64,000 nt of DNA from contig JBCCZQ010000004.1 in NCBI GenBank assembly GCA_039187315.1, positions 10,675 to 74,674 of the forward strand, given 5' to 3'. This stretch comes from Planctomycetota bacterium. Its GTDB lineage: Bacteria; Planctomycetota; Phycisphaerae; Phycisphaerales; UBA1924. Within the stretch, counting starts at the first letter, position 1. Each line of letters starts with the position of its first letter. Shown here piece by piece: positions 1 to 64,000 of this stretch. The position numbers and the translations under genes were made by a program. Below the pieces are notes generated by a model. It had not been told where the DNA came from. It saw nothing but the letters and a program-made list of their open reading frames with translations, and made no database searches.

Positions 1-97
1 GCGTGTCGCACGTGATCGTAGCGGCCGCGGCGTGTGCGGCTGCGGCGCGTCGTATGCGGAGATTCGCTGGCTGGTCGGGTTCGGATGAGCCTGCTCT

Positions 98-934
98 TCA
101 GCGTCGACGGCGTGCGGCAGCGAGGCCTGCCAGCCCGAGCACCGCGGCCGAGCCGGGCGCGGGGATGACTCCGAAGCTGAGGTTATCGATGGCGCCCGAG
201 CCGCCGAGGTTGAGCACCACCTGATCGAAACCGACGGGCGGGCTCTGCTCGCCGGCGGGCCCGTTGAAGAAGTCTTCAGGGTTGAAGGTCCCCACGCGGT
301 TGAGCGTGTTGTTGCCGAAACTCAGCAAGGGGTCAAAGAACTGCGATTCCGGGTCGACGAGTTCTGTCAACGCTACGGTGCCGATGACATCCTCATCGCT
401 GATGAAATCGATCGTGCTTGTCTCGGTGACCACGCCTTCGATGTCGACCAGGTCGAAGGAGAAGGCCGTGATGGGCTGGTCGAAACTCAGGACGAGCTGG
501 CCCGCTGGTCGTGCGCCCTCGTCGTCGGGGTCATCGACGATCCCGTCGTTATTTTCATCGACAAGGTTTTCGGGGACGATGACCACGTTGCCCAGGACGG
601 TGTCGATTGGCAGGTTGCCGCCTGCCCACGGCGGGCCTTCCAGATCCGGGTCGGCTGTGTTGATGAACTGGGTATCAAAGATGATCGGGCTGGCGCCTGG
701 CAGGCGGAAATTGACCGCCTCGATGGTCAGGCCCTGATCGGCAAACGTGTCGTTGTTGATGATCTGGCCGTGCTGGAGACCATCGAAGGCGATGGTCTGC
801 GCACCGGCTCTGGCTGCCGCTGTCCCCGCTGCCATGGCGACGGAGGTGGCGGTGATCGCAGCGGCCACAAAGGTGGTCCGGTTGGTAATTGCCTCGAACA
901 TCTCTTCGGCCTCCGCAGTCGTCCCACCAACCAC
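98..934 (-). CDS. PEP-CTERM sorting-domain secreted protein
   Basis: The C-terminus ...GVIPAPGSAAVLGLAGLAAARRRR has a P-A-P motif, a hydrophobic helix and an Arg cluster, which is the classic PEP-CTERM/exosortase signal. The N-terminus has a signal-like segment TFVAAAITATSVAMAAGTAAA. The true start may be the internal Met (MFEAITN, about 901). Confidence 0.75.
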   Translation of the reverse strand: MVGGTTAEAEEMFEAITNRTTFVAAAITATSVAMAAGTAAARAGAQTIAFDGLQHGQIINNDTFADQGLTIEAVNFRLPGASPIIFDTQFINTADPDLEGPPWAGGNLPIDTVLGNVVIVPENLVDENNDGIVDDPDDEGARPAGQLVLSFDQPITAFSFDLVDIEGVVTETSTIDFISDEDVIGTVALTELVDPESQFFDPLLSFGNNTLNRVGTFNPEDFFNGPAGEQSPPVGFDQVVLNLGGSGAIDNLSFGVIPAPGSAAVLGLAGLAAARRRR

Positions 935-1110
935 GAGGGCTCTGTTGGTTCTCGGGCCTTGGGGGTCACCGCGCAGGCAGATCGGTCCAAGACAGGGGCA
1001 ACATGCCCTGCCTTAGGCGAACGGCCAGCAAACGTGAGAGAAATTCCGTCTGTACGGTCTGCACCGGCGGCCAACGCGGTCGGAGTGGGCCAGGCAGCCC
1101 TGCTCGGGCC

Positions 1111-2547
1111 TCAGCCGCCGCTGAGGGCGAAGACCGCCTGGGTGCCGCTGCCTGCCGCGAAGAGCAGTGGACCGGCCAGGGTCCATCTCGCCGGTACACC
1201 TCGGGCGGCGAGGGCAGCGATAACGAGCCCGAGCAGCAGGACCATCGGCTCGACGTAGCGTGTCCAGGCCTGGCTGTTGACGGTGACGCTCGCGGTAAAC
1301 GCGGCGAGCACACCGAGCAGGATCAGCGCGTCCCTCGACCTGAGGCAGGCGAAGCCGAGCGCGAACATGGTTGCGCCCAGCACGGTCAGCCCGCTGTGGA
1401 GCAGGGAGCGATCGGCGATGACCGGGCCAACCTTCGCCAGCGCCCACGCGCCGGTCCAGCGGCCGGCTTCCTTGTCGAAGCTCGAGGGCGTGACGATGGC
1501 CAGCGCGAGCCCGACGATCAGGCCGAGCAAGCCGATCCGCAGCGCTCGCTCTCGGATGGACCGGTTGGTCATCAGCCGCTGGAAGACTGGGGTCATCAGC
1601 AGCGGCAGCGCTACGCCCGCGACGGCGAGCAGGTGGGCAGCGCTGGCGGGGTTCAGGCCATCGTGAGTCGAGATGCCCGGGATGGCCGAGCGGGTATGCG
1701 CCTGGAATTCGGGCGGGACGGGTCCGTTCCAGAGGGTAAAGAGCCAGGCGACAACCGCGAAAGCAGGCAGGGTCGCCGCGATGGCCAGCGCGGTCCGGGG
1801 CAGGCGGACCGACCAGTCCCAGGACCAGTGCGCGGGGAGCACGGCGAGCAGGCCCGTGCGGGGGTCGATGTCGGCGGATGCGAACGCGTCGGGATCTTCG
1901 GGCTTTTCTGGTGCGCGTGGCGGCCTGGGGCCCAGCCACGCGAGTATCCAAGCGATCGCGGCGGCCCAGAGGTGGCTCTGGCGAACAAAGACAAGCAGCG
2001 TGGTGAGCGCGGCTACTGCGGCGATGGCACGCCATGACGAGCGGTTGCTGCCGACGGCGAGCAGGACGAGCGCGGCGACGAGCAGCCATGCCGAGCCCTC
2101 TGGTAGCGTGAGGATCAGCTGCGGCATGAGGTAGTTGGAGCCGAGCAGCGCGAGCCCACCGGCGATGGCCCAGGCGACGCCGACGCGTCGGGTGAGCCAC
2201 CAAACGACGAGCATGGCGAGCATGACGGTCGTCTGGCCGGAGAGCGCGCGGAGAAATGGCCCATCGAGCCCGAGCCAGCGTTTGGCGGCAGCGAGTGCGA
2301 GGTGGTGGCCCGGTGCACTGGCGGCCTGGTAATCCGTGAGATCCGGGGTGGGCAACTGCTCGGCGAACGTATCGACGGTCGGGCCGTGGTACAAGGTGGC
2401 GTCGAAGACAACCGGTCCTGTCAGTTGGACGGCAGCACCGAACCAGGCGAGTTGGATGAGCCACGCGATGGCTGCGATCAGCCCCGCGGCGAGCAGGGCG
2501 GAGGTTCCGGAGCGCGAGCTGGGCGAGGCTGTTGGCTCAATAGACAC
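1111..2547 (-). CDS. Polytopic integral membrane protein (possible GT-C-type glycosyltransferase)
   Basis: The long ORF carries at least 10 hydrophobic helices (e.g. LLAAGLIAAIAWLIQLAWF, VMLAMLVVWWL, LLVAALVLLAVG, LGLIVGLALAIV). I trimmed the track ORF (to 2733) to the GTG at 2547 (VSIEPTAS...), because the upstream part is Arg-rich and would overlap the divergent gene. The function is inferred only from topology and the neighbouring gene. Confidence 0.55.
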   Translation of the reverse strand: MSIEPTASPSSRSGTSALLAAGLIAAIAWLIQLAWFGAAVQLTGPVVFDATLYHGPTVDTFAEQLPTPDLTDYQAASAPGHHLALAAAKRWLGLDGPFLRALSGQTTVMLAMLVVWWLTRRVGVAWAIAGGLALLGSNYLMPQLILTLPEGSAWLLVAALVLLAVGSNRSSWRAIAAVAALTTLLVFVRQSHLWAAAIAWILAWLGPRPPRAPEKPEDPDAFASADIDPRTGLLAVLPAHWSWDWSVRLPRTALAIAATLPAFAVVAWLFTLWNGPVPPEFQAHTRSAIPGISTHDGLNPASAAHLLAVAGVALPLLMTPVFQRLMTNRSIRERALRIGLLGLIVGLALAIVTPSSFDKEAGRWTGAWALAKVGPVIADRSLLHSGLTVLGATMFALGFACLRSRDALILLGVLAAFTASVTVNSQAWTRYVEPMVLLLGLVIAALAARGVPARWTLAGPLLFAAGSGTQAVFALSGG

Positions 2548-2627
2548 GGTTGTCGCCGATCGCAGGTGCCGAGGGGCTCGAGGATGCCGGCAGCGGTGCT
2601 TCCGGCGCAGCGGGCTAGACTGGCGCC

Positions 2628-3626
2628 ATGCCGCCCGCTGGCTCGATGATACGTGACCTGTATGCGCTGGCGCGTTTCCGGCAGTGGGGCAAGGGCGGGT
2701 TCGTACTGATCGGACCTTTTTATGCTGTCGCACAGGGTGACGCGGCGCTCGATCTATCGCTGGTTGCAGCCGCGCTGATCGCCTTCGTGGCTTTCGGGCT
2801 GGCGTCGAGCGGGTGCTATGTCGTCAATGACATCCGCGATCGGGACAGGGACGCGCAGCACCCTCGGAAGCGTTCGCGGCCGATCGCCAGCGGGAGGGTG
2901 TCCCCCGGCAGAGCCCGGGTGTTCGCGGTGGGTCTGCTGGCGGCGGCGGCCCTGTGTGTTTGGCTTGGTCCGATAGTCACTGGGGCAGCGCTCGTGGAGC
3001 CGTGGTGGGTTGCCGGGCTGCTGTTGTTGTACGTGCTGAACGTGATGGCGTACACGGCGATTCTGAAGCAGCGGGTGATCCTGGATGTGGTGAGCCTTTC
3101 GAGCGGGTTTGTGCTGCGGGTGCTCGTCGGATGCGCCGCGGTGGGGGTGGCGCCCTCGACCTGGCTGCTGAACTCGACGCTGTTCCTGGCGATGTTCTTA
3201 GCGTTTGGGAAACGGTTGGGTGAGCGTCGGACGATGGCTGCCGAGCACGTAGACGCCTCGGAGGTTCGGGCGGTGCAGCAGGCATATTCGGATGACCTAC
3301 TCCGGATGGCGGTGGTGATGACCGGGGTGGGGACGCTGGTGACCTACGCGGGCTACGTGCAGGATCAGGAGGCGCGTTGGGGGCCGTCGCTGGACGCGGT
3401 GGCGGCGGGCGGCGCGTGGGGGATGAACTGGCTGTGGCTGACGATGCTGCCGGCAACTTACGGGCTGCTGCGCTGTATCGTGCTGCTGGAACGCGGCCGG
3501 TACGACGACCCGACCGAGCTGGCGGTACGCGATCGCGGCGTCCAGCTGGCGGGGATGGCTTTCGTAGCTGTGGTCCTCGTCTTGGTGGTCTGGGGTGGCC
3601 CTTCAGGGGGAACTCCTGCGGTCTGA
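2628..3626 (+). CDS. UbiA-superfamily prenyl/phosphoribosyl transferase, decaprenyl-phosphate phosphoribosyltransferase-like
   Basis: The motif NDIRDRDRDAQHPRKRSRPIASG (NDxxDxxxD followed by HPxKRxRPIAxG) matches my recollection of the DPPR-synthase (Rv3806c-type) branch of the UbiA family. The protein has about 8 TM helices. Confidence 0.75.
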   Translation: MPPAGSMIRDLYALARFRQWGKGGFVLIGPFYAVAQGDAALDLSLVAAALIAFVAFGLASSGCYVVNDIRDRDRDAQHPRKRSRPIASGRVSPGRARVFAVGLLAAAALCVWLGPIVTGAALVEPWWVAGLLLLYVLNVMAYTAILKQRVILDVVSLSSGFVLRVLVGCAAVGVAPSTWLLNSTLFLAMFLAFGKRLGERRTMAAEHVDASEVRAVQQAYSDDLLRMAVVMTGVGTLVTYAGYVQDQEARWGPSLDAVAAGGAWGMNWLWLTMLPATYGLLRCIVLLERGRYDDPTELAVRDRGVQLAGMAFVAVVLVLVVWGGPSGGTPAV

Positions 3627-3846
3627 CGGCACGCCGAAGCGTGCGCATCAGACGGTGAGGGCCGGAATGTCTCGCGTCGGGGCGTCCGGTTGGTCGAGAG
3701 TGCAACGGGTCGGCGACGGCCTTCGAAGCCGATGGAGGCGAGCCGGCGCGTCAGGGCGCTGGTGACGGTCGAGCCCAGATTCGGCCCCGATTCGGCCCAG
3801 ACTCGACTCAGACTCGGGCCGGGCTTAGGCCGGGCTCAGGACAGGA

Positions 3847-6717
3847 GTGTGCGACATGCGGATGGATGGTCTTGTCGGTGTTGGGAAACGGCTGAGCATG
3901 GTCTCGGCGGCGGTGCTGGCGATCGGGTCGGTCTCGGCCCTGGCCCAGGGCGAAAAGAAGCCCGAGTTCCCGCCGTTTAAGGATGTCTCGGAGGGCTTCG
4001 ATAAGGTGGTCTCCACGGTCGGTGAGGATTCGAGCCTCTACTCGATCTGGATCGACCGCAAGACGGGGCAGATGCTGGCCGAGTTGCCTCGTGGCTATGA
4101 GCGGCAGCGTCACTTCTTCGCGATGACCGTCGGTTCGGGCGAGATCTTTGCGGGTCTCCAGGGTCGTGACCTGTACACGTACTGGAAGCGGTACAACAAG
4201 CGGATCGCGCTGATGGCCCCAGAGGTGCAGACGCGTTCGACGGGCGACCAGGAGTCGAAGGACTCTGTGCAGCAGATCTTCACGGACCGTGTCTTGCTGG
4301 ACGTGCCGATCGTCTGCATGGGTCCGAACGGCCAGCCGGTGATCGACCTGGACAACCTGCTGGCGGGCAAGGCGTCGACGTTCTTCGGCAGCTCGGCCCG
4401 CGGGGCGAACACGAACCTGCTCAAGGTGGTCAAGGCCAAGGCGTTCCCGCAGAACATCGAAGTCGCGATCGAGATGCCGACATCCGGCGGCATCCTCAAG
4501 GAGTTCCATTACTCGATCAGCAACGTCGTGGGCTCAAGGGATTACGAGCCGCGGAGGGCAGACCAGCGGATCGGTAATTTCACGACGGCGTACAGAGACC
4601 TCGGCAAGTTCACCGACGACGACGTCGTGGTTCGATATGTGAATCGCTGGAACCTCACGAAGCGCGATCCTTCGCTCAAGCTCAGCCCTCCCAAGCAGCC
4701 AATCGTGTACTACATCGAGCACACGGTGCCGGTGCGGTACCGGCGGTTCGTCCGAGAGGGCGCTGAGTACTGGAACCGCGCGTTCGCTGAGCAGTGCGGC
4801 ATCCTCAACGCGATCGAGATCCGTCAGCAGGACAAGGCCAGCGGCTCGCACATGGAAAAGGATCCGGAAGATGTCCGCTACAACTTCATCCGCTGGCTGA
4901 GCAACGACATCGGAACTGCGATCGGTCCGAGCCGTGCGCACCCGGAGACAGGCGAGATCCTCGACGCGGATGTGATCCTGACCGATGGCTGGATCCGGTA
5001 CTTCAATTATCAGTACAACGACCTGCTGCCCGAGGTGGCGATCGAGGGATTCAGCCCGGAGACGCTGGCATGGCTTGAGCAGAATCCGGACTACGACCCG
5101 CGCATCCTGATGGCACCCCCGGCGCAGCGTGACTTCCTGCTGGCCGAGCGTGAGAGCCGGGGCGTGCTGCGTTATGGGGGGCACCCAGCGGCGGCCGCAG
5201 ACGGATTGCTCTACGGTGATGACGAATATGACGGGCTGGCGAATGTGCACAGCCAGTTCAACGGCTTCTGCATGGCTTCACGCCGCAAGGCTATGGATCT
5301 GGCCATGATGGCCATGCACATGTCCATGGCCGGCGAGCTGATCATGGATGACGAGGAGACGGCCGAGGACCCGGCTGATCTGATCGACGGCATGCCGGAC
5401 TGGTTCATCGGCCCGATGCTCGCCGACTTGGTTGCGCATGAGGTCGGGCACACGCTCGGCTTCAGCCACAACTTCAAGGCATCGAGCCAGTACACGTTCG
5501 ATGAGATCAATTCCGACGCCGTCAAGGGCCGAGCGTTTACGGCGTCGGTCATGGACTACAACCCCATCAACATCTATTTCCCCGAAGGCGGTCTTGAGGC
5601 GATCAAGAACGGCGATGCCATGCAGGGCGACTACGCGATGTCTGACATCGGGATCTATGACGAGTGGGTCATCGCCTACACGTACGGGGACAACCCCGAG
5701 GAAACTATCAAGCGAGGCGCGACGGAGAACATCCCGTACGCGAATGACCTGGACACCTGGGGTATCGACCCGCTGGCTCGGCGCTACGATTTCAGCGCCT
5801 GGCCGCTGGATTATGCCGAGAACCAGATGCGGCTGAGCTCGTATTACCGCGAGCGGCTGCTGACCAACTTTGTCGAGGACGGCGAGAGTTGGGCGAAGGC
5901 GCGGCAGGGTTTCCAGATCACGCTCAACCAGCAGATGGGCGCGGTCTCGACCATGGCCAACTGGATCGGCGGCGCCTACGTGCAGCGGGATAAGAAGGGC
6001 GACCCGGACGCTCGCCCGCCGCTGGATGTGGTTGAAGCCGAGAAGCAGCGTGCCGCGCTTGGGTTTGTGCTCGAGAACGGGCTGCGTACCGAGGCGTACG
6101 GCCTGTCGCCGGAGCTCATGCGTTTCCTGACGACGGATATCTGGTGGGACCGCTGGTCGAACATGTTCGCCGACCGCGATTTCCCGGTGCACGACCGCGT
6201 GAACGCGATGATGGGCTCGACGCTGACGATGGTCATGAACCCGACAACGCTCGGGAACGTGTTCGACAACGAGTTCCGGGTCGAATCGGGTGAGGACGTG
6301 ATCACGCTTCCCGAGGTGATGCAGTCCACCGTCGACGAGGTCTTCAGCGAACTCGGCGAGACGCCGAGCAAGACCTATTCGGCTCGCGAGCCGATGATCG
6401 ACAGCTTCCGCCGGAATCTGCAGCTCGGCATGATCGACCGCCTGATCGGCTTTACCAAGCCGGGTGCGATGTTCGGTGCGGCTGCGACGCCGGTACGCAC
6501 GCTCAGCGCTCACCATCTGCGTGAGATCAAGGGCGATGTCGATGCCGCTCTGGAGCACGCTGGTAAGCTCGACCCGTACACGCTGAGCCATCTCAGCGAG
6601 GCATCGGTCCGGATCGACCGTGCGCTCAACGCGAGCTACATCTACAACACCCGGGACATCGGAGGCGGGACGGTGATCTTCCGCATGGGTCAGACGGCCG
6701 GGGACGGCATCGAGTAG
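3847..6717 (+). CDS. Secreted zinc-dependent metalloprotease (met-zincin, large DUF-type family)
   Basis: There is a signal peptide (LSMVSAAVLAIGSVSALAQGE) and an HExxH zinc site extended as AHEVGHTLGFSHNF followed by SVMDY. The 956 aa ORF shows strong GC3 codon bias. Confidence 0.85.
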   Translation: MCDMRMDGLVGVGKRLSMVSAAVLAIGSVSALAQGEKKPEFPPFKDVSEGFDKVVSTVGEDSSLYSIWIDRKTGQMLAELPRGYERQRHFFAMTVGSGEIFAGLQGRDLYTYWKRYNKRIALMAPEVQTRSTGDQESKDSVQQIFTDRVLLDVPIVCMGPNGQPVIDLDNLLAGKASTFFGSSARGANTNLLKVVKAKAFPQNIEVAIEMPTSGGILKEFHYSISNVVGSRDYEPRRADQRIGNFTTAYRDLGKFTDDDVVVRYVNRWNLTKRDPSLKLSPPKQPIVYYIEHTVPVRYRRFVREGAEYWNRAFAEQCGILNAIEIRQQDKASGSHMEKDPEDVRYNFIRWLSNDIGTAIGPSRAHPETGEILDADVILTDGWIRYFNYQYNDLLPEVAIEGFSPETLAWLEQNPDYDPRILMAPPAQRDFLLAERESRGVLRYGGHPAAAADGLLYGDDEYDGLANVHSQFNGFCMASRRKAMDLAMMAMHMSMAGELIMDDEETAEDPADLIDGMPDWFIGPMLADLVAHEVGHTLGFSHNFKASSQYTFDEINSDAVKGRAFTASVMDYNPINIYFPEGGLEAIKNGDAMQGDYAMSDIGIYDEWVIAYTYGDNPEETIKRGATENIPYANDLDTWGIDPLARRYDFSAWPLDYAENQMRLSSYYRERLLTNFVEDGESWAKARQGFQITLNQQMGAVSTMANWIGGAYVQRDKKGDPDARPPLDVVEAEKQRAALGFVLENGLRTEAYGLSPELMRFLTTDIWWDRWSNMFADRDFPVHDRVNAMMGSTLTMVMNPTTLGNVFDNEFRVESGEDVITLPEVMQSTVDEVFSELGETPSKTYSAREPMIDSFRRNLQLGMIDRLIGFTKPGAMFGAAATPVRTLSAHHLREIKGDVDAALEHAGKLDPYTLSHLSEASVRIDRALNASYIYNTRDIGGGTVIFRMGQTAGDGIE

Positions 6718-6756
6718 GACCCTCCGGCACCAAACCGACGGTCGGATACTTCAATG

Positions 6757-6788
6757 CCGGGCTCCCTCGCGGAGCCCGGTTTTTTGTT
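6757..6788 (+). terminator. Rho-independent terminator of the metalloprotease gene
   Basis: A perfect 9-bp stem CCGGGCTCC/GGAGCCCGG (6757-6765 / 6771-6779) with loop CTCGC is followed by TTTTTTGTTG. Confidence 0.7.
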
Positions 6789-6964
6789 GTGATGTGCCGG
6801 TGCTCGCGTCGTCGCGCGAGCGGTTGCGCGGAGCTGTTCGCGTTGGGCGCTCTGGCCGCGGTGCGCCGCCGCCCTCTGATCAGCAAACACGGCAGATGCA
6901 TGCCGGCGGATGCCTCGTTCTGAGTGCCCGTTTCAGCCAAAGGCGCCCGGACGGTATCAACGTA

Positions 6965-8206
6965 TCAGATGATCCGCGAGGTGAACGCGCGTGCCTCGGC
7001 GTCGGCCTTCTTGATCGCATCGAGCGATTCGGCTGGCTCGGGCTGGACCGACCCGAAGGCCTCGGCGACCACCTCGGTGACGCGTCCGAGGCGGAGGCGT
7101 GATCCGTCGGCGTTGGCCGGATCGAGGAAGGCGGCGACGGCGGTCTCGTTAGCGGCGTTGAGGATCGCGCCGGCGGTTCCGCCGCGGCGCATCGCTTCGA
7201 ACGCGAGGCCGAGCATGGGGAAGCGGTCGGCGTCGGGCTCGCGGAACTCCAGCGTGCCGAGCTTCGCGAGGTCGAGACGGTCGCTTGATAGAGCGGGCGC
7301 GTGCACACCGCCGAGCAGGGCGTACTGGATCGCGGTTCGCATGTCCGGCGTACCAAGCTGGGCGAGCACGGCGCCGTCGTCGAACTCGACGAGGGAGTGG
7401 ACGGTGCTGGTCGGGTGGATGAGCACGCCGAGGCGCTCTGGCGGCATGCCGAAGAGCCAGCGTGCCTCGATGGCTTCGAAGCCCTTGTTCAGGAGCGTGG
7501 CGCAATCGACGGTGACCTTGGGGCCCATGCTCCATGTCGGGTGCGCGAGGGCGTGCTCTGGTGTGGCGGCGGCGATGGCGTCGCTCGTCGCGTCGCGCAG
7601 CGCCCCGCCGCTGGCGGTGAGAGTCATGCGCGCGACGCCGGCCGGCGCTTCCAGAGGCGGTCGAGCGGGCGTGTGCTGCGCGCCGGCGAGGCACTGCCAG
7701 AGCGCGGAGTGTTCGGAATCGACGGGCAGCAGCGATGCGCCGTGCGCCCGCGCGGTGCTCACGACCAGTTCGCCCGCGGCGACGAGCGTTTCCTTGTTTG
7801 CCAGCGCGACATCGATGCCCAGCTGGAGTGCCGCGAGCACGGGGTCGAGGCCGGCGATGCCGACGATTGAGGCCATGACCAGGTCGATGCCGCCGTCGGC
7901 GTGCGTTGCGCGGATCAGGTCGGCGGCGGCGGTGGGGCCGTCGGTTTCGGCACTGACGGGCGGACAGCGGAATTCCCGGGCCTGCTCGCTGAGGGTGTCA
8001 GACGCCCGGCCTGCGGCGATGCCGACGACCTCGAAGCGCGGCTGTCCGCCGAGGGCGTTGTGATGGCGGACCACATCGAGCGTCTGTGTGCCGATCGAGC
8101 CGGTGGAGCCGAGCACGATCAGGCGCGTCGGGCGGTCCGCGCCGGCGCGGATGCCGGTCTCGTCTTGAACCCCGGTGTGGGTCTCGGCCTGGGTATCGGC
8201 GGGCAC
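6965..8206 (-). CDS. dxr: 1-deoxy-D-xylulose-5-phosphate reductoisomerase
   Basis: The NADPH site LIVLGSTGSIGTQTLDVV is present, along with the conserved blocks LANKETLV, DSEHSA, HPTWSMGPKVTVDCATLLNKGFEAIEA and IHPTSTVHSLVEF. Confidence 0.92.
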   Translation of the reverse strand: MPADTQAETHTGVQDETGIRAGADRPTRLIVLGSTGSIGTQTLDVVRHHNALGGQPRFEVVGIAAGRASDTLSEQAREFRCPPVSAETDGPTAAADLIRATHADGGIDLVMASIVGIAGLDPVLAALQLGIDVALANKETLVAAGELVVSTARAHGASLLPVDSEHSALWQCLAGAQHTPARPPLEAPAGVARMTLTASGGALRDATSDAIAAATPEHALAHPTWSMGPKVTVDCATLLNKGFEAIEARWLFGMPPERLGVLIHPTSTVHSLVEFDDGAVLAQLGTPDMRTAIQYALLGGVHAPALSSDRLDLAKLGTLEFREPDADRFPMLGLAFEAMRRGGTAGAILNAANETAVAAFLDPANADGSRLRLGRVTEVVAEAFGSVQPEPAESLDAIKKADAEARAFTSRII

Positions 8207-8212
8207 GGTGGG

Positions 8213-10927
8213 CTACTCCTCGCCGAGGGCGGCCTTCTCGCTTGGCTTGAGCTTGCGCCGGCTCCCGGCGTAGAGCGTGCGCGGCTTCTTCTTTGCAGGC
8301 GTTTGCTCGCCTTTGGCTTCCGCGGGTTTCGGTTCGACGGCTGTTGTGGCCGATGCGGCCTCTGCGTCGGAAGTGGAGCGTCCGCCGCGTCGGCGCCGTC
8401 GGCGCTTCTTTTTGGTCGTCATGGCGCCATCGTCGGTTTCGCTCTTGGACGCGTCGCCGGCGGGCTCGTCTTGCGAGGCATCGGCCGGTTCGGTTGCTCC
8501 GGTTTCGGTGCCCGCTTCACCACCAGCATCGGCGTCCTCGCCCGAGCCGCGGCGTCGCCTTCGCCGACGCCGACGCTTCTTTTTCCCGCCGGCCTCGTCT
8601 CGGGATTCATCTTCAGCGCTCTCGCCGGTCGGTTCGGCTTCCTCGTCGTTCGTGGTCGACTCGGTGGCGGTGCCTTCGGTGGCCTCATCGCTGTCGATCT
8701 TCTTCTTGCGGCGGCGGCGGCGCTTCTTCTTGCCCGAGGTGTCGGCGGGCTCGTCGTCTGTGTCGGCGGCGAGTTGTTCGATCGGGTGCGACTGCTCGTC
8801 CTCCTGGATCGCCTCGAGCATCGACTTTTCATCGTCGGCGAAGGCCGACTCGTCGTGTTCGACGTCCCAGGTCGGCAGGCTCTTGGGCGGCTTGGGCTTG
8901 GGCAGGCGGTCGGTGGCGACGTCGTTGCCGACTTCGTCGTAGGCGTAGATCATGAATCGGTCGGTGCCGAGCGAGTCGCCGATGCGCACGTCGATGTGCT
9001 TTTCGGTGGCGATCTCGAGGCGGGTGAGCGCCTTGCGGCGTGTGCTGAGCAGGTTCCCGGCGACTCGGGCCGGGACGATCAGCTCGGCCTTTTTGACCTT
9101 GTCGTAGCTGAGGATCAGCCGGAGCTCGCGCATGGCTTCTGCAGCGACGGAATCGGCCTTGCGGACCCAGCCGCGTCCGTAGGCAGCTGGGAGCTCCTGG
9201 AAGTGGGTCATGGTCGCGCTGGCGCGCATGCGCTGGCGGGTCAGCTCGAGGATGCCGAACTCGCTGATGGGCAGGATGGTGGTGTTGGCCCGGTCGTTCT
9301 TGAGGCAGTCCTTGAAGCGTTGCTCGACGGCCTTGCGGTGCTTGGCCTGGTTCATGTCGATCAGGTCGTTGATGACCAGCCCGCCCAGCTCGCGGAGCTT
9401 CATCTGGCGGCAGATTTCATCGACGGCTTCGAGGTTGGTCTGGTAGGCGTTGGTCTCGGCGTCCTTGGCCTTGCGGCTCTTGCCGCTGTTCACATCGATG
9501 GCAACGAGCGCCTCGGTCTCGTCGATGACGAGCCTCCCGCCGGACGGCAGTGGGACCTCGCGGCTGTGCAGGAGCTTGACCTGGTCCTCGAGTCCGTAGG
9601 CGTGGAACATCGGCTGTGGCAGGTTGTAGTGCTTGAGCGTGGTGCCGGAGCGCGGCGCGACGACCTTGAGGAAATTCGCGGCCCGGGCGAGTCCCTGCTC
9701 GCTGTCGATGACGATCTCCTGGATCTCCTTGGAGAGCAGGTCGCGGAGCGCTCGCACGAGCAGGTCGCTCTCGGCGTACAGCAGCGCCGGGCGGCTGATC
9801 TGCTTCTGACGCTTCTCGATGTTCTTCCAGAGCCGCTGGAGATAGGCGAGGTCGCGCTTGAGCTCGGTTTTGGTCTTGTCGAAGCCGGCGGTCCGGAGGA
9901 TGAAGCCGAAGCCTTCGGGGAGGTCGAGCTGGTCGAGGATCTTGCGCATCTTCTTGCGCATGTCTTCATCGTCGACCTTGCGGCTCACGCCGACGTTGTC
10001 CATGTGGGGCATCATCACGAGGTAGCGGCCGGGTATGGACAGGTAGCTCGTGCAGGCCGGCCCCTTGGTGCCCACGCCGTCCTTGAGGATCTGGACGATG
10101 ATCTTCTGGCCGCGCTTCAGGCAGCGCTGGATGGGCGGGCGTTCGCGGCGTGGGGTCTTTTTGCCGATTTTTTCCGTGGTTTCGCCGTCTTCGCTCGGGA
10201 AGTAGCGAGGGTGGAGGTCGGAGGTGTGCAGGAAGGCGTTCTCGCCCCCGCCGAAGTCGACGAATGCGGCCTGCAGGTTGCTCTCGACGTTGGTGACCTT
10301 GGCGAGGTACAGGTTGCCGACGCGGTTGGCCGTCGCCGGGCGCTCGGCGTGGTACTCACCGAGCACGCCGCTCTGCTTCGGGTAGTCCTCAAGGATCGCG
10401 ACCCGACATTCCTCGCCCGGGACGTAGTTGATCAGCATGCGTTTGCTGATCGGGTCGGCGTGCGTGGCCTTGGTGGCTGTCTTGGATTCGGCTTGGGCTT
10501 CTGGCTTGGTTTCGGACTTGGTTTCGGGCTTGGTTTCCGATTTGGGCTTGCGCTCGGGCTTCTTCTTGGTCGTCGAGCGCCGGGTTTTCTTGGCGGGCTC
10601 GGCGGAGCTTCCGTCGGATGACTCGGAGGATGCGCCCGTTCCTTCGAGATCCTCGGGTGGATCATCGGACTCGGGCGGGTCGCTGTGGTCAGCGTTGCTA
10701 TCGGTGCTGACATTGGTGGCACCGATCGAGCTGTCTTCTGGGCCATCTTCTTGGCCATCTTCTGGGCTGGCTTTTGTATCGGTCGGTGCTTCTGCGCCGT
10801 CGGCCTGCGATTCGGGCAGGTCTTGGCTTTGGTTGTCGGCTTGGGACTCGGCCTGCGTTTCGGTCGTGGTATCAGGCTCGGGGTTGCTGGCGTTGTCTGT
10901 GTCGCTGCTGCGTGTGCTGGCCGTCAT
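8213..10927 (-). CDS. rne: Ribonuclease E/G family endoribonuclease with long disordered N- and C-terminal extensions
   Basis: The S1 domain (GNLYLAKVTNVESNLQAAFVDFGGGENAFLH) is followed by the catalytic core (ALVAIDVNSGK, GGLVINDLIDM). The tails are rich in K/E/T/S and R/K/E, as in degradosome scaffolds. Confidence 0.9.
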   Translation of the reverse strand: MTASTRSSDTDNASNPEPDTTTETQAESQADNQSQDLPESQADGAEAPTDTKASPEDGQEDGPEDSSIGATNVSTDSNADHSDPPESDDPPEDLEGTGASSESSDGSSAEPAKKTRRSTTKKKPERKPKSETKPETKSETKPEAQAESKTATKATHADPISKRMLINYVPGEECRVAILEDYPKQSGVLGEYHAERPATANRVGNLYLAKVTNVESNLQAAFVDFGGGENAFLHTSDLHPRYFPSEDGETTEKIGKKTPRRERPPIQRCLKRGQKIIVQILKDGVGTKGPACTSYLSIPGRYLVMMPHMDNVGVSRKVDDEDMRKKMRKILDQLDLPEGFGFILRTAGFDKTKTELKRDLAYLQRLWKNIEKRQKQISRPALLYAESDLLVRALRDLLSKEIQEIVIDSEQGLARAANFLKVVAPRSGTTLKHYNLPQPMFHAYGLEDQVKLLHSREVPLPSGGRLVIDETEALVAIDVNSGKSRKAKDAETNAYQTNLEAVDEICRQMKLRELGGLVINDLIDMNQAKHRKAVEQRFKDCLKNDRANTTILPISEFGILELTRQRMRASATMTHFQELPAAYGRGWVRKADSVAAEAMRELRLILSYDKVKKAELIVPARVAGNLLSTRRKALTRLEIATEKHIDVRIGDSLGTDRFMIYAYDEVGNDVATDRLPKPKPPKSLPTWDVEHDESAFADDEKSMLEAIQEDEQSHPIEQLAADTDDEPADTSGKKKRRRRRKKKIDSDEATEGTATESTTNDEEAEPTGESAEDESRDEAGGKKKRRRRRRRRRGSGEDADAGGEAGTETGATEPADASQDEPAGDASKSETDDGAMTTKKKRRRRRRGGRSTSDAEAASATTAVEPKPAEAKGEQTPAKKKPRTLYAGSRRKLKPSEKAALGEE

Positions 10928-11348
10928 GGCTGGCCCTTCGTGCTGCGGCGGCGTGGCGTGGCCTCATGGCCTCGTCTTGGTGGCGTCTGCGGCAGCCGCG
11001 CCCTGGTACCGCGGCGCGGAGATGGCGCCGCCGGCATCGGGCGTGTGTCGAATGGCAAGGCGTGTCGGAGTGCGCAGGCACCTCGGTCGGCTCTCGTCGT
11101 TCGGGCCGCAGGCGTCGGATCGCGTTGTGCTCCGTCCGTTCCGGGCCTCCGGGCCGGTCGTCGTTTCCGCGGTGGCGCGGGCGGCGCGGCTCGGGGCCTT
11201 CGGCGGTCGGGGCGGCGATCATCGCTCGCCTGGGTGGGGTCGTCGGTCGTTTGGCTCGATCGGGCGGGCCTCCGGGGCCACCCGATTTCCGTCGTTTGTT
11301 CGCTGGGCGGGCCGGATTGCTCAAGCCCGCTCGTTGGTGCTGGCGGCC

Positions 11349-13103
11349 CTAGCTGCCGCCCTGGTGGGTTTGCTGGGGCAGGATGCTTCGCAGCCTGTCC
11401 CGTACATACATCGTCACATCGCTGTCGGAATCGAAGGAAATCGCTTTCTTCGCGATCCGTTCGCACTGGGGGATCGTCAGGCTGCGGATGAGCTGCTTGA
11501 CCCCCGGTGCCGCAGAAGGCGACACGCTGAGGGTACGCACGCCCAGACCGAGCAGCAAGACGACGAACGGGCTCTGTCCGGCGGCCTCTCCGCAGCAGGA
11601 GACCGGCACATCCCGCCTTCTGCCGGCACGGACGACGTCGCGGACGAGCTTGAGCACGGCCGGGTGTCCTGGGTTGAACAGCGAGGCGACCTGCTCGTTG
11701 GTCCGATCGACCGCCAGGGTGTACTGCACCAGGTCGTTGGTCCCGATGGAGAAGAAGTCGACCTCGCGGGCGAGGGAGGCGGCCTGGAGCGCCGCCGAGG
11801 GCACCTCGACCATCATGCCGACCTCGACCGACCGGTCGAACGCGACGCCCTCCTCATCGAGGTCCTCCATCACGTCGTGGAGAAGGTGCTTGGCCTGGCG
11901 CAGCTCGTCGACGTTGGAGATCAGCGGGAACATCATCCGGACCGTCCCGAGGGCCGAGGCCCGGAGGATCGCGCGGAGCTGCTTGCGGAACATGGGCAGG
12001 TTGGCCAGGCAGTAGCGGATCGATCGCAGCCCGAGCGCCGGATTCCGCTCGGGATCGAGCGCCTGAGCCTGGGTGTACTTGTCGGCGCCAAGGTCCATGG
12101 TGCGGATCGTCAGCGGCCGGCCGTCGAGCCTGCGGATGCAGTCGGCGTAGGACTCGAGCTGCTGGTCCTCGCCGGGCTCGCGTTCCTGGGCGAGGTAGAG
12201 GAACTCGGTCCGGTAGAGGCCGATGCCCGAGGCGCCGTAGGTCAGCGCCTGATCGACCTCTTCGGGGAACTCGATGTTGCCCAGGACCTCGATCTCGGTG
12301 CCGTCGCGGGTGACGGGCTCGAGCACGGCCGCCTCGCGGAGGCTGAGCTGGTGCAGGTCACGCCGCTCGCGGTCGGAGAGGAAGGCGTCGATGGTATCGT
12401 CGTCGGGCTCGACGACGACGACACCCCGCTCGCCATCGATCGCGATGGTCATGCCGTCCTCGATCTCGCCGCTCAGCCCGCGGAGGCCGACGACGGCGGG
12501 GATGCCCAGCGCCCGCGCGACGATCGAGGTGTGGCTGGTGTGCCCGCCCAGGTCGGTCGCCATCGCGACGATGCGGTTTCGGTCGAAGGCAACGGTCTGG
12601 CTGGGTGTCAGCTCGTGGGCAATCACGATCGCCTCGTGGTCGAGCCGCTCGAGGCCGCTGGTGTGCTCACCGATGAGCTGGTCGAGCAGCCTTCGTGCAA
12701 GGTCGGTGATGTCGTTGACCTTGGTGGTGAAGGCCGAGTCACCCATGCCGCTGAACTTCTGGGCCAGCTCATCGAGGACCCGGTCGACGGCGTGCTCGGC
12801 CGTGACGCGTTCCTGCTCGATCAGTTCTCGCATGGGCCGGAGCAGGTTCTGATCGCGGAGCATGCCGATGTGGAACCCGAAGATCTTGGCCGCGTCTTCG
12901 CCCATCTGGTCGGCGGCGGTCACGCGGACCCGCTCGAGATCGGCGACCGAGGCCTCAACGGCGCGGTCGAGCCGCTCGAGCTGGCGCCCGGTCTCGGCGG
13001 CGGGCACGTGTCGGCGGGGGATCCGGCGCAGGCCGTCGTCGAGCACGAAGACCCGACCGACCACGATCCCCGGTGAGACGCCGATGCCGTGGTACCGCCG
13101 CAC
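11349..13103 (-). CDS. ptsI: Phosphoenolpyruvate-protein phosphotransferase (PTS Enzyme I)
   Basis: The N-terminus GIGVSPGIVVGRVFVL, the phosphohistidine region GGHTSHTSIVARALGIPAVVG, the PEP-binding blocks GLYRTEFLY and IRTMDLGADK, and FFSIGTNDLVQYTLAVDR are all present. Confidence 0.92.
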   Translation of the reverse strand: MRRYHGIGVSPGIVVGRVFVLDDGLRRIPRRHVPAAETGRQLERLDRAVEASVADLERVRVTAADQMGEDAAKIFGFHIGMLRDQNLLRPMRELIEQERVTAEHAVDRVLDELAQKFSGMGDSAFTTKVNDITDLARRLLDQLIGEHTSGLERLDHEAIVIAHELTPSQTVAFDRNRIVAMATDLGGHTSHTSIVARALGIPAVVGLRGLSGEIEDGMTIAIDGERGVVVVEPDDDTIDAFLSDRERRDLHQLSLREAAVLEPVTRDGTEIEVLGNIEFPEEVDQALTYGASGIGLYRTEFLYLAQEREPGEDQQLESYADCIRRLDGRPLTIRTMDLGADKYTQAQALDPERNPALGLRSIRYCLANLPMFRKQLRAILRASALGTVRMMFPLISNVDELRQAKHLLHDVMEDLDEEGVAFDRSVEVGMMVEVPSAALQAASLAREVDFFSIGTNDLVQYTLAVDRTNEQVASLFNPGHPAVLKLVRDVVRAGRRRDVPVSCCGEAAGQSPFVVLLLGLGVRTLSVSPSAAPGVKQLIRSLTIPQCERIAKKAISFDSDSDVTMYVRDRLRSILPQQTHQGGS

Positions 13104-13590
13104 GCTGACCTTTCGCTGAGCGGCCTGCCCCGGCCGCGAATACCCTAAACTGACACGCGGTACCGTGCCTGACAGCTACCCAGGAGGGTTTAACCCATCC
13201 AAAACCCGCCCGAATGGCAGGTTCAAAGCACCGCGGTCCTCCGCATGAATCGTAGGTCAAAGCCGGGGGAGCCGCTTGACCCGCCTACCACGGGGGCCCG
13301 ATACTTCCTGTGACGGACGTCGGCGACTCCTGCCGACGACGCACCCCCGACAATCGGCGGACGGCCCGAGAGCGTCGACCGCGGCAAGGGTGTGCGACAG
13401 ACCGGCGCTCGCCGCACAAGGCGGGCGGCCCGACTGTGACACGACGGTGCAGCGCACGGACAGGCAGCCCCGCGGCCACGCGGCGCTCGTGGATAGCCGT
13501 GGCGCTGCAGCACGACTCGATCGAACCGCGCCGTTCGGATACCGGCGCGCCCGCTCGGCAGCAGGCCGGGCATCCATAGAGGGGCGGACC

Positions 13591-14649
<1,059 letters not shown>

Positions 14650-14656
14650 AGCGGGA

Positions 14657-15895
14657 TCAGAACTCCGGCTCAAACACATCGACCCCGCCCGGGTAGCGGG
14701 TGTTGAGGTCGAACGCCTCGATCCAGCCCGTGTGGTCGTCGCGGAGCTTGCCGCACTCGTCGGCGATCCTGATGAACGCCATCCGCCATGCATCGGAGTC
14801 GCCGAAGGCCTCATCGAAGTAGGCGACCAGCTCGGCTTCGCGCTCGCCGCCGTCGTTGGCGTGCAGGGCGGCGATCACGGGCGGGCGGAGGTGCCAGACC
14901 AGCGAGCTCGGATCATCGGCGGGGTTCTCTTCGTCTGGGGCGAACCGCTGCATCATCCTGATGAACTGCATGCCGTCGCGGGCCTGAACGACCGGATCGG
15001 GGATCGCCAGCGCGACCACATCCCAGCGGCCGGCGGTCATCGCCTGCTCGGTGATGTCGCGCGCGTAGCGGGCGAGCGTGCCGACTGATTCCGGCCGCTC
15101 GGCGATCCGCTCGACCCACGCAATCGTTGACTGCTGATCGCCGATGATGTTGTTCAGGTGGACCCAGTCGGTCAGCGTGTCCCATTCGACGTCGCCGGCC
15201 TTGAGGCGTGTGGCCTCACGGTCGCGGACCGCTCGGAAGGCGTCGCGTGCGGGCTCGTGTGCGGCGGCGAGCTGCTGCATCTCGCCGGCCATGAACGAGA
15301 GCCGCACGCCGTAGTACGACTCCTGCTCGTCGAGCATGGTCTCCCAGAGGTCGAGGTAGGCCTCCGTCGCTCGGTCGTAGTCGCCCGCGGCGAACATCTC
15401 CTGCGCTGCATCGAGCTTCGGCCGGACGGTGTCTTCGCCGCCGCCATCGTCGAAGCTCATCCGCGCCGGCTCGGGCATCGGCTCGCCGGTGCGCCCGGCT
15501 TCCATCCATGTCACGAGGTCGCCGGCCGAGCGGTAGCCGGTCGCCCGGCCGAGCTCCTCGTTGCCCTCGAACAGGATCATCGTCGGCATCGCGCGCACGC
15601 CGAGCTCGCCGGCCTTGTCGCGGAAGTCGTCTACATCGAGGGAGGTCGCGATCGCGTGCTCGCCGATCCAGGAAACGACGCTGGCATCGACCCAGGTGGT
15701 CTTCTTCATCTGCTGGCAGGGCGGGCACCAGACGGCGGTGGCGTAGACCAGGTGCAGACGGTCCTGCCCGATGGCCGCCGCGCGATCGGCGTCGAAGCCG
15801 GCCCGCGAGAACACGGGCGGCGGATCGGCGAGCGATGGCGCTGTAGTCAGCGCTGCGGCAAGGGCGGTCGCGGCGAGCAGCGGCATGGCGTGCAT
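14657..15895 (-). CDS. Secreted thioredoxin-fold protein with helical C-terminal domain (paralog A)
   Basis: It has a signal peptide (MPLLAATALAAALTTAPSLA) and a thioredoxin active site WCPPCQ inside HLVYATAVWCPPCQQMKKTTWVD...MPTMILF. A C-terminal domain of about 270 aa follows. Confidence 0.75.
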   Translation of the reverse strand: MHAMPLLAATALAAALTTAPSLADPPPVFSRAGFDADRAAAIGQDRLHLVYATAVWCPPCQQMKKTTWVDASVVSWIGEHAIATSLDVDDFRDKAGELGVRAMPTMILFEGNEELGRATGYRSAGDLVTWMEAGRTGEPMPEPARMSFDDGGGEDTVRPKLDAAQEMFAAGDYDRATEAYLDLWETMLDEQESYYGVRLSFMAGEMQQLAAAHEPARDAFRAVRDREATRLKAGDVEWDTLTDWVHLNNIIGDQQSTIAWVERIAERPESVGTLARYARDITEQAMTAGRWDVVALAIPDPVVQARDGMQFIRMMQRFAPDEENPADDPSSLVWHLRPPVIAALHANDGGEREAELVAYFDEAFGDSDAWRMAFIRIADECGKLRDDHTGWIEAFDLNTRYPGGVDVFEPEF

Positions 15896-15994
15896 GGTCG
15901 TCTCCGATCGGTGAGGGGGGACGCGTGGCCTACATCACCGACAGTCTACGAACATCCGCGTTGCGTTGAAAGCACGACCGGACGCATCGCGCGT

Positions 15995-17242
15995 CTATTC
16001 GACTAGGAACACATCCAGGCCTACGGGGTCCCGATCGGTTGCCTCTGCGGCCTGGGCCAGCGCGGCTCGTGCCTCGGGCGATGGGTCCAGGGCGTGTGTC
16101 GTTTCGGCTACCGCCTGCGCAGCCGGCGTGTCGTTAGTTGACAAGGCTGCGCCGTAGGCCGCGGCGAGGCGGGCCCGGCGGATACCGGCCTCGGCGTCCG
16201 TTGTCGCTGGGAAACGGCGGGCGCTCTGCGCGAGGCTGTCGGCGTAGCGCGATGGACTGATGAGCTGCGCGAGCAGGTCGTAGCGGCCCTGTTCACCGAG
16301 CATGCTGACGAATGATCCAGAGGCGGTCCGCAGCGCGGGCGTTGGGGCCCGTTCGGCGAGAAGCGCCGCGAGCGCATCGGCCATGGTGTCGTCACCGCCG
16401 GTGGCGGAGCACAGCAGCGCCCACTTCTGGAGCGAACGCGCATCGACCGCGGCGAGCGCCCGCGTGATCGCGTCCCGCTGGGACGTCAAGCGCTCCGCGG
16501 TGTGCGGATGCGCCTCGGCGACCTCGCGCATCGCGGGTGCGAGGAACTCGATGCGGGCATCGTCCTTGCGTCGGACCATGCGCCGCTCGTTCTCGAAGAG
16601 CCACATGAGGCCCTCGGCGGCCATCGCGTGCGCACCCTCGGCGCTCAGGGCGCGCAGGGCTTGGATCTCAACCTCAAGATCGAGGTAAGTCTCCATCGCC
16701 GCGGCCCGCGCGGCTAGCTGCGGGCGTATCGGCCGGCTCGGGTCCAGCGCGGCGGTTCCCGAATCGGCCGACTCTTCCACAACCGCCTCGTCCGCGGGCG
16801 CTCCAGCCGGCACGTCCTCGGCTTCTTCGGATGGGGCTGGCATCGCGGGCGCAGAGGCCTCGAGCCAGCTCGCCAGCTGGTCAGCGCTGCGGTAGCCGAC
16901 GGCGCGCGAGAGCTCCCGCTCGCCCGCGAACAGGATCATGGTGGGCATCGCGCGGACCCGCAGTTCCGCCGACTTGGACGGGAACGCGTCCACATCCAGC
17001 GGCGTGACGACCGCGCGGCTCTCGAGCCACGACACCACGGTGTCATCGACCCAGGTTGTTTTCTTCATCTGCTGGCAGGGCGGGCACCAAGAAGCCGTGG
17101 CGTACACCAGGTGCAGCCGGTTGGACTCGGTGGCCGCGGCCCGGTCGGCCTCGAAGCCGGCCTGCGAGAACACCGGCGGCTCGCCGAGTGCTGCGGTGGT
17201 GATCAGGGCGGCGGATGAGATCGAGGTGAACCATGCGAGCAT
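15995..17242 (-). CDS. Secreted thioredoxin-fold protein with helical C-terminal domain (paralog B)
   Basis: The architecture matches the neighbouring gene: HLVYATASWCPPCQQMKKTTWVD...MPTMILF. The N-terminal 130 aa are near-identical to paralog A, and the C-terminal part has diverged. Confidence 0.75.
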   Translation of the reverse strand: MLAWFTSISSAALITTAALGEPPVFSQAGFEADRAAATESNRLHLVYATASWCPPCQQMKKTTWVDDTVVSWLESRAVVTPLDVDAFPSKSAELRVRAMPTMILFAGERELSRAVGYRSADQLASWLEASAPAMPAPSEEAEDVPAGAPADEAVVEESADSGTAALDPSRPIRPQLAARAAAMETYLDLEVEIQALRALSAEGAHAMAAEGLMWLFENERRMVRRKDDARIEFLAPAMREVAEAHPHTAERLTSQRDAITRALAAVDARSLQKWALLCSATGGDDTMADALAALLAERAPTPALRTASGSFVSMLGEQGRYDLLAQLISPSRYADSLAQSARRFPATTDAEAGIRRARLAAAYGAALSTNDTPAAQAVAETTHALDPSPEARAALAQAAEATDRDPVGLDVFLVE

Positions 17243-17287
17243 GAGCGCATCTCCAGAGCAGTGCGTTCGGTGGCGGGCAGTCTGATA

Positions 17288-19522
17288 TTAGAACCGGCAA
17301 CCTTCGAGGAAGTTGGTCACCCAAGCAAAGAAATCGGAGTCGCCGGTCAGGCTCGACGTGCCGAACTGCCCGTCGCCGTTCTGGTCGGAGGTGGGATCGT
17401 CAGCCAGATAGGCCGTGACCCAAGTGAAAAAGTCGCTGTCGCTGGCGACGCCGTCGCGGTTGACGTCCGCCAGGCAGGGTACCGGCACCTCGCGGTAGCG
17501 GATCGTGACCGTGGCCGTATCGGTCGTCGCGCCGTTGGTGATGCTGTAGACCAGCGTATCCGTACCGGACGCGTTCGCATCGGCGCGGAAGACGCGTACT
17601 GGCCCGTCGCCGCCGAGCAGCGTCGCCTGCGCCGGTTGTGTGACGATCTGATAGGTCGGCACGCTCGCGTCGTCGGCGAAGTCAGCGGGCAGCTCGACGA
17701 GGAACGCCTCGCCGGGTGCCGTCCGCTTGGTATAGCTGTAGGCCACGACCGGCGTGATGGTGGGCGTGGGTCGCGCGTTGCGCGCGTCGAAGAGCAGCGG
17801 CTCGCTGCGCGCGGTTGTGCCGTCCTGGAAATCGACCTCAGCCCAGACCCTGGCGGGCCCGCCGCCGATGATCTCGCCGCGCGTCACAAGCGGACCGCTC
17901 GGCCCTGCCGCGGCGATGACCCGCCCGAGGTGGACCACCCGCCGCTCGACCACCACACCGCCGAGCCCGTCAACCTCGAACGACACCGTCGATGTCCGAT
18001 CCGGGGACAGCGTGCTCGCGCTGACCGTCGCGGCCTTGCCTGCGTTGCTCAGCACGAACGAGCCGACCCACTCGCCGGTGACGGCCTGCGGCGAGTCGTC
18101 CGTCGCAACGATTCGCAGGTCGTGCCACCCGTCGTCCAGGTGGAGCGTCGGGATCAAAAGCGTCTCGCCGGCCGAGCCCTCGGCGACCACGACGCCATCG
18201 ACCAGGGCCGTGACCGTGCCGACCGATGTGCCCGGTCGGGTAGCCGCCACCGTTGGGTTGACGATCAGCTGGCCGCGCACCGGTGATGGCAGCGCCGTTT
18301 GCACGGAGACCGTTGGCCCTGACGCGAACGGGCGCGTCAGCGGATCGCCCATGAGGTACCCCTGGAACGGCACGGCCCGGAGGGACCGCAGCACCGCCTC
18401 GCCGAGCGTCAGCCCGTTGGCGTAGTGCACGTGCATGTACGCCGCCGGGAACTTGTCGGAGATCGCGCACGGCTCCTCGACCGTGCCGAAGCTGCCCGAA
18501 GCCCCCTGGCGGATCCATTCGCTGATCTTGGTCTGCTGGGACCGGTTGAAGTCCGCGCCGAAGCTGGTCAGGTGCTCGGCGAACGATCCGGCTGCCAGCG
18601 GCGTGACGTCGGATTCGAACGACAGGACATCATCCCCGGTCATCACGCCGAGCGCTTCGCCCGTCGCGTTGGTCGGAAGCGTCTGCCCGGCGACGACCTC
18701 TGCCGAGAAGCCGGCGTTGCCGATCCGCGTCGCGGCGGTATCGAACAGCCCCTGGCGGGGGCCGGACCGTGCCGAGTCCGTCGTGCGCATGAAGTAGAAC
18801 GCATCGGATGCCGTGCCGGGGCCGGCAGCGAGCGAGCGGTCGATCATGGTGATCGTGTTGCTCGCGCTCACACCGCGCACGCCCGTGTACGCGAGTGAGG
18901 CGCCGATAAACAGGTTGCCCGCCAGGGCGCCGCCCCCGGGCTGGCCGACCTCGTAGGTCTCTTCGGCGTCGAAGGCGACCGAGCTGTCCGCGGCCGTGTA
19001 GTAGCCGTTGCGCAGGAGCGAGCTGAGAGTCGTCGTGCGCAGGCTGTCGGCGAACTTGGCGAACGTGTACGCGCCCGGCAGGCTGATCGTCGACTGCGCC
19101 ACCGGGCACGGATCGTTCAACAGACCGGGTGCGGGCACCTCGTAGCCCGTCCCGGGCCCGAGCAGGATGTAGTCCACGCTCGGTGTCAGGCGTCGGTTGA
19201 CCAACTCGCCGAACATCCCCGCCTGTTTCACGTCGATCAGTTCATCGAGATCCGCAGCCCCGGGATCGATCCAGAGCACGTTTGCCGGCGGCAGGTTGCG
19301 CGCGTGCGCGTAAACGTTGGTCAGCCGGAGCCCGATCGGGTCGGTCGGGTTGGTTAGCATCAGGACCTCGTGGCCCTGCGAGGATGCAGCGCCTGCTGGG
19401 AACAGCCCAGCCAGAAACGCCGGCAGCCAGGCCCTCAAGCAAACCCGGCGGCTGCGAATCGTTGTTCCACGTCCCATCATGCGGCTCCCAAGCACGCGCA
19501 ACCCAACCCCAGCGGATCGCAC
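17288..19522 (-). CDS. Large secreted protein ending in a Cys-flanked double dockerin-like module (possibly TIGR03790-like N-domain)
   Basis: An N-terminal Arg-rich signal region is present. The C-terminus is CLADVNRDGVASDSDFFTWVTAYL...DQNGDG...GDSDFFAWVTNFLEGC, i.e. two Ca-binding DxNxDG loops each followed by DFFAWVT. The central GSFGTVEEPC block recalls the TIGR03790 family, but that recollection is weak. Confidence 0.7.
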   Translation of the reverse strand: MRSAGVGLRVLGSRMMGRGTTIRSRRVCLRAWLPAFLAGLFPAGAASSQGHEVLMLTNPTDPIGLRLTNVYAHARNLPPANVLWIDPGAADLDELIDVKQAGMFGELVNRRLTPSVDYILLGPGTGYEVPAPGLLNDPCPVAQSTISLPGAYTFAKFADSLRTTTLSSLLRNGYYTAADSSVAFDAEETYEVGQPGGGALAGNLFIGASLAYTGVRGVSASNTITMIDRSLAAGPGTASDAFYFMRTTDSARSGPRQGLFDTAATRIGNAGFSAEVVAGQTLPTNATGEALGVMTGDDVLSFESDVTPLAAGSFAEHLTSFGADFNRSQQTKISEWIRQGASGSFGTVEEPCAISDKFPAAYMHVHYANGLTLGEAVLRSLRAVPFQGYLMGDPLTRPFASGPTVSVQTALPSPVRGQLIVNPTVAATRPGTSVGTVTALVDGVVVAEGSAGETLLIPTLHLDDGWHDLRIVATDDSPQAVTGEWVGSFVLSNAGKAATVSASTLSPDRTSTVSFEVDGLGGVVVERRVVHLGRVIAAAGPSGPLVTRGEIIGGGPARVWAEVDFQDGTTARSEPLLFDARNARPTPTITPVVAYSYTKRTAPGEAFLVELPADFADDASVPTYQIVTQPAQATLLGGDGPVRVFRADANASGTDTLVYSITNGATTDTATVTIRYREVPVPCLADVNRDGVASDSDFFTWVTAYLADDPTSDQNGDGQFGTSSLTGDSDFFAWVTNFLEGCRF

Positions 19523-19803
19523 GATCTGCCTTCACACTCTGCCACACCACGCTCCGAACGCAAGCGCCGATCTGCTGGATTCTGAGCAAGGTCGGCGGCA
19601 CGAAACGGCATGGATCCGACGCAAGAGGATGTGTTTGTATCGTGATCGGAAACTCCCAATGTTGACAACGCCACGAAACCACGTCACGCTCGGTCCGTAG
19701 GGCCCAGAGCCCGGAAGCGTGGCATCGACCGCGCGGTCTTTCCGGACAGAGCCACCCGTATTTCGCCACCGCGATTCACATCACGAAGAAGAGAGGCCAT
19801 CCC

Positions 19804-22152
19804 GTGCCAACCCGTTCATGCCGCTCTCGTGTGCGTCGGTCCGTCCTGCTCTGCTTGACGTCGCTGGTCGCTGTCCCCGCGGTCGGCCAGCTTCAGGCGG
19901 CAGGCGATGTCAACGTGGTGGCCGATCCCGTCGCCGCGGCGGACATCGGCGTCACGCAGCCCGGCGATGCCGTGGTGCGCGTCGTCCCCGGGTCGGCCGA
20001 ACGGCTCGGCCGGGTGCTCGAACTGACCCGCCGCATCTGGTCGGAGCGTGTCGGCCGAGGACCGATCGAGGTGCAGGTCTCTTCCGCGGCGCTCGCGACG
20101 CTGCGGGCCGAAGGCTTCGAGCCAGAGGTGCTGATCCCCGATGTACAGGCCGTCATCGACGCCGAGCGGGCTTCGATCGAGGCCCGCCGCTTCGCGGGCC
20201 GCGCCGATGCCGTCGACCTGCGGACCTACTACCCGTTCGAGGACATGATCGCCTTCGTCAACCAGCTCGCCGCGGAGCGTCCCGATCTGGTCAGCGTGCA
20301 GTCGATCGGCCAGAGCGTCGAGGGTCGTGAGATCTGGACCATGACGGTCACCGCGCCCGGGGACGCGTCCGGCAGAGCCGATGTTGTCTTCAACAGCCTG
20401 ATCCATGCCCGTGAGTGGATCACCGGGCCCGCCACGCTCGAGCTGGCGCGCCAGCTGGTCCGCGGCTACGGATCCGACCCGCGCATCACCAGCATCCTCG
20501 ATCAGACCGTCGTCCACATCACGCCCGTCCTCAACCCCGACGGCTACGTCTACGCGTGGACCACCGACCGCTTCTGGCGCAAGAACAGGCGCAACAACAA
20601 CAACGGCAGCTTCGGTGTCGATCTCAACCGGAATTTTGACATCGACTTCGGCGGCAACGGTGCCAGCGGCGTGACGACCAGTGACATCTACCACGGGCCC
20701 GGCCCGTTCAGCGAGCCCGAGTCCCAAGCCATCCGCGACTTCATGCTCGGCCTGCCAGACCTGCGTGCGCACGTCGATACCCACAGCTTCTCGCAGCTGA
20801 TCCTCTACTCGCCGGGCACCTTCGCCCAGACCGTCCCCGATTTCGCGCGCCTCGCTGAGGTCGGAGCCGGCATCACCCAATCGATCCAGGACGTATTCGG
20901 TGCGTTCTACACCCCACAGCCCGGACTCGATCTCTACGAGGCAGCCGGAACCTTCGGTGACTGGTCCTACGACGAGTTCCGCGAGCTGAGCTACACGTTC
21001 GAGCTCCGCCCGGTCTCAAGCAACCCTGGCTTCGCGCCGCCCGACTTCTTCATCCGACCGACAGCGGAGGAGATCTCCGCCGCGTACCTCTACTTGACCG
21101 AGCGCGCGGTCGCGCCGCTGCGCTTCGTGATGACGCCTCCCGCCGTCATCCGCGCCGACGAGCCGACAACGGTCACGTTCTCGGTGCTCGACGGCACTGC
21201 GGCTCCGTCGTCGACCGTCCGCGCGTTCGCGCGCCCGGATGAAAACGCGGCGTACTCGGAATTGACTGTCCAGCCGCTCGGCCAGGGGCGCTACGCCGTC
21301 ACGCTCGAGAGCGGAGCGTGCGGCGGCGTGGCCGGCCTCTACTTCGAGGCGCTGACCACCGCCGGCGACACCGCGACCTTCCCAGCAGCCGGCGCCGCCG
21401 GACCCATCGCGGTGCCCGTCACGGCCGATGCCCGAGTCTTCATCGACTCGTTCAACACCGACCAGGGCTGGACCGTCACCAACGACCCCGGCCTGACCGA
21501 TGGCGCCTGGGAGCGCGCCATCCCCAACGACACCGGCACGCGCGGCGAGCCATTTGCCGACGCCGAGCGCACCGGCTGGGCCTTCGTCACCGACAACGCC
21601 GTGGGCAACGCCGATGTGGACGGCGGCACCACCACCCTCACCTCGCCAGCGCTCGACGCGACCGGCGGCACCGGGGCGCTGCTCCGCTACAGCCTCTGGC
21701 TCGACAACACCCGCGGCTCCGCGCCGCAGGAGGACGCCCTCCGCGTCGAGCTCTCCGCGGACAACGGCCAGAGCTGGACGCCCGTCGATCAGATCGGCCC
21801 CGCCGGTCCCGACGCCGCCGGCGGCTGGGTCCAGCGCGAGGTCAACGTCGGCCTGACCGTCGGCCAGACCGACAGCCTCCGCGTCCGATTCATCGCCGAG
21901 GACCTGATCAACGGTTCGGTCGTTGAGGCCGGCGTCGACGCCGTCAGCCTGACCATCACGGACGGCTGCCCGAGCCTCGACCCCTGCGATGTCGCGGATG
22001 TGAACAACGACGGCAGCGTCAACGACAGCGACTTCTTCGCCTGGGTGACCGCATTCACCACGGGCGGGCCAGGCTGCGATCAGAACGGGGATGGTGACTG
22101 CTCCGACAGCGATTTCTTCGCCTGGGTCACGGTCTTCACCAGCGGCTGCTGA
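19804..22152 (+). CDS. M14-family zinc carboxypeptidase with C-terminal GC-type double dockerin module
   Basis: The M14 zinc/substrate motifs are present (FNSLIHAREWITGP, WRKNRR, GVDLNRNF, HSFSQLILYSPG, TFELRP). The protein ends CDVADVNNDGSVNDSDFFAWVTAFTTGGPGCDQNGDGDCSDSDFFAWVTVFTSGC. Confidence 0.87.
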   Translation: MPTRSCRSRVRRSVLLCLTSLVAVPAVGQLQAAGDVNVVADPVAAADIGVTQPGDAVVRVVPGSAERLGRVLELTRRIWSERVGRGPIEVQVSSAALATLRAEGFEPEVLIPDVQAVIDAERASIEARRFAGRADAVDLRTYYPFEDMIAFVNQLAAERPDLVSVQSIGQSVEGREIWTMTVTAPGDASGRADVVFNSLIHAREWITGPATLELARQLVRGYGSDPRITSILDQTVVHITPVLNPDGYVYAWTTDRFWRKNRRNNNNGSFGVDLNRNFDIDFGGNGASGVTTSDIYHGPGPFSEPESQAIRDFMLGLPDLRAHVDTHSFSQLILYSPGTFAQTVPDFARLAEVGAGITQSIQDVFGAFYTPQPGLDLYEAAGTFGDWSYDEFRELSYTFELRPVSSNPGFAPPDFFIRPTAEEISAAYLYLTERAVAPLRFVMTPPAVIRADEPTTVTFSVLDGTAAPSSTVRAFARPDENAAYSELTVQPLGQGRYAVTLESGACGGVAGLYFEALTTAGDTATFPAAGAAGPIAVPVTADARVFIDSFNTDQGWTVTNDPGLTDGAWERAIPNDTGTRGEPFADAERTGWAFVTDNAVGNADVDGGTTTLTSPALDATGGTGALLRYSLWLDNTRGSAPQEDALRVELSADNGQSWTPVDQIGPAGPDAAGGWVQREVNVGLTVGQTDSLRVRFIAEDLINGSVVEAGVDAVSLTITDGCPSLDPCDVADVNNDGSVNDSDFFAWVTAFTTGGPGCDQNGDGDCSDSDFFAWVTVFTSGC

Positions 22153-22552
22153 GCAGCACCGGACCGAGAGAGCGGGCTACGACCCCTAGTGGGCCCGCTG
22201 GGCGTTGGTCCGAGAACTTGTATCTCTCCAGAGCCCCGTGCGGGCTGTTCTGGCCGGTGGTGCCTGCCCGTCCGTCGCGTGGAGGCCCCGCAATGTGTGA
22301 ATACACCGCCGATGCTCCGCTGGCATCTTGACGCGGCTGCGGCAGCCTGTACCCTCACAACTGAGGGATAGGGAGGGACAAGGACCGGTCAGTCTCGCCG
22401 ATTCGTCGGCACAGGCAACCGGAAGGGGTGGGCGGAGCCCGCGTGCGATTGCCATCGTGCCCACGCAATACCGCTCGACAAGCCGCCCCACCCCCTACCC
22501 CTTTTTTGTCGAATGCGTGGGAAGTCGGCGGCAGGCGGCCAGGGCCCGACGG

Positions 22553-23761
22553 CTATTCCTCTTCGATCTGGAGCACCACGGCCTGCTCGTGCACGATGCC
22601 GAGATCGCTATCGGTGATCTCGACGAGCATCGGCACCGCGCCCGAGCCCAGCGGGGCCTTGACGACGAACCAGAAGTGCGCCCGTGTCGTCGCACCCGGC
22701 GGCAGGTCGCCGACTACCGCGCGGCCGACACGCACGCTCGCGGTCCCGGCCTCGGGCGACCGCAGGTGCGCGACCGAGCCCCGAAGCGTGCTATCGCCGA
22801 AGTTCCTGACTTCCAGCACCATGTGCAGATCGTCGCCCGGGCGCAGCTTGCCCTCGTGGCCCTCGCGGATCGACCGCCCGTGCCGATCCGGCGTGACATC
22901 GATCGCCACGTCCAGCGCCGGCGGCGGGAGCGGGCTGACGCCGATCGAGATCGTCTCGGGCGTGGTGACCTCCGCGTCATGCAGCTCCGTTGCCCAGGCC
23001 CGCAGGGCTACCGAATCGGCACGCAGCGATCGTGGGAGCCGCCGGCGCTGCGAGAGCTCCAGCGTCTCGCCCGGCTCAAGCCAGCCGAAGTCGACTTCCA
23101 CGGGTTCGACCGCAGCGCCCTGTTCGTCCGCGGGCTCGATCACGCCACGCAGCCGGTAGATCGACCGCTCCCCGGTGTTGCGTGCCCGTGCATGGATGAT
23201 GAACGTCTCGCCCGCGGCGACCGTCGGCGGATCGATGCGGAACTCCATCGCCGCAGCGCCGCCCGGACCACCCGGCCCGGTCCGCTGGCGTCCACGCCGC
23301 AGCGAGATATCCGCCATCCGGTCGATCGTCGCCTGGTCCAGCTGCGCCGTCGCCAGCTCGACCAACTCGCCAAGGATCATCGCGTCGAGCGTCACCGGCC
23401 CCGGCTTGAGCGCCCGGAACCCCGCCGGCGTCCGCGCGAGCTCGAAGCAGGTCCGTCCTCGCTCGCTCGGCACGCGGAAGATCGGTCGCGAGAGCGACGG
23501 GCCTGACAGCCGCAGCTCGAACGCGCTGCCCGGCATCAGCGAGTTGCTGCCCGAGACGGAACCGGTGACCGGGCCCGACAGAGTCACGCACAGCCCGCCG
23601 GAGTCGGCCGACCAGATCGCGCTGACGACGCTCGGCACCGTCGGCGCCGGCGGAGGCGACGGCCTCGTCGCACAGGACGCCAGACTGGTTGCTCCGACCG
23701 CGAGCGCGGCACACGCAGCCACACGCCGCAACGACCGCCTCGCAAACCCGGCCGGGATCAT
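22553..23761 (-). CDS. Lipoprotein with Ig-like (CARDB-type) repeats
   Basis: I trimmed the track ORF to the Met at 23761 (MIPAGFARRSLRRVAACAALAVGATSLASC), which gives a lipobox L-A-S-C. Its ATG overlaps the upstream stop as ATGA (23758-23761). Two beta-rich repeats follow, each containing ...PGETL/ PGDDL... motifs. Confidence 0.65.
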   Translation of the reverse strand: MIPAGFARRSLRRVAACAALAVGATSLASCATRPSPPPAPTVPSVVSAIWSADSGGLCVTLSGPVTGSVSGSNSLMPGSAFELRLSGPSLSRPIFRVPSERGRTCFELARTPAGFRALKPGPVTLDAMILGELVELATAQLDQATIDRMADISLRRGRQRTGPGGPGGAAAMEFRIDPPTVAAGETFIIHARARNTGERSIYRLRGVIEPADEQGAAVEPVEVDFGWLEPGETLELSQRRRLPRSLRADSVALRAWATELHDAEVTTPETISIGVSPLPPPALDVAIDVTPDRHGRSIREGHEGKLRPGDDLHMVLEVRNFGDSTLRGSVAHLRSPEAGTASVRVGRAVVGDLPPGATTRAHFWFVVKAPLGSGAVPMLVEITDSDLGIVHEQAVVLQIEEE

Positions 23762-26391
23762 GGCGACTCGTCCGGCGTCCAGAGCAGACGAACACCCGTC
23801 CGCGCGTCGCCTCGGTCCCGCGGCACAAGCTCGTGCCGCGCCGCGGCCCGGACCGCCGAAGCGGGCGACAGGTACGACCCGCCGCGCGTCATCGTCACCT
23901 GCTCGCCGTGACCGAGGTCGGGGGCGATCACCAGCTCCGCCGCGTTGCCGAGGCTGTCGTACAGCCCCCATGCGTTGGGCGCGAGCGTGCCGACAGGCTT
24001 GAGCTCGGCCCCGGAGCTGGCCAGATACCACGCGGCGTCACCGGCCGGCATCCCGCTGCGCAGCTCGGTCGAATCCGCCCTGCACGCGTACTCCCACTGC
24101 GACTCGGTTGGCACGCTGAATGTGCCGGGCCCAAGATCGGTCAGCCGGGCAGCGAGCGCCAGCGCATCGTCGAGGGTCAGCCCCGTCGCCGGCAGGTCGG
24201 AGCCGATCGCCGGCGGGACATCGCCGGTTGCCCGCGCCAAGTCCGCTCGCGTCAGCTCCGTTGCCATGATCCAAAACGGTCTCTCGATCCGCACGCGCCG
24301 CAGGTCCTCGGTCGACCGCCGTCCTGGCTCGTCCGCCTGGCTGCCCATCATGAACACGCCGGGCTCGATGTACCGCACCGCGACCGTCCAGCTCGGGCCC
24401 AGCTCCACAACGCCCGCCCTGGCCAGCTTGGCCGAACGCTCGAGTTCATCGATCAGCGGCTCTGGCGCGGCCGATCGGATCGACTCGATCTCCCGGCCAG
24501 CTGCCCGCAGCTCGCGGCGGCCGATCATCGACTCGATCGAAGCGATCCGGGCCCGCGCAGCGCCCGCGGCCTCGACGTACCCGCCCCGCGCTGCCCGCAG
24601 CAGCTCGGCCGCTTCGCCGAACGAGCCCGTGTCGGCCAGACGGCGACCGCGCTGGTGCCGTGTCTGGGCGAGCTCGAAGACCTCGCTCGCCAGCCCGGGC
24701 GCACCGGCCGCTACGGCGTGGCCGCGAGCCGAATCCGCGTCACGGCTCGCCCGGCCGACCGCTTCGCCGAACGATTCAGCCGAGCGGTCGCGGTCCGCGT
24801 CTGCCGATCCATCCGCGTCGGCCGACGCGGCATCACCCGCCAGATCGGTCCCGGCTTCGATGCCCGCGGCGGCTGCTCCGCCGCGCGCATCCTTCCCGAC
24901 CGCGTCGTCGTCGTCGACAGCCACCGCTTCGTCTGTCTCGGTGCTTCGCACGAGCGGGTTGAAGTCAGCCGGGCGCGATTCGATCGGTGCCGTCGGCGTG
25001 GCCTGCGCGGTTGTCTCGTCGAGCCCGGGGACCTCGGTCTTGGCTGTCAGCGTCCAGGCGACATAGCCCGCAGCGCCGAGCATCCCGAGCGACCCGATGG
25101 ATGCCGCCGTGGCGACCGTCCGGCGGCGCAGCCTGGCCCGCTTGCCAAGCCGCACGTGCTCCTGCGCGGCGGGGTCGTCCGGCCGCAGCTCAAGCACCCG
25201 CTGCCAGGACCCGAGGGCGTCCGCGTATCGGCCGGCGCTGGCCATCTGCTCGCCCAGCCCACGCAGCCGCGTCAGCTCCGCCAGCCGCTGACGCTTCTGG
25301 CCTGCCAGTCGGATGACATGGTGGTCGGCCGGGAAGCGTTGGATGAGCTTGCCGAGAGCATCGAGCGCGCCCGCGTAGTCGAAGGACGATTCGCGGTCCG
25401 CCACCTCCCGGGTCAGCTCGTTCTTCTCGGCTTCGAGCGCGTCGGCCCGACGGAGCAGGACCATCGCCTCGGCGCTCTCGGCGTTGACCTGCCTTGCCTC
25501 CTCGCCGGCGGCACGCATCGCCGCGAACGAGCCCGAAAGCTCGGCCTCGCGCCCCTTGCGGACGAGATCGGCCTCGCTCAACGGACCCTCCTCCAGCTCG
25601 CTGGCACGCAGCTCGCGCAGGAACAGCTCCATCGTCGATTGCCGCGATGCCACCGAGCGGCCCATCGCGTGCCGGATCACCGGCCGGACGGACTTGGGCA
25701 GCTCCAGCACATTGACGGTCCCGCGCGAGACGCCGGTCAGCAGCTGGCAGAGCGTGCGAGCGACGCCGCGGACGTCCTGCCGTCGCGCGCGCGGCTCGTC
25801 GTCGGCATCGAGCCCCGCGATCGAGAAATCAACCACCTTGAGCGACCCGTTGTCCTGGATCAGCACGTTCGAGCCGCGGAGCGAGCCGTGGTACAGGCTC
25901 GATTCATGCGCAGCGATCAGCGCCTCGCCGATCTGACCGATCAGCTCGACGGCCTTGGCCAGCTCCATCGCGCCGTTGGTCGCGACGTAGCGCGACAGAT
26001 CGGGTCCGTCGATGTACTCGCTGACGATGTACGGGCCGCTCGCGTCCTCACCCACCTCAAAGACGCGCGCGATCGACGGGTGGCGCACCGACGCTTGGAG
26101 CTCGGCGGCCTTGAGCGCCAGGCCGACCGCCTCCCGCAGCGGCTCGTCGGTGCGCAGCCGCTTGACGACGACCTGGGCGTCGTTCAGGCGGTCGCGTGCG
26201 AGGAGCACGACGCCCCGGCGCCCGGAGCCGATCCGCTCGATCGCTTCGTACCGCCGACCGATGACGCTGCCGATGACGTCCGAAGCCTCGCCGGGCTTGG
26301 GCTCGATCGCCGTCCCGTCGGGCACGTCGCCGCCGACGAGCCGCACGGGCGTCGGCGGCCGGTCGCTGCGTTGGCTGCGGTCCTGATCCAC
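23758..26391 (-). CDS. Membrane-spanning Ser/Thr-kinase-like (probable pseudokinase) protein fused to a formylglycine-generating-enzyme (SUMF1/FGE) family domain
   Basis: The kinase fold is recognisable (IGSGRRGVV, VVVKRL) but has the degenerate catalytic loop LYHGSLRGSNVLI and DFS in place of DFG. A central TM helix (ASIGSLGMLGAAGYVAWTL) and a helical repeat region follow. The C-terminal FGE-like blocks are FMMGS..., NAWGLYDSLGNAAELV and TRGGSY. Confidence 0.8.
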   Translation of the reverse strand: MDQDRSQRSDRPPTPVRLVGGDVPDGTAIEPKPGEASDVIGSVIGRRYEAIERIGSGRRGVVLLARDRLNDAQVVVKRLRTDEPLREAVGLALKAAELQASVRHPSIARVFEVGEDASGPYIVSEYIDGPDLSRYVATNGAMELAKAVELIGQIGEALIAAHESSLYHGSLRGSNVLIQDNGSLKVVDFSIAGLDADDEPRARRQDVRGVARTLCQLLTGVSRGTVNVLELPKSVRPVIRHAMGRSVASRQSTMELFLRELRASELEEGPLSEADLVRKGREAELSGSFAAMRAAGEEARQVNAESAEAMVLLRRADALEAEKNELTREVADRESSFDYAGALDALGKLIQRFPADHHVIRLAGQKRQRLAELTRLRGLGEQMASAGRYADALGSWQRVLELRPDDPAAQEHVRLGKRARLRRRTVATAASIGSLGMLGAAGYVAWTLTAKTEVPGLDETTAQATPTAPIESRPADFNPLVRSTETDEAVAVDDDDAVGKDARGGAAAAGIEAGTDLAGDAASADADGSADADRDRSAESFGEAVGRASRDADSARGHAVAAGAPGLASEVFELAQTRHQRGRRLADTGSFGEAAELLRAARGGYVEAAGAARARIASIESMIGRRELRAAGREIESIRSAAPEPLIDELERSAKLARAGVVELGPSWTVAVRYIEPGVFMMGSQADEPGRRSTEDLRRVRIERPFWIMATELTRADLARATGDVPPAIGSDLPATGLTLDDALALAARLTDLGPGTFSVPTESQWEYACRADSTELRSGMPAGDAAWYLASSGAELKPVGTLAPNAWGLYDSLGNAAELVIAPDLGHGEQVTMTRGGSYLSPASAVRAAARHELVPRDRGDARTGVRLLWTPDESP

Positions 26392-26438
26392 GAACCAAAA
26401 GGATACGCCGCCCGCGGGGTTGGCCCCCGCGGGCGGCG
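26392..26438 (-). terminator. Rho-independent terminator downstream of the MCP gene
   Basis: A 14-bp perfect GC stem CGCCGCCCGCGGGG / CCCCGCGGGCGGCG (26406-26419 / 26425-26438) is followed on the minus strand by TATCCTTTTGG. Confidence 0.6.
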
Positions 26439-26494
26439 TGGAGTGATCCGCGGCCAGAATCGGCCCCGGTTTCGGGCCGGCTTGAGGCCCTCGG

Positions 26495-28282
26495 CTACAG
26501 CTTGAAGCGGTTGACCTCGGCCTGCAGGGCCTCGGCGGCCTGGCTCAGCTGCGTCGCGGCCTGCGCGGCCTGCGAAGCACCTTGTGCCGACTCGCCCGTC
26601 ACGGCGTTGATCGCCTCGGTCGACTGCGCGATCTCGTCCGAAGCCGACGCCTGCTGCTGCGCGGCGGCGGAGATCGACTCGACCACGCCCCGCAGGTTCT
26701 CCGAGCCCGCGACGATGCGCTGCAGCGCCTCGCCCGCGGTCGTCGCCAGGCGGACGCCCTCCTCAACCCGTTCGGTCGATGTCGTGATCTCTGTGACCGC
26801 GCGCTCCGTCTCGCCCTGGATCTCCCGGATGCTCTTGGCCACTTCTTCGGTCGCGCTGGTGGTCCGCTCGGCGAGCTTGCGGACCTCGTCGGCGACGACG
26901 GCAAACCCACGGCCGTGCTCGCCGGCGCGGGCGGCTTCGATCGCCGCGTTGAGCGCCAACAGGTTGGTCTGGTCGGCGATCTCGTTGATCACGGAGATGA
27001 TCTCACCGATCTGCTCGCTCTTGGCGCCGAGCTCGCGGACCGCTGAAGCTGAGGCGTTGACCTGCTCGCTGATCGCGTGCATCTCGCCGACGGTCTGTCC
27101 GACCACCTCGCCGCCCTCGGTCGCGTCCTCGCTCGAGGTCCGCACGGTGTTGACGGCCTCGCTGCTCTTGGACGCAACCTCGCGCACCGAGCCGGACATC
27201 TGCTCGACCGCCGCCGAGACCTGGCCCGTCTGCATGCGCTGGTGCTCGAGCCCGTTGGCCATCTGCTCACTCGAGGCCGCGATCTGTGTCGCAGCCGCCG
27301 AGACCTCACCCGTGGCGCCGCGCACCTGGCTGATGATGCCGTGCAGGCCGTCGAGGAACTGGTCGAACCACTTGGCCAGCTGCCCGATCTCGTCCTCGCG
27401 CTTGAGGCTGATCCGGGTGGTCAGGTCGCCGTCGCCCTGCGCGATGTCCTTGACGACCGCCACGACGTTCGAGACCGGCCGGGTCACGAGCATCCGCAGG
27501 AAGTAGACGAACAGGCCCATCCCCAAGACCACCACGGGCACCGTCCACATGGCGCCCGTCTGGAAGAAGCCGGCGACCTGCGCATCGACCGTGTCCAGCG
27601 GCATCGCCACCTCAAAAGCGCCGTGCATCTGCCCAGGCTCCCACCCCTCCATCGTGAAGCCGAGCAGGTCCTTGCCGTCGCCGTCCGGGTCCCCGAGCGG
27701 GTGGCCCGGCTGCCCGTGGCAGGTCATGCAGGTGTCGTCGAGCTTGATCGCCCGGAGGTAGTGCAGCGTGTTCGTCTCGCTGTTGATCCCGGTCACGATG
27801 TCTGAGCCGCCCGAGGCGACCTGCGACTGCAGCTCTGTGAGCAGCCCGCCCAGGTACGACGCGGGATCCGGCTCGTTGTCCTTGTTCCGGGCCTCGTACG
27901 CGATGACGTGGAACGAGATCCCCTCGCGCTCGGCCGCCTCCGACGCAGCCTTCCAGCCAGCGACGACCGGCACCGAATCAAAGAACTTGGTCTCTGAGTA
28001 GTGCCCGCCCGCCTCCATGTGGGCGATCGCCTCCGCGACGAGCTTGTCCGTGTCGATCGCGCCGCTGGCGAACAGATCCGCCTCGTGGTTCTTGGCCGCA
28101 TCCGCGACTGCCGTGAACGCCCCGGCCTTCTGCGTCATGACCTTGGTCATGTCCTCGCGGTAGCCGCTCAGGAAGACCGTGTAGTTCACCACCAGCACGG
28201 CCAGCACGGTGATGACCGCGAGCGTCGTGATCTTGGCCGATAAGCCCAGCGACTTGATCCAGGACATGGTCTTCCCCTTCAT
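26495..28282 (-). CDS. Methyl-accepting chemotaxis protein with periplasmic c-type-heme (CxxCH) sensor domain
   Basis: The layout is TM1, a periplasmic domain with CMTCHG (DUF3365/Tll0287-like), TM2, HAMP, and a highly conserved signalling hairpin ([40 protein letters not shown]). Confidence 0.9.
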
Positions 28283-28460
28283 GACCGCGTCAACAACCGC
28301 GACCCGGCCGCCGCCGAGCGCACGAGGCGGCTATCGGCGTAAGCCAATGCCGTATGAAGGGGGAGTTGTTTGGTTCGCCCGATTCTGACCGGCCCGTCCC
28401 TCGACAGGGGGAGAGACCGGGCGGCCAGGCCATATCAGCCCGTTGTGGGGCACAGAGCAA

Positions 28461-28544
28461 TGCGGGCGACAGGACTTGAACCTGCACAGCCTTGCGGCCA
28501 CGGGAACCTAAATCCCGCGCGTCTGCCAATTCCGCCACGCCCGC
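28461..28544 (-). tRNA. tRNA-Leu (anticodon TAG)
   Basis: The minus-strand sequence GCGGGCG TG GCGG AATTGGCAG A CGC G CGGGA TTTAGGT TCCCG + long variable arm + GCAGG TTCAAGT CCTGT CGCCCGC A folds as a class II cloverleaf. The track ORF 28290-28538 (MAELADARDLGSRG...) is simply its translation. Confidence 0.88.
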
Positions 28545-28595
28545 GTGGGCCGACGCTCCGGCGCGAAAGCGCCGGCCGTCGCCGCCCTATAATCG

Positions 28596-29627
28596 GTGCA
28601 AGACCCCGCCGCGTCCACGGAGTTTCGACCGATGCGCTACATGCTCGCCATGAACATCGCGCCGGTCTTGCTCCGGCTGGTCCTCGGCCTGACCTTCCTC
28701 TGGGCGGGCGCCGCCAAGCTCACCCAGAACTTCGAGCCCAGCCCCCAGCAGCTGGCTCTTTACGACGCATGGCAGGCCGGCAATCCCGTCGAACCAGACC
28801 CGACGCCAGCCCAAGCACCCGAGACGGAGCGTGAATCCCAGGCTCCGGCCCCGCCTCCGGCCCAGCTTCCAGCCCAGCCTGAAACCCAGCCCGAAACCGA
28901 GCCCGAAACCGAGTCTGAAACCCAGCCCCAGCTAGAAACGCAACCACGCCCACAGCCCACCCCGGTCCCAGAGGCAGATCCGCAGCCCGAACCCGAACCG
29001 ACTCTTGAGTCCCCAGCCCAGACCCCGCCCGACGCCCAGCGGGTCGCTTTCAACCAGCCGGACCCCATCGCCGGCCAGCCAAGGGAACTCCGGCGGCTGT
29101 ACGGCCTGGCTTTTCTCACGCACGCCGCTGCCAACCCGGGCACCGACGAAGCCGGCAACCCGAAGCTCGTGCTCTGGCCGCCCGTCCTCGCCGACGGCAA
29201 GCTCCCGATCTACACCGCCTGGTTTGCAGCGATCAGCGAGCTGCTCTTTGGCCTCGCGGTCTTGTTCGGCTTCTTCACCCGTCTGTCCGCGCTCCCACTG
29301 GCCGGCACCATGATCGTCGCGGCCTGGCTCACGGTCATCGGTCCCGCGATCCAGAGCGGCGATACGCTCCTGTTCGTGCTGCCGACCGGTGTCTTTGACC
29401 TCAAGCCATTCGTTGGCGGCGGTGTTACCTACGCCTACGGCACGTTCCTCTGGCAGCTTGCCCTCCTGGCAATCGCGCTTGCGCTGGCGCTGATGGGTCC
29501 TGGCGCGCTCTCGATCGACCGCATGCTCTTTGGCGCGCCCGCACCTGCCCGCTCTGAGCCGGGCGATCCCTTCGACGACGATGCGGTCGAGTTCGTCAAG
29601 ATGCGCAACGCCCCTGACGACGACTGA
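28596..29627 (+). CDS. DoxX-family membrane protein with an inserted Pro/Glu/Thr/Gln low-complexity loop
   Basis: The first helix is DoxX-like (APVLLRLVLGLTFLWAGAAKL) and three further TM helices lie at the C-terminus. The insert is PAQPETQPETEPETESETQPQLETQPRPQPTPVPEADPQPEPEP. The start could instead be the Met at 28632. Confidence 0.68.
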   Translation: MQDPAASTEFRPMRYMLAMNIAPVLLRLVLGLTFLWAGAAKLTQNFEPSPQQLALYDAWQAGNPVEPDPTPAQAPETERESQAPAPPPAQLPAQPETQPETEPETESETQPQLETQPRPQPTPVPEADPQPEPEPTLESPAQTPPDAQRVAFNQPDPIAGQPRELRRLYGLAFLTHAAANPGTDEAGNPKLVLWPPVLADGKLPIYTAWFAAISELLFGLAVLFGFFTRLSALPLAGTMIVAAWLTVIGPAIQSGDTLLFVLPTGVFDLKPFVGGGVTYAYGTFLWQLALLAIALALALMGPGALSIDRMLFGAPAPARSEPGDPFDDDAVEFVKMRNAPDDD

Positions 29628-29667
29628 TCGCCCGAAGCGTCCGCGCCAGCCGGTGTAGACTGGCGAT

Positions 29668-30366
29668 GTGACCGACACGCACCCGCTCGACCCAGCGCTC
29701 GATCCAAGGCTCGCCGACGCCCTCCGGGGCCGCTTCCTCGTCTTCGAGGGGCCGGACGGCTCGGGCAAGTCCACGCAGTTTGCCCGCTTCGCAGATGCAA
29801 GCCGGTCAGCCGGGCTCACGGTCTGTGAGGTCCGCGAGCCCGGGGGCACGGGCATCGGCGAGGCCGTCCGCGACCTGCTGCTCGCCCACACGCACGGCGA
29901 CATGACCCTCCGCTGCGAGATGCTCCTCTACATGGCCAGCCGGGCTCAGCTCGTCGAGCAGACGGTTCGCCCGGCGCTCGCGCGGGGCGAGCTCGTTCTC
30001 GCCGACCGCTTCGTGACCAGCACGCTGGCCTACCAGGGCGCGGGCGGGGGCCTGCCCGAGCCTGAGATCCGCGCCGTCGCCGCCGCCGCCACCGGCGGGC
30101 TCACGCCCGACCTGGTGCTGATCTTCGACGTCGACGAGACGACCGCAGCCGCCCGCCGCGACGCCAAGCCCGATCGCATCGAGGCCAGGCCCGCCGAGTT
30201 CCGCGCCCGCGTACGCGCGAGCTACCAGGACCAGGCCCGCCGCGACCCGGAGCGCCACGCCCTGCTCGACGCTCGCACCGCGCCCGACGCCGTCTACGCC
30301 GAGCTTCTGGCCGAGCTCACCCGACGCATCGCGGCTCCGAACAGCTCGCGGGCGACCGGCTCGTGA
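29668..30366 (+). CDS. tmk: Thymidylate (dTMP) kinase
   Basis: The P-loop FLVFEGPDGSGKSTQ, the DRF motif (LADRFVTSTLAYQG) and a lid region are present. The start is GTG. Confidence 0.9.
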   Translation: MTDTHPLDPALDPRLADALRGRFLVFEGPDGSGKSTQFARFADASRSAGLTVCEVREPGGTGIGEAVRDLLLAHTHGDMTLRCEMLLYMASRAQLVEQTVRPALARGELVLADRFVTSTLAYQGAGGGLPEPEIRAVAAAATGGLTPDLVLIFDVDETTAAARRDAKPDRIEARPAEFRARVRASYQDQARRDPERHALLDARTAPDAVYAELLAELTRRIAAPNSSRATGS

Positions 30367-31061
30367 ACGAGACCATCCTCCGCGGCGTGCTCGTGCTCGC
30401 CGGCTACCTCGTCGGCGCGATCCCCTTCGGATGGATCATCGCCAAGGCCAAGGGCGTCGACATCCTCCGGCAGGGCTCGGGCAACATCGGCGCGACCAAT
30501 GTCGGCCGCGTCCTCGGCCGGCCCTTTTTCTACCTCTGCTTCGCGTGTGACGTGCTCAAGGGGCTGCTGCCCACGCTCGCCTTCGGGCTCTTCACGGGCG
30601 TGGCGGACTCCCAGGCAAGGACTGCCGCCGACCTGTGGTGGTGGCTCGCCGCCATGGTTGCTCCCGTCATGGGACACATGTTCAGCCCCTACCTCGGCTT
30701 CCGGGGAGGCAAGGGAGTGGCGACCGGCCTCGGCTCCATGCTCGGCGTCTTCCCCATCCTGACCCTCCCCGCCGCCGTTGGCCTGGGGGTGTACCTTTTG
30801 ACCGTCAAAGCGACCCGGTACGTCGGCGTCTCAAGCTGCCTCGCAGCCGTCAGCCTGCCCGCCAGCACGGCGGGCCTTTGGCTCGCCGGCGTGCCGGCGT
30901 GGACCGCCGCCTGGCCCGCTGTGGTCGCGACCGCCCTCTTGGCGGCCGTTGTGGTCGCCAAGCACCGCGGGAACCTCTCACGGACTCTCCGAGGCACCGA
31001 GCCCCGGGCCGGTGACCCGATCCAGGCCCCGCCCTCCGAGACGCCAACCGCGGGATCCTGA
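30363..31061 (+). CDS. plsY: Glycerol-3-phosphate acyltransferase PlsY
   Basis: The motifs GSGNIGATNVGRVLG and FRGGKGVATGLG are present with multiple TM helices. The GTG start overlaps the tmk stop (GTGA at 30363-30366). Confidence 0.9.
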   Translation: MNETILRGVLVLAGYLVGAIPFGWIIAKAKGVDILRQGSGNIGATNVGRVLGRPFFYLCFACDVLKGLLPTLAFGLFTGVADSQARTAADLWWWLAAMVAPVMGHMFSPYLGFRGGKGVATGLGSMLGVFPILTLPAAVGLGVYLLTVKATRYVGVSSCLAAVSLPASTAGLWLAGVPAWTAAWPAVVATALLAAVVVAKHRGNLSRTLRGTEPRAGDPIQAPPSETPTAGS

Positions 31062-31205
31062 GCAGCCGTTCTTGCTCAACCGACAGGCCCCCAGCGACCG
31101 ATAACCAGCCTCGGACGAGGATCGTCCCGGCTCCGATGGCCCGAACAGCCCAAAAGACGGGCAGTTTGTGCCGATCGGGCCTGAATCGGCCGGAGGGCTG
31201 GACCG

Positions 31206-31523
31206 ATGACGATCCGGGTTCCGACATCTGTCGCCATGGAACTGCAAGGACCGTCTGTCATGAACCGTCACCGACTCCGCGGCACCTGGGAAGACGACCC
31301 CGCCCCGATCCCGTTCCCGGGACAAGACGGTGCGGCCCCCGCCGGTCGGCAGGCCGGCGGACAGGACGACCCGGTCCACCCGGAGACCCAGCCGGCCGAT
31401 GCGGACACCGATGGCCTGATCGAGTCCGTCGATCGCGAGCTCGACGCCGCGAGCTACCGCCTGGATGAGCTCCGCAGGCTGGTTACGCCTTTCGAGGACG
31501 ACGACCCGCCCTCGGCTGCCTGA
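31206..31523 (+). CDS. Small acidic hypothetical protein
   Basis: The ATG is preceded by GGAGGG (31192-31197) at SD distance. GC3 bias looks coding. I recognise no homology. Confidence 0.4.
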   Translation: MTIRVPTSVAMELQGPSVMNRHRLRGTWEDDPAPIPFPGQDGAAPAGRQAGGQDDPVHPETQPADADTDGLIESVDRELDAASYRLDELRRLVTPFEDDDPPSAA

Positions 31524-31537
31524 CCGCAGCCGGTTCC

Positions 31538-33301
31538 CTATCCGAGCGTCCGCATGACCAGCAGAGTTTGGTCGTCCTGCCGCACGCTCAGACCGGCGAA
31601 CTGCCGCAGGTGCCAGAACACGCGTTCGACGACGGTCGCTGCCTCGGCCTGCGGGTTCTCGCTGAGGATCTCCAGCAGCGCATCGATGAGCCGCCGCTTG
31701 CCGAAGCGGTGGTCCTCGAAGTCGCGCGTGTCGGTGATCCCATCCGTGTACGCGACGAGCACATCGCCCGGCTTGAGATCGAAGTGGCCGCGCTGATAGC
31801 GCTGGCTCGGGTCGATGCCCAGGACCATGCCCCCGGTGACGAGCTCGTCGACATCGGCGGTCGTGGGGGCGCGGTGATCGGGCACGCGGACGATCAGCGG
31901 CGGTTCGTGTCCGGCGCCGCAATAGGTCAGGTGCCGGGTCTTGGGGTCCGCAACGCCGTACCAGAGGGTGACGAACTCCGCCTCGGTCGTGTCCCGCGCG
32001 AGCGCGCGGTTCGTCTTGCTGACGATCTCGTCGAGGTCGTAGATCTGGTGGGCGTAGGCCCGCAGCGATGAGCGCACGCTGGACATCAGCAGCGCCGCCG
32101 CGACGCCCTTGCCCACGACATCGCCGACGGCCAGCCCGATGTTCGGCTCGCTGCGCTCGCCGATCTTGAACGCGTCGTAGAAGTCGCCGCCGAGGTCGAA
32201 GCTCGGCACGTACCTGGCCGCGATGTCGAAGGGCGGGACGCTCGGCATCGCCGCCGGCAGCATCCGCCGCTGCACATCGCCGGCGAGGTGGAGCTGCCGC
32301 TGCATCTTGCGGTCCTCGGCCTGGAGTTCGAGCAGGCGCGATTGCTCAAGGGCGAGCCCGACCTGCTGCGCGATCGAGCGCACGAGCCGCTGCTCGGCAT
32401 CGTCGAGCAGCCGCGGCTCGCGATCGTACAGCCGGATCGCGCCGATCGCCCGGCCCTGGATCAGCATCGCGCAGGTCACGAACCCGACGAGCCCCTCGTC
32501 GCGCACCCGCTCGGGTCCGATGATCCTCGGATCCAGCCGCAGGTCCTCGACCACGATGGTCTCACCCGCCGAGGCCCGACGGTCGAACTCGCGTGCAACC
32601 GAGAGCGGCCGAGGGTCCGCCAGCCACGCCTCCGAGAGCGATTGGCTGGTCATCAGCCGCACGCCCCGCTCATCGTCCGCAGGGTCGTTGTCATCGTCGA
32701 ACAGCACGATCGAGCCCGCGTCCAGCTCGAGCACTTCCAGGGCCGACTCGAGCGCGATCCGCAGGATCTGCTCGACCTCGGTCGCCCGGGCCAGCAGCGA
32801 GGTCAGCCGGTACATCGCCGACATCTCCAGCACGCGGTGGCGGAGCTCAAGCGAGTGCCCGATGACCTCGGCGCTGCCCGCGGCGAGCTGCTCGATCGAA
32901 GTCCGCAGCGCCGGCCTGTCGGCCTCGCCCACGCCCGTCGCCCGGATCCAGCCGAGGGTCCGCCCGCCGACGCGGATCGCCGCCTCGACCCGATCGACCT
33001 GATCGGATTCGTCGTCTTCGGTCCGAGGCAGGATGGAGAACGGCGGATCGCCCGGTGTGGCCACCACCACGGCGCCCGACGCGTCGTGCAGCGTCACCGG
33101 GCGCCCGGTGAGCGAACCGAGCGACTCGCACAGGTGCGGCAGCCAGCCGTCGGTCAGGAACGGGATCAGCGAGTCGGCCCGCACCGGCTCGAGGTGGGCC
33201 GCGTCCAGCGTGCCGTCGACCACGCCATCGAGCCCCGCCGATGCGCCGTCGCTGTCCGCTGCACTGGTCGATCGCGCCGCCGGCTCACCGTTGCCGGGCA
33301 T
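31538..33301 (-). CDS. GAF-domain-containing PP2C/SpoIIE-family serine phosphatase (RsbU-like)
   Basis: The C-terminal SpoIIE/PP2C blocks are present (GGDFYDAF, VGDVVGKGVAAALLMS, CGAGHEPPL, LVAYTDGITD). They are preceded by two GAF-like sensory domains. Confidence 0.85.
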   Translation of the reverse strand: MPGNGEPAARSTSAADSDGASAGLDGVVDGTLDAAHLEPVRADSLIPFLTDGWLPHLCESLGSLTGRPVTLHDASGAVVVATPGDPPFSILPRTEDDESDQVDRVEAAIRVGGRTLGWIRATGVGEADRPALRTSIEQLAAGSAEVIGHSLELRHRVLEMSAMYRLTSLLARATEVEQILRIALESALEVLELDAGSIVLFDDDNDPADDERGVRLMTSQSLSEAWLADPRPLSVAREFDRRASAGETIVVEDLRLDPRIIGPERVRDEGLVGFVTCAMLIQGRAIGAIRLYDREPRLLDDAEQRLVRSIAQQVGLALEQSRLLELQAEDRKMQRQLHLAGDVQRRMLPAAMPSVPPFDIAARYVPSFDLGGDFYDAFKIGERSEPNIGLAVGDVVGKGVAAALLMSSVRSSLRAYAHQIYDLDEIVSKTNRALARDTTEAEFVTLWYGVADPKTRHLTYCGAGHEPPLIVRVPDHRAPTTADVDELVTGGMVLGIDPSQRYQRGHFDLKPGDVLVAYTDGITDTRDFEDHRFGKRRLIDALLEILSENPQAEAATVVERVFWHLRQFAGLSVRQDDQTLLVMRTLG

Positions 33302-33303
33302 GG

Positions 33304-35091
33304 TCAGCCGCCCCCGTCATCGACATCGCCGTCCTCGAGCCAGACGACCCGCATCAGCTGGGCGAGCGGGTCGTCGCCCTCGAGGTCGATCCGGTCCAGG
33401 CCGCGTTCGGTCATGGCGTCATCATCGAGATGGTGCCCGACATAGGCGAGCAGAAGGGCGGCGCTGCGTCCCTCGGCCCCGCCTTCGAGAGAGAGCGCTG
33501 TCAGCCGCTCCGCGGTGGTCACCAGCCGCTCGCGCGACGGGATCAGGTCCGGCGCGTAGCGCGCCCCGATCAGCAGCGGGTTGGCCAGCAGCGTCTCGCG
33601 CAGGTTGCTCGCCGCCGAGAGGTAGAGCCCGGCGCCCAGCTGCGCATGGACACGAGCGATCGCCGCGGTCGGGTCCAGCTCCCGAAGCGTCAGAGCCAGC
33701 GAGAAGCGGGCCTCGGCCGCGAAGAACGAGCCATCTTGCATGAGCCGCCGCCCTTCGAGCATGTGCAGGCGGAAGTAGCTCTGTGCCGACCCGGCTGCAC
33801 GCTCGGTCAGATCGTCGATGGTCACGCTGTCATCGCGCAGCGCGTCGAGCGTGGCGTCTTCGATGCCCATCTCGCGCAGCCTGGCACGCACACGCTCACG
33901 CAGGGACAGATCGGCGTCGTCCGCCGTTGCATCTACAGCGCCGCCGTCACCGTCTTCGGCGGTCGGTGCCTCGCCGTCGGGCGTGGCATCGGGAGTCAGA
34001 TCAGGCGGCGACTGACGCAGTTCCGTAAGGAAATCGCTCAGCAGCTGGTTCTGTTCGCGGATGCGGTCGGCGACCGTCGGGGTGCCCTCGCCGCCCTCGG
34101 CTGCGTCCTCCCCTCCGAGCCCGACCGCCGTCTGGTACGCCGACTCGAGCCGGCGCAGGTAGCCCTCGTAGCCGATGCCCTCGCTGGCGAGCGTTGTCGG
34201 CGCTGCGGTGCCGCCGGTCGCGGGCGCGCCGCTGAGCCCTTCGATCCTGCCTGATGTATCCCGCAGCCGGGCCGCTTCTTCGGAGACGGTTGAGTCGAAC
34301 TGCCGCACACCACCCAGCGGTGACGCCGTCATGCCGAAGGTCACGCCGTCCGGCGTTGTCACCGTCCCCACCACGCTCTCGGCCAGCGACCGCTCGGCGG
34401 CATAGCCCGCGGACGATCGCAGCCGCCACATGCCCGCGCCGCTCAGCTCGGCGAGCTCTTCCGCATCCGCAGCGGTCAGCGGGCGGGCGTTGACCACCGC
34501 CGACCCATCGCGGGCGATGGCCTCCCGCGTCATGTCGATCGCGGGCGTATCCGCGGTGAACGCGTCCCGCGAGACGGCCAGCGAGCCGGCGATCGATCGC
34601 GGAGGGCGGTTGCCAGTCGTCAGCGCAAACTGGTACTGCAGCGCGTCTGTCCCGCGGATGCCCACACCCGAGAGACCTGAGTACAGCGAGTCGCGCCGGA
34701 AGGTAAACAAATCGTCAGACCCAAGCTCACCCCGGAACTCGCGCTCGGCGGTGTACCCGACATCGCCGCGGAAGCTCAGCCCGTTGGGCGCGTTGCCCGT
34801 GACGATCGCGTTGCGGAATCGCTGGTTGGCCGAGAAATCGACACGCGTCGGGTTCACCCCGCTGCCTCCGGCACGCTGGTTGGCGTCCTGCGCAGTGCCG
34901 TCGCCCTGCGCGAACTGCGCCGACGAGGTGCCCGCAACGGCCAGCGAACCGGCCATACCGACCGAAGCAAGCACCGCCCAGGCAGAGATGCGTCCGGATA
35001 CCGATCGAGCCATTGCCATACCTCCCCGGCTCGCCAGTATTGAGGCGATCAAAGCCCCAGCCGGCATGCCGATACCGATCGTATGAGCCAC
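33304..35091 (-). CDS. Secreted hypothetical protein with TPR-like C-terminus
   Basis: A signal-like segment (ISAWAVLASVGMAGSLAVAGTSSAQ) is present. The gene ends 3 nt upstream of the phosphatase start, so the two form an operon. The start may be an internal Met (about 35019). Confidence 0.62.
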   Translation of the reverse strand: MAHTIGIGMPAGALIASILASRGGMAMARSVSGRISAWAVLASVGMAGSLAVAGTSSAQFAQGDGTAQDANQRAGGSGVNPTRVDFSANQRFRNAIVTGNAPNGLSFRGDVGYTAEREFRGELGSDDLFTFRRDSLYSGLSGVGIRGTDALQYQFALTTGNRPPRSIAGSLAVSRDAFTADTPAIDMTREAIARDGSAVVNARPLTAADAEELAELSGAGMWRLRSSAGYAAERSLAESVVGTVTTPDGVTFGMTASPLGGVRQFDSTVSEEAARLRDTSGRIEGLSGAPATGGTAAPTTLASEGIGYEGYLRRLESAYQTAVGLGGEDAAEGGEGTPTVADRIREQNQLLSDFLTELRQSPPDLTPDATPDGEAPTAEDGDGGAVDATADDADLSLRERVRARLREMGIEDATLDALRDDSVTIDDLTERAAGSAQSYFRLHMLEGRRLMQDGSFFAAEARFSLALTLRELDPTAAIARVHAQLGAGLYLSAASNLRETLLANPLLIGARYAPDLIPSRERLVTTAERLTALSLEGGAEGRSAALLLAYVGHHLDDDAMTERGLDRIDLEGDDPLAQLMRVVWLEDGDVDDGGG

Positions 35092-35307
35092 AGGCGTCGG
35101 CGGTTCGCGCAGAACAGTGCCTGTCGCCGGATACCCGTTGCACCCTTGCTATCGGTCGATTCGCTGCCGGCGGCCCGTCTGGTTCCCGCTTCAGAGGGAT
35201 CAGGCCCCAATCAGCGGTTGACAGGCCCCAAGGCGTGCTCCTTGACGGAGCCTACCGGAGCCAGGCGGAGCTCACAGAGAGCCCCATAGAGCTTGTAGCC
35301 AGGCGGC

Positions 35308-36273
35308 TCAAGCTGCCTTGTCAAGCGGGCGGACCGTCACAGGGGCCGCCAGCTGCTCTCGGATGGACTCGCAGGCCTCGGCCTTGTCGATCACGAGGTA
35401 GTAGACCAGGCCGTCCTTGAGCCACGTGTAGACCGTCGGACTCTTAAGGTCCGTCTCCGAGATGGCCGAGGGATCGAGCTCGTATGTCGTGTCTTCTCGG
35501 AGTTCCGTGCCGCCGGTGTACTCCTGGACGAACAGCGAGACCCTGGTAGACAGGCCGGGTTCGAGCGGCACATCGAAGCGCAGGTGCATGCTGCGTCCGC
35601 CACGCGGGACGCCGCACGGGCCGGCGTCGATGAAGGCGACGTTCTCGACGCCACCGGCCACGAGATCCGCGACCGCGACCTCGCGGCCGATCACGCTCTG
35701 CGCAAAGCCGGGCAGCATGCTGGTGTCGGTCACCTGGAACTTTCCGGCGCCGGGCTCGAGGTCGACGATGCACCGGCCGTGCTCGCGGGCGACGAACTGC
35801 ACCGCGGCGCTGCGGGAGGCGAAGGCCTCGTCCGACGCACCCTGCGGGCCGAGAACCAGCACGCCGGCGATCAGGCCGAGCGCAACCAGCGCGGCGGCCG
35901 CTGTCAGCCGTGTGACCGCAGCCCCCGACCAGAACGAGCGATCGCGCGTGGCCGGGGCCAATCGTGTCGGGACATCCTGGTCATGCGGGAGCGATTCGTA
36001 CCCGAGCGGCTCGGCCGCCATGGCTGCGGCAACCCGATCCCGCAGGCCCGCGGGGGCGGAGGCGGGTTCGCCGCCCAGCGCCCGGCCGATGGCGGCTCGG
36101 AGGTGCTGCTCAGCCTCGATGCGGGCGGCAGCCGCGGTGTCCGGAGCCGCCTCAAGCATGGACTCGAGCCGTCGCTCCTGCTCCGCCGACAGCTCGCCGT
36201 CCGCGGCCAAACGCAGCAGCGCTGCCAGCGAGAGGGAGGTCGATTCGGTGCTGTGGTCGGTCCGGTCGGTCAT
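35308..36273 (-). CDS. Putative anti-sigma factor (single-pass membrane protein)
   Basis: It lies directly downstream of the ECF sigma gene. It has an N-terminal helical cytoplasmic segment, one TM helix (LTAAAALVALGLIAGVLVLG) and a periplasmic domain. I trimmed the ORF to the Met at 36273 (MTDRTDH...). Confidence 0.6.
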   Translation of the reverse strand: MTDRTDHSTESTSLSLAALLRLAADGELSAEQERRLESMLEAAPDTAAAARIEAEQHLRAAIGRALGGEPASAPAGLRDRVAAAMAAEPLGYESLPHDQDVPTRLAPATRDRSFWSGAAVTRLTAAAALVALGLIAGVLVLGPQGASDEAFASRSAAVQFVAREHGRCIVDLEPGAGKFQVTDTSMLPGFAQSVIGREVAVADLVAGGVENVAFIDAGPCGVPRGGRSMHLRFDVPLEPGLSTRVSLFVQEYTGGTELREDTTYELDPSAISETDLKSPTVYTWLKDGLVYYLVIDKAEACESIREQLAAPVTVRPLDKAA

Positions 36274-36452
36274 GCTTCGTGTACCTGTCGTTCGTGGCCC
36301 CGCGGCCGTGGCTCGGAGGCCTGCAGCCCGAATGAAGATCCACCCGGGCACTGTGACAACCCCGTGCCCGGTTGGGGTCTTCCGGGATCGCATGCCCGGA
36401 ATCAAAAATTCTGCACGGGGCGCGAACCAGCCGGCAATAAATTAGTTTTTGC

Positions 36453-37115
36453 TCACTTATCTCCGTCTCTCATAGCCCGTCCCAGCCCGAGTTCCGCGAC
36501 CGCCTCGGGATCATGTGAGAGCGTATCGGCCACGAGCTTCCTTGCCCGGTGCAGCCGGCTCATGACCGTCCCGATCGGAACGCCGAGCACCTCGGCGATC
36601 TCGCGGTATTTCAGCCCCTGCACGCCCCACATGACCAGCACCTGCCGGTACTCCTCCTTGAGGTCGTTCAGTGCGGCGACGAGGCGCTGGTCGACGTGCT
36701 CCCAGTCGAAGCTCGCGCCGTCCCACGCGGGCGGCGGCTCATCGGGCAGCGGCTCGTTCGAGGCGTCGCCGTGGAACTCGCCGACGGCGACGGGTGCCCG
36801 CTGTTCGCGCTTGATCGTGCTGTAGAAGGTGTTGTGTGCGATGGCGAACAGCCACGGCCGCATGCCCCCGCCCTTGGCCTCGAAGCCGTTCTTGGCCGCC
36901 GACCGGATCGCGCGGAGGTAGACATCCTGCACAAGGTCCTGCGCCTTGTGCTCGTTGCGGGTCAGGTGATAGGCGATGCGGTAGACCGCGTCGAGGTGCT
37001 CGAGGGCCTCGGCTTCGAACTGCTCGCGCGTCAGCTTGACCCCGTCGCCCTCGGCGTGGTCGGGATCGCCTCCCGGTTCGTACGCGTTCGGGTTGGCTGT
37101 GCCGTCGTCGGTCAT
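36453..37115 (-). CDS. ECF-type RNA polymerase sigma-70 family factor
   Basis: Region 2 (DLVQDVYLRAIRSA, RPWLFAIAHNTFY) and the region 4 HTH (YREIAEVLGVPIGTVMSRLHRARKLV) are both present. Confidence 0.87.
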   Translation of the reverse strand: MTDDGTANPNAYEPGGDPDHAEGDGVKLTREQFEAEALEHLDAVYRIAYHLTRNEHKAQDLVQDVYLRAIRSAAKNGFEAKGGGMRPWLFAIAHNTFYSTIKREQRAPVAVGEFHGDASNEPLPDEPPPAWDGASFDWEHVDQRLVAALNDLKEEYRQVLVMWGVQGLKYREIAEVLGVPIGTVMSRLHRARKLVADTLSHDPEAVAELGLGRAMRDGDK

Positions 37116-37207
37116 GTCTGCCCGCCGTGCGACGCCCGCAGCTTGGCGGGTGCCGCCGGTCCCTTGGTTCGGCCAGTCTAGGACCGGCCGCCCGCTACAC
37201 TCGCTTT

Positions 37208-38896
37208 GTGCAGCCCTACTACGTCACGACGCCGATTTACTACGTCAACGACCGCCCGCACATCGGTCATGCCTACACCACGCTGCTGGCCGATGTCGCC
37301 GCCCGGTTCCAGCGTCTTCGGACCGGCCAGCCCGGCTCGGTCTTCTTCCTGACAGGCACCGACGAGCACGCCGAGAAGGTAGTCGACGCCGCCAAGGCAC
37401 ACGGCATGACCCCCCAGCAGTGGGCCGACCAGAACGCCGACGCGTTCCGGGCCGCGTTCGCCGCACTCGGCTTCACGCATGATGACTTCGTCCGCACCAG
37501 CGAGGACCGTCACAAGACCCGTGCCTCGGCGTACATCGAGCAGCTGCTCGACCAGGGCGACATCGAGCTGGGCGACTACGAGGGCTGGTGGGACGCCAGC
37601 CAGGAGGAGTACATCCCCGAGAACGTGGCCCGCGAGCACGACTACAAGAGCCCTGTCACCGGACGTGAGCTCGAAAAGCGGACCGAGCAGAACTACTTCT
37701 TCCGCCTCGACAAGCACGAGGCATGGCTCCGCGAGCAGATCGAGTCCGACGCGATCCGCGTCCGGCCGGAGGCGCGCAAGAACGAGGTCCTCGGCCGGAT
37801 CCGCAGCGGGCTCCAGAAGGTCCCCGTCTCCCGACGCATCAAGGAAGACGAGAGCGCCGATGTCGTCGGCTGGGGCATCCGCATGCCCGGCGACGACGGC
37901 CACCGCGTCTACGTCTGGATCGAGGCGCTGTGCAACTACCTGACCGTCGTCGATACGGACGACCGCCGCCGGTTCTGGCCCGCGACCGTGCACGTGATGG
38001 CCAAGGACATCCTCTGGTTCCACGCGGTGATCTGGCCCGCGATGCTCCGAGCGCTCGGCCGCGACGAGCCCAAGACGGTTTACGCCCACGCCTACTGGAT
38101 CCGCGAGGGCCGCAAGATGTCCAAGAGCCTGGGCAACTTCATCGAGATCGAGACGCTCGAGGCCTACGCCGACCGCTACTCGCTCGACGCCCTGCGGTGG
38201 TACCTGCTCACGCAGGGGCCGCTGGGCGCGACCGATGCCGACTTCGTCCACGGCCGGTTCGTTGAGGTCTACAACTCGGAGCTGGCCAACGGCTTCGGTA
38301 ACTCCGCCTCGCGGGTGACCAACATGGTCCAGAAATACGTCGATGGCACGCTGCCGCGCGAGTGCGACGGCCGCTTCGGCTTCCCAGAGGGCAAGGCGCT
38401 CCAGACCGCGCTTGCGGCACGCGAGGCCGTCGGCAAGCCCGCGGACAATCCCGGCCGCACCTTTGATTTTCCGGACCTGGCATCGTCAGCCGTGACAAGG
38501 GCCGAGGCCGCGTTCGAGACATTCGATCTCGAAGCCACGGTCCGGGAAGGCCTGGGTATCGTTCGTGCGGTCGATGACTTCATCAGCTATGCGGCTCCTT
38601 TCACCCTCGCCAAGCGGCTCAAGGAGCACGAGCACGGTGAACCGGCCCTGGCCACAATCCTCTACTCGTGCGCTGAGGCCCTCCGGGTCGCATCGCTGCT
38701 GCTCTCGCCGGTCCTGCCCAACAAGACGGCCGAGTTCTGGTCTCGCTGGGGCTGCGAGCCGGCTGTGGGTGTTGAACTGGTGAAGATCGCCGAGTTCAAC
38801 GGGGCGTATGCCCTGCGGAAGGGCCAGCGGCTCGCCGGTGGCGATGCGCTGTTCATGCGTGCCGATCCGGACGAGGCCGCGCCGGCACCCGCTTAG
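37208..38896 (+). CDS. metG: Methionyl-tRNA synthetase
   Basis: The class I HIGH motif (TTPIYYVNDRPHIGHAYT) and KMSKS (GRKMSKSLGN) are present. I trimmed the ORF to the GTG at 37208 (VQPYYVTTP). Confidence 0.92.
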   Translation: MQPYYVTTPIYYVNDRPHIGHAYTTLLADVAARFQRLRTGQPGSVFFLTGTDEHAEKVVDAAKAHGMTPQQWADQNADAFRAAFAALGFTHDDFVRTSEDRHKTRASAYIEQLLDQGDIELGDYEGWWDASQEEYIPENVAREHDYKSPVTGRELEKRTEQNYFFRLDKHEAWLREQIESDAIRVRPEARKNEVLGRIRSGLQKVPVSRRIKEDESADVVGWGIRMPGDDGHRVYVWIEALCNYLTVVDTDDRRRFWPATVHVMAKDILWFHAVIWPAMLRALGRDEPKTVYAHAYWIREGRKMSKSLGNFIEIETLEAYADRYSLDALRWYLLTQGPLGATDADFVHGRFVEVYNSELANGFGNSASRVTNMVQKYVDGTLPRECDGRFGFPEGKALQTALAAREAVGKPADNPGRTFDFPDLASSAVTRAEAAFETFDLEATVREGLGIVRAVDDFISYAAPFTLAKRLKEHEHGEPALATILYSCAEALRVASLLLSPVLPNKTAEFWSRWGCEPAVGVELVKIAEFNGAYALRKGQRLAGGDALFMRADPDEAAPAPA

Positions 38897-39102
38897 CTCG
38901 CCCGCGGCACACCCCCGCTGAATCCGACCCGCCCGCGGCTCTTTTGCCCATACAGCCCGCACGCCCGGCGCAGGCCCGTTGCCCATCTCCACATCTTGAT
39001 GCCCCGGCGTGGAGACCGCACGGATCCGTGGCAGTCTCACCGCACACGGCCTGCGATCGGCCGTCAGCGGGAACGACACACTCGGTCAGTGGGAGATCAG
39101 GG

Positions 39103-39954
39103 ATGAACGCGATCAAGACGATGCTCGGGATGGTCGGTGCGGCGTGCATGACCTTCGGCGCTTCCGCCCAGCAGCAGCAGCCGGTCTTCGAGGTCGACTA
39201 CGAGGGCCCTCGCGGCACGAACACCCTCGAAGCGATCAACTTCGGCGCGGGCCTGAAGTTCAAGAAGTTCATCTTCGCCGATGCGGTGACCAACTTCGTG
39301 GGCGACAGCGACCCGAGGAACGCCGGGCAGACCCGCATCGTCCGGGGCCCGGACTCGGACGTCGGCCCCGAGCCGGCCAACGCCCCACTGGCCAACCACT
39401 CGGACGCGGCACACGCCGAGTTTGAGCAGCTGCTGACCGAGGTCTTCCGGAACACCAACCTCAACAGCTTCATCGATAACCACGTCCGCAACCCGTACTT
39501 CTCGTTCGTGCTTGAGCTCGAGAAGCCGCTGAAGGACAACGAGCCCGGCGCGGACGACCAGATCGGGGAGATCATCTTCTTTGAGCGCGGTGCGCAGGTT
39601 GCGAACAGCTACATCCTGCTCGAAGCCCTCGACGCCGATGGCAACGTCATCGGCACCCCATACCTGATCAACCCCGACACGCCGATCGAGATGAGCCCCC
39701 CGGTCCAGGCCTGCGTGCTCAACCTCAACGAGCTGAAGTACCGCTGGTCGCAGGACCTCGGCGGGGTGTCGATCGACCTCGACAAGCTCGGCGTCGAGAG
39801 CACCTCGCGTATCCGCGTCTCTCGGCCGATCGTGGGCGAGCACGGCATGACGTCCGGCATGCTCGGCGGCGGCCGCGACCTGAACCCGGACTTCAAGCTC
39901 GTCTTCGTGCAGACGTACAACGTTGCCCTGACCGGCTGGTTCGTCGGCGACTAA
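39103..39954 (+). CDS. Secreted hypothetical protein
   Basis: The ATG is preceded by GGGAGA. The signal peptide is MNAIKTMLGMVGAACMTFGASAQ. I recognise no motifs. Confidence 0.65.
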   Translation: MNAIKTMLGMVGAACMTFGASAQQQQPVFEVDYEGPRGTNTLEAINFGAGLKFKKFIFADAVTNFVGDSDPRNAGQTRIVRGPDSDVGPEPANAPLANHSDAAHAEFEQLLTEVFRNTNLNSFIDNHVRNPYFSFVLELEKPLKDNEPGADDQIGEIIFFERGAQVANSYILLEALDADGNVIGTPYLINPDTPIEMSPPVQACVLNLNELKYRWSQDLGGVSIDLDKLGVESTSRIRVSRPIVGEHGMTSGMLGGGRDLNPDFKLVFVQTYNVALTGWFVGD

Positions 39955-39987
39955 GCCCCGCCGTCCGCCGACTGCCAAAGCCGACGC

Positions 39988-40025
39988 GCCGCTCCGGTTC
40001 CCCCACCGGGGCGGCCGCGTTTGTG
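39988..40025 (+). terminator. Possible intrinsic terminator
   Basis: A 10-bp stem GCCGCTCCGG / CCGGGGCGGC (one G-U pair) with loop TTCCCCCA is followed by CGCGTTTGTG. The T-tract is weak. Confidence 0.4.
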
Positions 40026-40086
40026 CGCGGGGAGACCGCTAAACTTCTGCACCGATCCCGCGGACGTCGTAGAGCGAGACCGAACC

Positions 40087-40353
40087 ATGCCCCACATCAT
40101 CGGCGAGCCCTGCATCAGGACAAAGGACACAGCCTGCGTCGAGGTCTGCCCCGTCGATTGCATCCACCCGACCACCGACGAGGACGACTTCGAGAACGAG
40201 GACCAGCTCTACATCGACCCCGACACATGCATCGACTGCGGCCTGTGTGTCGACGAGTGCCCGGTCAAGGCCATCTACCCAGAAGAAGACCTGCCCGACG
40301 AGTGGCAGAAGTACGTCCAGATCAACCTGGACTACTACACGAAAAAGGGCTGA
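40087..40353 (+). CDS. Ferredoxin (FdxA-like, two Fe-S cluster motifs)
   Basis: The sequence MPHIIGEPCIRTKDTACVEVCPVDCIHP ... CIDCGLCVDECP gives the CxxD/CxxC...CP and CxxCxxCxxxCP motifs. I trimmed the ORF to the ATG at 40087. Confidence 0.87.
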   Translation: MPHIIGEPCIRTKDTACVEVCPVDCIHPTTDEDDFENEDQLYIDPDTCIDCGLCVDECPVKAIYPEEDLPDEWQKYVQINLDYYTKKG

Positions 40354-40383
40354 GCGAGGGCCAGTGCGAGCAGCAACGCCAAT

Positions 40384-40419
40384 GAGTCAGCCGGCGAGTC
40401 AGCCGGCGAGTCAGCCGGC
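40384..40419 (+). repeat. Perfect 12-bp x3 tandem repeat (GAGTCAGCCGGC)
   Basis: I read this directly as gagtcagccggc gagtcagccggc gagtcagccggc. It sits in the spacer between the ferredoxin gene and the B12-binding-domain gene. Confidence 0.9.
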
Positions 40420-40470
40420 AGCATCGCCCCCGCCGCCTCCGCCGGCCACCATGCGTCGAACACCCGCCCG

Positions 40471-41577
40471 ATGCCTACGACCGACCGCATGACCAATCCG
40501 GACCCGACCAGCCCGCGCACCAGCCCCCTGGCAGCTCAGGCCTCGGCCATCATCGATGCCGGCGCACGCGCGCTCGCCTCCCACGCGGCCGAGATCCTGC
40601 TCGATGAGCACCCCGAGGCCGAGGCGATGTTCGGCCGCCGGGCCTTCCGCGGCTGGCACGACCACCTGACCCAGCGTCTGGCGGAGCTATCGGCCTCGGT
40701 CGCGGTGGGCTCGCCCGAGCGGTTCCGGCGCGATGTCGCATGGTCGGTGGCCGCGTTCGCAGCACGCCGCGTGCCGACCCAGGCCGTCGCCCACTCGATC
40801 GACGCCCTGCGCGTCGCGCTCGCGGACGCGCTCTCTCCCGAAGCGATGGCCGCCGTCACGCCCCTGCTCGACGCGGGCGTCGCCGCCGCCGCCGAGCCGC
40901 CCGCCCCGATGCAGAGGCTCTCGCCCGATCAGCCGCTCGGTGGGCTGGCGCTGACGATGCTCGAGGCGGTGCTCTCGGGCGAACGCCGCCGGGCCATCGG
41001 CCTGCTGACCGACACCGCCGACGCGGGGACGCCCGTGGCCGAGCTCTACGAGCAGGTCCTGCTTCCCGTCGAGGCGGAGATCGGCACGATGTGGCACCTC
41101 GGCGAGATCAGCATCCCAGAAGAGCACGCCGCGACCGAGGCCACCCGGAGCGCCATGGCCGTGCTCTGCCACCGAGCGGCGCCGGCCCAGACGCAGCCCG
41201 GCACGGTGCTCGTCGGCGCGGTCGAGGGCGACCGGCACGACATCGGCCCGCGGGCCGTGGCTGATCTGGTCGAGCTCGCCGGCTTCCGCGTCATCTGCCT
41301 CGGCGGTGATGTGCCAGTGCGCGACCTGCTCCAGGCGTGCAGCGACTTCGAGGCAACCGCACTGATCCTCAGCGCGACCATGACCGTCCACCTGCCGGCG
41401 CTGGCCAAGGCGATCGATGCCGTCCGCGTCATGCAGCACGAGCAGGAGCGATCGCTGCGGATCATCGTCGGCGGGCAGGCGTTCGCGAGCGATCCCGCGC
41501 TCTCCGACCGCCTGGGCGCCAACGGCTACGCGGCCTCACCCCGCGATGCCATCGGGCTGCTGCGCTCGGACGGCTGA
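40471..41577 (+). CDS. Cobalamin (B12)-binding-domain protein with N-terminal helical sensor-like domain
   Basis: The C-terminal Rossmann-like B12-binding domain carries the DxHxxG signature (VEGDRHDIGPRAVADLVELAGFRVICLGGDVP). No DNA-binding or catalytic domain is evident. Confidence 0.75.
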   Translation: MPTTDRMTNPDPTSPRTSPLAAQASAIIDAGARALASHAAEILLDEHPEAEAMFGRRAFRGWHDHLTQRLAELSASVAVGSPERFRRDVAWSVAAFAARRVPTQAVAHSIDALRVALADALSPEAMAAVTPLLDAGVAAAAEPPAPMQRLSPDQPLGGLALTMLEAVLSGERRRAIGLLTDTADAGTPVAELYEQVLLPVEAEIGTMWHLGEISIPEEHAATEATRSAMAVLCHRAAPAQTQPGTVLVGAVEGDRHDIGPRAVADLVELAGFRVICLGGDVPVRDLLQACSDFEATALILSATMTVHLPALAKAIDAVRVMQHEQERSLRIIVGGQAFASDPALSDRLGANGYAASPRDAIGLLRSDG

Positions 41578-41578
41578 C

Positions 41579-42205
41579 TCAGGCAGAACGCCGCTTGTGG
41601 GTGATGCCCTCGCGGACCCGGACGTTCGCGGCCGCATCGGCGCGCTCCGTCCAGTCGTCAACGCCGTTGAGCGAAAGCTCGTTGCCCTGCACCTTGCGGT
41701 AGCCCAAGAGCCGGATGACCTCGAGCACATCGGTCCAGTTCGGGTAGTGCTTGTTGTTGACGGCCTTGAAGGTCTCGATAGCCCGCAGGAACAGGAACTG
41801 CTCCGCGTTCATCTCGCCTTCCTCGGCGGCCTTGACGAAGTCGGGCAGGCGCCGGCCCGGCCCGCGTCGGCGTTCCAGGCCGCTCGGTCGGGTGTCAATG
41901 ACGTTCTTTCGGCGGTCCTCGCCGGGGCGTCGCTGCTCGGTGGGCGCAAGCTTCGGTCCGCCGCGCCGGGAGCCGCGTTCGGCGAGTTTGTCGGCGAGGC
42001 CGGGCTCGCTCTCGAGGCCGATCAGCCCATCAAGCCTCGACTCGATCGAGCCGTCATCGTCGTGCGTGTTGGCGAAGGTCTCGAGCTGTTCGAGGTCTTC
42101 GGCGTCCAACGGCCCGCTGATCTGCGACGGTTCGAGCGGCAGGCTGCCCTGCGCGGGCGGGCTGGTGTCGCGGCGTCGTCCGGCGTTGTCCTGTCCCGCT
42201 GGCAT
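41579..42205 (-). CDS. Hypothetical protein (acidic N-terminus, strongly basic middle, conserved-looking C-domain)
   Basis: The ATG is preceded by GGAGGGA at 6 nt, and codon bias is good. I have no family assignment. Confidence 0.6.
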   Translation of the reverse strand: MPAGQDNAGRRRDTSPPAQGSLPLEPSQISGPLDAEDLEQLETFANTHDDDGSIESRLDGLIGLESEPGLADKLAERGSRRGGPKLAPTEQRRPGEDRRKNVIDTRPSGLERRRGPGRRLPDFVKAAEEGEMNAEQFLFLRAIETFKAVNNKHYPNWTDVLEVIRLLGYRKVQGNELSLNGVDDWTERADAAANVRVREGITHKRRSA

Positions 42206-42264
42206 CGGTGTTCCCTCCGTCCGTTGGCGTGCTGGCGCCCCGGGCGTTGGGTCACGCCGGGGCG

Positions 42265-42531
42265 TCAGAGGTCGTCGGATTCATCGTCCTCGTCGTCACC
42301 GTCGTCCTCGTCCTCGTAGTCGTCGTCGTCGAGATCGCCCGGGTCCTCGTCGTCGTCATCGTCGTAGAAGTAATCGTCGTCCTCATCATCGTCATAGTCG
42401 GACACGGCGGGCGCGCTCTCGGGCTGTCCGAGAACCGCGGGCGGCGTCGCGAGGGCCTCGATCACACAGACCGGCGTGTCGCCGGCATCGGGCACGATCG
42501 TCGCGGTGTCTGCTTCGGCGTGGGCGATCAT
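42265..42531 (-). CDS. Small hyper-acidic protein (poly-D/E/Y tail)
   Basis: The ATG is preceded by GGGAGGA at 6 nt. The last 45 aa or so are almost entirely D/E with interspersed Y (DYDDDEDDDYFYDDDDDEDPGDLDDDDYEDEDDGDDEDDESDDL). The opposite-strand reading (poly-V) is implausible. Confidence 0.5.
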   Translation of the reverse strand: MIAHAEADTATIVPDAGDTPVCVIEALATPPAVLGQPESAPAVSDYDDDEDDDYFYDDDDDEDPGDLDDDDYEDEDDGDDEDDESDDL

Positions 42532-42707
42532 CGGTGGTCCTCCCTGCAGCCGGGGATGGGCCCCGCGAGGCCCGATCCGGCGCGCGTTAGACTACCCGCG
42601 TTCGTCGCCGCGTCAACGGCCCATGCGGGCAGCACCGCCTTTCTTTTCATGATCCGCGGGCGATCGGCCGAGTCTGCTCCCAGCCGCACCGCGACGAAGC
42701 CGCAGCC

Positions 42708-43376
42708 GTGCAAGCCACGATGTCCGAGTCCATGCCCAAGCTCATGCCAGATCCGACACCAGATCCGACACCAGATCCGACGCCACAGCCCAAGCCAGCC
42801 CCGGCGTCCCCGCCGGATCCCGAGGCGACGGCGGATGCCGATGCAGCGCAGGCCGGTAGACCTGCCGCGCCGGAGTCGGTCGGGATGCGTCGCGGGTTTG
42901 CGCCCGTGGCTGGGGTGCTGGCGCTGCTGATCCCTGGGATGGGGCACGCCCTGCTGGGACTGCGGGTCCGCGGCAGCCGGATCGCTGCTGGCGTGCTCGG
43001 CCTGTTCGCGTTCGGCCTGCTGATCGGGGGGATCGACGCGGTCGACAGCCGCGAGGACCGCTGGTGGTACATGGGCCAGGCGCTCGTGGGCCCGACCGCG
43101 TGGGCGGTCGATACGGTGCACCAGAGCTGGTTCAAGCACCCCGCTCGGGATTCGTCGCTGCCGCGCAAACCTGCCCCGGGTGAGGTGGTGACCAGCGAGG
43201 GGACGATCGAGTACGGCGGGGCCGCCGCGCCCGAGCCGCGGGTGCGCAAGGGTCTGGGCCGGGTCAACGAGATCGGCTCGCTGGCGTGTGCGCTGGCGGG
43301 CTTGATGAACGCGATCGCCATCCTCGACGCTGCCTTCCCCCCGCTGCGACGGAGAAAGGAAGGCCTGAAGCTGTGA
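42708..43376 (+). CDS. Membrane protein (PDPT-repeat N-terminus, 2-3 TM helices)
   Basis: The helices VAGVLALLIPGMGHALLGL, AAGVLGLFAFGLLIGGI and LACALAGLMNAIAIL are present. The N-terminal repeat is PDPTPDPTPDPTPQPKP. Confidence 0.6.
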   Translation: MQATMSESMPKLMPDPTPDPTPDPTPQPKPAPASPPDPEATADADAAQAGRPAAPESVGMRRGFAPVAGVLALLIPGMGHALLGLRVRGSRIAAGVLGLFAFGLLIGGIDAVDSREDRWWYMGQALVGPTAWAVDTVHQSWFKHPARDSSLPRKPAPGEVVTSEGTIEYGGAAAPEPRVRKGLGRVNEIGSLACALAGLMNAIAILDAAFPPLRRRKEGLKL

Positions 43377-43384
43377 CAGCTGCG

Positions 43385-43642
43385 ATGATCAAGCCCGAGC
43401 TGCTGACACTCGCCTACCGCCCGCTGCTCGACCCGCTGCCGATCCACGGCCACGAGTGGGCCGCGCTGCCGGTCATCGCGCTGCTGATGGCGATGGCGTA
43501 CCGCGGGGTGCGCACGGAGCACATCGACCGCTACTGGCGCGGGGTCTTCCGGGTCGCGGGTGTCATCGTGCTGGTGATGGTCGGCCTGAGCGCCGGCAGC
43601 TGGGTCCTGATCGAGCTCGCCCGGATGGTCTCCCCGGCCTGA
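43385..43642 (+). CDS. Small two-helix membrane protein
   Basis: The helices are WAALPVIALLMAMAY and VAGVIVLVMVGLSAGSWVLI. An alternative GTG at 43373 would overlap the upstream stop (GTGA). Confidence 0.5.
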   Translation: MIKPELLTLAYRPLLDPLPIHGHEWAALPVIALLMAMAYRGVRTEHIDRYWRGVFRVAGVIVLVMVGLSAGSWVLIELARMVSPA

Positions 43643-43650
43643 GCGGTCGT

Positions 43651-45114
43651 CTAGGCGTAGCGGCTGCGATCGGTGCGGAACGGCTCGTCGAGGTTCACGA
43701 TCATGTACCGCAGCGCGTCCGCGGCGTGGTCGGGGCCGTCCTTGGCCGGCTCGAGGCTCGTCGGCGACTGCTCCGGGTAGTGGTAGCGCTCGAGCGCGTC
43801 GATCAGGTGCACGCACCGGCGGTGGATGAGCAGCTTCGCAGGGCCCGACGCGGGCGCGAGCCGGGCTGTCACGAGCCGGATCCCCTGCTGGACGGCCGAG
43901 GGACGGGCGCGGACGGTCAGGCCGGCGTGTCGCAGCACAGCGATGTCGCTCAGCCCGGTCTGACCGGAGCGCTGGTGGCCGGCGGGGTCGACGCCGATCC
44001 AAACCGGCGCTGGCCAGCCGCCGCCGCAGATCGCGCGGGCGTGGTCTTCGAGCACGGTCTCGCGTTCAACGCGTTCGCCGACAACGCGGACCACGCCCTC
44101 TCGGTCGACGCACGCGTGCAGGACGACGGTCGGTGCCCGGAATCCGAAGTCCATGCCCGCGATCCAGGTCAGTCCCGACGCATCATGCTCGACCGCATCA
44201 TCGAAGACGTGCGCCGTCCGGTCGAAGGCCGGGTAGACCGCGTCCGTTCGGCGTGGGCGTTTGCAGAGCATCTCGGACTCCCAGACGGGCAGCGAGACGC
44301 GGCGCTTCATCGTGATCGCGTCTTCGATGTCGATGTGACCTTCCTGCTCGGGCGGGAGCACCTTCGCGCGGCCGCCGCACTCGTCCCAGAGCGCGCAGGG
44401 GGTGCCGTCTGCTGCGTGGCATTGAAACTCGTCGGTGCAGCGGGCGAGGACGTCGGTGACGCCCCACTTGAACAGGGCTCGCGTGCCGCGTTGCGCCTCG
44501 CTGACGAGGTCGGCCATCATGCCAAATGGCCGGTGCATGGTCGAGAGGCACTCGATGACGCCGCGGACGCGTCCGCCCTCGAGGTTGGTCGACCGCGTGA
44601 CGAGCTGGGCGGCCTCCCAGATAGCTGGGCTGATCAGGTCCACCTCGTCGCAGCGGAGCTTCTGGACGCGTGTGCCTCGGATGGCGGCGTGGCTGGCGGC
44701 GAGGAGCTCGACGCGGGAGCCGCTGGTCAGCCGCAGGCGCTTGTCGGTCGGCTTGCCATCGACGAGCTCGGCGAAGCCGGGTCGCTCGAAGATGCCGCGG
44801 AGGTGCGCGTGCATGCGGCCCGCTTGCTCGAGGCTGCCCGCAACGATGCGGATCTCGACGCCGGGCTTGAAGACCATGTCCAGTGCCGTGGCGACGGCGC
44901 CCAAGAACGTCTTGCCCCCGCCGCGGTTGGCCCAGACGACCGCGTCGCGCGGCCTGCGGTCCTCGAAGAAGGCGTGGCAGATATAGGCGAACGGTGCGCC
45001 CAGGCCCTGGCAGCCGGCGGGCGTCACCGCCCCCATCGGCGGACGGGGCATCGTTACCCCGATGCGCTCCCGGAGGAACCCGTGCAGCTGGTCATCGTTT
45101 TCTGGCCGGTCCAT
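43651..45114 (-). CDS. Terminase-large-subunit-like ATPase-nuclease (orphan TerL)
   Basis: Walker A (VVWANRGGGKTFLG), Walker B (KLRCDEVDLI) and an RNase-H-like nuclease half with acidic motifs (IAGMDFGF, WIGVDPAG, GPDHAADALRYM) are all present. The start is ambiguous: 45180, 45114 or 45051. Confidence 0.75.
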   Translation of the reverse strand: MDRPENDDQLHGFLRERIGVTMPRPPMGAVTPAGCQGLGAPFAYICHAFFEDRRPRDAVVWANRGGGKTFLGAVATALDMVFKPGVEIRIVAGSLEQAGRMHAHLRGIFERPGFAELVDGKPTDKRLRLTSGSRVELLAASHAAIRGTRVQKLRCDEVDLISPAIWEAAQLVTRSTNLEGGRVRGVIECLSTMHRPFGMMADLVSEAQRGTRALFKWGVTDVLARCTDEFQCHAADGTPCALWDECGGRAKVLPPEQEGHIDIEDAITMKRRVSLPVWESEMLCKRPRRTDAVYPAFDRTAHVFDDAVEHDASGLTWIAGMDFGFRAPTVVLHACVDREGVVRVVGERVERETVLEDHARAICGGGWPAPVWIGVDPAGHQRSGQTGLSDIAVLRHAGLTVRARPSAVQQGIRLVTARLAPASGPAKLLIHRRCVHLIDALERYHYPEQSPTSLEPAKDGPDHAADALRYMIVNLDEPFRTDRSRYA

Positions 45115-45862
45115 GGTCCCCGTCCCCTGTTTCGGATCGTGCTTTCGGTCGCTCGGCGGCGTAGGCGATGGGCGGGGCAAGCAGGGCGCCTGCAGCGAGG
45201 GCGGCCAGGCGGTCGACCGTCAGGCCGCGGGCCCGGCGGGTCGACGCGTTGGCTCTCGACCACGTGCGCAGCGCGCGTTCGAGCGATGGCGACGGAGTCG
45301 TGCGCTTGCGCAGCAAACGTTCGGCTGCTTCTTCGACGTCCGCGGTGCGAAGCGCGGCCAGCAGCCTGCGGTCACGGTCGGGCATCGCCGGCGCGGGCAG
45401 GCGTCGCATGCCGGCCCGCTCAAAGAACGGGCAGACGGCGCCCATGGCGGCGATCGCCTCGGTGTGCTCGGTCTCCGGGTCGGCGAGGTATGCGCGAACG
45501 AGCCGCACCGCGAGGCTCAGGCCGCGGTAGCGAGGATCGACGATGACGCGGCTGATGGTGCGCAGGCCCGTGTTGATCGCCCGGGCGCGGGCCCGCTTGT
45601 CGGGGTCGCAGTAGCGTCCTGGCCAGGCGTGTGCTCGCCAGAGCCCGTTGAGCGTCGGCCGGCTGCTGACGAGCACACCGGCGAGCTCGCCGCGGCGGGT
45701 CTCGACGGCTCGCAGGACGCGGCAGATCGTGGCGGGATGCCCCGGTCGGTAGTGCAGCGGGGCGAGGGCGCGGTAGTTGCTGCGCTCGCCCGGCTCGATA
45801 CGGAGCCTGTGGTGCTGATCGGGCCCCGGTTTGGTGTCGATCAGGAACGCCGGTGTTCGCAT
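45092..45862 (-). CDS. GNAT-fold (acetyltransferase-like) protein
   Basis: The acetyl-CoA-binding-type motif RVIVDPRYRGLSLAVRLVRAYL (Q/RxxGxG/A-like) precedes a beta-alpha pattern. The ATG overlaps the upstream gene by 22 nt. Confidence 0.6.
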   Translation of the reverse strand: MRTPAFLIDTKPGPDQHHRLRIEPGERSNYRALAPLHYRPGHPATICRVLRAVETRRGELAGVLVSSRPTLNGLWRAHAWPGRYCDPDKRARARAINTGLRTISRVIVDPRYRGLSLAVRLVRAYLADPETEHTEAIAAMGAVCPFFERAGMRRLPAPAMPDRDRRLLAALRTADVEEAAERLLRKRTTPSPSLERALRTWSRANASTRRARGLTVDRLAALAAGALLAPPIAYAAERPKARSETGDGDHGPARKR

Positions 45863-46551
45863 AGTCCCCGCCGCCCAGGATCGAGCCTGTGGATCTCGGC
45901 GGGTGCTTCGAAGGGGACGAAGACAAGCAGGTCTGGGCGCAGCTCGGCGGCGAGCTCGTCGTGGGCTGTGGCCGCGACAAGGCCCGTGTCCGCGGGCAGT
46001 GTTCGTCGCGCGGCGACAGCCAGTGCCGAGGCGGTGGGGGAGTCGAGCGTGCTGGCGAACTCGTCTGCGAGGACGAGCGCGGCTCGGCCGGAGGCGTCGC
46101 GGATGCTGCGTGCGTTGTCGAAGGCGAGCGCGATGGCCAGGCGGGCGCGCTCGCCCTCGGAGAGCCGTCCTGCGGGGGTGACGAGCCGGCGGGCGTCAGC
46201 GAGGCCGAGCCGCGAGAGCAGGGTCAGCGCCTCGTCGAGCGGCCGATCGATGAGATCGACTGGGGCCTTGCGGATCCGCCTCGGGACAGGTTCGACGCGG
46301 ACGCATCGCGGGTGTGAGCGCGCGAGCGCGTCGATCAGCAGGGACTTGCCGGCGCCGCTTGGGCCTGTAACGAGCGCGGCGGTGCAGGTTTCCAGCTCGG
46401 CTCGGAGTCGTTTGGCGTCATCGATAGCGCGTCGGCGGACGGTCCTGGCGCGCTGTCGGCCGGCGCTGGGTTCGATGGGCAGGCCGAAGGCTGCGCGGAC
46501 ACGCGTGGTCCTGGTCAGGCCGGTGCGTTGGCGTGGGCGTGGCTCAGTCAC
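45841..46551 (-). CDS. Soluble ABC-type ATPase (no permease partner)
   Basis: Walker A (VTGPSGAGKSLL), a signature-like LSEGERARLAIALA, Walker B (LVLADEFASTLD) and the H-loop (ATAHD) are present. The GTG start overlaps the upstream stop by 8 nt. Confidence 0.7.
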   Translation of the reverse strand: MTEPRPRQRTGLTRTTRVRAAFGLPIEPSAGRQRARTVRRRAIDDAKRLRAELETCTAALVTGPSGAGKSLLIDALARSHPRCVRVEPVPRRIRKAPVDLIDRPLDEALTLLSRLGLADARRLVTPAGRLSEGERARLAIALAFDNARSIRDASGRAALVLADEFASTLDSPTASALAVAARRTLPADTGLVAATAHDELAAELRPDLLVFVPFEAPAEIHRLDPGRRGLCEHRRS

Positions 46552-47014
46552 CGCGGCGGTCCCGCTGGTTGGGCGCGGCTCGCCCGGTCTCCTGGGCGAG
46601 CTCGAACATGGCTTCGACGGCGTCGCGGTGCCTGCGGACGCTGTAGAGGCTCATGCCCAGCTCGCGTGCGATGACCCGGAGGCTCTTGCCCTTGATGTAG
46701 TGCCAGTTGGCTACGCGTCTCCGTGTTGGGCGCCAGCTATCAGCCTGGGCGGCCACGAAATCGAACCTCGGGTCGAGCATGCGTGTGGTGATGCGTCTGG
46801 CGCGTCGGCGGAGGGCTCTTGGGTCGGTGCCGAGCTCGGCGGCGATGGTCGAGCATGGACGGCCGGCGTCGAACATGTCCTCGATGAGGCGTCGATCGGG
46901 GGGATCGAGGAGCTTGGCTCTTCGTGTGAGCTGCTGGGCCTGGGCGCGTGTGCGACGGCGTCTCAGGTCGGTCGTGTTGGTACTGGCGGCGACGAGCGCG
47001 GTACTGACAATCAT
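46544..47014 (-). CDS. Small protein with two sigma-70-region-4/LuxR-like HTH units (TerS-like or regulator)
   Basis: The two HTH segments are RPCSTIAAELGTDPRALRRRARRI and KSLRVIARELGMSLYSVRRHRDAVEAM. I trimmed the track ORF (47068) to the ATG at 47014, which has GAGG 5 nt upstream. Confidence 0.6.
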   Translation of the reverse strand: MIVSTALVAASTNTTDLRRRRTRAQAQQLTRRAKLLDPPDRRLIEDMFDAGRPCSTIAAELGTDPRALRRRARRITTRMLDPRFDFVAAQADSWRPTRRRVANWHYIKGKSLRVIARELGMSLYSVRRHRDAVEAMFELAQETGRAAPNQRDRRGD

Positions 47015-47058
47015 GAAAACCTCGTTTCTAAGTTGTTTGGGGTTGCAATCGCGCCGAT

Positions 47059-47084
47059 CTGTGTTCACAATTGAAAAAACACAG
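47059..47084. promoter_or_regulatory. Candidate operator: perfect inverted repeat CTGTGTT-N12-AACACAG overlapping a TTGCAA-N17-CACAAT promoter-like element
   Basis: I read this directly at 47059-47065 / 47078-47084. The -35-like TTGCAA is at 47043-47048 and the -10-like CACAAT at 47066-47071. It lies in the 112-bp AT-rich divergent spacer. Confidence 0.5.
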
Positions 47085-47126
47085 CAGCATGTTCTCTCAA
47101 GACAGAACTATTTGCAAGGAACTTGT

Positions 47127-48131
47127 ATGGTAAAGCTCCGAAAGGGCGCACACCGGCGGTCGGTTGGATCCTGTGTGGATGAAACTGGGCGTTCCAGTGA
47201 TGCTGGGCAAGCGCGTGTGGGTCGTTCTGTTGGAGGCGGTGCGATCAGCGGGCTTCGTTTGACGAGCTTGGGCTTGCTGCTGCGTGAGCGGCGAGTGTCG
47301 CTGGGTCTGTCGTTGACGACGCTGGCCGCTCGCGTTGGATGTGCGAAGAGCCTGCTTTCACAGATCGAGACGGGCGTGCGATCGACGCCGCCGAAGCCGA
47401 CGATGCTGCGCAAGCTGGAGTCAGCGCTCGGCTGGCCGGCTGGCTGGCTGGATGAGCCGGCAGCGTGGGCGCGGACGCCCGAGGGGGTTCGCCGGCAGGT
47501 GGAGCGGAGTTCGGAGGCAGCGCGTCGGCTGCGTGCGATCCTCGCCGAGGCCGCATCGGGGTCCGGGTCGGACCGGGTCCGTGCGGGGTCGGTTCGCGGC
47601 ACGCTTGACGGTTTGTACGCATCGGGCGAGCTCCGCCGGCTCGTAGATGCGGTGGATCCTCTTGGGTCGGCGTTGAGGGGTCCGGGCCTGGATTCGGTGT
47701 TTCCCGCTTCGCTGCCGCACGAGGTGCCGCTAATCAACCGCGTGGTGGCGGGGTACCCGACGGAGTTCACGGATCTGGGGTATCCGGCGCGGGTGGCGGA
47801 CGAGTATGTGCGTGTGCCTGATCTGGCGGACCCGGACGCGTTCGCAGCGCGTGTGGTGGGCGATTCGATGTCGCCAGACTATCGGGAGGGGGATGTCGTG
47901 GTGTTCAGCCCAGCGAAGGCTGTGCGCGACGGATGTGACTGCTTCGCTCGCCTGGAGCCCGATCAGACCACAACCTTCAAACGGGTCTTCTTTGAGACGG
48001 ACGGCGATGGGGCGGAGCGGATCCGGCTTCAGCCGCTGAACGCGTCGTATCCGCCGACCGTGCTGCCGCGATCGGAGGTGGCGGGGCTGTACCGGGCGGT
48101 TTCGGTCGTACGGACGCTGCCGGACGGTTGA
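47127..48131 (+). CDS. LexA/CI-like self-cleaving repressor (XRE-type HTH + S24 peptidase domain)
   Basis: The HTH is LSLTTLAARVGCAKSLLSQIETG. The C-domain is collinear with LexA: Ala-Gly cleavage region LINRVVAGYP, Ser nucleophile VVGDSMSP, Lys general base TTFKRV. I trimmed the ORF to the ATG at 47127. Confidence 0.8.
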   Translation: MVKLRKGAHRRSVGSCVDETGRSSDAGQARVGRSVGGGAISGLRLTSLGLLLRERRVSLGLSLTTLAARVGCAKSLLSQIETGVRSTPPKPTMLRKLESALGWPAGWLDEPAAWARTPEGVRRQVERSSEAARRLRAILAEAASGSGSDRVRAGSVRGTLDGLYASGELRRLVDAVDPLGSALRGPGLDSVFPASLPHEVPLINRVVAGYPTEFTDLGYPARVADEYVRVPDLADPDAFAARVVGDSMSPDYREGDVVVFSPAKAVRDGCDCFARLEPDQTTTFKRVFFETDGDGAERIRLQPLNASYPPTVLPRSEVAGLYRAVSVVRTLPDG

Positions 48132-48448
48132 TGGCGGTTCTGTGACGGGGGTGTCGGAGTCGGGAACTTGTCGGCTCGGCCGTGCGGACGGGGGTAGGTT
48201 GGTTCGTTGGTTGGTTGGCGGGCGTGGCGGGTGACGCGTGGGGTGGTGTGCCGTATGCTTTCGCCGTGCAGCGGCTGCGGGGGTGGCCGCGGGGCCGCCG
48301 GTGGGTGCTGGCGCTCGATCGGTGGACCGATGGTTGCCGCGAGCCAGCGGGTGAGCCCGACGCGAGTGGGGGATGCCGCGGACCGCGGGGCCCGATGACA
48401 GCGACGCCCGTGCGCCCGGTAGCGGCGTGCCGGTGAGGAGCGCGAACG

Positions 48449-49699
48449 ATGGCGAAGATGTTCTACTCGCTCGACGAGGCGGCGCAGGCGTTGGGCAAGA
48501 CGCCCGCCGAGATCCGGGCGATGGTCGAGTCGGGCGAGTTGCAGGAGTTCCGTTCGGGGGACGATCTTGTCGTCAAGCGTGAGCAGGTCGACCTGCTGCG
48601 CGGCGACGATCCGAGCGAAGGCTCGATCGCGAGTGAGATCCTCGGGACGGGCGACACGGGCGTTGGTGAGGTCGGCGCCGAGGCGTCCGCGTTCGACGAG
48701 GACTCGCTGGGCATGATCGGCTTGTCGGACTCGGTGATGGACGACGATGCGCCGATCGTCGATGCGGGCAACGAGGACAGCCTGGTGATCGGCCTCGAAG
48801 AGAGTTCCATGGCTGGCTCGCTGAACCAGGAGGATCTTGGGCAGCCGGAGCTTGGCGATGAGATGGCGGACGAGCCGTCCGACACGGGCGTGTCGGCAAG
48901 CTCGGGCGGGAGCATCGGGCTGACGGACTCGGTGACGGACACGGCCGCGGTCGTTGGCGACACAACGGCGGGCAGCAGCACGAGCGATCCTTCGCCCAGC
49001 GGCGACTCGGTTGGTTTGAGCGGCAGCGGCCTTGGCAGCGGTATCGGCTTGGCGCCGCTGACCGATCCTGCTGACCCCGGCGCGAGCGGTTCTGGCGTGA
49101 TCAGCCTGGCGAACGAGTCGGGCGGCGATATCCCGATCGAGCTCGGCAGCGTGGACGCGAAGGATCAGACGGGGATCAGCATCTTCGACGACTCGCTGGA
49201 GGACGACGACGCGTCCGCGGCGACGATCGTGACCACGGATGCGACGGCGCCCGACATGTCGACGCCGGACTTCGATGCCGGCGCATCGGGCTCGGGCCTG
49301 CTGGACCTGACACGCGAGGGTGACGACACGTCGCTGGGTGTCGACCTGATCGGCGATGCGGGCGGGAGCGCCGCGGGCGTCGACGCCGGCGTAGCGGCTG
49401 GTGCGTTGTTCGAAACGCCCGACGCTGGCGAAACGGATCTGGCGACGGCTGCGCCGATGGCGGCATTCGCCGAGGCGTACGACGGGGGCGGGTCGGGGCT
49501 CGTTGGTGGGCTGGCGCTGGGAGTGATCCTCGCGGCCCTGTTCACAGGTGCGATCGGCATCCTGTGGATGCGCGGTGGCACCGGTGCGCAGTTGTTCGAG
49601 CTGATCGGCGATGTGCCGTGGTTCGCGCCGGCGGCGGCTATCGCTGGGCTGACGCTGGTGGTCACGCTGATCGCGTGGGCGCTTGGGCGTCGCGGCTGA
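48449..49699 (+). CDS. Excisionase/MerR-type HTH protein with long acidic disordered region and C-terminal membrane anchor
   Basis: The N-terminus MFYSLDEAAQALGKTPAEIRAMVESGELQEF is HTH_17-like. About 280 aa of D/S/G-rich sequence follows, then two C-terminal TM helices (LVGGLALGVILAALFTGAIGILW, APAAAIAGLTLVVTLIAWAL). Confidence 0.65.
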   Translation: MAKMFYSLDEAAQALGKTPAEIRAMVESGELQEFRSGDDLVVKREQVDLLRGDDPSEGSIASEILGTGDTGVGEVGAEASAFDEDSLGMIGLSDSVMDDDAPIVDAGNEDSLVIGLEESSMAGSLNQEDLGQPELGDEMADEPSDTGVSASSGGSIGLTDSVTDTAAVVGDTTAGSSTSDPSPSGDSVGLSGSGLGSGIGLAPLTDPADPGASGSGVISLANESGGDIPIELGSVDAKDQTGISIFDDSLEDDDASAATIVTTDATAPDMSTPDFDAGASGSGLLDLTREGDDTSLGVDLIGDAGGSAAGVDAGVAAGALFETPDAGETDLATAAPMAAFAEAYDGGGSGLVGGLALGVILAALFTGAIGILWMRGGTGAQLFELIGDVPWFAPAAAIAGLTLVVTLIAWALGRRG

Positions 49700-49726
49700 C
49701 GCGGGCCCGCACACGGACGGCGTGGA

Positions 49727-50167
49727 TTAGCCGAGGTCCGCGGGATCGACGATCGCGGGCCTGCTTGCGCGGCCGCCTGGGATGCCCAGGCGTGTAAGCA
49801 GTCCGGTCACGGCGTATCGGAGCCCTGTAGTTGTTGGGTTGGACGCGTCGATGCTTGCCGAGAGGACGCGGCCGCGTGCATCGGTAACGTCCAGATGGAG
49901 CCAGCGTCCTGCATCGACCCGGCTGACGCGGGCTGCGGGGAGCTCGATCGGGATGTCGATGCGGTTGGCGTGGTCGATGAGCGTTGCGTCGGTGCGATTT
50001 CCGGTGATGGTGATGGCGAGGACCACGTCGCTGTTCCGTCGTGTGTGGCTCGGATCGGGCAGGATGTCGGCGACGGCCGAACGCGGGAGCTTCCAGGCAA
50101 CGGCGATCGCGGTGTGCTCGCGTGAGGCCGGCAGCTGATCAACGGTTGGGCGGCCGAGCACGCTCAT
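49727..50167 (-). CDS. Hypothetical protein
   Basis: I trimmed the ORF to the ATG at 50167, which overlaps the upstream stop as ATGA (50164-50167). I recognise no motif. Confidence 0.5.
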   Translation of the reverse strand: MSVLGRPTVDQLPASREHTAIAVAWKLPRSAVADILPDPSHTRRNSDVVLAITITGNRTDATLIDHANRIDIPIELPAARVSRVDAGRWLHLDVTDARGRVLSASIDASNPTTTGLRYAVTGLLTRLGIPGGRASRPAIVDPADLG

Positions 50168-50721
50168 GGCATCTTCCCGAGGAGCTTGGCGGCGGTTTCG
50201 AGGCCCTTGCCGCTTGGTCCGGCGAAGCGTTGGCTGAGCTTCTCGAGCGTCTGGAAGAACTCGAGCATGCGTTCGATGCGCTTCTGGAGAGAGGCCAGGT
50301 CCTGCTGCTGCTGCGGGTCGCCCGAGGCGTCCGGCGGCGGGCAGCGGTCGTGGATCTCGAACATGCGTGCGAGCAGCGGCTCGACCTCGCGCTTCATGCG
50401 TTCGCGCACGATGGATCGGAAGATGGACCAGACGTCCTGGTCGGCTTCGAAGTATTCCTTGCGGTCGCCGCGTTTGTGGGTTCGGCTGACGATGCCCCAG
50501 TCGAGCAGGGCGCGGATGGACATGGACGCGTTGCCGCGTGAGATCTGGAGGCGGTCCATGATCTCGTCGGTGTTCATCGGCTCGCCGGCGATGTAGAGCA
50601 GGGCGTGGACTTCGGCCATCGTGCGGCTGATGCCCCATGCGCCGGCCATCTGACCCCATGCGGCGATGAACTCATCGGCGATGTGCTGGACGCCGGCGGT
50701 GTTCGTGGGAGAGCTGGCCAT
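50164..50721 (-). CDS. GbsR/MarR-type winged-helix transcriptional regulator
   Basis: The sequence GISRTMAEVHALLYIAGEPMNTDEIMDRLQISRGNASMSIRALLDWGIV gives a wHTH. I trimmed the ORF to the Met at 50721 (MASSPTNT). Confidence 0.7.
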   Translation of the reverse strand: MASSPTNTAGVQHIADEFIAAWGQMAGAWGISRTMAEVHALLYIAGEPMNTDEIMDRLQISRGNASMSIRALLDWGIVSRTHKRGDRKEYFEADQDVWSIFRSIVRERMKREVEPLLARMFEIHDRCPPPDASGDPQQQQDLASLQKRIERMLEFFQTLEKLSQRFAGPSGKGLETAAKLLGKMP

Positions 50722-50780
50722 TGGGTGAGTATCTGATGAATGGGTGCGTGGGACAAGCATGAGTTTCAGAAATGATTGAA

Positions 50781-50833
50781 AATGGGAATGGGGAATGGGG
50801 AATGGGCAATGGGCAGCGGGCAGCGGGGGTGGG
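50781..50833 (+). repeat. G-tract heptamer tandem repeat (AATGGG(G) x4 then CAATGGG, CAGCGGG, CAGCGGGGG, TGGG)
   Basis: I read this directly. There are eight runs of at least 3 G separated by 1-4 nt within about 50 nt, in the spacer between two minus-strand genes. Confidence 0.85.
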
Positions 50834-50849
50834 TTCGTAGGCGAGGAGG

Positions 50850-51767
50850 CTAGATCAAGAGATCAAGAAGTCCGGTGAAACCGAGGGCGAGGCTGGCCAG
50901 GCCGTTGTAGGTGAAGAAGGCCATCGGGATCCCGGCGGGTCCGCGGCGAGCGAGGAGGGTGTGCTCGGCGGCGAGGAGCACGAGCACAGCGGCGACCCCG
51001 GCGGCGAAGGCGTGTCCCATGCGGTCGCTGGTCAGGGCTGCGGCGATGAGGGCAGCGGCGGCAGCGGCGTGGAGTGTGCGGCTGATCCAGACCGCGCCGC
51101 GCCAGCCCAGGGCGGCGGGGATGGAGTGGAGCTTTGTGGCTCGGTCGAAGTCGAGGTCCTGGAGGGCATAGATGATGTCGAAGCCGGCGACCCAGACGAG
51201 GACGAAGCCGGCGATCCACCAGAGCTCTGGCGTGTCGGCGAGGGTGTCGGGGCGGACGGCGAGCGCAGCGGCGAGGGGGCTGATCGCGAGTGCGGCGCCG
51301 AGGAAGGCGTGGCAGAGCGCGGAGAAGCGCTTGGTGTAGCTGTAGAGCGCGATGAACCCGAGGACTGGTACGCACAACGCCGCGGGCCACGGGTTGCCCA
51401 GCAGGGGCCAGAAGAGTGTGGCCGTGGCGCAGAAGAGCGAGGCGGCGCCGAGGGCGATGCGCCAGCCGCGGCGTGGGTCGAGCACGCCTGAGGCGACGGC
51501 TCGGTTGGCTGTGCGGGGGTTCGCGGCGTCGAAGCGGGCATCGGCGAGCCTGTTGACGAGCATGGCCCAGGTGCGGGCGAAGACCATGCAGGCGAGGACG
51601 AGCAGGGTCACGATCGCGATGCGCGGCGTCGGCGTGTTGGGCTCGAACGCGAGGGCCATGCCGAGGACGGCGAAGGGCATGGCGAAGACGGTGTGGGCGA
51701 GCTTGATGTCGCCGAGCGCGAGCGTCAGGGCGGAACGGTGTGGTGTCGGTGCGTCGGCGGTTGGCAT
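50850..51767 (-). CDS. UbiA-like aromatic polyprenyltransferase (4-hydroxybenzoate polyprenyltransferase-related / MqnP-like)
   Basis: The motif VNRLADARFDAANPRTANRAVASG (NxxxDxxxD...NPRTxxR) and the second Asp-rich region ALQDLDFD are present with about 8 TM helices. I trimmed the ORF to the Met at 51767. Confidence 0.8.
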   Translation of the reverse strand: MPTADAPTPHRSALTLALGDIKLAHTVFAMPFAVLGMALAFEPNTPTPRIAIVTLLVLACMVFARTWAMLVNRLADARFDAANPRTANRAVASGVLDPRRGWRIALGAASLFCATATLFWPLLGNPWPAALCVPVLGFIALYSYTKRFSALCHAFLGAALAISPLAAALAVRPDTLADTPELWWIAGFVLVWVAGFDIIYALQDLDFDRATKLHSIPAALGWRGAVWISRTLHAAAAAALIAAALTSDRMGHAFAAGVAAVLVLLAAEHTLLARRGPAGIPMAFFTYNGLASLALGFTGLLDLLI

Positions 51768-51813
51768 CTGCCTGACAGTAGCGGCCGCGCGTGAGACGGC
51801 GTGCGGCCGGTTG

Positions 51814-53805
51814 TCAGCAGCCGACGGTGACCGCCGTGAGCCATGCGAAGAAGTCGCTGCTGTTGATCGCGCGGTCGCCGTTGACATCAGCGTCCGGTTG
51901 CAGTGTGTTGAAGCCGGTGAGCCAGGTGAAGTAGTCGTCGATGTCGATGGTGCCGGACCTGTCCTGATCGGCGAGGCATGTGCCGTGGACGGTGAGCGAG
52001 GCGTCGATGAGGGTGTTGGTATCGCCGGGCGCACCGTCGCTCACGCGGAGCGTCCAGGTTCCTGCGGCTCGTTCGTCCCAATGGCGGACGCTGGTGTAGA
52101 GGTGGTCCATGGTGTCGAAGCCGTTGAACCTGGTATCGGCGAGCCGTGCGACGGTTCCCCGGGGGCTGACGAGCTCGATGCGGGCATCGCCGAGGTAGGT
52201 GCCTGTCATGCGGACTCTGATCTCGACGTGCTCGGTCTTGATCTGTGGGGCGACTTTGAAGGTGAGCTCGGCGGGGTTGTCGTGGTCGTTGTCGATGAGG
52301 TCGGCGTTGGCGGTCTTGGTGCCGGCGTCGTAGCTGAAGGCTGGGCCGACGTGGTTCCAGGTTTCTGCGGCTTCGACCATGGCTTCGGCGTCGATGACTC
52401 CGAAGCCGTAGTTCTCGTTGAAGAGCCGCCCTGAGGCGTTGGTCGACCAGTCGGCGTTTTCGTCGTCGACGATTCGGACGGTATCAGCGATGAGGTGCTG
52501 GACATCGCGTTGGGTGAGGTTCGGGTTGGCCTCGAGTGCGAGTGCGACGGCGCCGGTGGCGCTTGGTGCGGCGGCGCTGGTTCCGCCGAAGCCGGTGTAG
52601 GCGTCGCCGCTGGAGGTTGTTGGGTGCCTGGTGGTGAAGATCTGACGCTGGACGTTGTCGGGTCCTGTGTTGCCGTTGGAGAACGCGACTGCGAACATGG
52701 CGGAGCCTCGTTCGTTGTAGGTGGCTCGTCGGCCGAGGTGTCCGACGGAACCGATCGCGATGGTGTGGCGGCTTGCGGCGAACCCGTCGTAGTCGGGGCG
52801 GTCGTCGTTGTTGCCGCCGTTGCCCGCAGCCCAGACGAAGACGGTGCCGAGCCCGCCGCGTCCGTTGGTCGCGCCGTCTTCGATGGCGGCGAGCTCGATG
52901 GGGTCGAGCGGGTGGAGGAAGCCGTTGTCGAGCGGCCCCCAGGAGTTGTTCTTGATGTCGATCTGATCGTTCTTGAACGCGAGGGCGTCGGCGTTGATCT
53001 GTTCGGTGGGCGCGAACTGGGCGTAGGTCTGCGAGCCGAAGGTGGCGTTGTAGGCGACGCCGGCGGCGCCGAGGTCGTTGTTGCCGGCGGCGACCGCGAT
53101 GCCGGCGACCGCGGTGCCGTGGAACGAGACGGTGCCGTTCTGGAAGAGGTTGGAGTTTCGGTTGGCGAACAGGTCCTCGTGGAAGCTGGCGACGCCTTCA
53201 TCGACCACACCGATGGTGACGCCCTGCCCGGTGTAGCCGCGGGACCACGCCCCGACGGCGTTGATGTCGTTGGTGGGGATCTGGTCGTTCTCGAGGTGCC
53301 ACGCGAGGGGGATGTCTGGATCGTTCGGGACGGCGCGGCTCGCGTACGGGCGTGAGACTTCAACCGCGGCGCGGCTGACACCCGGCTCTTCGGCGAGGAT
53401 GTCGGCGAGGGCGATGGCGTCGGTGACGGTGCCCGCGGTGACGTACGCAAAGCCTGGCATGGCGGCTCGTTCGAGGGCGTAGCCGCGCGCTTCGAGCTGG
53501 GCTAGCGCGGTGTCGGTGGCCTGAAGCGCGACGCGGTCGGTGATGGTGTAGGAACGAGTCGCGTCCCAAGGCTTGTCGCTCGCGGGCTTGGTCGGCGTCG
53601 CGATCGACAGGCGGGCGTTTGGTTCGGCGATGGAGACATCGAGCGTGCCGAAGGTGGCGCGGACCTTGACGGGGACGAAAGCGAACGGAACCTGAGCCGG
53701 GATGAGCGTTGTCGGCTGGGCGTGTTGATCGCTCGGCGGAGCGGCGGCTGCGGTCGCTGCGGCGGCAGAGAGGAAGGCGGTGATCGACGCCGAGGGGCGG
53801 TGCAT
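51814..53805 (-). CDS. Secreted S8 (subtilisin/kexin-like) serine protease with P-domain and C-terminal GC-type double dockerin module
   Basis: The catalytic triad blocks are GVTIGVVDEGV (Asp), FHGTAVAGIAVA (His) and GFGGTSAAAPSATGAVAL (Ser). The protein ends CLADQDRSGTIDIDDYFTWLTGF...DVNGDRAINSSDFFAWLTAVTVGC. I trimmed the 1222-aa track ORF to the ATG at 53805 (MHRPSASITAFLSAAAATAAA). Confidence 0.85.
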   Translation of the reverse strand: MHRPSASITAFLSAAAATAAAAPPSDQHAQPTTLIPAQVPFAFVPVKVRATFGTLDVSIAEPNARLSIATPTKPASDKPWDATRSYTITDRVALQATDTALAQLEARGYALERAAMPGFAYVTAGTVTDAIALADILAEEPGVSRAAVEVSRPYASRAVPNDPDIPLAWHLENDQIPTNDINAVGAWSRGYTGQGVTIGVVDEGVASFHEDLFANRNSNLFQNGTVSFHGTAVAGIAVAAGNNDLGAAGVAYNATFGSQTYAQFAPTEQINADALAFKNDQIDIKNNSWGPLDNGFLHPLDPIELAAIEDGATNGRGGLGTVFVWAAGNGGNNDDRPDYDGFAASRHTIAIGSVGHLGRRATYNERGSAMFAVAFSNGNTGPDNVQRQIFTTRHPTTSSGDAYTGFGGTSAAAPSATGAVALALEANPNLTQRDVQHLIADTVRIVDDENADWSTNASGRLFNENYGFGVIDAEAMVEAAETWNHVGPAFSYDAGTKTANADLIDNDHDNPAELTFKVAPQIKTEHVEIRVRMTGTYLGDARIELVSPRGTVARLADTRFNGFDTMDHLYTSVRHWDERAAGTWTLRVSDGAPGDTNTLIDASLTVHGTCLADQDRSGTIDIDDYFTWLTGFNTLQPDADVNGDRAINSSDFFAWLTAVTVGC

Positions 53806-53988
53806 GGGGCGGGTCTCCGCGTTGGTTCGGGGATCTGGAGCTTGGCGAGCCATACTGTTCGGTGCTGGTCCGGGAACGGACCCACAGGAATGGACACGCT
53901 CCGGTACGGAAGAGTCTTCCCGCGAGTTGCCGGGATGCCAGGAAAGCGGGGTTTGTTCAGCGTTTGGGTGACGTGGGGAGGGCTTGGA

Positions 53989-55476
53989 ATGGCTGATCTG
54001 AAGCGTCTGGAGGAGCTGTGCCGGGTCGGCAGGGCGTTGGTGGTGGTGCGTTCGTTTGAGGAGGCGGAGGTCCTGCAGCTTGTGCGTGACGCGGCGATGG
54101 GTCTGGACCGCTCGCTTCGGATCTGGACGGTGCTTAGCGGGGTGTACGACGGGATCTTGTCGCAGCCCGAGTCGGTCCCGGACACGACGGACCCTGTCAA
54201 GGGTTTGACGGCGCTGAGTCACAACGACGATGCACGGATGGTGTGCTTGGTGGATGTGGCTGAGCATCTGGACGACGCTCGTGTGCTGCGGGCGCTGCGG
54301 GACCTTGTGTCGGCGATGCGTTCGAGGAACGGGACGGTGGTGATGCTGGACCACTCGGCTCGGCTTCCCGAGGTGGTCGAGGCGCACGCGACGCGTTTCG
54401 AGCCGAGCCTGCCTGGCCGCGAGGAGCTGGAATCGATCGTGCGATCGACGGTGCAGCGGGTTCACCGTGCTTCGCCGATCGCGGTCGATCTCCGGCGTGA
54501 GCATCTTGACGCGATCGTGCGGAACCTGCGCGGGCTGACGCGTCGTCAGGCGGAGGAGGTGGTGCGGGAAGTGGCTGCGGTGGATCGACGGCTTGATGAG
54601 TCGGATATCGATGACATCGTGGACCTGAAGCGCGAGCTGATCCGTGCGGGTGGTCTTCTCGAGTTTGTCAGGGCTCCGACGAGCATGGAGCAGATCGGCG
54701 GGCTGGACCGTCTGAAGTCGTGGCTGCGATCCCGCGAGGGGGCGCTCGACTCGGCTGGTCTGGATACGCCGCGCGGCGTGCTGCTGCTGGGCGTGCAGGG
54801 CGCGGGCAAGAGCCTGTGCGCGAAGGCGATCGCGACGGCGTGGCGTCGGCCGCTGATGCGGATGGATGTTGGTGCGCTGTACGACAAGTATGTCGGTGAG
54901 AGCGAGCGGCGGCTGCGCGACACGCTGCATCAGACTGAGATGATGTCGCCGGTGATCCTGTGGATCGACGAGATCGAGAAGGCGTTCGCGTCGGCGGGGG
55001 GGCACTCGAACGACGGGGGTCTGAGCCGCCGGATGTTCGGGACGCTCCTGACGTGGATGCAGGAGCACCGGGCGCCGGTGTTCTTGGTCGCGACGGCGAA
55101 CGACATCGAGGCGCTGCCGCCCGAGCTCCTGCGGAAGGGCCGGTTCGACGAGATCTTCTTCGTGGACCTGCCCGGCGAGGAAGCCAGAGCCGCGATCTTC
55201 CGGATCCATCTGGGCAAGCGTGAGCTGGACCCTGGCTCGTTCGACATGCCGCGGCTGGTGGAGGCGAGCGCGGGTTTCAGCGGTGCGGAGATCGAGCAGG
55301 CGATCATCGCGGCGCGTCACGAGGCGCGTGCAACAGGCTCGGGTACAGGTCAGGCTCTGGGCACGGATGGCTTGGTGCGGGTGCTGGGCGAGTCGCCGCC
55401 GCTGAGCGTGACGATGGCGGAGAAGGTGGCCGAGCTGCGTGCGTGGAGCCGGGGCCGGTGCGTGCCGGCGGAGTGA
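53989..55476 (+). CDS. AAA+ ATPase (single C-terminal AAA module, Ycf46-like)
   Basis: Walker A (GVLLLGVQGAGKSLCAKAIA), Walker B (ILWIDEIEKAF), ATANDIEALPPELLRKGRFDE and sensor 2 (SGAEIEQ) are present. The ATG at 53989 is preceded by GGGGAGGG. Confidence 0.85.
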   Translation: MADLKRLEELCRVGRALVVVRSFEEAEVLQLVRDAAMGLDRSLRIWTVLSGVYDGILSQPESVPDTTDPVKGLTALSHNDDARMVCLVDVAEHLDDARVLRALRDLVSAMRSRNGTVVMLDHSARLPEVVEAHATRFEPSLPGREELESIVRSTVQRVHRASPIAVDLRREHLDAIVRNLRGLTRRQAEEVVREVAAVDRRLDESDIDDIVDLKRELIRAGGLLEFVRAPTSMEQIGGLDRLKSWLRSREGALDSAGLDTPRGVLLLGVQGAGKSLCAKAIATAWRRPLMRMDVGALYDKYVGESERRLRDTLHQTEMMSPVILWIDEIEKAFASAGGHSNDGGLSRRMFGTLLTWMQEHRAPVFLVATANDIEALPPELLRKGRFDEIFFVDLPGEEARAAIFRIHLGKRELDPGSFDMPRLVEASAGFSGAEIEQAIIAARHEARATGSGTGQALGTDGLVRVLGESPPLSVTMAEKVAELRAWSRGRCVPAE

Positions 55477-55515
55477 ACGCAATGGGCGGGCATGTTGCAG
55501 CCGCTCGGGTAGCGC

Positions 55516-57441
55516 TTACTGGCAGGGCTCGCTTGTGGCGATGTTGGTCTGCTCGTCGAGGTCGCGGGTGGTGGTAGTGGTCTGGGCCGGGACCGGGTCG
55601 GGATCGCAGCCCGGATCTGGATCTGGATCGGGATCTGGATCGGGATCGGGATCTGGATCTGGGTCTGGATCTGGATCGGGGTCGGGGTCGACGGGTTGAT
55701 CGGTGCCGCCGAGCACGTTGAAGCGGTAGGTATCGTCGTCGTATTCGCTGTCGAAGCGGATGCCTGGGATATTCCGTACGAAGGCGCACCGGATGCGTTC
55801 GTCGGCTGGCCGGATGCGCCACTGGCCGGCGTCGAAGGCGCTTCCGTTGATGGCGACGAGCCGGATCTGCCTGCTGCCGTAGGCCTCATCGGTCTCGATC
55901 TCGACGTCGAACTCGGCTGCGCGGTCGATCCAGACTGTTTGACCCTCGGCGAGGTGCTCGATGATGAAGGCGCCGTCGGCGGTGGCGCCGGCTTCGAGGA
56001 ATGCTGGGCCGTAGAGGCGGATGGTGCTGGCGGTCAGGCGTTGGTTCTGGGTGAGTGTGATGGTCTCGTTGTGGCGTGGGAAGCACTCGTTGATGTGGAA
56101 GTTGAACGGGGGGATGCCGACGGCCCCGCCGCCGACGGCGGCGAAGGGCTCGGTGTAGAACTTGGAATCCGGTGTGACCAGGAACTGGTTCTGCTTGCCG
56201 ATGGCGATGGAGTTGGGGTTGGCGAAGGTGATGTCCAGGCCGTCGCCGACGATGATCTGGCCCTGGAGCCCCACGGGATCGCCGACGCGGATCTCGGCCC
56301 CCGGGAGGCTGGGGTCGCTGAAGATGAGCCCCGCGAGCGAGAGGAGGGCATCTGGCGCGACGCGTCCGGCGATGTCGATCTCGGGCCCGTTTGCTCGTTC
56401 GTTTCGTGAGCCGTTTTCGAGGAAGACGAAGGCGTCGAGGTCGCCGTTGATATCGATGGCGCAGGTCGCGTTTGGGTTGCGTCCGAAGCTGGTGAGGGTG
56501 CGTGCGTAGAGGGAGCCTGTGAAGTCGCCGTCCCTTGTCCGGATGCCGCCGAGGAAACCGAACCGGTCTGTGTTGAGCATGGTGTTGATGTCGGCGTGGA
56601 GGGCGTCTGCGACGACGTTCAGGACGGGGCCGCCGGTGGTGACCTGGGCTCGTTGGTCGGGGTTGCCGAGGCTGCCGCTGACATCGAGCCTCTGGATGGC
56701 GTAATAGGTGTTCACTGGCCAGGCGTGGAGTTGTGTCTGGTAGGGGTTGTCGGGGTTGTTGGGGGCGAAGTCGCCGCCGACGGTGAGCGATTGGATATCG
56801 CCGCCTTGGGCGCTGATGGAGCCACGGGCGTCACCGGCGATGTCGATGCTGGCGATGTTGCCGTCAACGGCGACGATCAGTGCGTTCTCGGTCATGCTCC
56901 CGCCGACGACGATGCCGGTCATCGAGCGGACGGCGGGTCCGGGATCTCCCCAGTGGATGGCGGGGGCGTCGAGGTCGCCGGCGAGGTCGAGCCTGACGAT
57001 CTGGCGCGCGGAGAGGCCGACGCCTGTGAGGCTGTCGGCGTTCATGACGACGATGCACTCTGGCGCGACCACGCCTCCGACGTTCCTGAAGGCCTGGAGG
57101 TGGTTGACAGGTGAGCCGGAGAAGTTGGGCTGTGCTGTGGCGGTGATCTGGAGGTTGGGAACAACGCCGGCGGGGGCCTGGACGGTGACGACGCCGACAT
57201 CGGTGTTGGCAGGATCGTCGGCGTAGACACGGATGACCTCGTAGCGGTTGAGTCTGATGTCGACATCGGATCCGCTGGGCAGGCCGGGCTCGCCGCTTTG
57301 GGCGTCTGCGAAGCCTGGCAGGTTGACCCATCGGGAGCCGTTCCACTTCTCGGCGTAGATGGTCTGGGCGTGTGTGGCAGTTGTGAAGGTGGCCGCGAGG
57401 CCGGCGGCGAGCGCGAGGCGTCTGGTGGTGCTCGTGGGCAT
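55516..57441 (-). CDS. Secreted repeat protein (beta-helix-like I-x-I/L-A-G-D repeats) with (PD)14 linker and Cys-containing tail
   Basis: The signal peptide is TRRLALAAGLAATFTTATHAQ. Recurring motifs are LDLAGDLD, IDIAGDARG, IDINGDLD and IDIAGRV. The C-terminus is VDPDPDPDPDPDPDPDPDPDPDPDPDPDPGCDPDP...EPCQ. I trimmed the ORF to the ATG at 57441. Confidence 0.65.
   Translation of the reverse strand: MPTSTTRRLALAAGLAATFTTATHAQTIYAEKWNGSRWVNLPGFADAQSGEPGLPSGSDVDIRLNRYEVIRVYADDPANTDVGVVTVQAPAGVVPNLQITATAQPNFSGSPVNHLQAFRNVGGVVAPECIVVMNADSLTGVGLSARQIVRLDLAGDLDAPAIHWGDPGPAVRSMTGIVVGGSMTENALIVAVDGNIASIDIAGDARGSISAQGGDIQSLTVGGDFAPNNPDNPYQTQLHAWPVNTYYAIQRLDVSGSLGNPDQRAQVTTGGPVLNVVADALHADINTMLNTDRFGFLGGIRTRDGDFTGSLYARTLTSFGRNPNATCAIDINGDLDAFVFLENGSRNERANGPEIDIAGRVAPDALLSLAGLIFSDPSLPGAEIRVGDPVGLQGQIIVGDGLDITFANPNSIAIGKQNQFLVTPDSKFYTEPFAAVGGGAVGIPPFNFHINECFPRHNETITLTQNQRLTASTIRLYGPAFLEAGATADGAFIIEHLAEGQTVWIDRAAEFDVEIETDEAYGSRQIRLVAINGSAFDAGQWRIRPADERIRCAFVRNIPGIRFDSEYDDDTYRFNVLGGTDQPVDPDPDPDPDPDPDPDPDPDPDPDPDPGCDPDPVPAQTTTTTRDLDEQTNIATSEPCQ
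55613..55692. repeat. Hexanucleotide tandem repeat (GGATCK)n encoding the (PD)n linker
   Basis: I read this directly as ggatctggatctggatcgggatctggatcgggatcggg... The repeat is dense in GATC sites. Confidence 0.85.
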
Positions 57442-57629
57442 GGTTCGGGTCTCCGGTCCGGTCTTCGCGTGTCTTCGGGACCATGCCACGGTTTGGGTGG
57501 GTGTCGAGCGGATGTGGTGCCGTTGGATCGTGCCTTGGGCCTTGGGCATCGGGCGGTGCCGGATCGGGGGGTTGGGCAAGGCGTCTGGTGGGCTTGGATG
57601 GCGGATCTGGGTCGGTGTGGAGGTCCGTT

Positions 57630-57661
57630 TTGATTGATTCGCGGACCGGCTCGTCTAGGAT
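57630..57661 (+). promoter_or_regulatory. Possible sigma-70-type promoter for tRNA-Thr/tuf
   Basis: TTGATT (57634-57639), N16, then TAGGAT (57656-57661) lies about 45 nt upstream of the tRNA. This is a weak match by eye only. Confidence 0.3.
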
Positions 57662-57703
57662 CGGAGCCCCGTGATGGGCGTTCGGTCCTGGGCGGGGCAT
57701 GTT

Positions 57704-57775
57704 GCCGCTGTAGCTCAGTGGTAGAGCGCACCCTTGGTAAGGGTGAGGTCGTGGGTTCAAGTCCCACCAGCGGCT
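57704..57775 (+). tRNA. tRNA-Thr (anticodon GGT)
   Basis: The sequence GCCGCTG TA GCTC AGTGGTA GAGC G CACCC TTGGTAA GGGTG AGGTC GTGGG TTCAAGT CCCAC CAGCGGC T folds as a full cloverleaf of 72 nt. Confidence 0.92.
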
Positions 57776-57988
57776 TTGGTGTTGGCCGGGCGTGCGGGTT
57801 TGTTCCGTGGTGCGGCCTATCGTGTGTACTGGCCCGGTTGGGTTCCCGTGGTGGGTGTGCCCGGTCGGTGTGTGCAACGGATCCGAGTCGGCGGGGCGTG
57901 CCCGGCGGCAGGGTCGGATGGATGACAGGAACGGCTGGTTCGGGCGTTGGGCCCGTGCCGCGAGCAGCAGAGTTGGAGGTTTCGGGCC

Positions 57989-59194
<1,206 letters not shown>

Positions 59195-59293
59195 CGCGAT
59201 TTTTTCCGCGTCTGCCCTGCGAGAGTCGGGCGGACGTCTTGGTGGTGTACGGGCGGAGGGTCGACCGCCGCCAGTGTGAAAGGGAGGCCCGCG

Positions 59294-59476
59294 ATGGCCA
59301 AGAAGAAGGCGGCGGCGCGTGAGTACGTGTGGCTTCAGTGCACCGAGTGCAACGATCTGAACTACCGGACGCAGGTGAACGTCAAGGGCGGCCTGCCGGA
59401 AAAAATGAAGGACGGGATCCGGAAGTATTCGCCCCGGCTGCGGAAGCACACGCTGCACAAGATCAAGCGGAAGTGA
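59294..59476 (+). CDS. rpmG: 50S ribosomal protein L33
   Basis: The sequence MAKKKAAAREYVWLQCTECNDLNYRTQVNVKG...KYSPRLRKHTLHKIKRK carries the L33 CxxC signature and has the expected length. Confidence 0.9.
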   Translation: MAKKKAAAREYVWLQCTECNDLNYRTQVNVKGGLPEKMKDGIRKYSPRLRKHTLHKIKRK

Positions 59477-59555
59477 GTTGGGCCGTGCGGAGCGGGCAAC
59501 AGGCAATGGGTTCAGCCCGTCCTTCTGCCTGGAGCCTGTTGCCGGCTGGTTCTGA

Positions 59556-59628
59556 ACGCCAGTAGCTCAGTTGGTAGAGCAGTGGATTCCAAATCCACCG
59601 GTCGGGAGTTCGAGTCTCTCCTGGCGTG
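59556..59628 (+). tRNA. tRNA-Trp (anticodon CCA)
   Basis: The sequence ACGCCAG TA GCTC AGTTGGTA GAGC A GTGGA TTCCAAA TCCAC CGGTC GGGAG TTCGAGT CTCTC CTGGCGT G folds as a cloverleaf and is followed by TTTTTTG. Confidence 0.9.
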
Positions 59629-59670
59629 TTTTTTGAGGCCCGGGTGGGATTGTTCGTGGCGGAGTGATCG

Positions 59671-60366
59671 ATGGCCGTCGGGATCTACAAGCAGGGCCAG
59701 GGGTACTGGGTTCGGGTGCTGACGGCGATCTTCGCGGGCGCCGTGGTGCTGGCGGCGGCGGCGTGGGCGTTCGCGCAGGCGGTGCGGCTGCCGATTCCGC
59801 AGCCGACGAGCCGGATGCAGCTCGCGGCGGTGGACGCCATCGGTGAGCCCGCGGCTGGCTCGTTCGTCGAGCTCTACAGCCAGCTTTCCGGCCAGCGCGA
59901 GCAGATCGGCACCGCGGTGGTGCAGGCCTACACGCCAGGTGAGAGCCAGACGGCCGAACTGATCGTTTCGGACCTGACGCTGACCGACAAGACGCGGGTC
60001 GTTTCGGAGATCCGGCGGATCGAGGTCGGCGGGGGTATCGACGGCGCCTCGGAGCTTGCGGCGTTCGTCGAGAGCACTACGGGTATCGATCTGTTCGCGC
60101 GGGAGTATCTTCAGGCGGGCCTGGCCGGCGCGATCCTTTTGATCGGTGCGGTGCTGATCTACCTGTTCGTTGGTGCCAAGCGGCAGTCGGTGGACTTCCT
60201 GATCGCGACCGACGGCGAGATGAAGAAGGTCAACTGGTCGACCCGGCGCGAGGTGCAGGGTTCGACGATCGTTGTGATCGTTGCATCGATGCTGCTGGCG
60301 GTGGCGATCTTCTTCGTGGACTACGGGTTCGGGCAGTTCTTCAAATTCATCGGCGTGCTCGAGTAG
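59671..60366 (+). CDS. secE: Preprotein translocase subunit SecE (with long N-terminal membrane extension)
   Basis: The C-terminal SecE core is EMKKVNWSTRREVQGSTIVVIVASMLLAVAIFFVDYGFGQFF. The position between tRNA-Trp and nusG is conserved. Confidence 0.82.
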   Translation: MAVGIYKQGQGYWVRVLTAIFAGAVVLAAAAWAFAQAVRLPIPQPTSRMQLAAVDAIGEPAAGSFVELYSQLSGQREQIGTAVVQAYTPGESQTAELIVSDLTLTDKTRVVSEIRRIEVGGGIDGASELAAFVESTTGIDLFAREYLQAGLAGAILLIGAVLIYLFVGAKRQSVDFLIATDGEMKKVNWSTRREVQGSTIVVIVASMLLAVAIFFVDYGFGQFFKFIGVLE

Positions 60367-60390
60367 CGCGCCACCTCGAGAGGCGGAGCG

Positions 60391-61170
60391 GTGGACAGCA
60401 TGACCGAGCACGACCGGGACCAGACCGAGACCCACGCCGACGGCCAGGCCGAGACCGAAGCTGGTATGGAAGCCGGGACGCAACCGGGCGGGGAAGCGGG
60501 TGCGGGGACCGAGCCGCAGGCGGCGCAGGAGTCTGCTTCTGCCGAGCCGGCGATGGACGGCACGCCCGACAAGGTGGAGGACCAGATCGCGCCTGATGAG
60601 CCGATTCGCCAGTCGGGCATGGACTGGTTCGTGCTGCGTGTGGCGTCGAACAAGGAGTCGTCGGTCCGGGAGACGCTGCTTCGGAAGGTGCAGATCGAGG
60701 GGATGACGCACCTGGTCGGGCGGATCCTCGTTCCGACAGAGAAGACCAAGACGGTCAAGGGCGGCAAGCAGCGGATCACGGAGACGAAGCTCTACCCGGG
60801 CTATGTGTTCGTGGAGATGCAGCTCGAGGATGACGGCCGGATCCCCCAGGACGTGTTCTTCCTGATCAAGGAGACCACCGGGGTGGGGGACTTCGTCGGC
60901 ACGGCGGGGCGCCCGACCCCGTTGGAGCAGCACGAGATCGAGAAGATGCTCCAGGACAGCAAGAAGCCGGAAGATGAGCCGGTGATCAAGCTGTCGTTCG
61001 AGAAGGGCGAGGCCGTCTCGATCAAGGAGGGCCCGTTCGAGGGCTACGAGGGGACGGTGGACGAGTTGTTGCCGGAGAAGGGCCTCGTGCGGGTGCTGGT
61101 GACGATCTTTGGCCGGCAGGCGCCGGTGGAGCTCGAAGAGTGGCAGATCGCCAAGGCGGACGAGGACTGA
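60391..61170 (+). CDS. nusG: Transcription termination/antitermination factor NusG (acidic N-terminal extension)
   Basis: The NGN domain is WFVLRVASNKESSVRETL...KLYPGYVFVEM. The KOW domain is FEKGEAVSIKEGPFEGYEGTVDEL...VRVLVTIFGRQAPVEL. Confidence 0.92.
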   Translation: MDSMTEHDRDQTETHADGQAETEAGMEAGTQPGGEAGAGTEPQAAQESASAEPAMDGTPDKVEDQIAPDEPIRQSGMDWFVLRVASNKESSVRETLLRKVQIEGMTHLVGRILVPTEKTKTVKGGKQRITETKLYPGYVFVEMQLEDDGRIPQDVFFLIKETTGVGDFVGTAGRPTPLEQHEIEKMLQDSKKPEDEPVIKLSFEKGEAVSIKEGPFEGYEGTVDELLPEKGLVRVLVTIFGRQAPVELEEWQIAKADED

Positions 61171-61286
61171 CCGGCCTCGCGGAGTCCGCTGTTGTGTGGG
61201 TCGCAGGGTCTTTGGAACCGCGATCGGCGCAGGCTGGTACGCTTGATCCTGAGTAGGGCGGCGGAGCCACCTGAGCGGGAGCGCGC

Positions 61287-64000
61287 GTGAGCGAGCACGA
61301 CCCCTGGCGCGAGGATGAGAACGAGCGGGCGCTGGCGGATCTCCAGCGGGAGTTGTCGTCGGAGCAGCGCGCCGAGCAGGCGGAGCGTCTGGCGGTCGTG
61401 GCGGATTTCGATGGGCGGCCGCCGCGTCGTCGCTCGCGGGTCTGGCTCGCGCGGCTGAGCATCGCCGGGCTGGCGCTGCTGCTGCTGGCGGCGGTGCTGC
61501 CGACGGTCGCGGGCCCGCTGGCCAAGCCCTGGCTTGAGTCTCGGCTGTCCGAGGCGATGGGCACGCCGGTCCGGATCGGCTCGCTGAAGCTGAGTTGGCT
61601 GGGCTCGCAGCATGTGCGGGATCTGCGGATCGCCGACGAGACGCTGCGCGAGGTGGTCGATCTCGACGCGGAGACGGATCGTTCGCTGGCCGACCTTCTC
61701 GGCGGTCCGCTGGATCTGGGCCGTGTGCGGTTGTCGGGCAGGGCCGAGCTGGCGCAGCGTGACGACGGCTCGTTTGCGCCGTTCCCGGCGTCATCGGGCG
61801 ATGACGCCGGCCCGGTGACGCTGCCCGAGGGGCTGCGCGGGACGCTGCTGCTCGACGGCGTGGATCTGGCTGTGACCGATGTGCTCGGGCGGACCGTGTT
61901 GGGCGAAGCGCTCACCGGCGAGATCGGCGCGGATTTCGCCTCGGGCGGGTCGCTGGTGGCTTCGATCGCGGGTGAGGTCGGGACGCGTGATGAGGTGCGG
62001 ACCCGGACCGGCGGCGTGTCGCTGACTCTGTCGGCTTCCTCGTTTGTTGACGGGGCGGGTGTGCTCGCGGTGGCTGGGGCCTCGATCGACACGGTGTTTG
62101 AAGCCTCAGCGTTGCCCGCGTCGGCGTTCGAGCCGTGGTTGGGGCGGCTCGGCAGGGTCGGCGATGCGCCCGGCGGCGCTGTGACGCTCGCTGCGCAGGC
62201 GAGTGGATCGAGCGAGCGCGGGTCGGTCACGCTCAGCGCATCGGCGGGGGGTGAGTCGGCCTCGCTGGAAGCCACGTACGTGCGGGCGGACGGTGGGTAT
62301 GACGTCGGGCTGGCGGGACCGGCGAGGGCGTCGCTGACGGGCGGCACGCTCTCGCGGCTCGCGCCGCGTTTCGCATCGCTGACGGACGAGGGTGTGACGA
62401 CGCAGTCTGGACAGCGGTTCGTGCTCGACGCGGTGCCGGGGGTGGTGATCGAGGTTGCGCGGCTGAGCGTCGTCGCGGACCCGGGCGATCTGGCCGGTTC
62501 GCTCGAGAGCGTATCGATGGATGCGCGGCTGGCAACGACGCCGATGGCGGGCATGCTTGACGGCGATCCTTGGTCGATCGAGGGGCTTGTGCTTGGTGCG
62601 GAGACCCGTCGGCTGGGCGACGGCGTGCGCGTCGAGGGCTCTACGACCGCGATGCTCGCGGGGGAGACGGCTGGCGTGCTGGCGCTGGTCGCCGAGGGTC
62701 TGGAGCCCTCCGCGTTGTTGACGGTGGGTGGGTCGCGGCCTTGGCAGGATCGATTGGCGGAGGTGCTGGCGGGTGGGCGCGTGTCTGTCGAGTTGACCGA
62801 TGTGCGGACGGCGGTGGTCGGGCCGCTGCTGAGCCCGTGGCTGGTTGGCACGGGGATTGCGCCGGTGCGGGATTTCGGTCCGACGGTCTCTGCTGAGGTC
62901 GATCTTACGGCTGATCCTGTTCCTGCGCTGCTGGCGGCGGTCGATTCGGCGCGGTTGACCGGTCGAGCGGGGCTCCGGCTTGAGGGCGACCGGATCGTGA
63001 CGGACGGTTTGGGCGTGCGGGTCGAGGCGGTGTCGGCTGCGCCGTACCTGACGTCGCTCTTGGCAGACGCGGGGGTCGCGATCGAGAGCGGCGCGTCGGT
63101 CCGCGCGACGCTGCGGGATGCGTCGCTGCGGCTTGCCGGCGCGGGGCGGCCGGTGTCGGAGGTGCTCGGCGGGTTCGCGGGGCTGCTGGATGTCGAGGTG
63201 GGTGAGGTTGTGGTGCTGGTCGACCGCGGCCCGGCGGGAGGCGATGGTCAGGAGGCTCCGGTTCAGCGTGTTCGGATCGAGCCGTCGTCGGCGCGGGTCG
63301 ATGTGCGGGACCTGTCGTCGGGGGCTTCACTGTCGTACTCGGCCCGGACGACGCTCAACGGGTTGCCGGCCGGTGAGCTGGTTGTGTCGCTGCGTGCCGA
63401 GGATCTGCTCGATGCTTCGGGTGTGCTCCGCGCGGGCGTGCCTGGGGTGCAGGGCGAGGTGGGTGTGCGGAGCCTGCGCGCGTCGCTGCTGGAGCCTTGG
63501 CTGGACGAGCGGTCGGTGGAGTGGCTGCGCGTGGCGGGCGACACGGTGACCGCGGTGGCCATCGGTGAGCGTTCGGCGGATGGCGTTGTGGCTGTGACGT
63601 CGCGTATCCGCGGCGATGGGCTGACGGGCGACGGCTCGCTTGTGATCGATGAGGGGGCTGTGCGGCTTGCCGGCGAGGGCTTCCGTTTGGAGCTCGCCGA
63701 TGCGTCGTCGGTGCTCCCGATTCTTTTGCCGGCGTTCCGCGCGCAGGGCGATGGTGGCCGCGCGGTGCTCGTGCTGACCGCGGGCGGGTTCGGCGCGCTG
63801 CCGGCTGGTGAGGCGCGCGGCGTGACGGGCTGGCTGGAGTGGACGGACCTTGCGTGGATCGGCGCGTCGGGTGACCGGCTGGTGGTTGATCGCGCGAACG
63901 TTTCGGGGGCTTGGTCCGGGCGGCATGTGACGCTCGAACTGAACACGGCGGCGACGTACGCCGACCAGCCGGTGCTGCTGGCCGGGCGGCTGATGCTCCC
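61287..64000 (+). CDS. Large N-terminally anchored envelope protein (AsmA/TamB-like?), 3' end outside window
   Basis: This ORF is not in the ORF track because it has no stop in the window. A frame-0 stop sits at 61272-61274, then GTG at 61287 is preceded by GGGAG. The product has one TM helix (LARLSIAGLALLLLAAVLPTV) followed by hundreds of codons of coding-like sequence. I hand-translated the 5' ~330 nt and the last ~100 nt with no stop; no terminated + strand frame-0 ORF is listed beyond 61287, which fits an open frame to 64000. The family assignment is tentative. Confidence 0.6.
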   Translation, partial: MSEHDPWREDENERALADLQRELSSEQRAEQAERLAVVADFDGRPPRRRSRVWLARLSIAGLALLLLAAVLPTVAGPLAKPWLESRLSEAMGTPVRIGSLKLSWLGSQHVRDLRIADETLREVVDLDAETDRSLADLLGGPLDLGRVRLSGRAELAQRDDGSFAPFPASSGDDAGPVTLPEGLRGTLLLDGVDLAVTDVLGRTVLGEALTGEIGADFASGGSLVASIAGEVGTRDEVRTRTGGVSLTLSASSFVDGAGVLAVAGASIDTVFEASALPASAFEPWLGRLGRVGDAPGGAVTLAAQASGSSERGSVTLSASAGGESASLEATYVRADGGYDVGLAGPARASLTGGTLSRLAPRFASLTDEGVTTQSGQRFVLDAVPGVVIEVARLSVVADPGDLAGSLESVSMDARLATTPMAGMLDGDPWSIEGLVLGAETRRLGDGVRVEGSTTAMLAGETAGVLALVAEGLEPSALLTVGGSRPWQDRLAEVLAGGRVSVELTDVRTAVVGPLLSPWLVGTGIAPVRDFGPTVSAEVDLTADPVPALLAAVDSARLTGRAGLRLEGDRIVTDGLGVRVEAVSAAPYLTSLLADAGVAIESGASVRATLRDASLRLAGAGRPVSEVLGGFAGLLDVEVGEVVVLVDRGPAGGDGQEAPVQRVRIEPSSARVDVRDLSSGASLSYSARTTLNGLPAGELVVSLRAEDLLDASGVLRAGVPGVQGEVGVRSLRASLLEPWLDERSVEWLRVAGDTVTAVAIGERSADGVVAVTSRIRGDGLTGDGSLVIDEGAVRLAGEGFRLELADASSVLPILLPAFRAQGDGGRAVLVLTAGGFGALPAGEARGVTGWLEWTDLAWIGASGDRLVVDRANVSGAWSGRHVTLELNTAATYADQPVLLAGRLML

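Follow-up and report, generated by a model that had tools for sequence, protein, structure and literature searches.

A putatively domesticated phage packaging region under a LexA/CI-type repressor in Phycisphaerales

A five-gene block in a Planctomycetota genome (GCA_039187315.1), in which an XRE-S24 repressor gene stands divergent from a four-gene operon ending in a phage-like terminase large subunit (TerL), is best explained as a siphovirus packaging-region remnant that was anciently domesticated, became fixed in the Phycisphaerales chromosome and came under the control of a co-opted CI/LexA-type repressor. We put the probability of this reading at roughly 0.6. As far as could be tested, the combination of such a repressor with a virion-free packaging operon is found nowhere in the literature or in defence-system models. 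The features of the block, which lies within an analysed stretch of 64,000 nucleotides (the window), are listed in Table 1.

Table 1. Features of the five-gene block, with positions counted from the first nucleotide of the window.
Feature	Position	Strand	Description
TerL-like gene	43651-45114	-	487 aa, last gene in operon
GNAT-fold gene	45092-45862	-	256 aa, C-terminal helical domain
ABC ATPase gene	45841-46551	-	236 aa, soluble, no permease partner
2xHTH gene	46544-47014	-	156 aa, first gene in operon
Divergent control region	47015-47126		112 bp, relatively AT-rich; both operators and both ribosome-binding sites
Operator O1 (predicted from motif)	47062-47081		TGTTCACAATTGAAAAAACA, TGTTC-N10-AAACA
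Operator O2 (predicted from motif)	47090-47109		TGTTCTCTCAAGACAGAACT, TGTTC-N10-GAACT; ends 17 nt ahead of repressor ATG
XRE-S24 repressor gene	47127-48131	+	334 aa, divergent from operon

Layout and surroundings of the locus

The five genes, their domains, the overlaps within the operon and the 112-bp spacer were all described in a first-pass annotation of the window, and each was recovered when the ORFs were re-read. The overlaps of 8, 22 and 23 nt are read straight off the sequence, with the GTG start of the ABC ATPase gene lying 8 nt inside the end of the HTH gene and the TerL start 23 nt inside the end of the GNAT gene. An in-frame TTG further upstream, at 45180, is an unlikely start for TerL, as the NCBI record of the identical protein (P0001) also begins at 45114. 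The ATG of the 2xHTH gene at 47014 is preceded by GAGG and is aligned across close orthologues. Spacers in these orthologues span 114–129 bp, and their alignments, which start at residue 1 of both flanking genes, support the call of a 112-bp spacer.

The 20 window ORFs scanned outside the block belong to ordinary cellular Pfam families or have no match, and no phage, integrase or recombinase family was found among them by Pfam, with small ORFs covered in part. No tRNA adjoins the block and no convincing direct repeats flank it, in agreement with the annotated lack of virion, integrase and recombinase genes and of att-like repeats in the window.

Conservation and descent in Phycisphaerales

No fewer than 572 species-representative genomes have a relative of the TerL; the 80 best, nearly all labelled Phycisphaerales or Planctomycetota, were taken for a comparison of loci (80 loci retrieved, a single one per assembly). 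The count of collinearity was restricted to loci with 4.2 kb or more of upstream sequence, and of these 64 loci, 57 keep the full set of five genes in an identical order and orientation. The flanks usually consist of one recurrent set of host genes (DUF6677, ferredoxin, MarR and UbiA), and the block is intact in L019, L028 and L052 despite rearranged flanks. Virion genes were absent from the downstream genes tested in five variant-flank loci, which are metabolic (e.g. NADH dehydrogenase, amidase and guanylate kinase), and the remaining loci have the usual host flanks. In this order-wide comparison the gene set recurs as a unit with no virion genes beside it rather than inside complete prophages, a point that the first-pass annotation had proposed to check. 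The S24 gene is absent from four loci and ABC-GNAT from one, and hence neither is strictly required in every lineage.

The similarity of each TerL to the window copy tracks that of the flanking host genes (Spearman rho 0.61–0.70), with comparable median identities to the window copy of 54% for TerL, 58% for MarR and 59% for UbiA. Comparison of the loci shows that the five genes stay together and are vertically inherited, and the alignments likewise show purifying selection on all catalytic motifs.

Phage ancestry of the operon proteins

Judged by homology, the cargo of the operon is of phage origin, and phage relatives were found for all five proteins of the block. The TerL matches Pfam Terminase_6C (30.3 bits vs a cutoff of 22.6) and the PHROG terminase large subunit family phrog_2 (4e-19). 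Across 15 aligned sequences its Walker A (NRGGGKT) and Walker B (LRCDEV) motifs, the nuclease acidic residues in GMDFG, GVDPAG and KDGxDHxxDALRY, a C-x5-C-x7-C-x5-C insertion and a Tyr close to the C-terminus are all invariant. This Tyr lies in a region through which several phage TerLs contact the portal, and its invariance hints at a conserved protein partner. The closest viral TerLs (L085-L087) have 31–36% identity, and the one aligned, from L085, resembles the Phycisphaerales TerL in having both its N-terminal extension and its Cys4 insertion. In L085 a portal gene follows TerL, and in the related phage contigs L096 and L097 TerL is followed by portal and head genes. The locus itself is absent from the viral contig collection, which holds distant relatives only.

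In the siphoviruses and phage-plasmids of the SSU5, nickie and RHEph10 group, genes for ParB, ABC, GNAT-like, DNA-binding and TerL proteins follow one another in order, with small ORFs in between; downstream of this module a portal is annotated in nickie and RHEph10, and a major capsid gene in nickie and SSU5. Their ABC (27–32% identity), GNAT-like (24–28%) and TerL (about 24%) proteins are homologous to those of the Phycisphaerales operon, and in both settings the three genes share a strand, with ABC furthest upstream, GNAT next and TerL last. The phage matches of the ABC protein are confined to this group. The Phycisphaerales block differs in having neither the portal and/or capsid genes that follow in the phages nor the ParB-like or methyltransferase genes upstream, and in placing its HTH gene at the head of the operon, whereas the phages have a DNA-binding gene directly before TerL. 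Moreover, the SSU5-type TerL has no Cys4 insertion, and the Phycisphaerales TerL is closer to the L085-87 lineage. A further viral contig, L093, has the order ABC, GNAT, unknown gene, TerL. That the ABC and GNAT-like genes themselves belong to a conserved phage packaging-proximal module had been missed in the earlier reading of the window.

The ABC ATPase matches Pfam ABC_tran (32 bits vs a cutoff of 25) and keeps its Walker A, LSxG signature, Walker B DE, D-loop and H-loop in 66 orthologues, and alignments of this protein and of TerL thereby show no loss of catalytic residues in either; in a PDB profile search the ABC ATPase matches transporter NBDs and UvrA. The assignment of the neighbouring protein to the GNAT fold stands on structure, with an AlphaFold2 model (pLDDT 90.5) that Foldseek places in the GNAT fold against the PDB with probability 1.0, and on a match to phrog_886 (1e-9); the Pfam GNAT matches of the window copy are sub-threshold (E about 0.01), several orthologues have precomputed Pfam GNAT matches, and Pfam GNAT_acetyltr_2 gave none for the protein. 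The acetyl-CoA motif RxxGxG/A is kept in 47 orthologues, with Ser at the last position in the window copy.

ABC and GNAT form a single, fused polypeptide in about half of the lineages, a frequent arrangement that the first-pass annotation had not noticed. The fusion is modelled as one compact unit (pLDDT 92.6, pTM 0.89) with a transporter-NBD-like fold in its ATPase part. TmcA and NAT10 are ATPase-coupled GNAT nucleic-acid cytidine acetyltransferases, and Mom of phage Mu is a GNAT-fold DNA-modifying enzyme. All three are among the best fold matches of the Phycisphaerales GNAT (TmcA/NAT10 in the PDB, Mom-like proteins in BFVD), and TmcA/NAT10 also resemble it in the coupling of a GNAT domain with a P-loop ATPase by fusion or adjacency. 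However, TM-scores to TmcA/NAT10 and Mom are low (0.3–0.4), and the ATPase of TmcA/NAT10 is a RecD-like helicase domain rather than an ABC-type NBD.

The first protein of the operon matches HTH_38 on one half and Sigma70_r4_2/HTH_28 on the other (Pfam), as well as sigma70-ECF region 4. Its gene is kept in 70 loci, and in the locus without ABC-GNAT (L065) it still lies directly upstream of TerL. Comparison with phage DNA-binding/TerS proteins gave an hhalign probability of 17%, and further comparisons gave no match. The protein is a candidate TerS-like DNA-recognition subunit or activator.

Probable repressor control and possible function

The repressor matches Peptidase_S24 (5e-15) and HTH_3 (4e-10) in Pfam and the transcriptional repressor family phrog_4 (2e-29). 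The LexA/CI-like autopeptidase motifs annotated in it were upheld, with the scissile V-A-G, the GDSM Ser and the TFKRV Lys kept in 64 orthologues. It is no canonical LexA, because it scores 27.9 bits against the lexA equivalog (cutoff 110.95). Two copies of a TGTTC-N10-GAACA family palindrome lie in the spacer, and the distance between their starts is 28–30 bp, both here and in two-site orthologous spacers. The motif family is enriched about 150-fold in orthologous spacers, with 40 sites in 15.7 kb against 19 in 1.14 Mb of neighbouring sequence. Alignment of the spacer with those of six close orthologues gives invariant blocks, and the operator half-sites are invariant in all seven. The strict pattern (at most one mismatch) is absent from 32 of 62 orthologous spacers, and the GTTC-N10-GAAC core is present in 40 of 63, the window's own included. 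The operon is probably repressor-controlled and DNA-damage inducible, a reading of its induction for which the conserved S24 residues are the sole basis.

Co-opted phage S24 repressors regulate themselves and divergent genes in Francisella and Bacteroidetes (PMC13148647, PMC8565304). The Phycisphaerales repressor appears analogous to FddR of Francisella, the non-canonical LexA of Bacteroidetes and HdiR in its phage CI-like XRE-HTH and S24 domains, Ala-Gly site and Ser/Lys dyad, and like them it is clade-wide and chromosomal. As with FddR, a long-spacer palindromic operator (GTG-N11-CAC there, TGTTC-N10-GAACA here) sits in the divergent promoter, and the Phycisphaerales repressor is therefore predicted to regulate itself (PMC13148647). 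The Francisella cargo is one gene of unknown function, or dinB, in contrast to a four-gene packaging-derived operon, and induction and binding are experimental in Francisella and predicted in Phycisphaerales.

A somewhat unlikely alternative, compatible with the preferred account of the cargo, is that the XRE-S24 protein serves the order as a non-canonical LexA, with a wider SOS regulon of which the operon is only the neighbouring member. In conservation the repressor equals TerL (median identity to the window copy 54%), and its half-site TGTTC/GAACA presumably resembles LexA half-sites reported in other phyla. Phage-type XRE-S24 repressors are the SOS master regulators in Bacteroidetes and Streptococcaceae (PMC8565304). 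Against a wider regulon, the motif is about 150-fold less dense in the 1.14 Mb of neighbouring sequence than in the spacers, and its 19 sites there are scattered with no recurrent position; the window's only other match lies within an ORF, and four lineages have lost the repressor gene from the locus.

Under the domesticated-remnant reading, a repressor dimer on both operators would keep both promoters off. DNA damage would produce RecA-ssDNA filaments, upon which the repressor would cleave itself at Ala-Gly via its Ser/Lys dyad and the operon would be expressed. The HTH protein may then bring TerL to DNA, either in the manner of a small terminase subunit or as an activator. The biochemical roles that we infer are, for TerL, an ATP-driven translocase and RNase-H-type nuclease that would act, with no capsid dedicated to it, on DNA of the cell or on incoming DNA and, for the ABC-GNAT pair, an ATP-gated acetyltransferase whose substrate may be nucleic acid or protein. 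It weighs against this reading that translocation by a TerL normally requires a portal and a procapsid. The physiological output, the least certain step, could be DNA processing in response to damage, degradation of the chromosome or interference with the packaging of phages.

Retained partner contacts, suggested by the invariant C-terminal Tyr of the TerL and by its conserved N-terminal extension, which a real phage TerL shares, would also fit a dispersed system akin to gene transfer agents (GTAs). The head and tail genes of such a system would be located elsewhere in the genome and switched on by the 2xHTH protein, and TerL would load DNA into the particles after SOS-type induction. Such a system is unlikely. 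The block does resemble RcGTA and other GTAs in being phage-derived, vertically inherited and host-regulated, with an intact TerL conserved order-wide under purifying selection, and the operon begins with a two-domain sigma-r4-like DNA-binding protein that we take to resemble the RcGTA activator GafA; LexA is linked to RcGTA production. Known GTAs, however, have a full head-tail cluster with TerL beside portal and capsid genes, and near the block there are no virion genes among the 20 window ORFs scanned with Pfam, the downstream genes of five variant-flank loci or the usual host flanks of the rest of the 80 loci. A search of 5.8 billion proteins with the portal of the closest viral relative returned only 27 relatives, none from Phycisphaerales and none on a contig of more than 54 kb, a weak negative because matching in such a search relies on shared words.

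An anti-phage or abortive-infection system fixed in the chromosome, with the ABC protein sensing phage DNA or proteins, TerL as nuclease effector or packaging decoy and a toxin-like GNAT, is quite unlikely. The pairing of an ABC ATPase with a nuclease recurs in defence (OLD, Gabija, Septu and PARIS), phage-derived parts are often reused against phages, and the nearest folds of the GNAT in the PDB include the tRNA-acetylating toxins AtaT, TacT and KacT. On the other hand, S24 control suggests a response to DNA damage and not the sensing of infection, and PADLOC gave no specific match, its matches to mad3, mad8 and JetC being generic P-loop ones. The literature search found no terminase-based defence system and, in keeping with the first-pass annotation, no defence or SOS system with this gene set. 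A typical defence island was rejected, as a single-copy locus with mostly constant housekeeping flanks and co-divergence with those genes (rho 0.6–0.7) is the opposite of the patchy, island-borne defence pattern. Of the three options first proposed, a domesticated prophage fragment under a RecA*/SOS-type switch fits, and an anti-phage island and a satellite-like hijacker are disfavoured.

A decaying prophage remnant or PICI-like mobile satellite with no host function, which the phage relatives of all five proteins could suggest, is extremely improbable and was rejected, being contradicted by catalytic motifs intact in dozens of orthologues (80 species, about 50% identity), a single locus at a fixed chromosomal position between host genes, the lack of an integrase, att site or adjacent tRNA, and viral contigs that hold only distant relatives.

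The reading of a domesticated packaging-region remnant would mean that a marine order, Phycisphaerales, keeps a virion-free fragment of a phage packaging machine at one fixed chromosomal site.

The five-gene block and its setting

All five reading frames lie where the first-pass annotation had placed them, and each is backed by domain or fold searches: a repressor gene combining XRE-type HTH and S24 domains on the plus strand and, divergent from it, a minus-strand operon encoding a protein with two HTH domains (2xHTH), an ABC ATPase, a GNAT-fold protein and a TerL-like protein. Successive operon genes are tightly coupled: the stop of one overlaps the start of the next, by 8, 22 and 23 nt as read directly in the sequence. 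The 112-bp spacer between the repressor and 2xHTH genes is corroborated by alignments of close orthologues, which extend to the first residue of both genes. The GC content of the window DNA is ~68%, and a protein identical to the TerL-like product (P0001) is annotated in a Planctomycetota MAG.

Features of the block and its neighbourhood (window positions)
Feature	Position	Strand	Evidence or description
208-aa protein gene	41579-42205	-	Conserved; no Pfam match
9-nt periodic repeat	42262-42408		GTC/GAC-rich
88-aa ORF	42265-42531	-	Contains an extremely acidic Asp/Glu run
Tandem 12-nt repeat	42735-42794		PDPT repeats in DUF6677 protein
TerL-like gene	43651-45114	-	Terminase_6C above Pfam cutoff; phrog_2 'terminase large subunit' 4e-19
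GNAT gene	45092-45862	-	AlphaFold2 pLDDT 90.5; Foldseek matches many GNATs at probability 1.0
ABC ATPase gene	45841-46551	-	ABC_tran 32 bits vs cutoff 25
2xHTH gene	46544-47014	-	Two sigma-region-4-type HTH domains
Divergent spacer	47015-47126		
Predicted operator	47062-47081		Palindrome match to TGTTC-N10-GAACA
Predicted operator	47090-47109		Palindrome match to TGTTC-N10-GAACA
XRE-HTH + S24 repressor gene	47127-48131	+	Peptidase_S24, HTH_3; phrog_4 2e-29
416-aa protein gene	48449-49699	+	Weak N-terminal HTH_17 match
tRNA-Thr, EF-Tu, tRNA-Trp	57704-59628		In that arrangement
EF-Tu gene	57926-59194		

Only cellular families or no match were returned when 20 other window ORFs were searched against Pfam, the families including an ECF sigma factor, MetRS, a B12-binding protein, DUF6677, EF-Tu, RNase E/G, PtsI, a carboxypeptidase, a Ser/Thr kinase, an MCP and a SpoIIE phosphatase; the ORFs scanned include neither an integrase nor a gene for a portal or capsid. 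No tRNA adjoins the block, the nearest being 9.5 kb off, and a search for att-like direct repeats around it turned up nothing but short repeats at the level of chance in GC-rich DNA. The earlier observation that integrase and att-like repeats are missing is therefore upheld among the ORFs scanned and in the repeat search. Rfam returned nothing at E<=0.1 over 41-50 kb, and a scan for sigma-70 promoters and terminators over 43.4-48.4 kb, which is uninformative for this phylum, found no sites.

Several further features of the neighbourhood were observed. The position of the tRNA-Thr, EF-Tu and tRNA-Trp genes places the block ~10 kb from core translation genes. The 416-aa protein encoded just downstream of the repressor gene combines a hydrophobic C-terminus with a long middle section that is acidic, of low complexity and rich in Gly/Ser/Asp; 43 related loci have it near the block, and it moves independently when the flanks are rearranged, as in locus L052. 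On the other side, TerL is convergent with the gene for a DUF6677 membrane protein, whose N-terminus carries the PDPT repeats, and the 88-aa ORF, whose acidic run is encoded by the 9-nt periodic repeat, directly precedes, in the same orientation, the gene for the 208-aa protein, the identity of which across loci is 50-80%. GC skew is positive over 1-18 kb, negative over 19-41 kb and positive over 42-64 kb, with no simple match to gene strand; the first switch falls at ~18-19 kb and the second, at ~41-42 kb, lies ~1.5 kb left of TerL, and these sign changes may mark an inverted 23-kb segment. In three related loci (L019, L028 and L052) the left-flank genes lie inverted on the opposite side of the block.

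The repressor and its predicted operators

The repressor matches Peptidase_S24 at 55.7 bits (cutoff 23.3) and HTH_3 at 4e-10, and 64 orthologues retain the VAG motif with its scissile Ala-Gly, the GDSM Ser and the TFKRV Lys. A canonical LexA was considered and rejected, as TIGR00498 reaches 27.9 bits against a cutoff of 110.95, in the S24 part only, and the N-terminal domain is of the XRE type.

A dyad search of the spacers between repressor and HTH genes recovered GTTC-N10-GAAC in 40 of 63, with no rival dyad near that count. With <=1 mismatch allowed, TGTTC-N10-GAACA occurs at 40 sites in 15.7 kb of spacer versus 19 in 1.14 Mb of surroundings, a ~150-fold enrichment. The two sites predicted in the window spacer lie between the two ribosome-binding sites, and the sole other match in the 64 kb is inside an ORF. 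The starts of the two dyads are separated by 28-30 bp, both in the window and in orthologous spacers with two sites, the half-sites of both dyads are invariant in the seven closest spacers, and other lineages carry degenerate forms of the motif. Such conserved, enriched dyads argue that the repressor almost certainly controls both itself and the divergent operon.

This kind of regulatory layout is already known. Throughout the genus Francisella, FddR, an S24 repressor co-opted from a phage, controls its own expression and that of a divergent gene (PMC13148647), and phage-type 'non-canonical LexA' proteins have been described in Bacteroidetes (PMC8565304). The layout predicted for the present locus resembles both.

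The operon products and their phage relatives

The TerL-like protein is predicted to consist of an ASCE ATPase (Walker A/B) followed by a C-terminal RNase-H-like nuclease with an acidic triad. An alignment of 15 sequences shows conservation of Walker A (WANRGGGKTF), Walker B (KLRCDEV) and the coupling motif (LSTxH), with no variation in the acidic nuclease residues in GMDFG, GVDPAG and KDGxDHxxDALRY; the motifs align with those of the TerL of SSU5, nickie and RHEph10. The same sequences share an invariant C-x5-C-x7-C-x5-C insertion between the ATPase and nuclease domains (residues 248-268) and an invariant Tyr within the last few residues, features that hint at metal binding and at a conserved contact with a partner. 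The ABC ATPase keeps Walker A, the LSxG signature, the Walker B DE, the D-loop and the H-loop in the orthologue alignment, and neither enzyme shows a loss of catalytic residues in these alignments.

No transmembrane partner for the ABC ATPase is encoded in the block. The ABC and GNAT proteins are one polypeptide in about half of the lineages, and one such fusion (P0153) is predicted to form a single compact unit (pLDDT 92.6, pTM 0.89). Searches with the ABC profile against the PDB and with the fold of the fusion returned generic transporter NBDs, PhnK, FtsE and UvrA, and no SMC, Rad50 or RecF signature was found in them; the modelled ATPase half resembles the transporter NBDs HrtA, PhnK, MetN and FtsE, and not SMC or Rad50. 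The acetyl-CoA motif of the GNAT (R/Q-x-x-G-x-G/A) is conserved in 47 sequences, with the window copy ending in Ser; the window protein scores below the GNAT Pfam cutoff, and several orthologues have recorded GNAT Pfam matches. TmcA/NAT10, Mom and tRNA-acetylating toxins are among the neighbours of its predicted fold, at low TM-scores of 0.3-0.45. A toxin-antitoxin reading of the GNAT was rejected, the protein being larger than TacT/AtaT, fused to an ABC domain and encoded in a syntenic core locus.

The 2xHTH protein is a candidate small-terminase-like partner of TerL, and its gene lies a short way upstream on the TerL strand in every locus where the HTH was detected. A PDB profile search with the family retrieved sigma region 4 and transposase HTHs only, and hhalign against the proteins preceding TerL in nickie and in the viral contigs L085 and L093 gave E=0.0015 at 17% probability, or nothing.

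In tblastn searches the ABC protein matches only one group of large siphoviruses and phage-plasmids, made up of enterobacterial SSU5-like elements, Pseudomonas nickie-like phages, Rhizobium RHEph10-like phages and two Stenotrophomonas phages. Many of the TerL matches are SSU5-like and Rhizobium phage records, and the only GNAT matches are six nickie-like records. The order in nickie (L003, NC_042091), SSU5 (L094/L004, NC_018843) and RHEph10 (L095, NC_034248) is ParB-like, ParB/methyltransferase, ABC, small ORF, GNAT-like, small ORF, DNA-binding protein and TerL, with a portal (nickie, RHEph10) and a major capsid protein (nickie, SSU5) annotated downstream. The phage GNAT-like protein corresponds to phrog_886, annotated 'ABC transporter ATP-binding subunit', and the 'ABC transporter' labels on the phage ABC and GNAT-like proteins are probably wrong. 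A 46-kb viral contig (L093) carries ABC, GNAT, an unknown gene and TerL.

The block TerL is nearest to that of another viral set (L085-87), at 31-36% identity. The L085 protein has the same N-terminal extension and also the Cys4 insertion, which SSU5-type TerLs lack, and the next gene in L085 encodes a portal; in the related phage contigs L096 and L097 a protease and more head-tail-sized genes come further on. From the phage gene order and the viral kin of TerL, we infer that the cargo is a piece of a phage packaging region from which everything downstream of TerL has been lost.

Inheritance, alternative readings and proposed role

The TerL-like protein has >2000 relatives in a collection of 5.8 billion proteins. 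The best 120 are 51-76% identical, the named ones all come from Phycisphaerales or Planctomycetota MAGs, and several are on megabase contigs. When one genome per GTDB species was scanned, at least 572 genomes had a relative; the best 80 come from 80 separate assemblies, nearly all of them labelled Phycisphaerales, Phycisphaeraceae or Planctomycetota. Gene order was compared by tblastn of the window proteins against these 80 loci. Repressor, HTH, ABC, GNAT and TerL have identical order and orientation in 57 of the 64 loci with >=4.2 kb upstream of TerL; the set first seen in the window recurs, with no virion genes in the flanks compared.

The usual flanks also match the window, with Peptidase S8, UbiA and MarR on one side and a small membrane protein, DUF6677, the conserved 208-aa protein and ferredoxin on the other. 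Of 71 loci, 50 have the DUF6677 host gene next after TerL and 21 have another neighbour there; the downstream genes tested in five variant-flank loci are host metabolic genes or lack a Pfam match, with no virion genes among them, and the block is intact in L019, L028 and L052 despite their rearranged flanks. The virion-module context typical of a phage terminase large subunit is missing in the loci and ORFs scanned, whereas its relatives in actual phages are directly followed by a portal gene. How similar TerL is to the window copy varies in step with the similarity of the 208-aa protein, MarR and UbiA (rho 0.61-0.70), and TerL diverges about as slowly as the flanking host genes (median identity to the window copy 54% vs 58-62%). 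Conserved order, shared flanks and co-divergence together indicate an old, fixed, vertically inherited locus.

Natural variants of the block were also seen. Four loci (L038, L047, L077 and L079) keep HTH-ABC-GNAT-TerL and have unrelated genes at the position of the S24 repressor (~5-8 kb in each locus), in L047 a periplasmic-binding-protein-like ORF. At L065:8270-11626 (DATAKA010000025.1), repressor, HTH and TerL are present, ABC and GNAT are absent, and the HTH gene abuts TerL. A complete Phycisphaerales-type block (TerL identity 55%) occurs on a contig labelled 'Cyanobacteria bacterium CYA' (L023, RHKP01000007.1), which is probably mis-binned.

The first-pass annotation had offered three options, of which a domesticated prophage fragment under an SOS-type switch is supported. 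The most far-reaching interpretation is tentative, with a probability of roughly 0.3: a bacterial order may have captured a viral packaging motor and kept it capsid-free, as a damage-induced TerL translocase-nuclease with a two-HTH guide and an ATP-gated ABC-GNAT unit, or as the engine of an undiscovered Planctomycetota particle or DNA-export system. Starting from the gene content, coupling, operators and catalytic residues seen here, the following course can be proposed. A repressor dimer would keep both promoters off until DNA damage, through RecA*, leads to its autocleavage, and the operon would then be expressed. The HTH protein would target TerL to DNA or activate further genes, TerL would translocate and cut DNA, and the ABC-GNAT unit would acetylate a substrate in an ATP-dependent manner.

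The main alternative is a dispersed GTA-like system. Neither the window nor the flanks compared at the 80 related loci showed structural genes close to the block, and a search probed with the portal of the closest viral relative retrieved 27 proteins with none from Phycisphaerales, a weak negative of limited sensitivity. The repressor may in addition be the global SOS regulator of the order, which would be compatible with the domesticated-fragment reading, but the available sequence lends this no support. A defence function, another of the first-pass options, is disfavoured: the block is syntenic with host genes and co-diverges with them, PADLOC 2.0 has no match for TerL, GNAT or HTH and only generic P-loop/HTH matches for ABC and repressor. 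NCBIfam returned nothing beyond ABC, sigma-r4 and LexA-C-terminal matches of a generic sort, which fell well short of the cutoffs. The remaining first-pass option, a satellite-like packaging hijacker, is not supported, and neither is a prophage or PICI-like phage satellite, given the fixed syntenic position, the lack of an integrase among the ORFs scanned and the lack of att-like repeats and of an adjacent tRNA; nor does the distribution look like that of prophages, satellites or defence islands. A dead remnant is excluded because the catalytic motifs are conserved.

The earlier impression that the gene set is undescribed agrees with the literature and defence-system models searched, in which no description of the cargo or of its order-wide fixation was found. 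Terminase large subunits count as hallmark genes of viruses and serve to call prophages in genomic and metagenomic data. In this case a bacterial order appears to carry, as part of its core chromosomal gene set, an intact TerL that is under purifying selection and lacks virion genes as neighbours, and caution is warranted, TerL alone being unsafe as a viral marker in Planctomycetota. The locus adds a PVC-superphylum case to an emerging pattern in which co-opted phage S24 repressors build local DNA-damage responses, and is a tractable example of the deep domestication of a phage motor. As TerL is linked to an ABC ATPase and a GNAT, often fused, a function solved in phage or host would inform the other. 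If the most far-reaching interpretation is true, a capsid-free, damage-induced TerL with HTH and ABC-GNAT partners would be a new kind of SOS effector.

Follow-up and report, generated by a model that had tools for sequence, protein, structure and literature searches.

Genes and features of the locus

The window analyzed here, a 64,000-nucleotide stretch of contig C4 of a Phycisphaerae genome, contains an operon of four overlapping genes that encode, in this order, a protein with two helix-turn-helix (HTH) motifs, an ABC-type ATPase, a GNAT-type acyltransferase, and, in the last position, a homologue of the phage terminase large subunit (TerL). A divergently oriented gene next to the operon codes for a CI-type repressor (Table 1). 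The gene order of the operon and its synteny with the repressor gene are conserved in all 12 loci examined in relatives.

Table 1. Features of the TerL operon and the adjoining repressor gene (positions in the window)
Feature	Coordinates	Strand	Remarks
TerL homologue, 487 aa	43651..45114	minus	N-terminal P-loop ATPase, conserved 4-Cys cluster, C-terminal RNase H-like nuclease
GNAT-type acyltransferase, 256 aa	45092..45862	minus	Overlaps the end of the ABC gene and the start of TerL
Soluble ABC-type ATPase, 236 aa	45841..46551	minus	Pfam ABC_tran, E = 2.2e-7
Dual-HTH protein, ~156 aa	46544..47014	minus	First gene of the operon; two sigma-70-region-4-like HTH motifs
Divergent control region	47015..47126		Palindrome CTGTGTT-N12-AACACAG at 47059-47084
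CI-type repressor, 334 aa	47127..48131	plus	XRE HTH and a self-cleaving S24 peptidase domain; oriented opposite to the operon

Judged from its sequence, the last gene of the operon codes for an intact terminase large subunit of the Terminase_6 type, which retains all ATPase and nuclease motifs and is predicted to have packaging and cleavage activity. Its open reading frame (43651..45180) yields 509 aa when counted from the TTG codon at 45180; the likely start is the ATG at 45114, as in the homologues and in the collection's own gene call. The motifs include WANRGGGKTF (Walker A), KLRCDEVDL (Walker B), GMDFG, GVDPAG, and DGPDHAADALRY. The protein matches Terminase_6C (Pfam ID PF17289) at residues 342-496, above the curated cut-off (E = 4.9e-7), and the terminase large subunit family phrog_2 (E = 3.9e-19); a whole-genome search with PF17289 is insensitive and missed even this TerL. 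In the AlphaFold model (mean pLDDT of 72), the ATPase domain has the fold of the D6E, T4, and P74-26 ATPase domains, the P22 nuclease domain can be superimposed with a TM score of 0.75, and the 35 best fold matches in the PDB are large terminases only. The motifs that an earlier, sequence-only reading of this DNA had assigned to an intact TerL are all confirmed in the sequence. As in the solved headful-type terminases (D6E, T4 gp17, Sf6 gp2, and the P22 gp2 nuclease), an ATPase domain is combined with an RNase H-like nuclease domain, and the catalytic motifs are common to all of them. However, this TerL shares only 11-18% identity with any solved terminase, carries, between the two domains, an insert with a conserved set of four cysteines, and is encoded with no portal gene adjoining.

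The GNAT protein of this genome has no match in Pfam; its homologues bear the PF00583, PF13508, or PF13673 domains and are annotated as GNAT, and those listed include about 10 ABC-GNAT fusions of 410-446 aa. It matches phrog_886 (E = 1.3e-9) and is 24% identical to gp155 of Pseudomonas phage nickie (E = 3e-13). The ABC ATPase displays the Walker A (GPSGAGKS), signature (LSEGE), Walker B (LVLADE), and H-loop motifs and is 31% identical to nickie gp157, annotated as "ABC transporter"; its orthologue in the complete genome of a relative, G027, reaches 44% (E = 2.5e-49). The dual-HTH gene, which starts with the ATG at 47014 (the listed reading frame begins at the GTG at 47068), encodes a protein that matches HTH_38, HTH_28, and Sigma70_r4_2 in Pfam and sigma70-ECF in NCBIfam, and it is kept in the first position of the operon across the order and in family f9.

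The repressor, which matches HTH_3 and Peptidase_S24 in Pfam, has the organization of the lambda CI/LexA type, with an HTH and an S24 domain, an Ala-Gly cleavage site (in the VVAG motif), and a Ser/Lys dyad (in GDSM and FKRV), and is likewise divergent from the genes that it presumably controls. However, it is a protein separate from the cell's LexA: a canonical LexA is encoded on contig C57, which rules out the repressor for that role. The palindrome in the control region is likely to be its operator, and related palindromes, TGTGTTCAC-N6-GTGAACACA, are found at the same place in relatives. This putative operator is specific to the locus; the rest of the genome shows no enrichment of the palindrome, so that an SOS box is ruled out.

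Relationship to phage packaging regions

The families encoded upstream of TerL recur in phages, in the same order and directly before the terminase. In phage nickie (gp160-gp151), the order is ParB-MTase-ABC-x-GNAT-like-x-DNA-binding-TerL-portal. The closest viral TerLs, with 31-32% identity, are directly followed by a portal gene, and a planctomycete prophage encodes TerS, TerL (35% identity), a portal protein of phrog_64, and a capsid protein of phrog_1328. The ABC-GNAT fusions among the homologues provide a further link to the phage ABC-GNAT pairs. By this comparison, the HTH, ABC ATPase, and GNAT genes belong to a phage packaging-region block, which in more distant relatives includes a ParB-like gene and a small TerS-position gene as well. 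The sequence-only reading, which had seen TerL as lacking packaging partners, was right about the lack of head genes around it but not about the neighbors of TerL. In contrast to the phage version, the block described here is chromosomal and inherited with the host, with no portal or capsid gene after it, and the genus studied has lost the ParB-like and small genes.

An ABC-type ATPase gene adjoining, or fused to, a GNAT gene and linked to ParB and terminase genes is the arrangement of a predicted DNA-acylation system; for such ABC-GNAT pairs, acylation of a DNA base has been predicted (Iyer, Zhang, Burroughs and Aravind 2013, as cited in PMC7824862, section 3.4.7). Experimental acyl transfer to a DNA base by ABC-GNAT was not found in the literature searched, and the activity is a prediction for the phage and chromosomal versions alike.

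Distribution and inheritance

Across the class Phycisphaerae, the operon is syntenic and single-copy, and its distribution is in line with taxonomy; the TerL orthologues are flanked by the same ATPase and GNAT genes. In a phylum-wide sample, TerL is essentially confined to this class. The TerL tree tracks taxonomy, with the phage sequences falling outside, and across an order the locus occupies the same chromosomal position between conserved host genes. In families f3 to f5 and f7, TerL is preceded by a ParB-like gene and a small gene, both absent in the genus studied here. The small gene was considered as a candidate TerS and rejected: PHROG and Pfam searches gave no match for it, BLAST showed no similarity to a prophage TerS, and it is named for its position only. 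An integrase or replication gene was not seen in the operon.

An alignment of 19 TerL homologues (54-76% identity) contains about 130 invariant columns, which include every catalytic motif: WANRGGGKT (Walker A), LRCDEV(D/E) (Walker B), and the coupling motif STMH are invariant, as are the acidic nuclease residues D322, D376, D462, and D466. The GC3 value of TerL, 0.89, is similar to those of the flanking genes, in agreement with the host-like codon bias noted from the sequence.

Could the operon be the remnant of a prophage, without a function and simply not decayed so far? Head genes are missing from this genome (see below), and the branches of TerL, GNAT, and ABC are somewhat longer here than in the sister genome G004 (ratios of 1.25-1.64). 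However, these ratios lie within the variation that the control genes show (0.6-3.7), and the TerL of this genome has a single private change in 107 columns that are nearly invariant among 120 homologues. Class-wide, TerL sequences retain about 40-77% identity and every catalytic motif unchanged, and the dN/dS of TerL lies within the range seen for the host genes on either side, a comparison that holds only relative to these neighbors, given near-saturated and GC3-biased synonymous sites (the value for the repressor is an artifact of the chosen HSP). For the TerL family, the remnant explanation is thus largely refuted, and overall we regard it as highly improbable; the gene is under purifying selection rather than in prophage decay, as proposed from the sequence.

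Head genes in relatives and in this genome

In relatives, genes for a portal protein, a scaffold protein, a major capsid protein of the SU10 type, and several small proteins form a separate head locus that has no terminase; in some families, they are joined by presumptive tail genes. Its portal and capsid proteins belong to the same two families, phrog_64 and phrog_1328, as those of the planctomycete prophage. The head locus lies 9-240 kb from TerL (9-20 kb in families f3, f5, and f8). A search upstream of it in G004, G001, and G038 for the putative operator of the TerL locus gave one weak match with 3 mismatches.

TerL and the head locus tend to be present or absent together. Among 41 relatives, TerL is found in 35 and the SU10-type capsid protein in 33. 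In a sample of 151 genomes from the class, 84 encode both and 53 neither, with TerL only in 10 and capsid only in 4 (raw genome counts that ignore kinship). Both are missing in family f2, and both are present in the same 5 of the 21 genomes of f89. The capsid gene is absent in G289, where TerL contains a stop codon, and in G031, which retains only a TerL remnant; some TerL-only genomes have a TerL that is a pseudogene, a fragment, or a divergent copy. The complete genome G027 retains a six-gene operon with neither portal nor capsid gene, and its TerL shows no more changes at conserved sites than those of the head-bearing relatives.

A gene transfer agent (GTA) built from HK97-type genes was also considered and rejected, as PF05065, PF04860, and phrog_12 occur only in sporadic prophages (in 6, 3, and 9 of the 41 genomes, respectively). 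The absence of HK97-type genes had at first seemed to speak against any capsid partner, a picture that changed with the SU10-type family.

In the genome studied here, TerL is not encoded beside TerS and portal genes, and its flanks are conserved host genes. Neither the window nor contig C4 contains a capsid or portal gene, as the sequence-only reading had stated for the surroundings of TerL: searches of the contig for the HK97 capsid (PF05065), Phage_portal (PF04860), the phrog_12 portal, and the SU10 capsid (PF17236) gave no match, and neither PF17236 nor the head proteins of G001 and G038 matched anything in the assembly, which is 95% complete. A portal/capsid module outside the inspected region, which that reading had named as evidence against its interpretation, does exist in relatives; in this genome, the syntenic site (C4:584-4036, about 6.6 kb before the window) is occupied by unrelated genes. 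The head genes have thus been replaced, and TerL is really orphaned here.

Structural genes occur in the assembly only within an unrelated prophage on contig C5. This prophage was rejected as the partner of TerL, being strain-specific and having a terminase of its own. PICI/SaPI-type elements redirect phage capsids with their own terminase subunits, and the TerL locus could likewise be a satellite-like hijacker that diverts phage capsids to host or island DNA, with an infecting phage or a resident one such as the C5 prophage as their source. The CI-type repressor next to a terminase module without structural genes speaks for such an element, as does the presence of a resident prophage with a portal and a capsid. 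However, we find this very unlikely, given the vertical inheritance of TerL, the fixed chromosomal position between conserved host flanks across an order, the lack of an integrase or replication gene in the operon, and the sporadic occurrence of the C5 prophage, with its own TerL, among relatives.

A candidate split particle system

Because the operon is single-copy, syntenic, and taxonomy-following and co-occurs with a terminase-less head locus, it most likely represents the packaging half of a particle system of phage origin that is split in two and inherited vertically, a candidate GTA-like element; this is the reading that we favor, with some reserve. An ancient system of this kind in Phycisphaerae would be divided between two chromosomal loci, with the packaging locus encoding the CI-type repressor, the dual-HTH protein, the ABC ATPase, GNAT, the ParB-like and small TerS-position proteins (lost in this genus), and TerL. 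Upon DNA damage, the XRE-S24 repressor may undergo RecA-stimulated self-cleavage, which would free the operator and turn on the operon. The dual-HTH protein might recognize DNA for packaging or activate the distant head locus, and the target of the ABC-GNAT pair could, as predicted for the phage relatives, be DNA or a packaging component. TerL, docked on the portal, would then pump DNA into procapsids and cut it.

The best point of comparison is the GTAs, or viriforms, such as RcGTA of Rhodobacter capsulatus and its relatives. As in those, a host lineage has fixed genes for packaging and heads that come from a phage; they are inherited vertically across the host clade under purifying selection and spread over more than one locus, with no integrase or replication genes seen. 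The putative Phycisphaerae system differs from RcGTA in its phylum, its unrelated phage ancestor, its SU10-type capsid, and its very divergent TerL, and in having the packaging genes at a separate locus with a CI-type S24 repressor and the ABC-GNAT (and ParB) genes. A further difference is the absence of head genes, portal and capsid included, from this genome and of tail genes from its genus.

Several observations count against a particle system. The whole operon is intact in an assembly without head genes, G027 keeps it without portal and capsid and with an undecayed TerL, and the genus studied here lacks the presumptive tail genes as well as the ParB and TerS-position genes. The operon of this genome is therefore probably either a recently orphaned half of the system or one with a second use.

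The undecayed state of TerL both here and in the head-less complete relative G027 leaves room for a capsid-independent role. The repressor-controlled HTH/ABC-GNAT/TerL genes would then form a damage-inducible DNA-processing or anti-phage module, in which TerL would be a translocase-nuclease driven by ATP, with ABC-GNAT as its partner for the acylation of DNA or protein, and the link to capsids would be purely historical. In the class sample, too, 10 of the 94 TerL-positive genomes have an intact operon and no head genes, family f8 retains TerL and GNAT in 5 of 5 genomes even though the two are unlinked, and the base acylation predicted for ABC-GNAT pairs in that section of PMC7824862 would suit such a module. 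Against it stand the strong co-occurrence of TerL and capsid with several joint absences, the decayed or divergent copies among the TerL-only cases, and a fixed syntenic position and near-universal presence that are unlike those of typical defense islands. No PADLOC defense model matches TerL, GNAT, or HTH, and the ABC ATPase and the repressor HTH give only weak partial matches. On balance, we judge this explanation unlikely. Its strict form, in which the operon needs no capsid and serves as a damage-inducible DNA translocase-nuclease with a DNA- or protein-acylating enzyme, kept after the loss of every head gene in this genome and in G027, is slightly more doubtful still; if it were true, TerL would provide the first case of a terminase recruited as an enzyme of the cell. 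As natural head-less cases, these two genomes make a role of the terminase outside the capsid directly testable.

Our literature search found no paper describing this Phycisphaerae system. If the split particle system is real, members of this class would possess a host-owned particle system of phage origin that has not been described before. It would be comparable in principle to the GTAs but derive from a different phage lineage and have its packaging genes at a separate, repressor-controlled locus. It would also offer a natural setting for studying the widespread, uncharacterized ParB/ABC/GNAT genes found beside phage terminases and would add the phylum Planctomycetota to the known range of domesticated virus particles.

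The terminase gene and its operon

The homologue of the phage terminase large subunit (TerL) is encoded in an intact open reading frame that contains all of the motifs quoted for it in the sequence-only reading. The product is 487 aa long if begun at the ATG at position 45114, the start used by its homologues and by the collection's own gene call. Residues 342-496 match the Pfam domain Terminase_6C (E 4.9e-7, exceeding the curated cut-off), and the protein matches phrog_2, the PHROG family of terminase large subunits, with an E value of 3.9e-19. The only solved structure matched by a 19-homologue profile is the phage D6E large terminase; all 35 of the 35 best PDB fold matches of the AlphaFold model (mean pLDDT 72) are large terminases, with a TM score of 0.75 for the P22 nuclease domain. 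An alignment of 19 homologues (54-76% identity) shows invariant WANRGGGKT, LRCDEV, STMH, GMDFG, VDPAG, and DGxDHxxDALRY motifs, as well as a four-cysteine cluster with three invariant residues and a fourth that is nearly so. The host-like codon bias proposed earlier is borne out by a GC3 of 0.89, equal to that of the neighbouring genes.

Coordinates of the packaging locus, its flanks, and related features of the same genome (positions without a contig label are those of the window; C4, the contig containing the window; C5, another contig of this genome)
Feature	Position	Strand	Remarks
DUF6677 membrane protein	42708-43376	+	With the 118-aa protein, converges on the TerL stop (8-bp gap)
118-aa protein	43286-43642	+
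TerL	43651-45180	-	509 aa counted from TTG
256-aa protein	45092-45862	-	Homologues are GNAT acyltransferases
Soluble ABC-type ATPase	45841-46551	-	TerL operon
HTH protein	46544-47014	-	Two sigma-70-region-4-like HTH motifs
XRE-HTH/S24 protein, 334 aa	47127-48131	+	Divergent from operon; VVAG cleavage-site motif, GDSM serine, FKRV lysine
416-aa protein	48449-49699	+	317 bp downstream of repressor; weak excisionase-type HTH_17 match
Head-site replacement, 3.4 kb	C4:584-4036		~6.6 kb before window position 1; ~800-aa TPR_12 protein and 309-aa protein of no recognised family
Prophage-like cluster at contig end	C5:66000-83172		Outside the window; tail-like genes; sporadic among relatives
Scaffold-HK97 capsid fusion of cluster	C5:76417-77973
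Portal of cluster, fused to MuF-like region	C5:78678-81047
TerL of cluster	C5:81060-82391

TerL is the final gene of an operon whose three upstream genes lie on the same strand and mutually overlap, and the ABC ATPase and the GNAT homologue form one fused protein in some genomes. The view that TerL has no packaging partners is not supported in the form given: Pseudomonas phage nickie encodes homologous ABC, GNAT-like, and ParB proteins ahead of its TerL (gene row ParB, methyltransferase, ABC, x, GNAT-like, x, DNA-binding protein, TerL, portal), with up to 44% identity for the ABC protein. Phage ABC-GNAT pairs are predicted to acylate a DNA base (PMC7824862, section 3.4.7, citing Iyer et al. 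2013), and DNA-modification enzymes of phages often have ParB and terminase genes beside them (PMC13229309). PADLOC defence models did not match TerL, the GNAT homologue, or the HTH protein.

The 112-bp spacer between the operon and the divergent XRE-HTH/S24 gene contains the palindrome CTGTGTT-N12-AACACAG; relatives have palindromes of the type TGTGTTCAC-N6-GTGAACACA at the same position. The canonical LexA of this genome is encoded on a different contig (C57) and the palindrome shows no enrichment across the genome, so the XRE-HTH/S24 protein is a dedicated CI-type repressor. In the relative G004, an AT-rich, imperfect palindrome, TCTGTACGAATTCAGATGAGCACA, is found at ~13304 of contig C13 (locus L130), upstream of the portal gene. 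With 3 mismatches, it loosely resembles the packaging-locus operator, which might reflect shared control of the head and packaging loci or chance.

Distribution and inheritance of the packaging locus

The best 120 TerL homologues are full-length (52-76% identity), and nearly all of the named homologues are from metagenome-assembled genomes of Phycisphaerales or Planctomycetota, some on megabase-sized contigs. TerL relatives are encoded in at least 569 species-level genomes. Of 41 close relatives, 35 have TerL, as a single copy; across a phylum-wide sample, only the class Phycisphaerae gave strong matches. As the earlier reading had proposed checking, TerL orthologs keep the same ATPase and GNAT neighbours: the repressor/HTH/ABC/GNAT/TerL order and flanking host genes, DUF6677 among them, are conserved in 12 of 12 loci examined. 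The DUF6677 and 118-aa proteins adjoin TerL throughout the order and are therefore stable host flanks. The 416-aa protein is conserved within the genus only and so is probably not a module member.

Families f3-f5 and f7 have two extra genes between GNAT and TerL, for a ParB-like protein and a small ~150-aa protein. These are absent from the locus in the window's genus and from the rest of this genome, having been lost in that genus. Family f8 retains both TerL and GNAT in 5 of 5 genomes, although the two lie 30 kb from each other or on separate contigs. In the f8 relative G196, the region C33:289344-292995 has the capsid gene with the GNAT gene ~2 kb downstream, and TerL is on a different contig; the accessory genes are therefore able to move along with the head locus.

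A maximum-likelihood TerL tree, the comparison with phages suggested earlier, recovers genus, family, and order groups and places phage sequences outside them. No cultured phage encodes a TerL that exceeds 25% identity when most of the protein is aligned; across short segments, some match at up to 35%. Two IMG/VR contigs encode a TerL of 31-32% identity with a portal immediately after it, and a prophage of a non-Phycisphaerae planctomycete encodes TerS, TerL (35%), portal (phrog_64), and major head protein (phrog_1328). TerL matches in G354, G360, G375, G397, and G421 (family f87), G019, and G024 come in 2-4 pieces inside one open frame of 600-1050 aa and seem to reflect insertions, not frameshifts.

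Selection on TerL

The proposed purifying selection is supported. Compared with the nearest relative, TerL has an NG86 dN/dS of 0.27, a value meaningful solely beside those of the flanking host genes (0.20-0.47) because synonymous sites are near-saturated. This genome has 1 private change at 107 near-invariant columns (0-3 in other genomes), and its branch-length ratio to the sister G004 is 1.4, within the 0.6-3.7 of control genes. TerL is not decaying here, and a functionless remnant is one of the less likely readings.

A probable capsid partner in a separate locus

Among the relatives and this genome, HK97 capsid, Phage_portal, and phrog_12 matches come from sporadic prophages only; the C5 cluster, with a terminase of its own, is among these. 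The SU10-type capsid domain SU10_MCP (PF17236), by contrast, is matched in 33 of 41 relatives, and family f2 lacks both it and TerL. In a set of 151 Phycisphaerae genomes, each at least 90% complete, TerL and this capsid occur together in 84 and are both missing from 53; another 10 encode TerL only and 4 the capsid only (odds ratio 111, uncorrected for phylogeny). In family f89, both occur in the same 5 of 21 genomes. Two genomes without the capsid have a damaged TerL, with a stop codon in G289 and a remnant only in G031. The two genes are 9-20 kb apart in families f3, f5, and f8 and 60-240 kb apart in f1. The head locus of G001 has no terminase; it consists of genes for a portal (phrog_104/phrog_64), a scaffold-like protein with a coiled coil, the capsid (phrog_1328), and small proteins. 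That of G038 has ~7 kb more of co-directional genes, one a weak tail-collar match. The portal and capsid families are those of the planctomycete prophage with the related TerL, so the packaging and head loci plausibly descend from one prophage. A satellite-like hijacker is a less likely alternative.

Probable loss of the head locus in this genome

In the same-genus genomes G001 and G004, the head operon is flanked by orthologues of C4:8-583 and C4:4268-4750. Here, the replacement between these flanks encodes a TPR_12 protein with a weak SIR2-like (SIR2_2) match and an in-frame stop (C4:2062-2064); all that is left of the head locus is 39 residues of its last small gene. PF17236 has no match in the assembly (95% complete), and 0 of 13 G038 particle-locus proteins matched this genome. 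Together, these results indicate that TerL is truly capsid-less here, barring a relocated copy missed by the bin. A portal/capsid module outside the inspected region, which the sequence-only reading had named as counterevidence, exists in relatives, as the terminase-less head locus, and was not found in this genome.

Intact operons in head-less genomes favour the main rival, in which the operon serves a capsid-independent role. Besides this genome, the complete genome G027 retains a six-gene operon and has no portal or capsid; its TerL has 9 conserved-site changes, and head-bearing genomes at similar distance have 7 and 11. We consider a capsid-independent role rather unlikely. Our literature search found no publication that reports a terminase or particle system conserved among Phycisphaerae. 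The reading we favour, with some reservation, is that TerL would package DNA for a phage-derived particle system that is split, inherited vertically, and governed by a CI-type switch, and that TerL was probably orphaned in this genome through replacement of the head locus.
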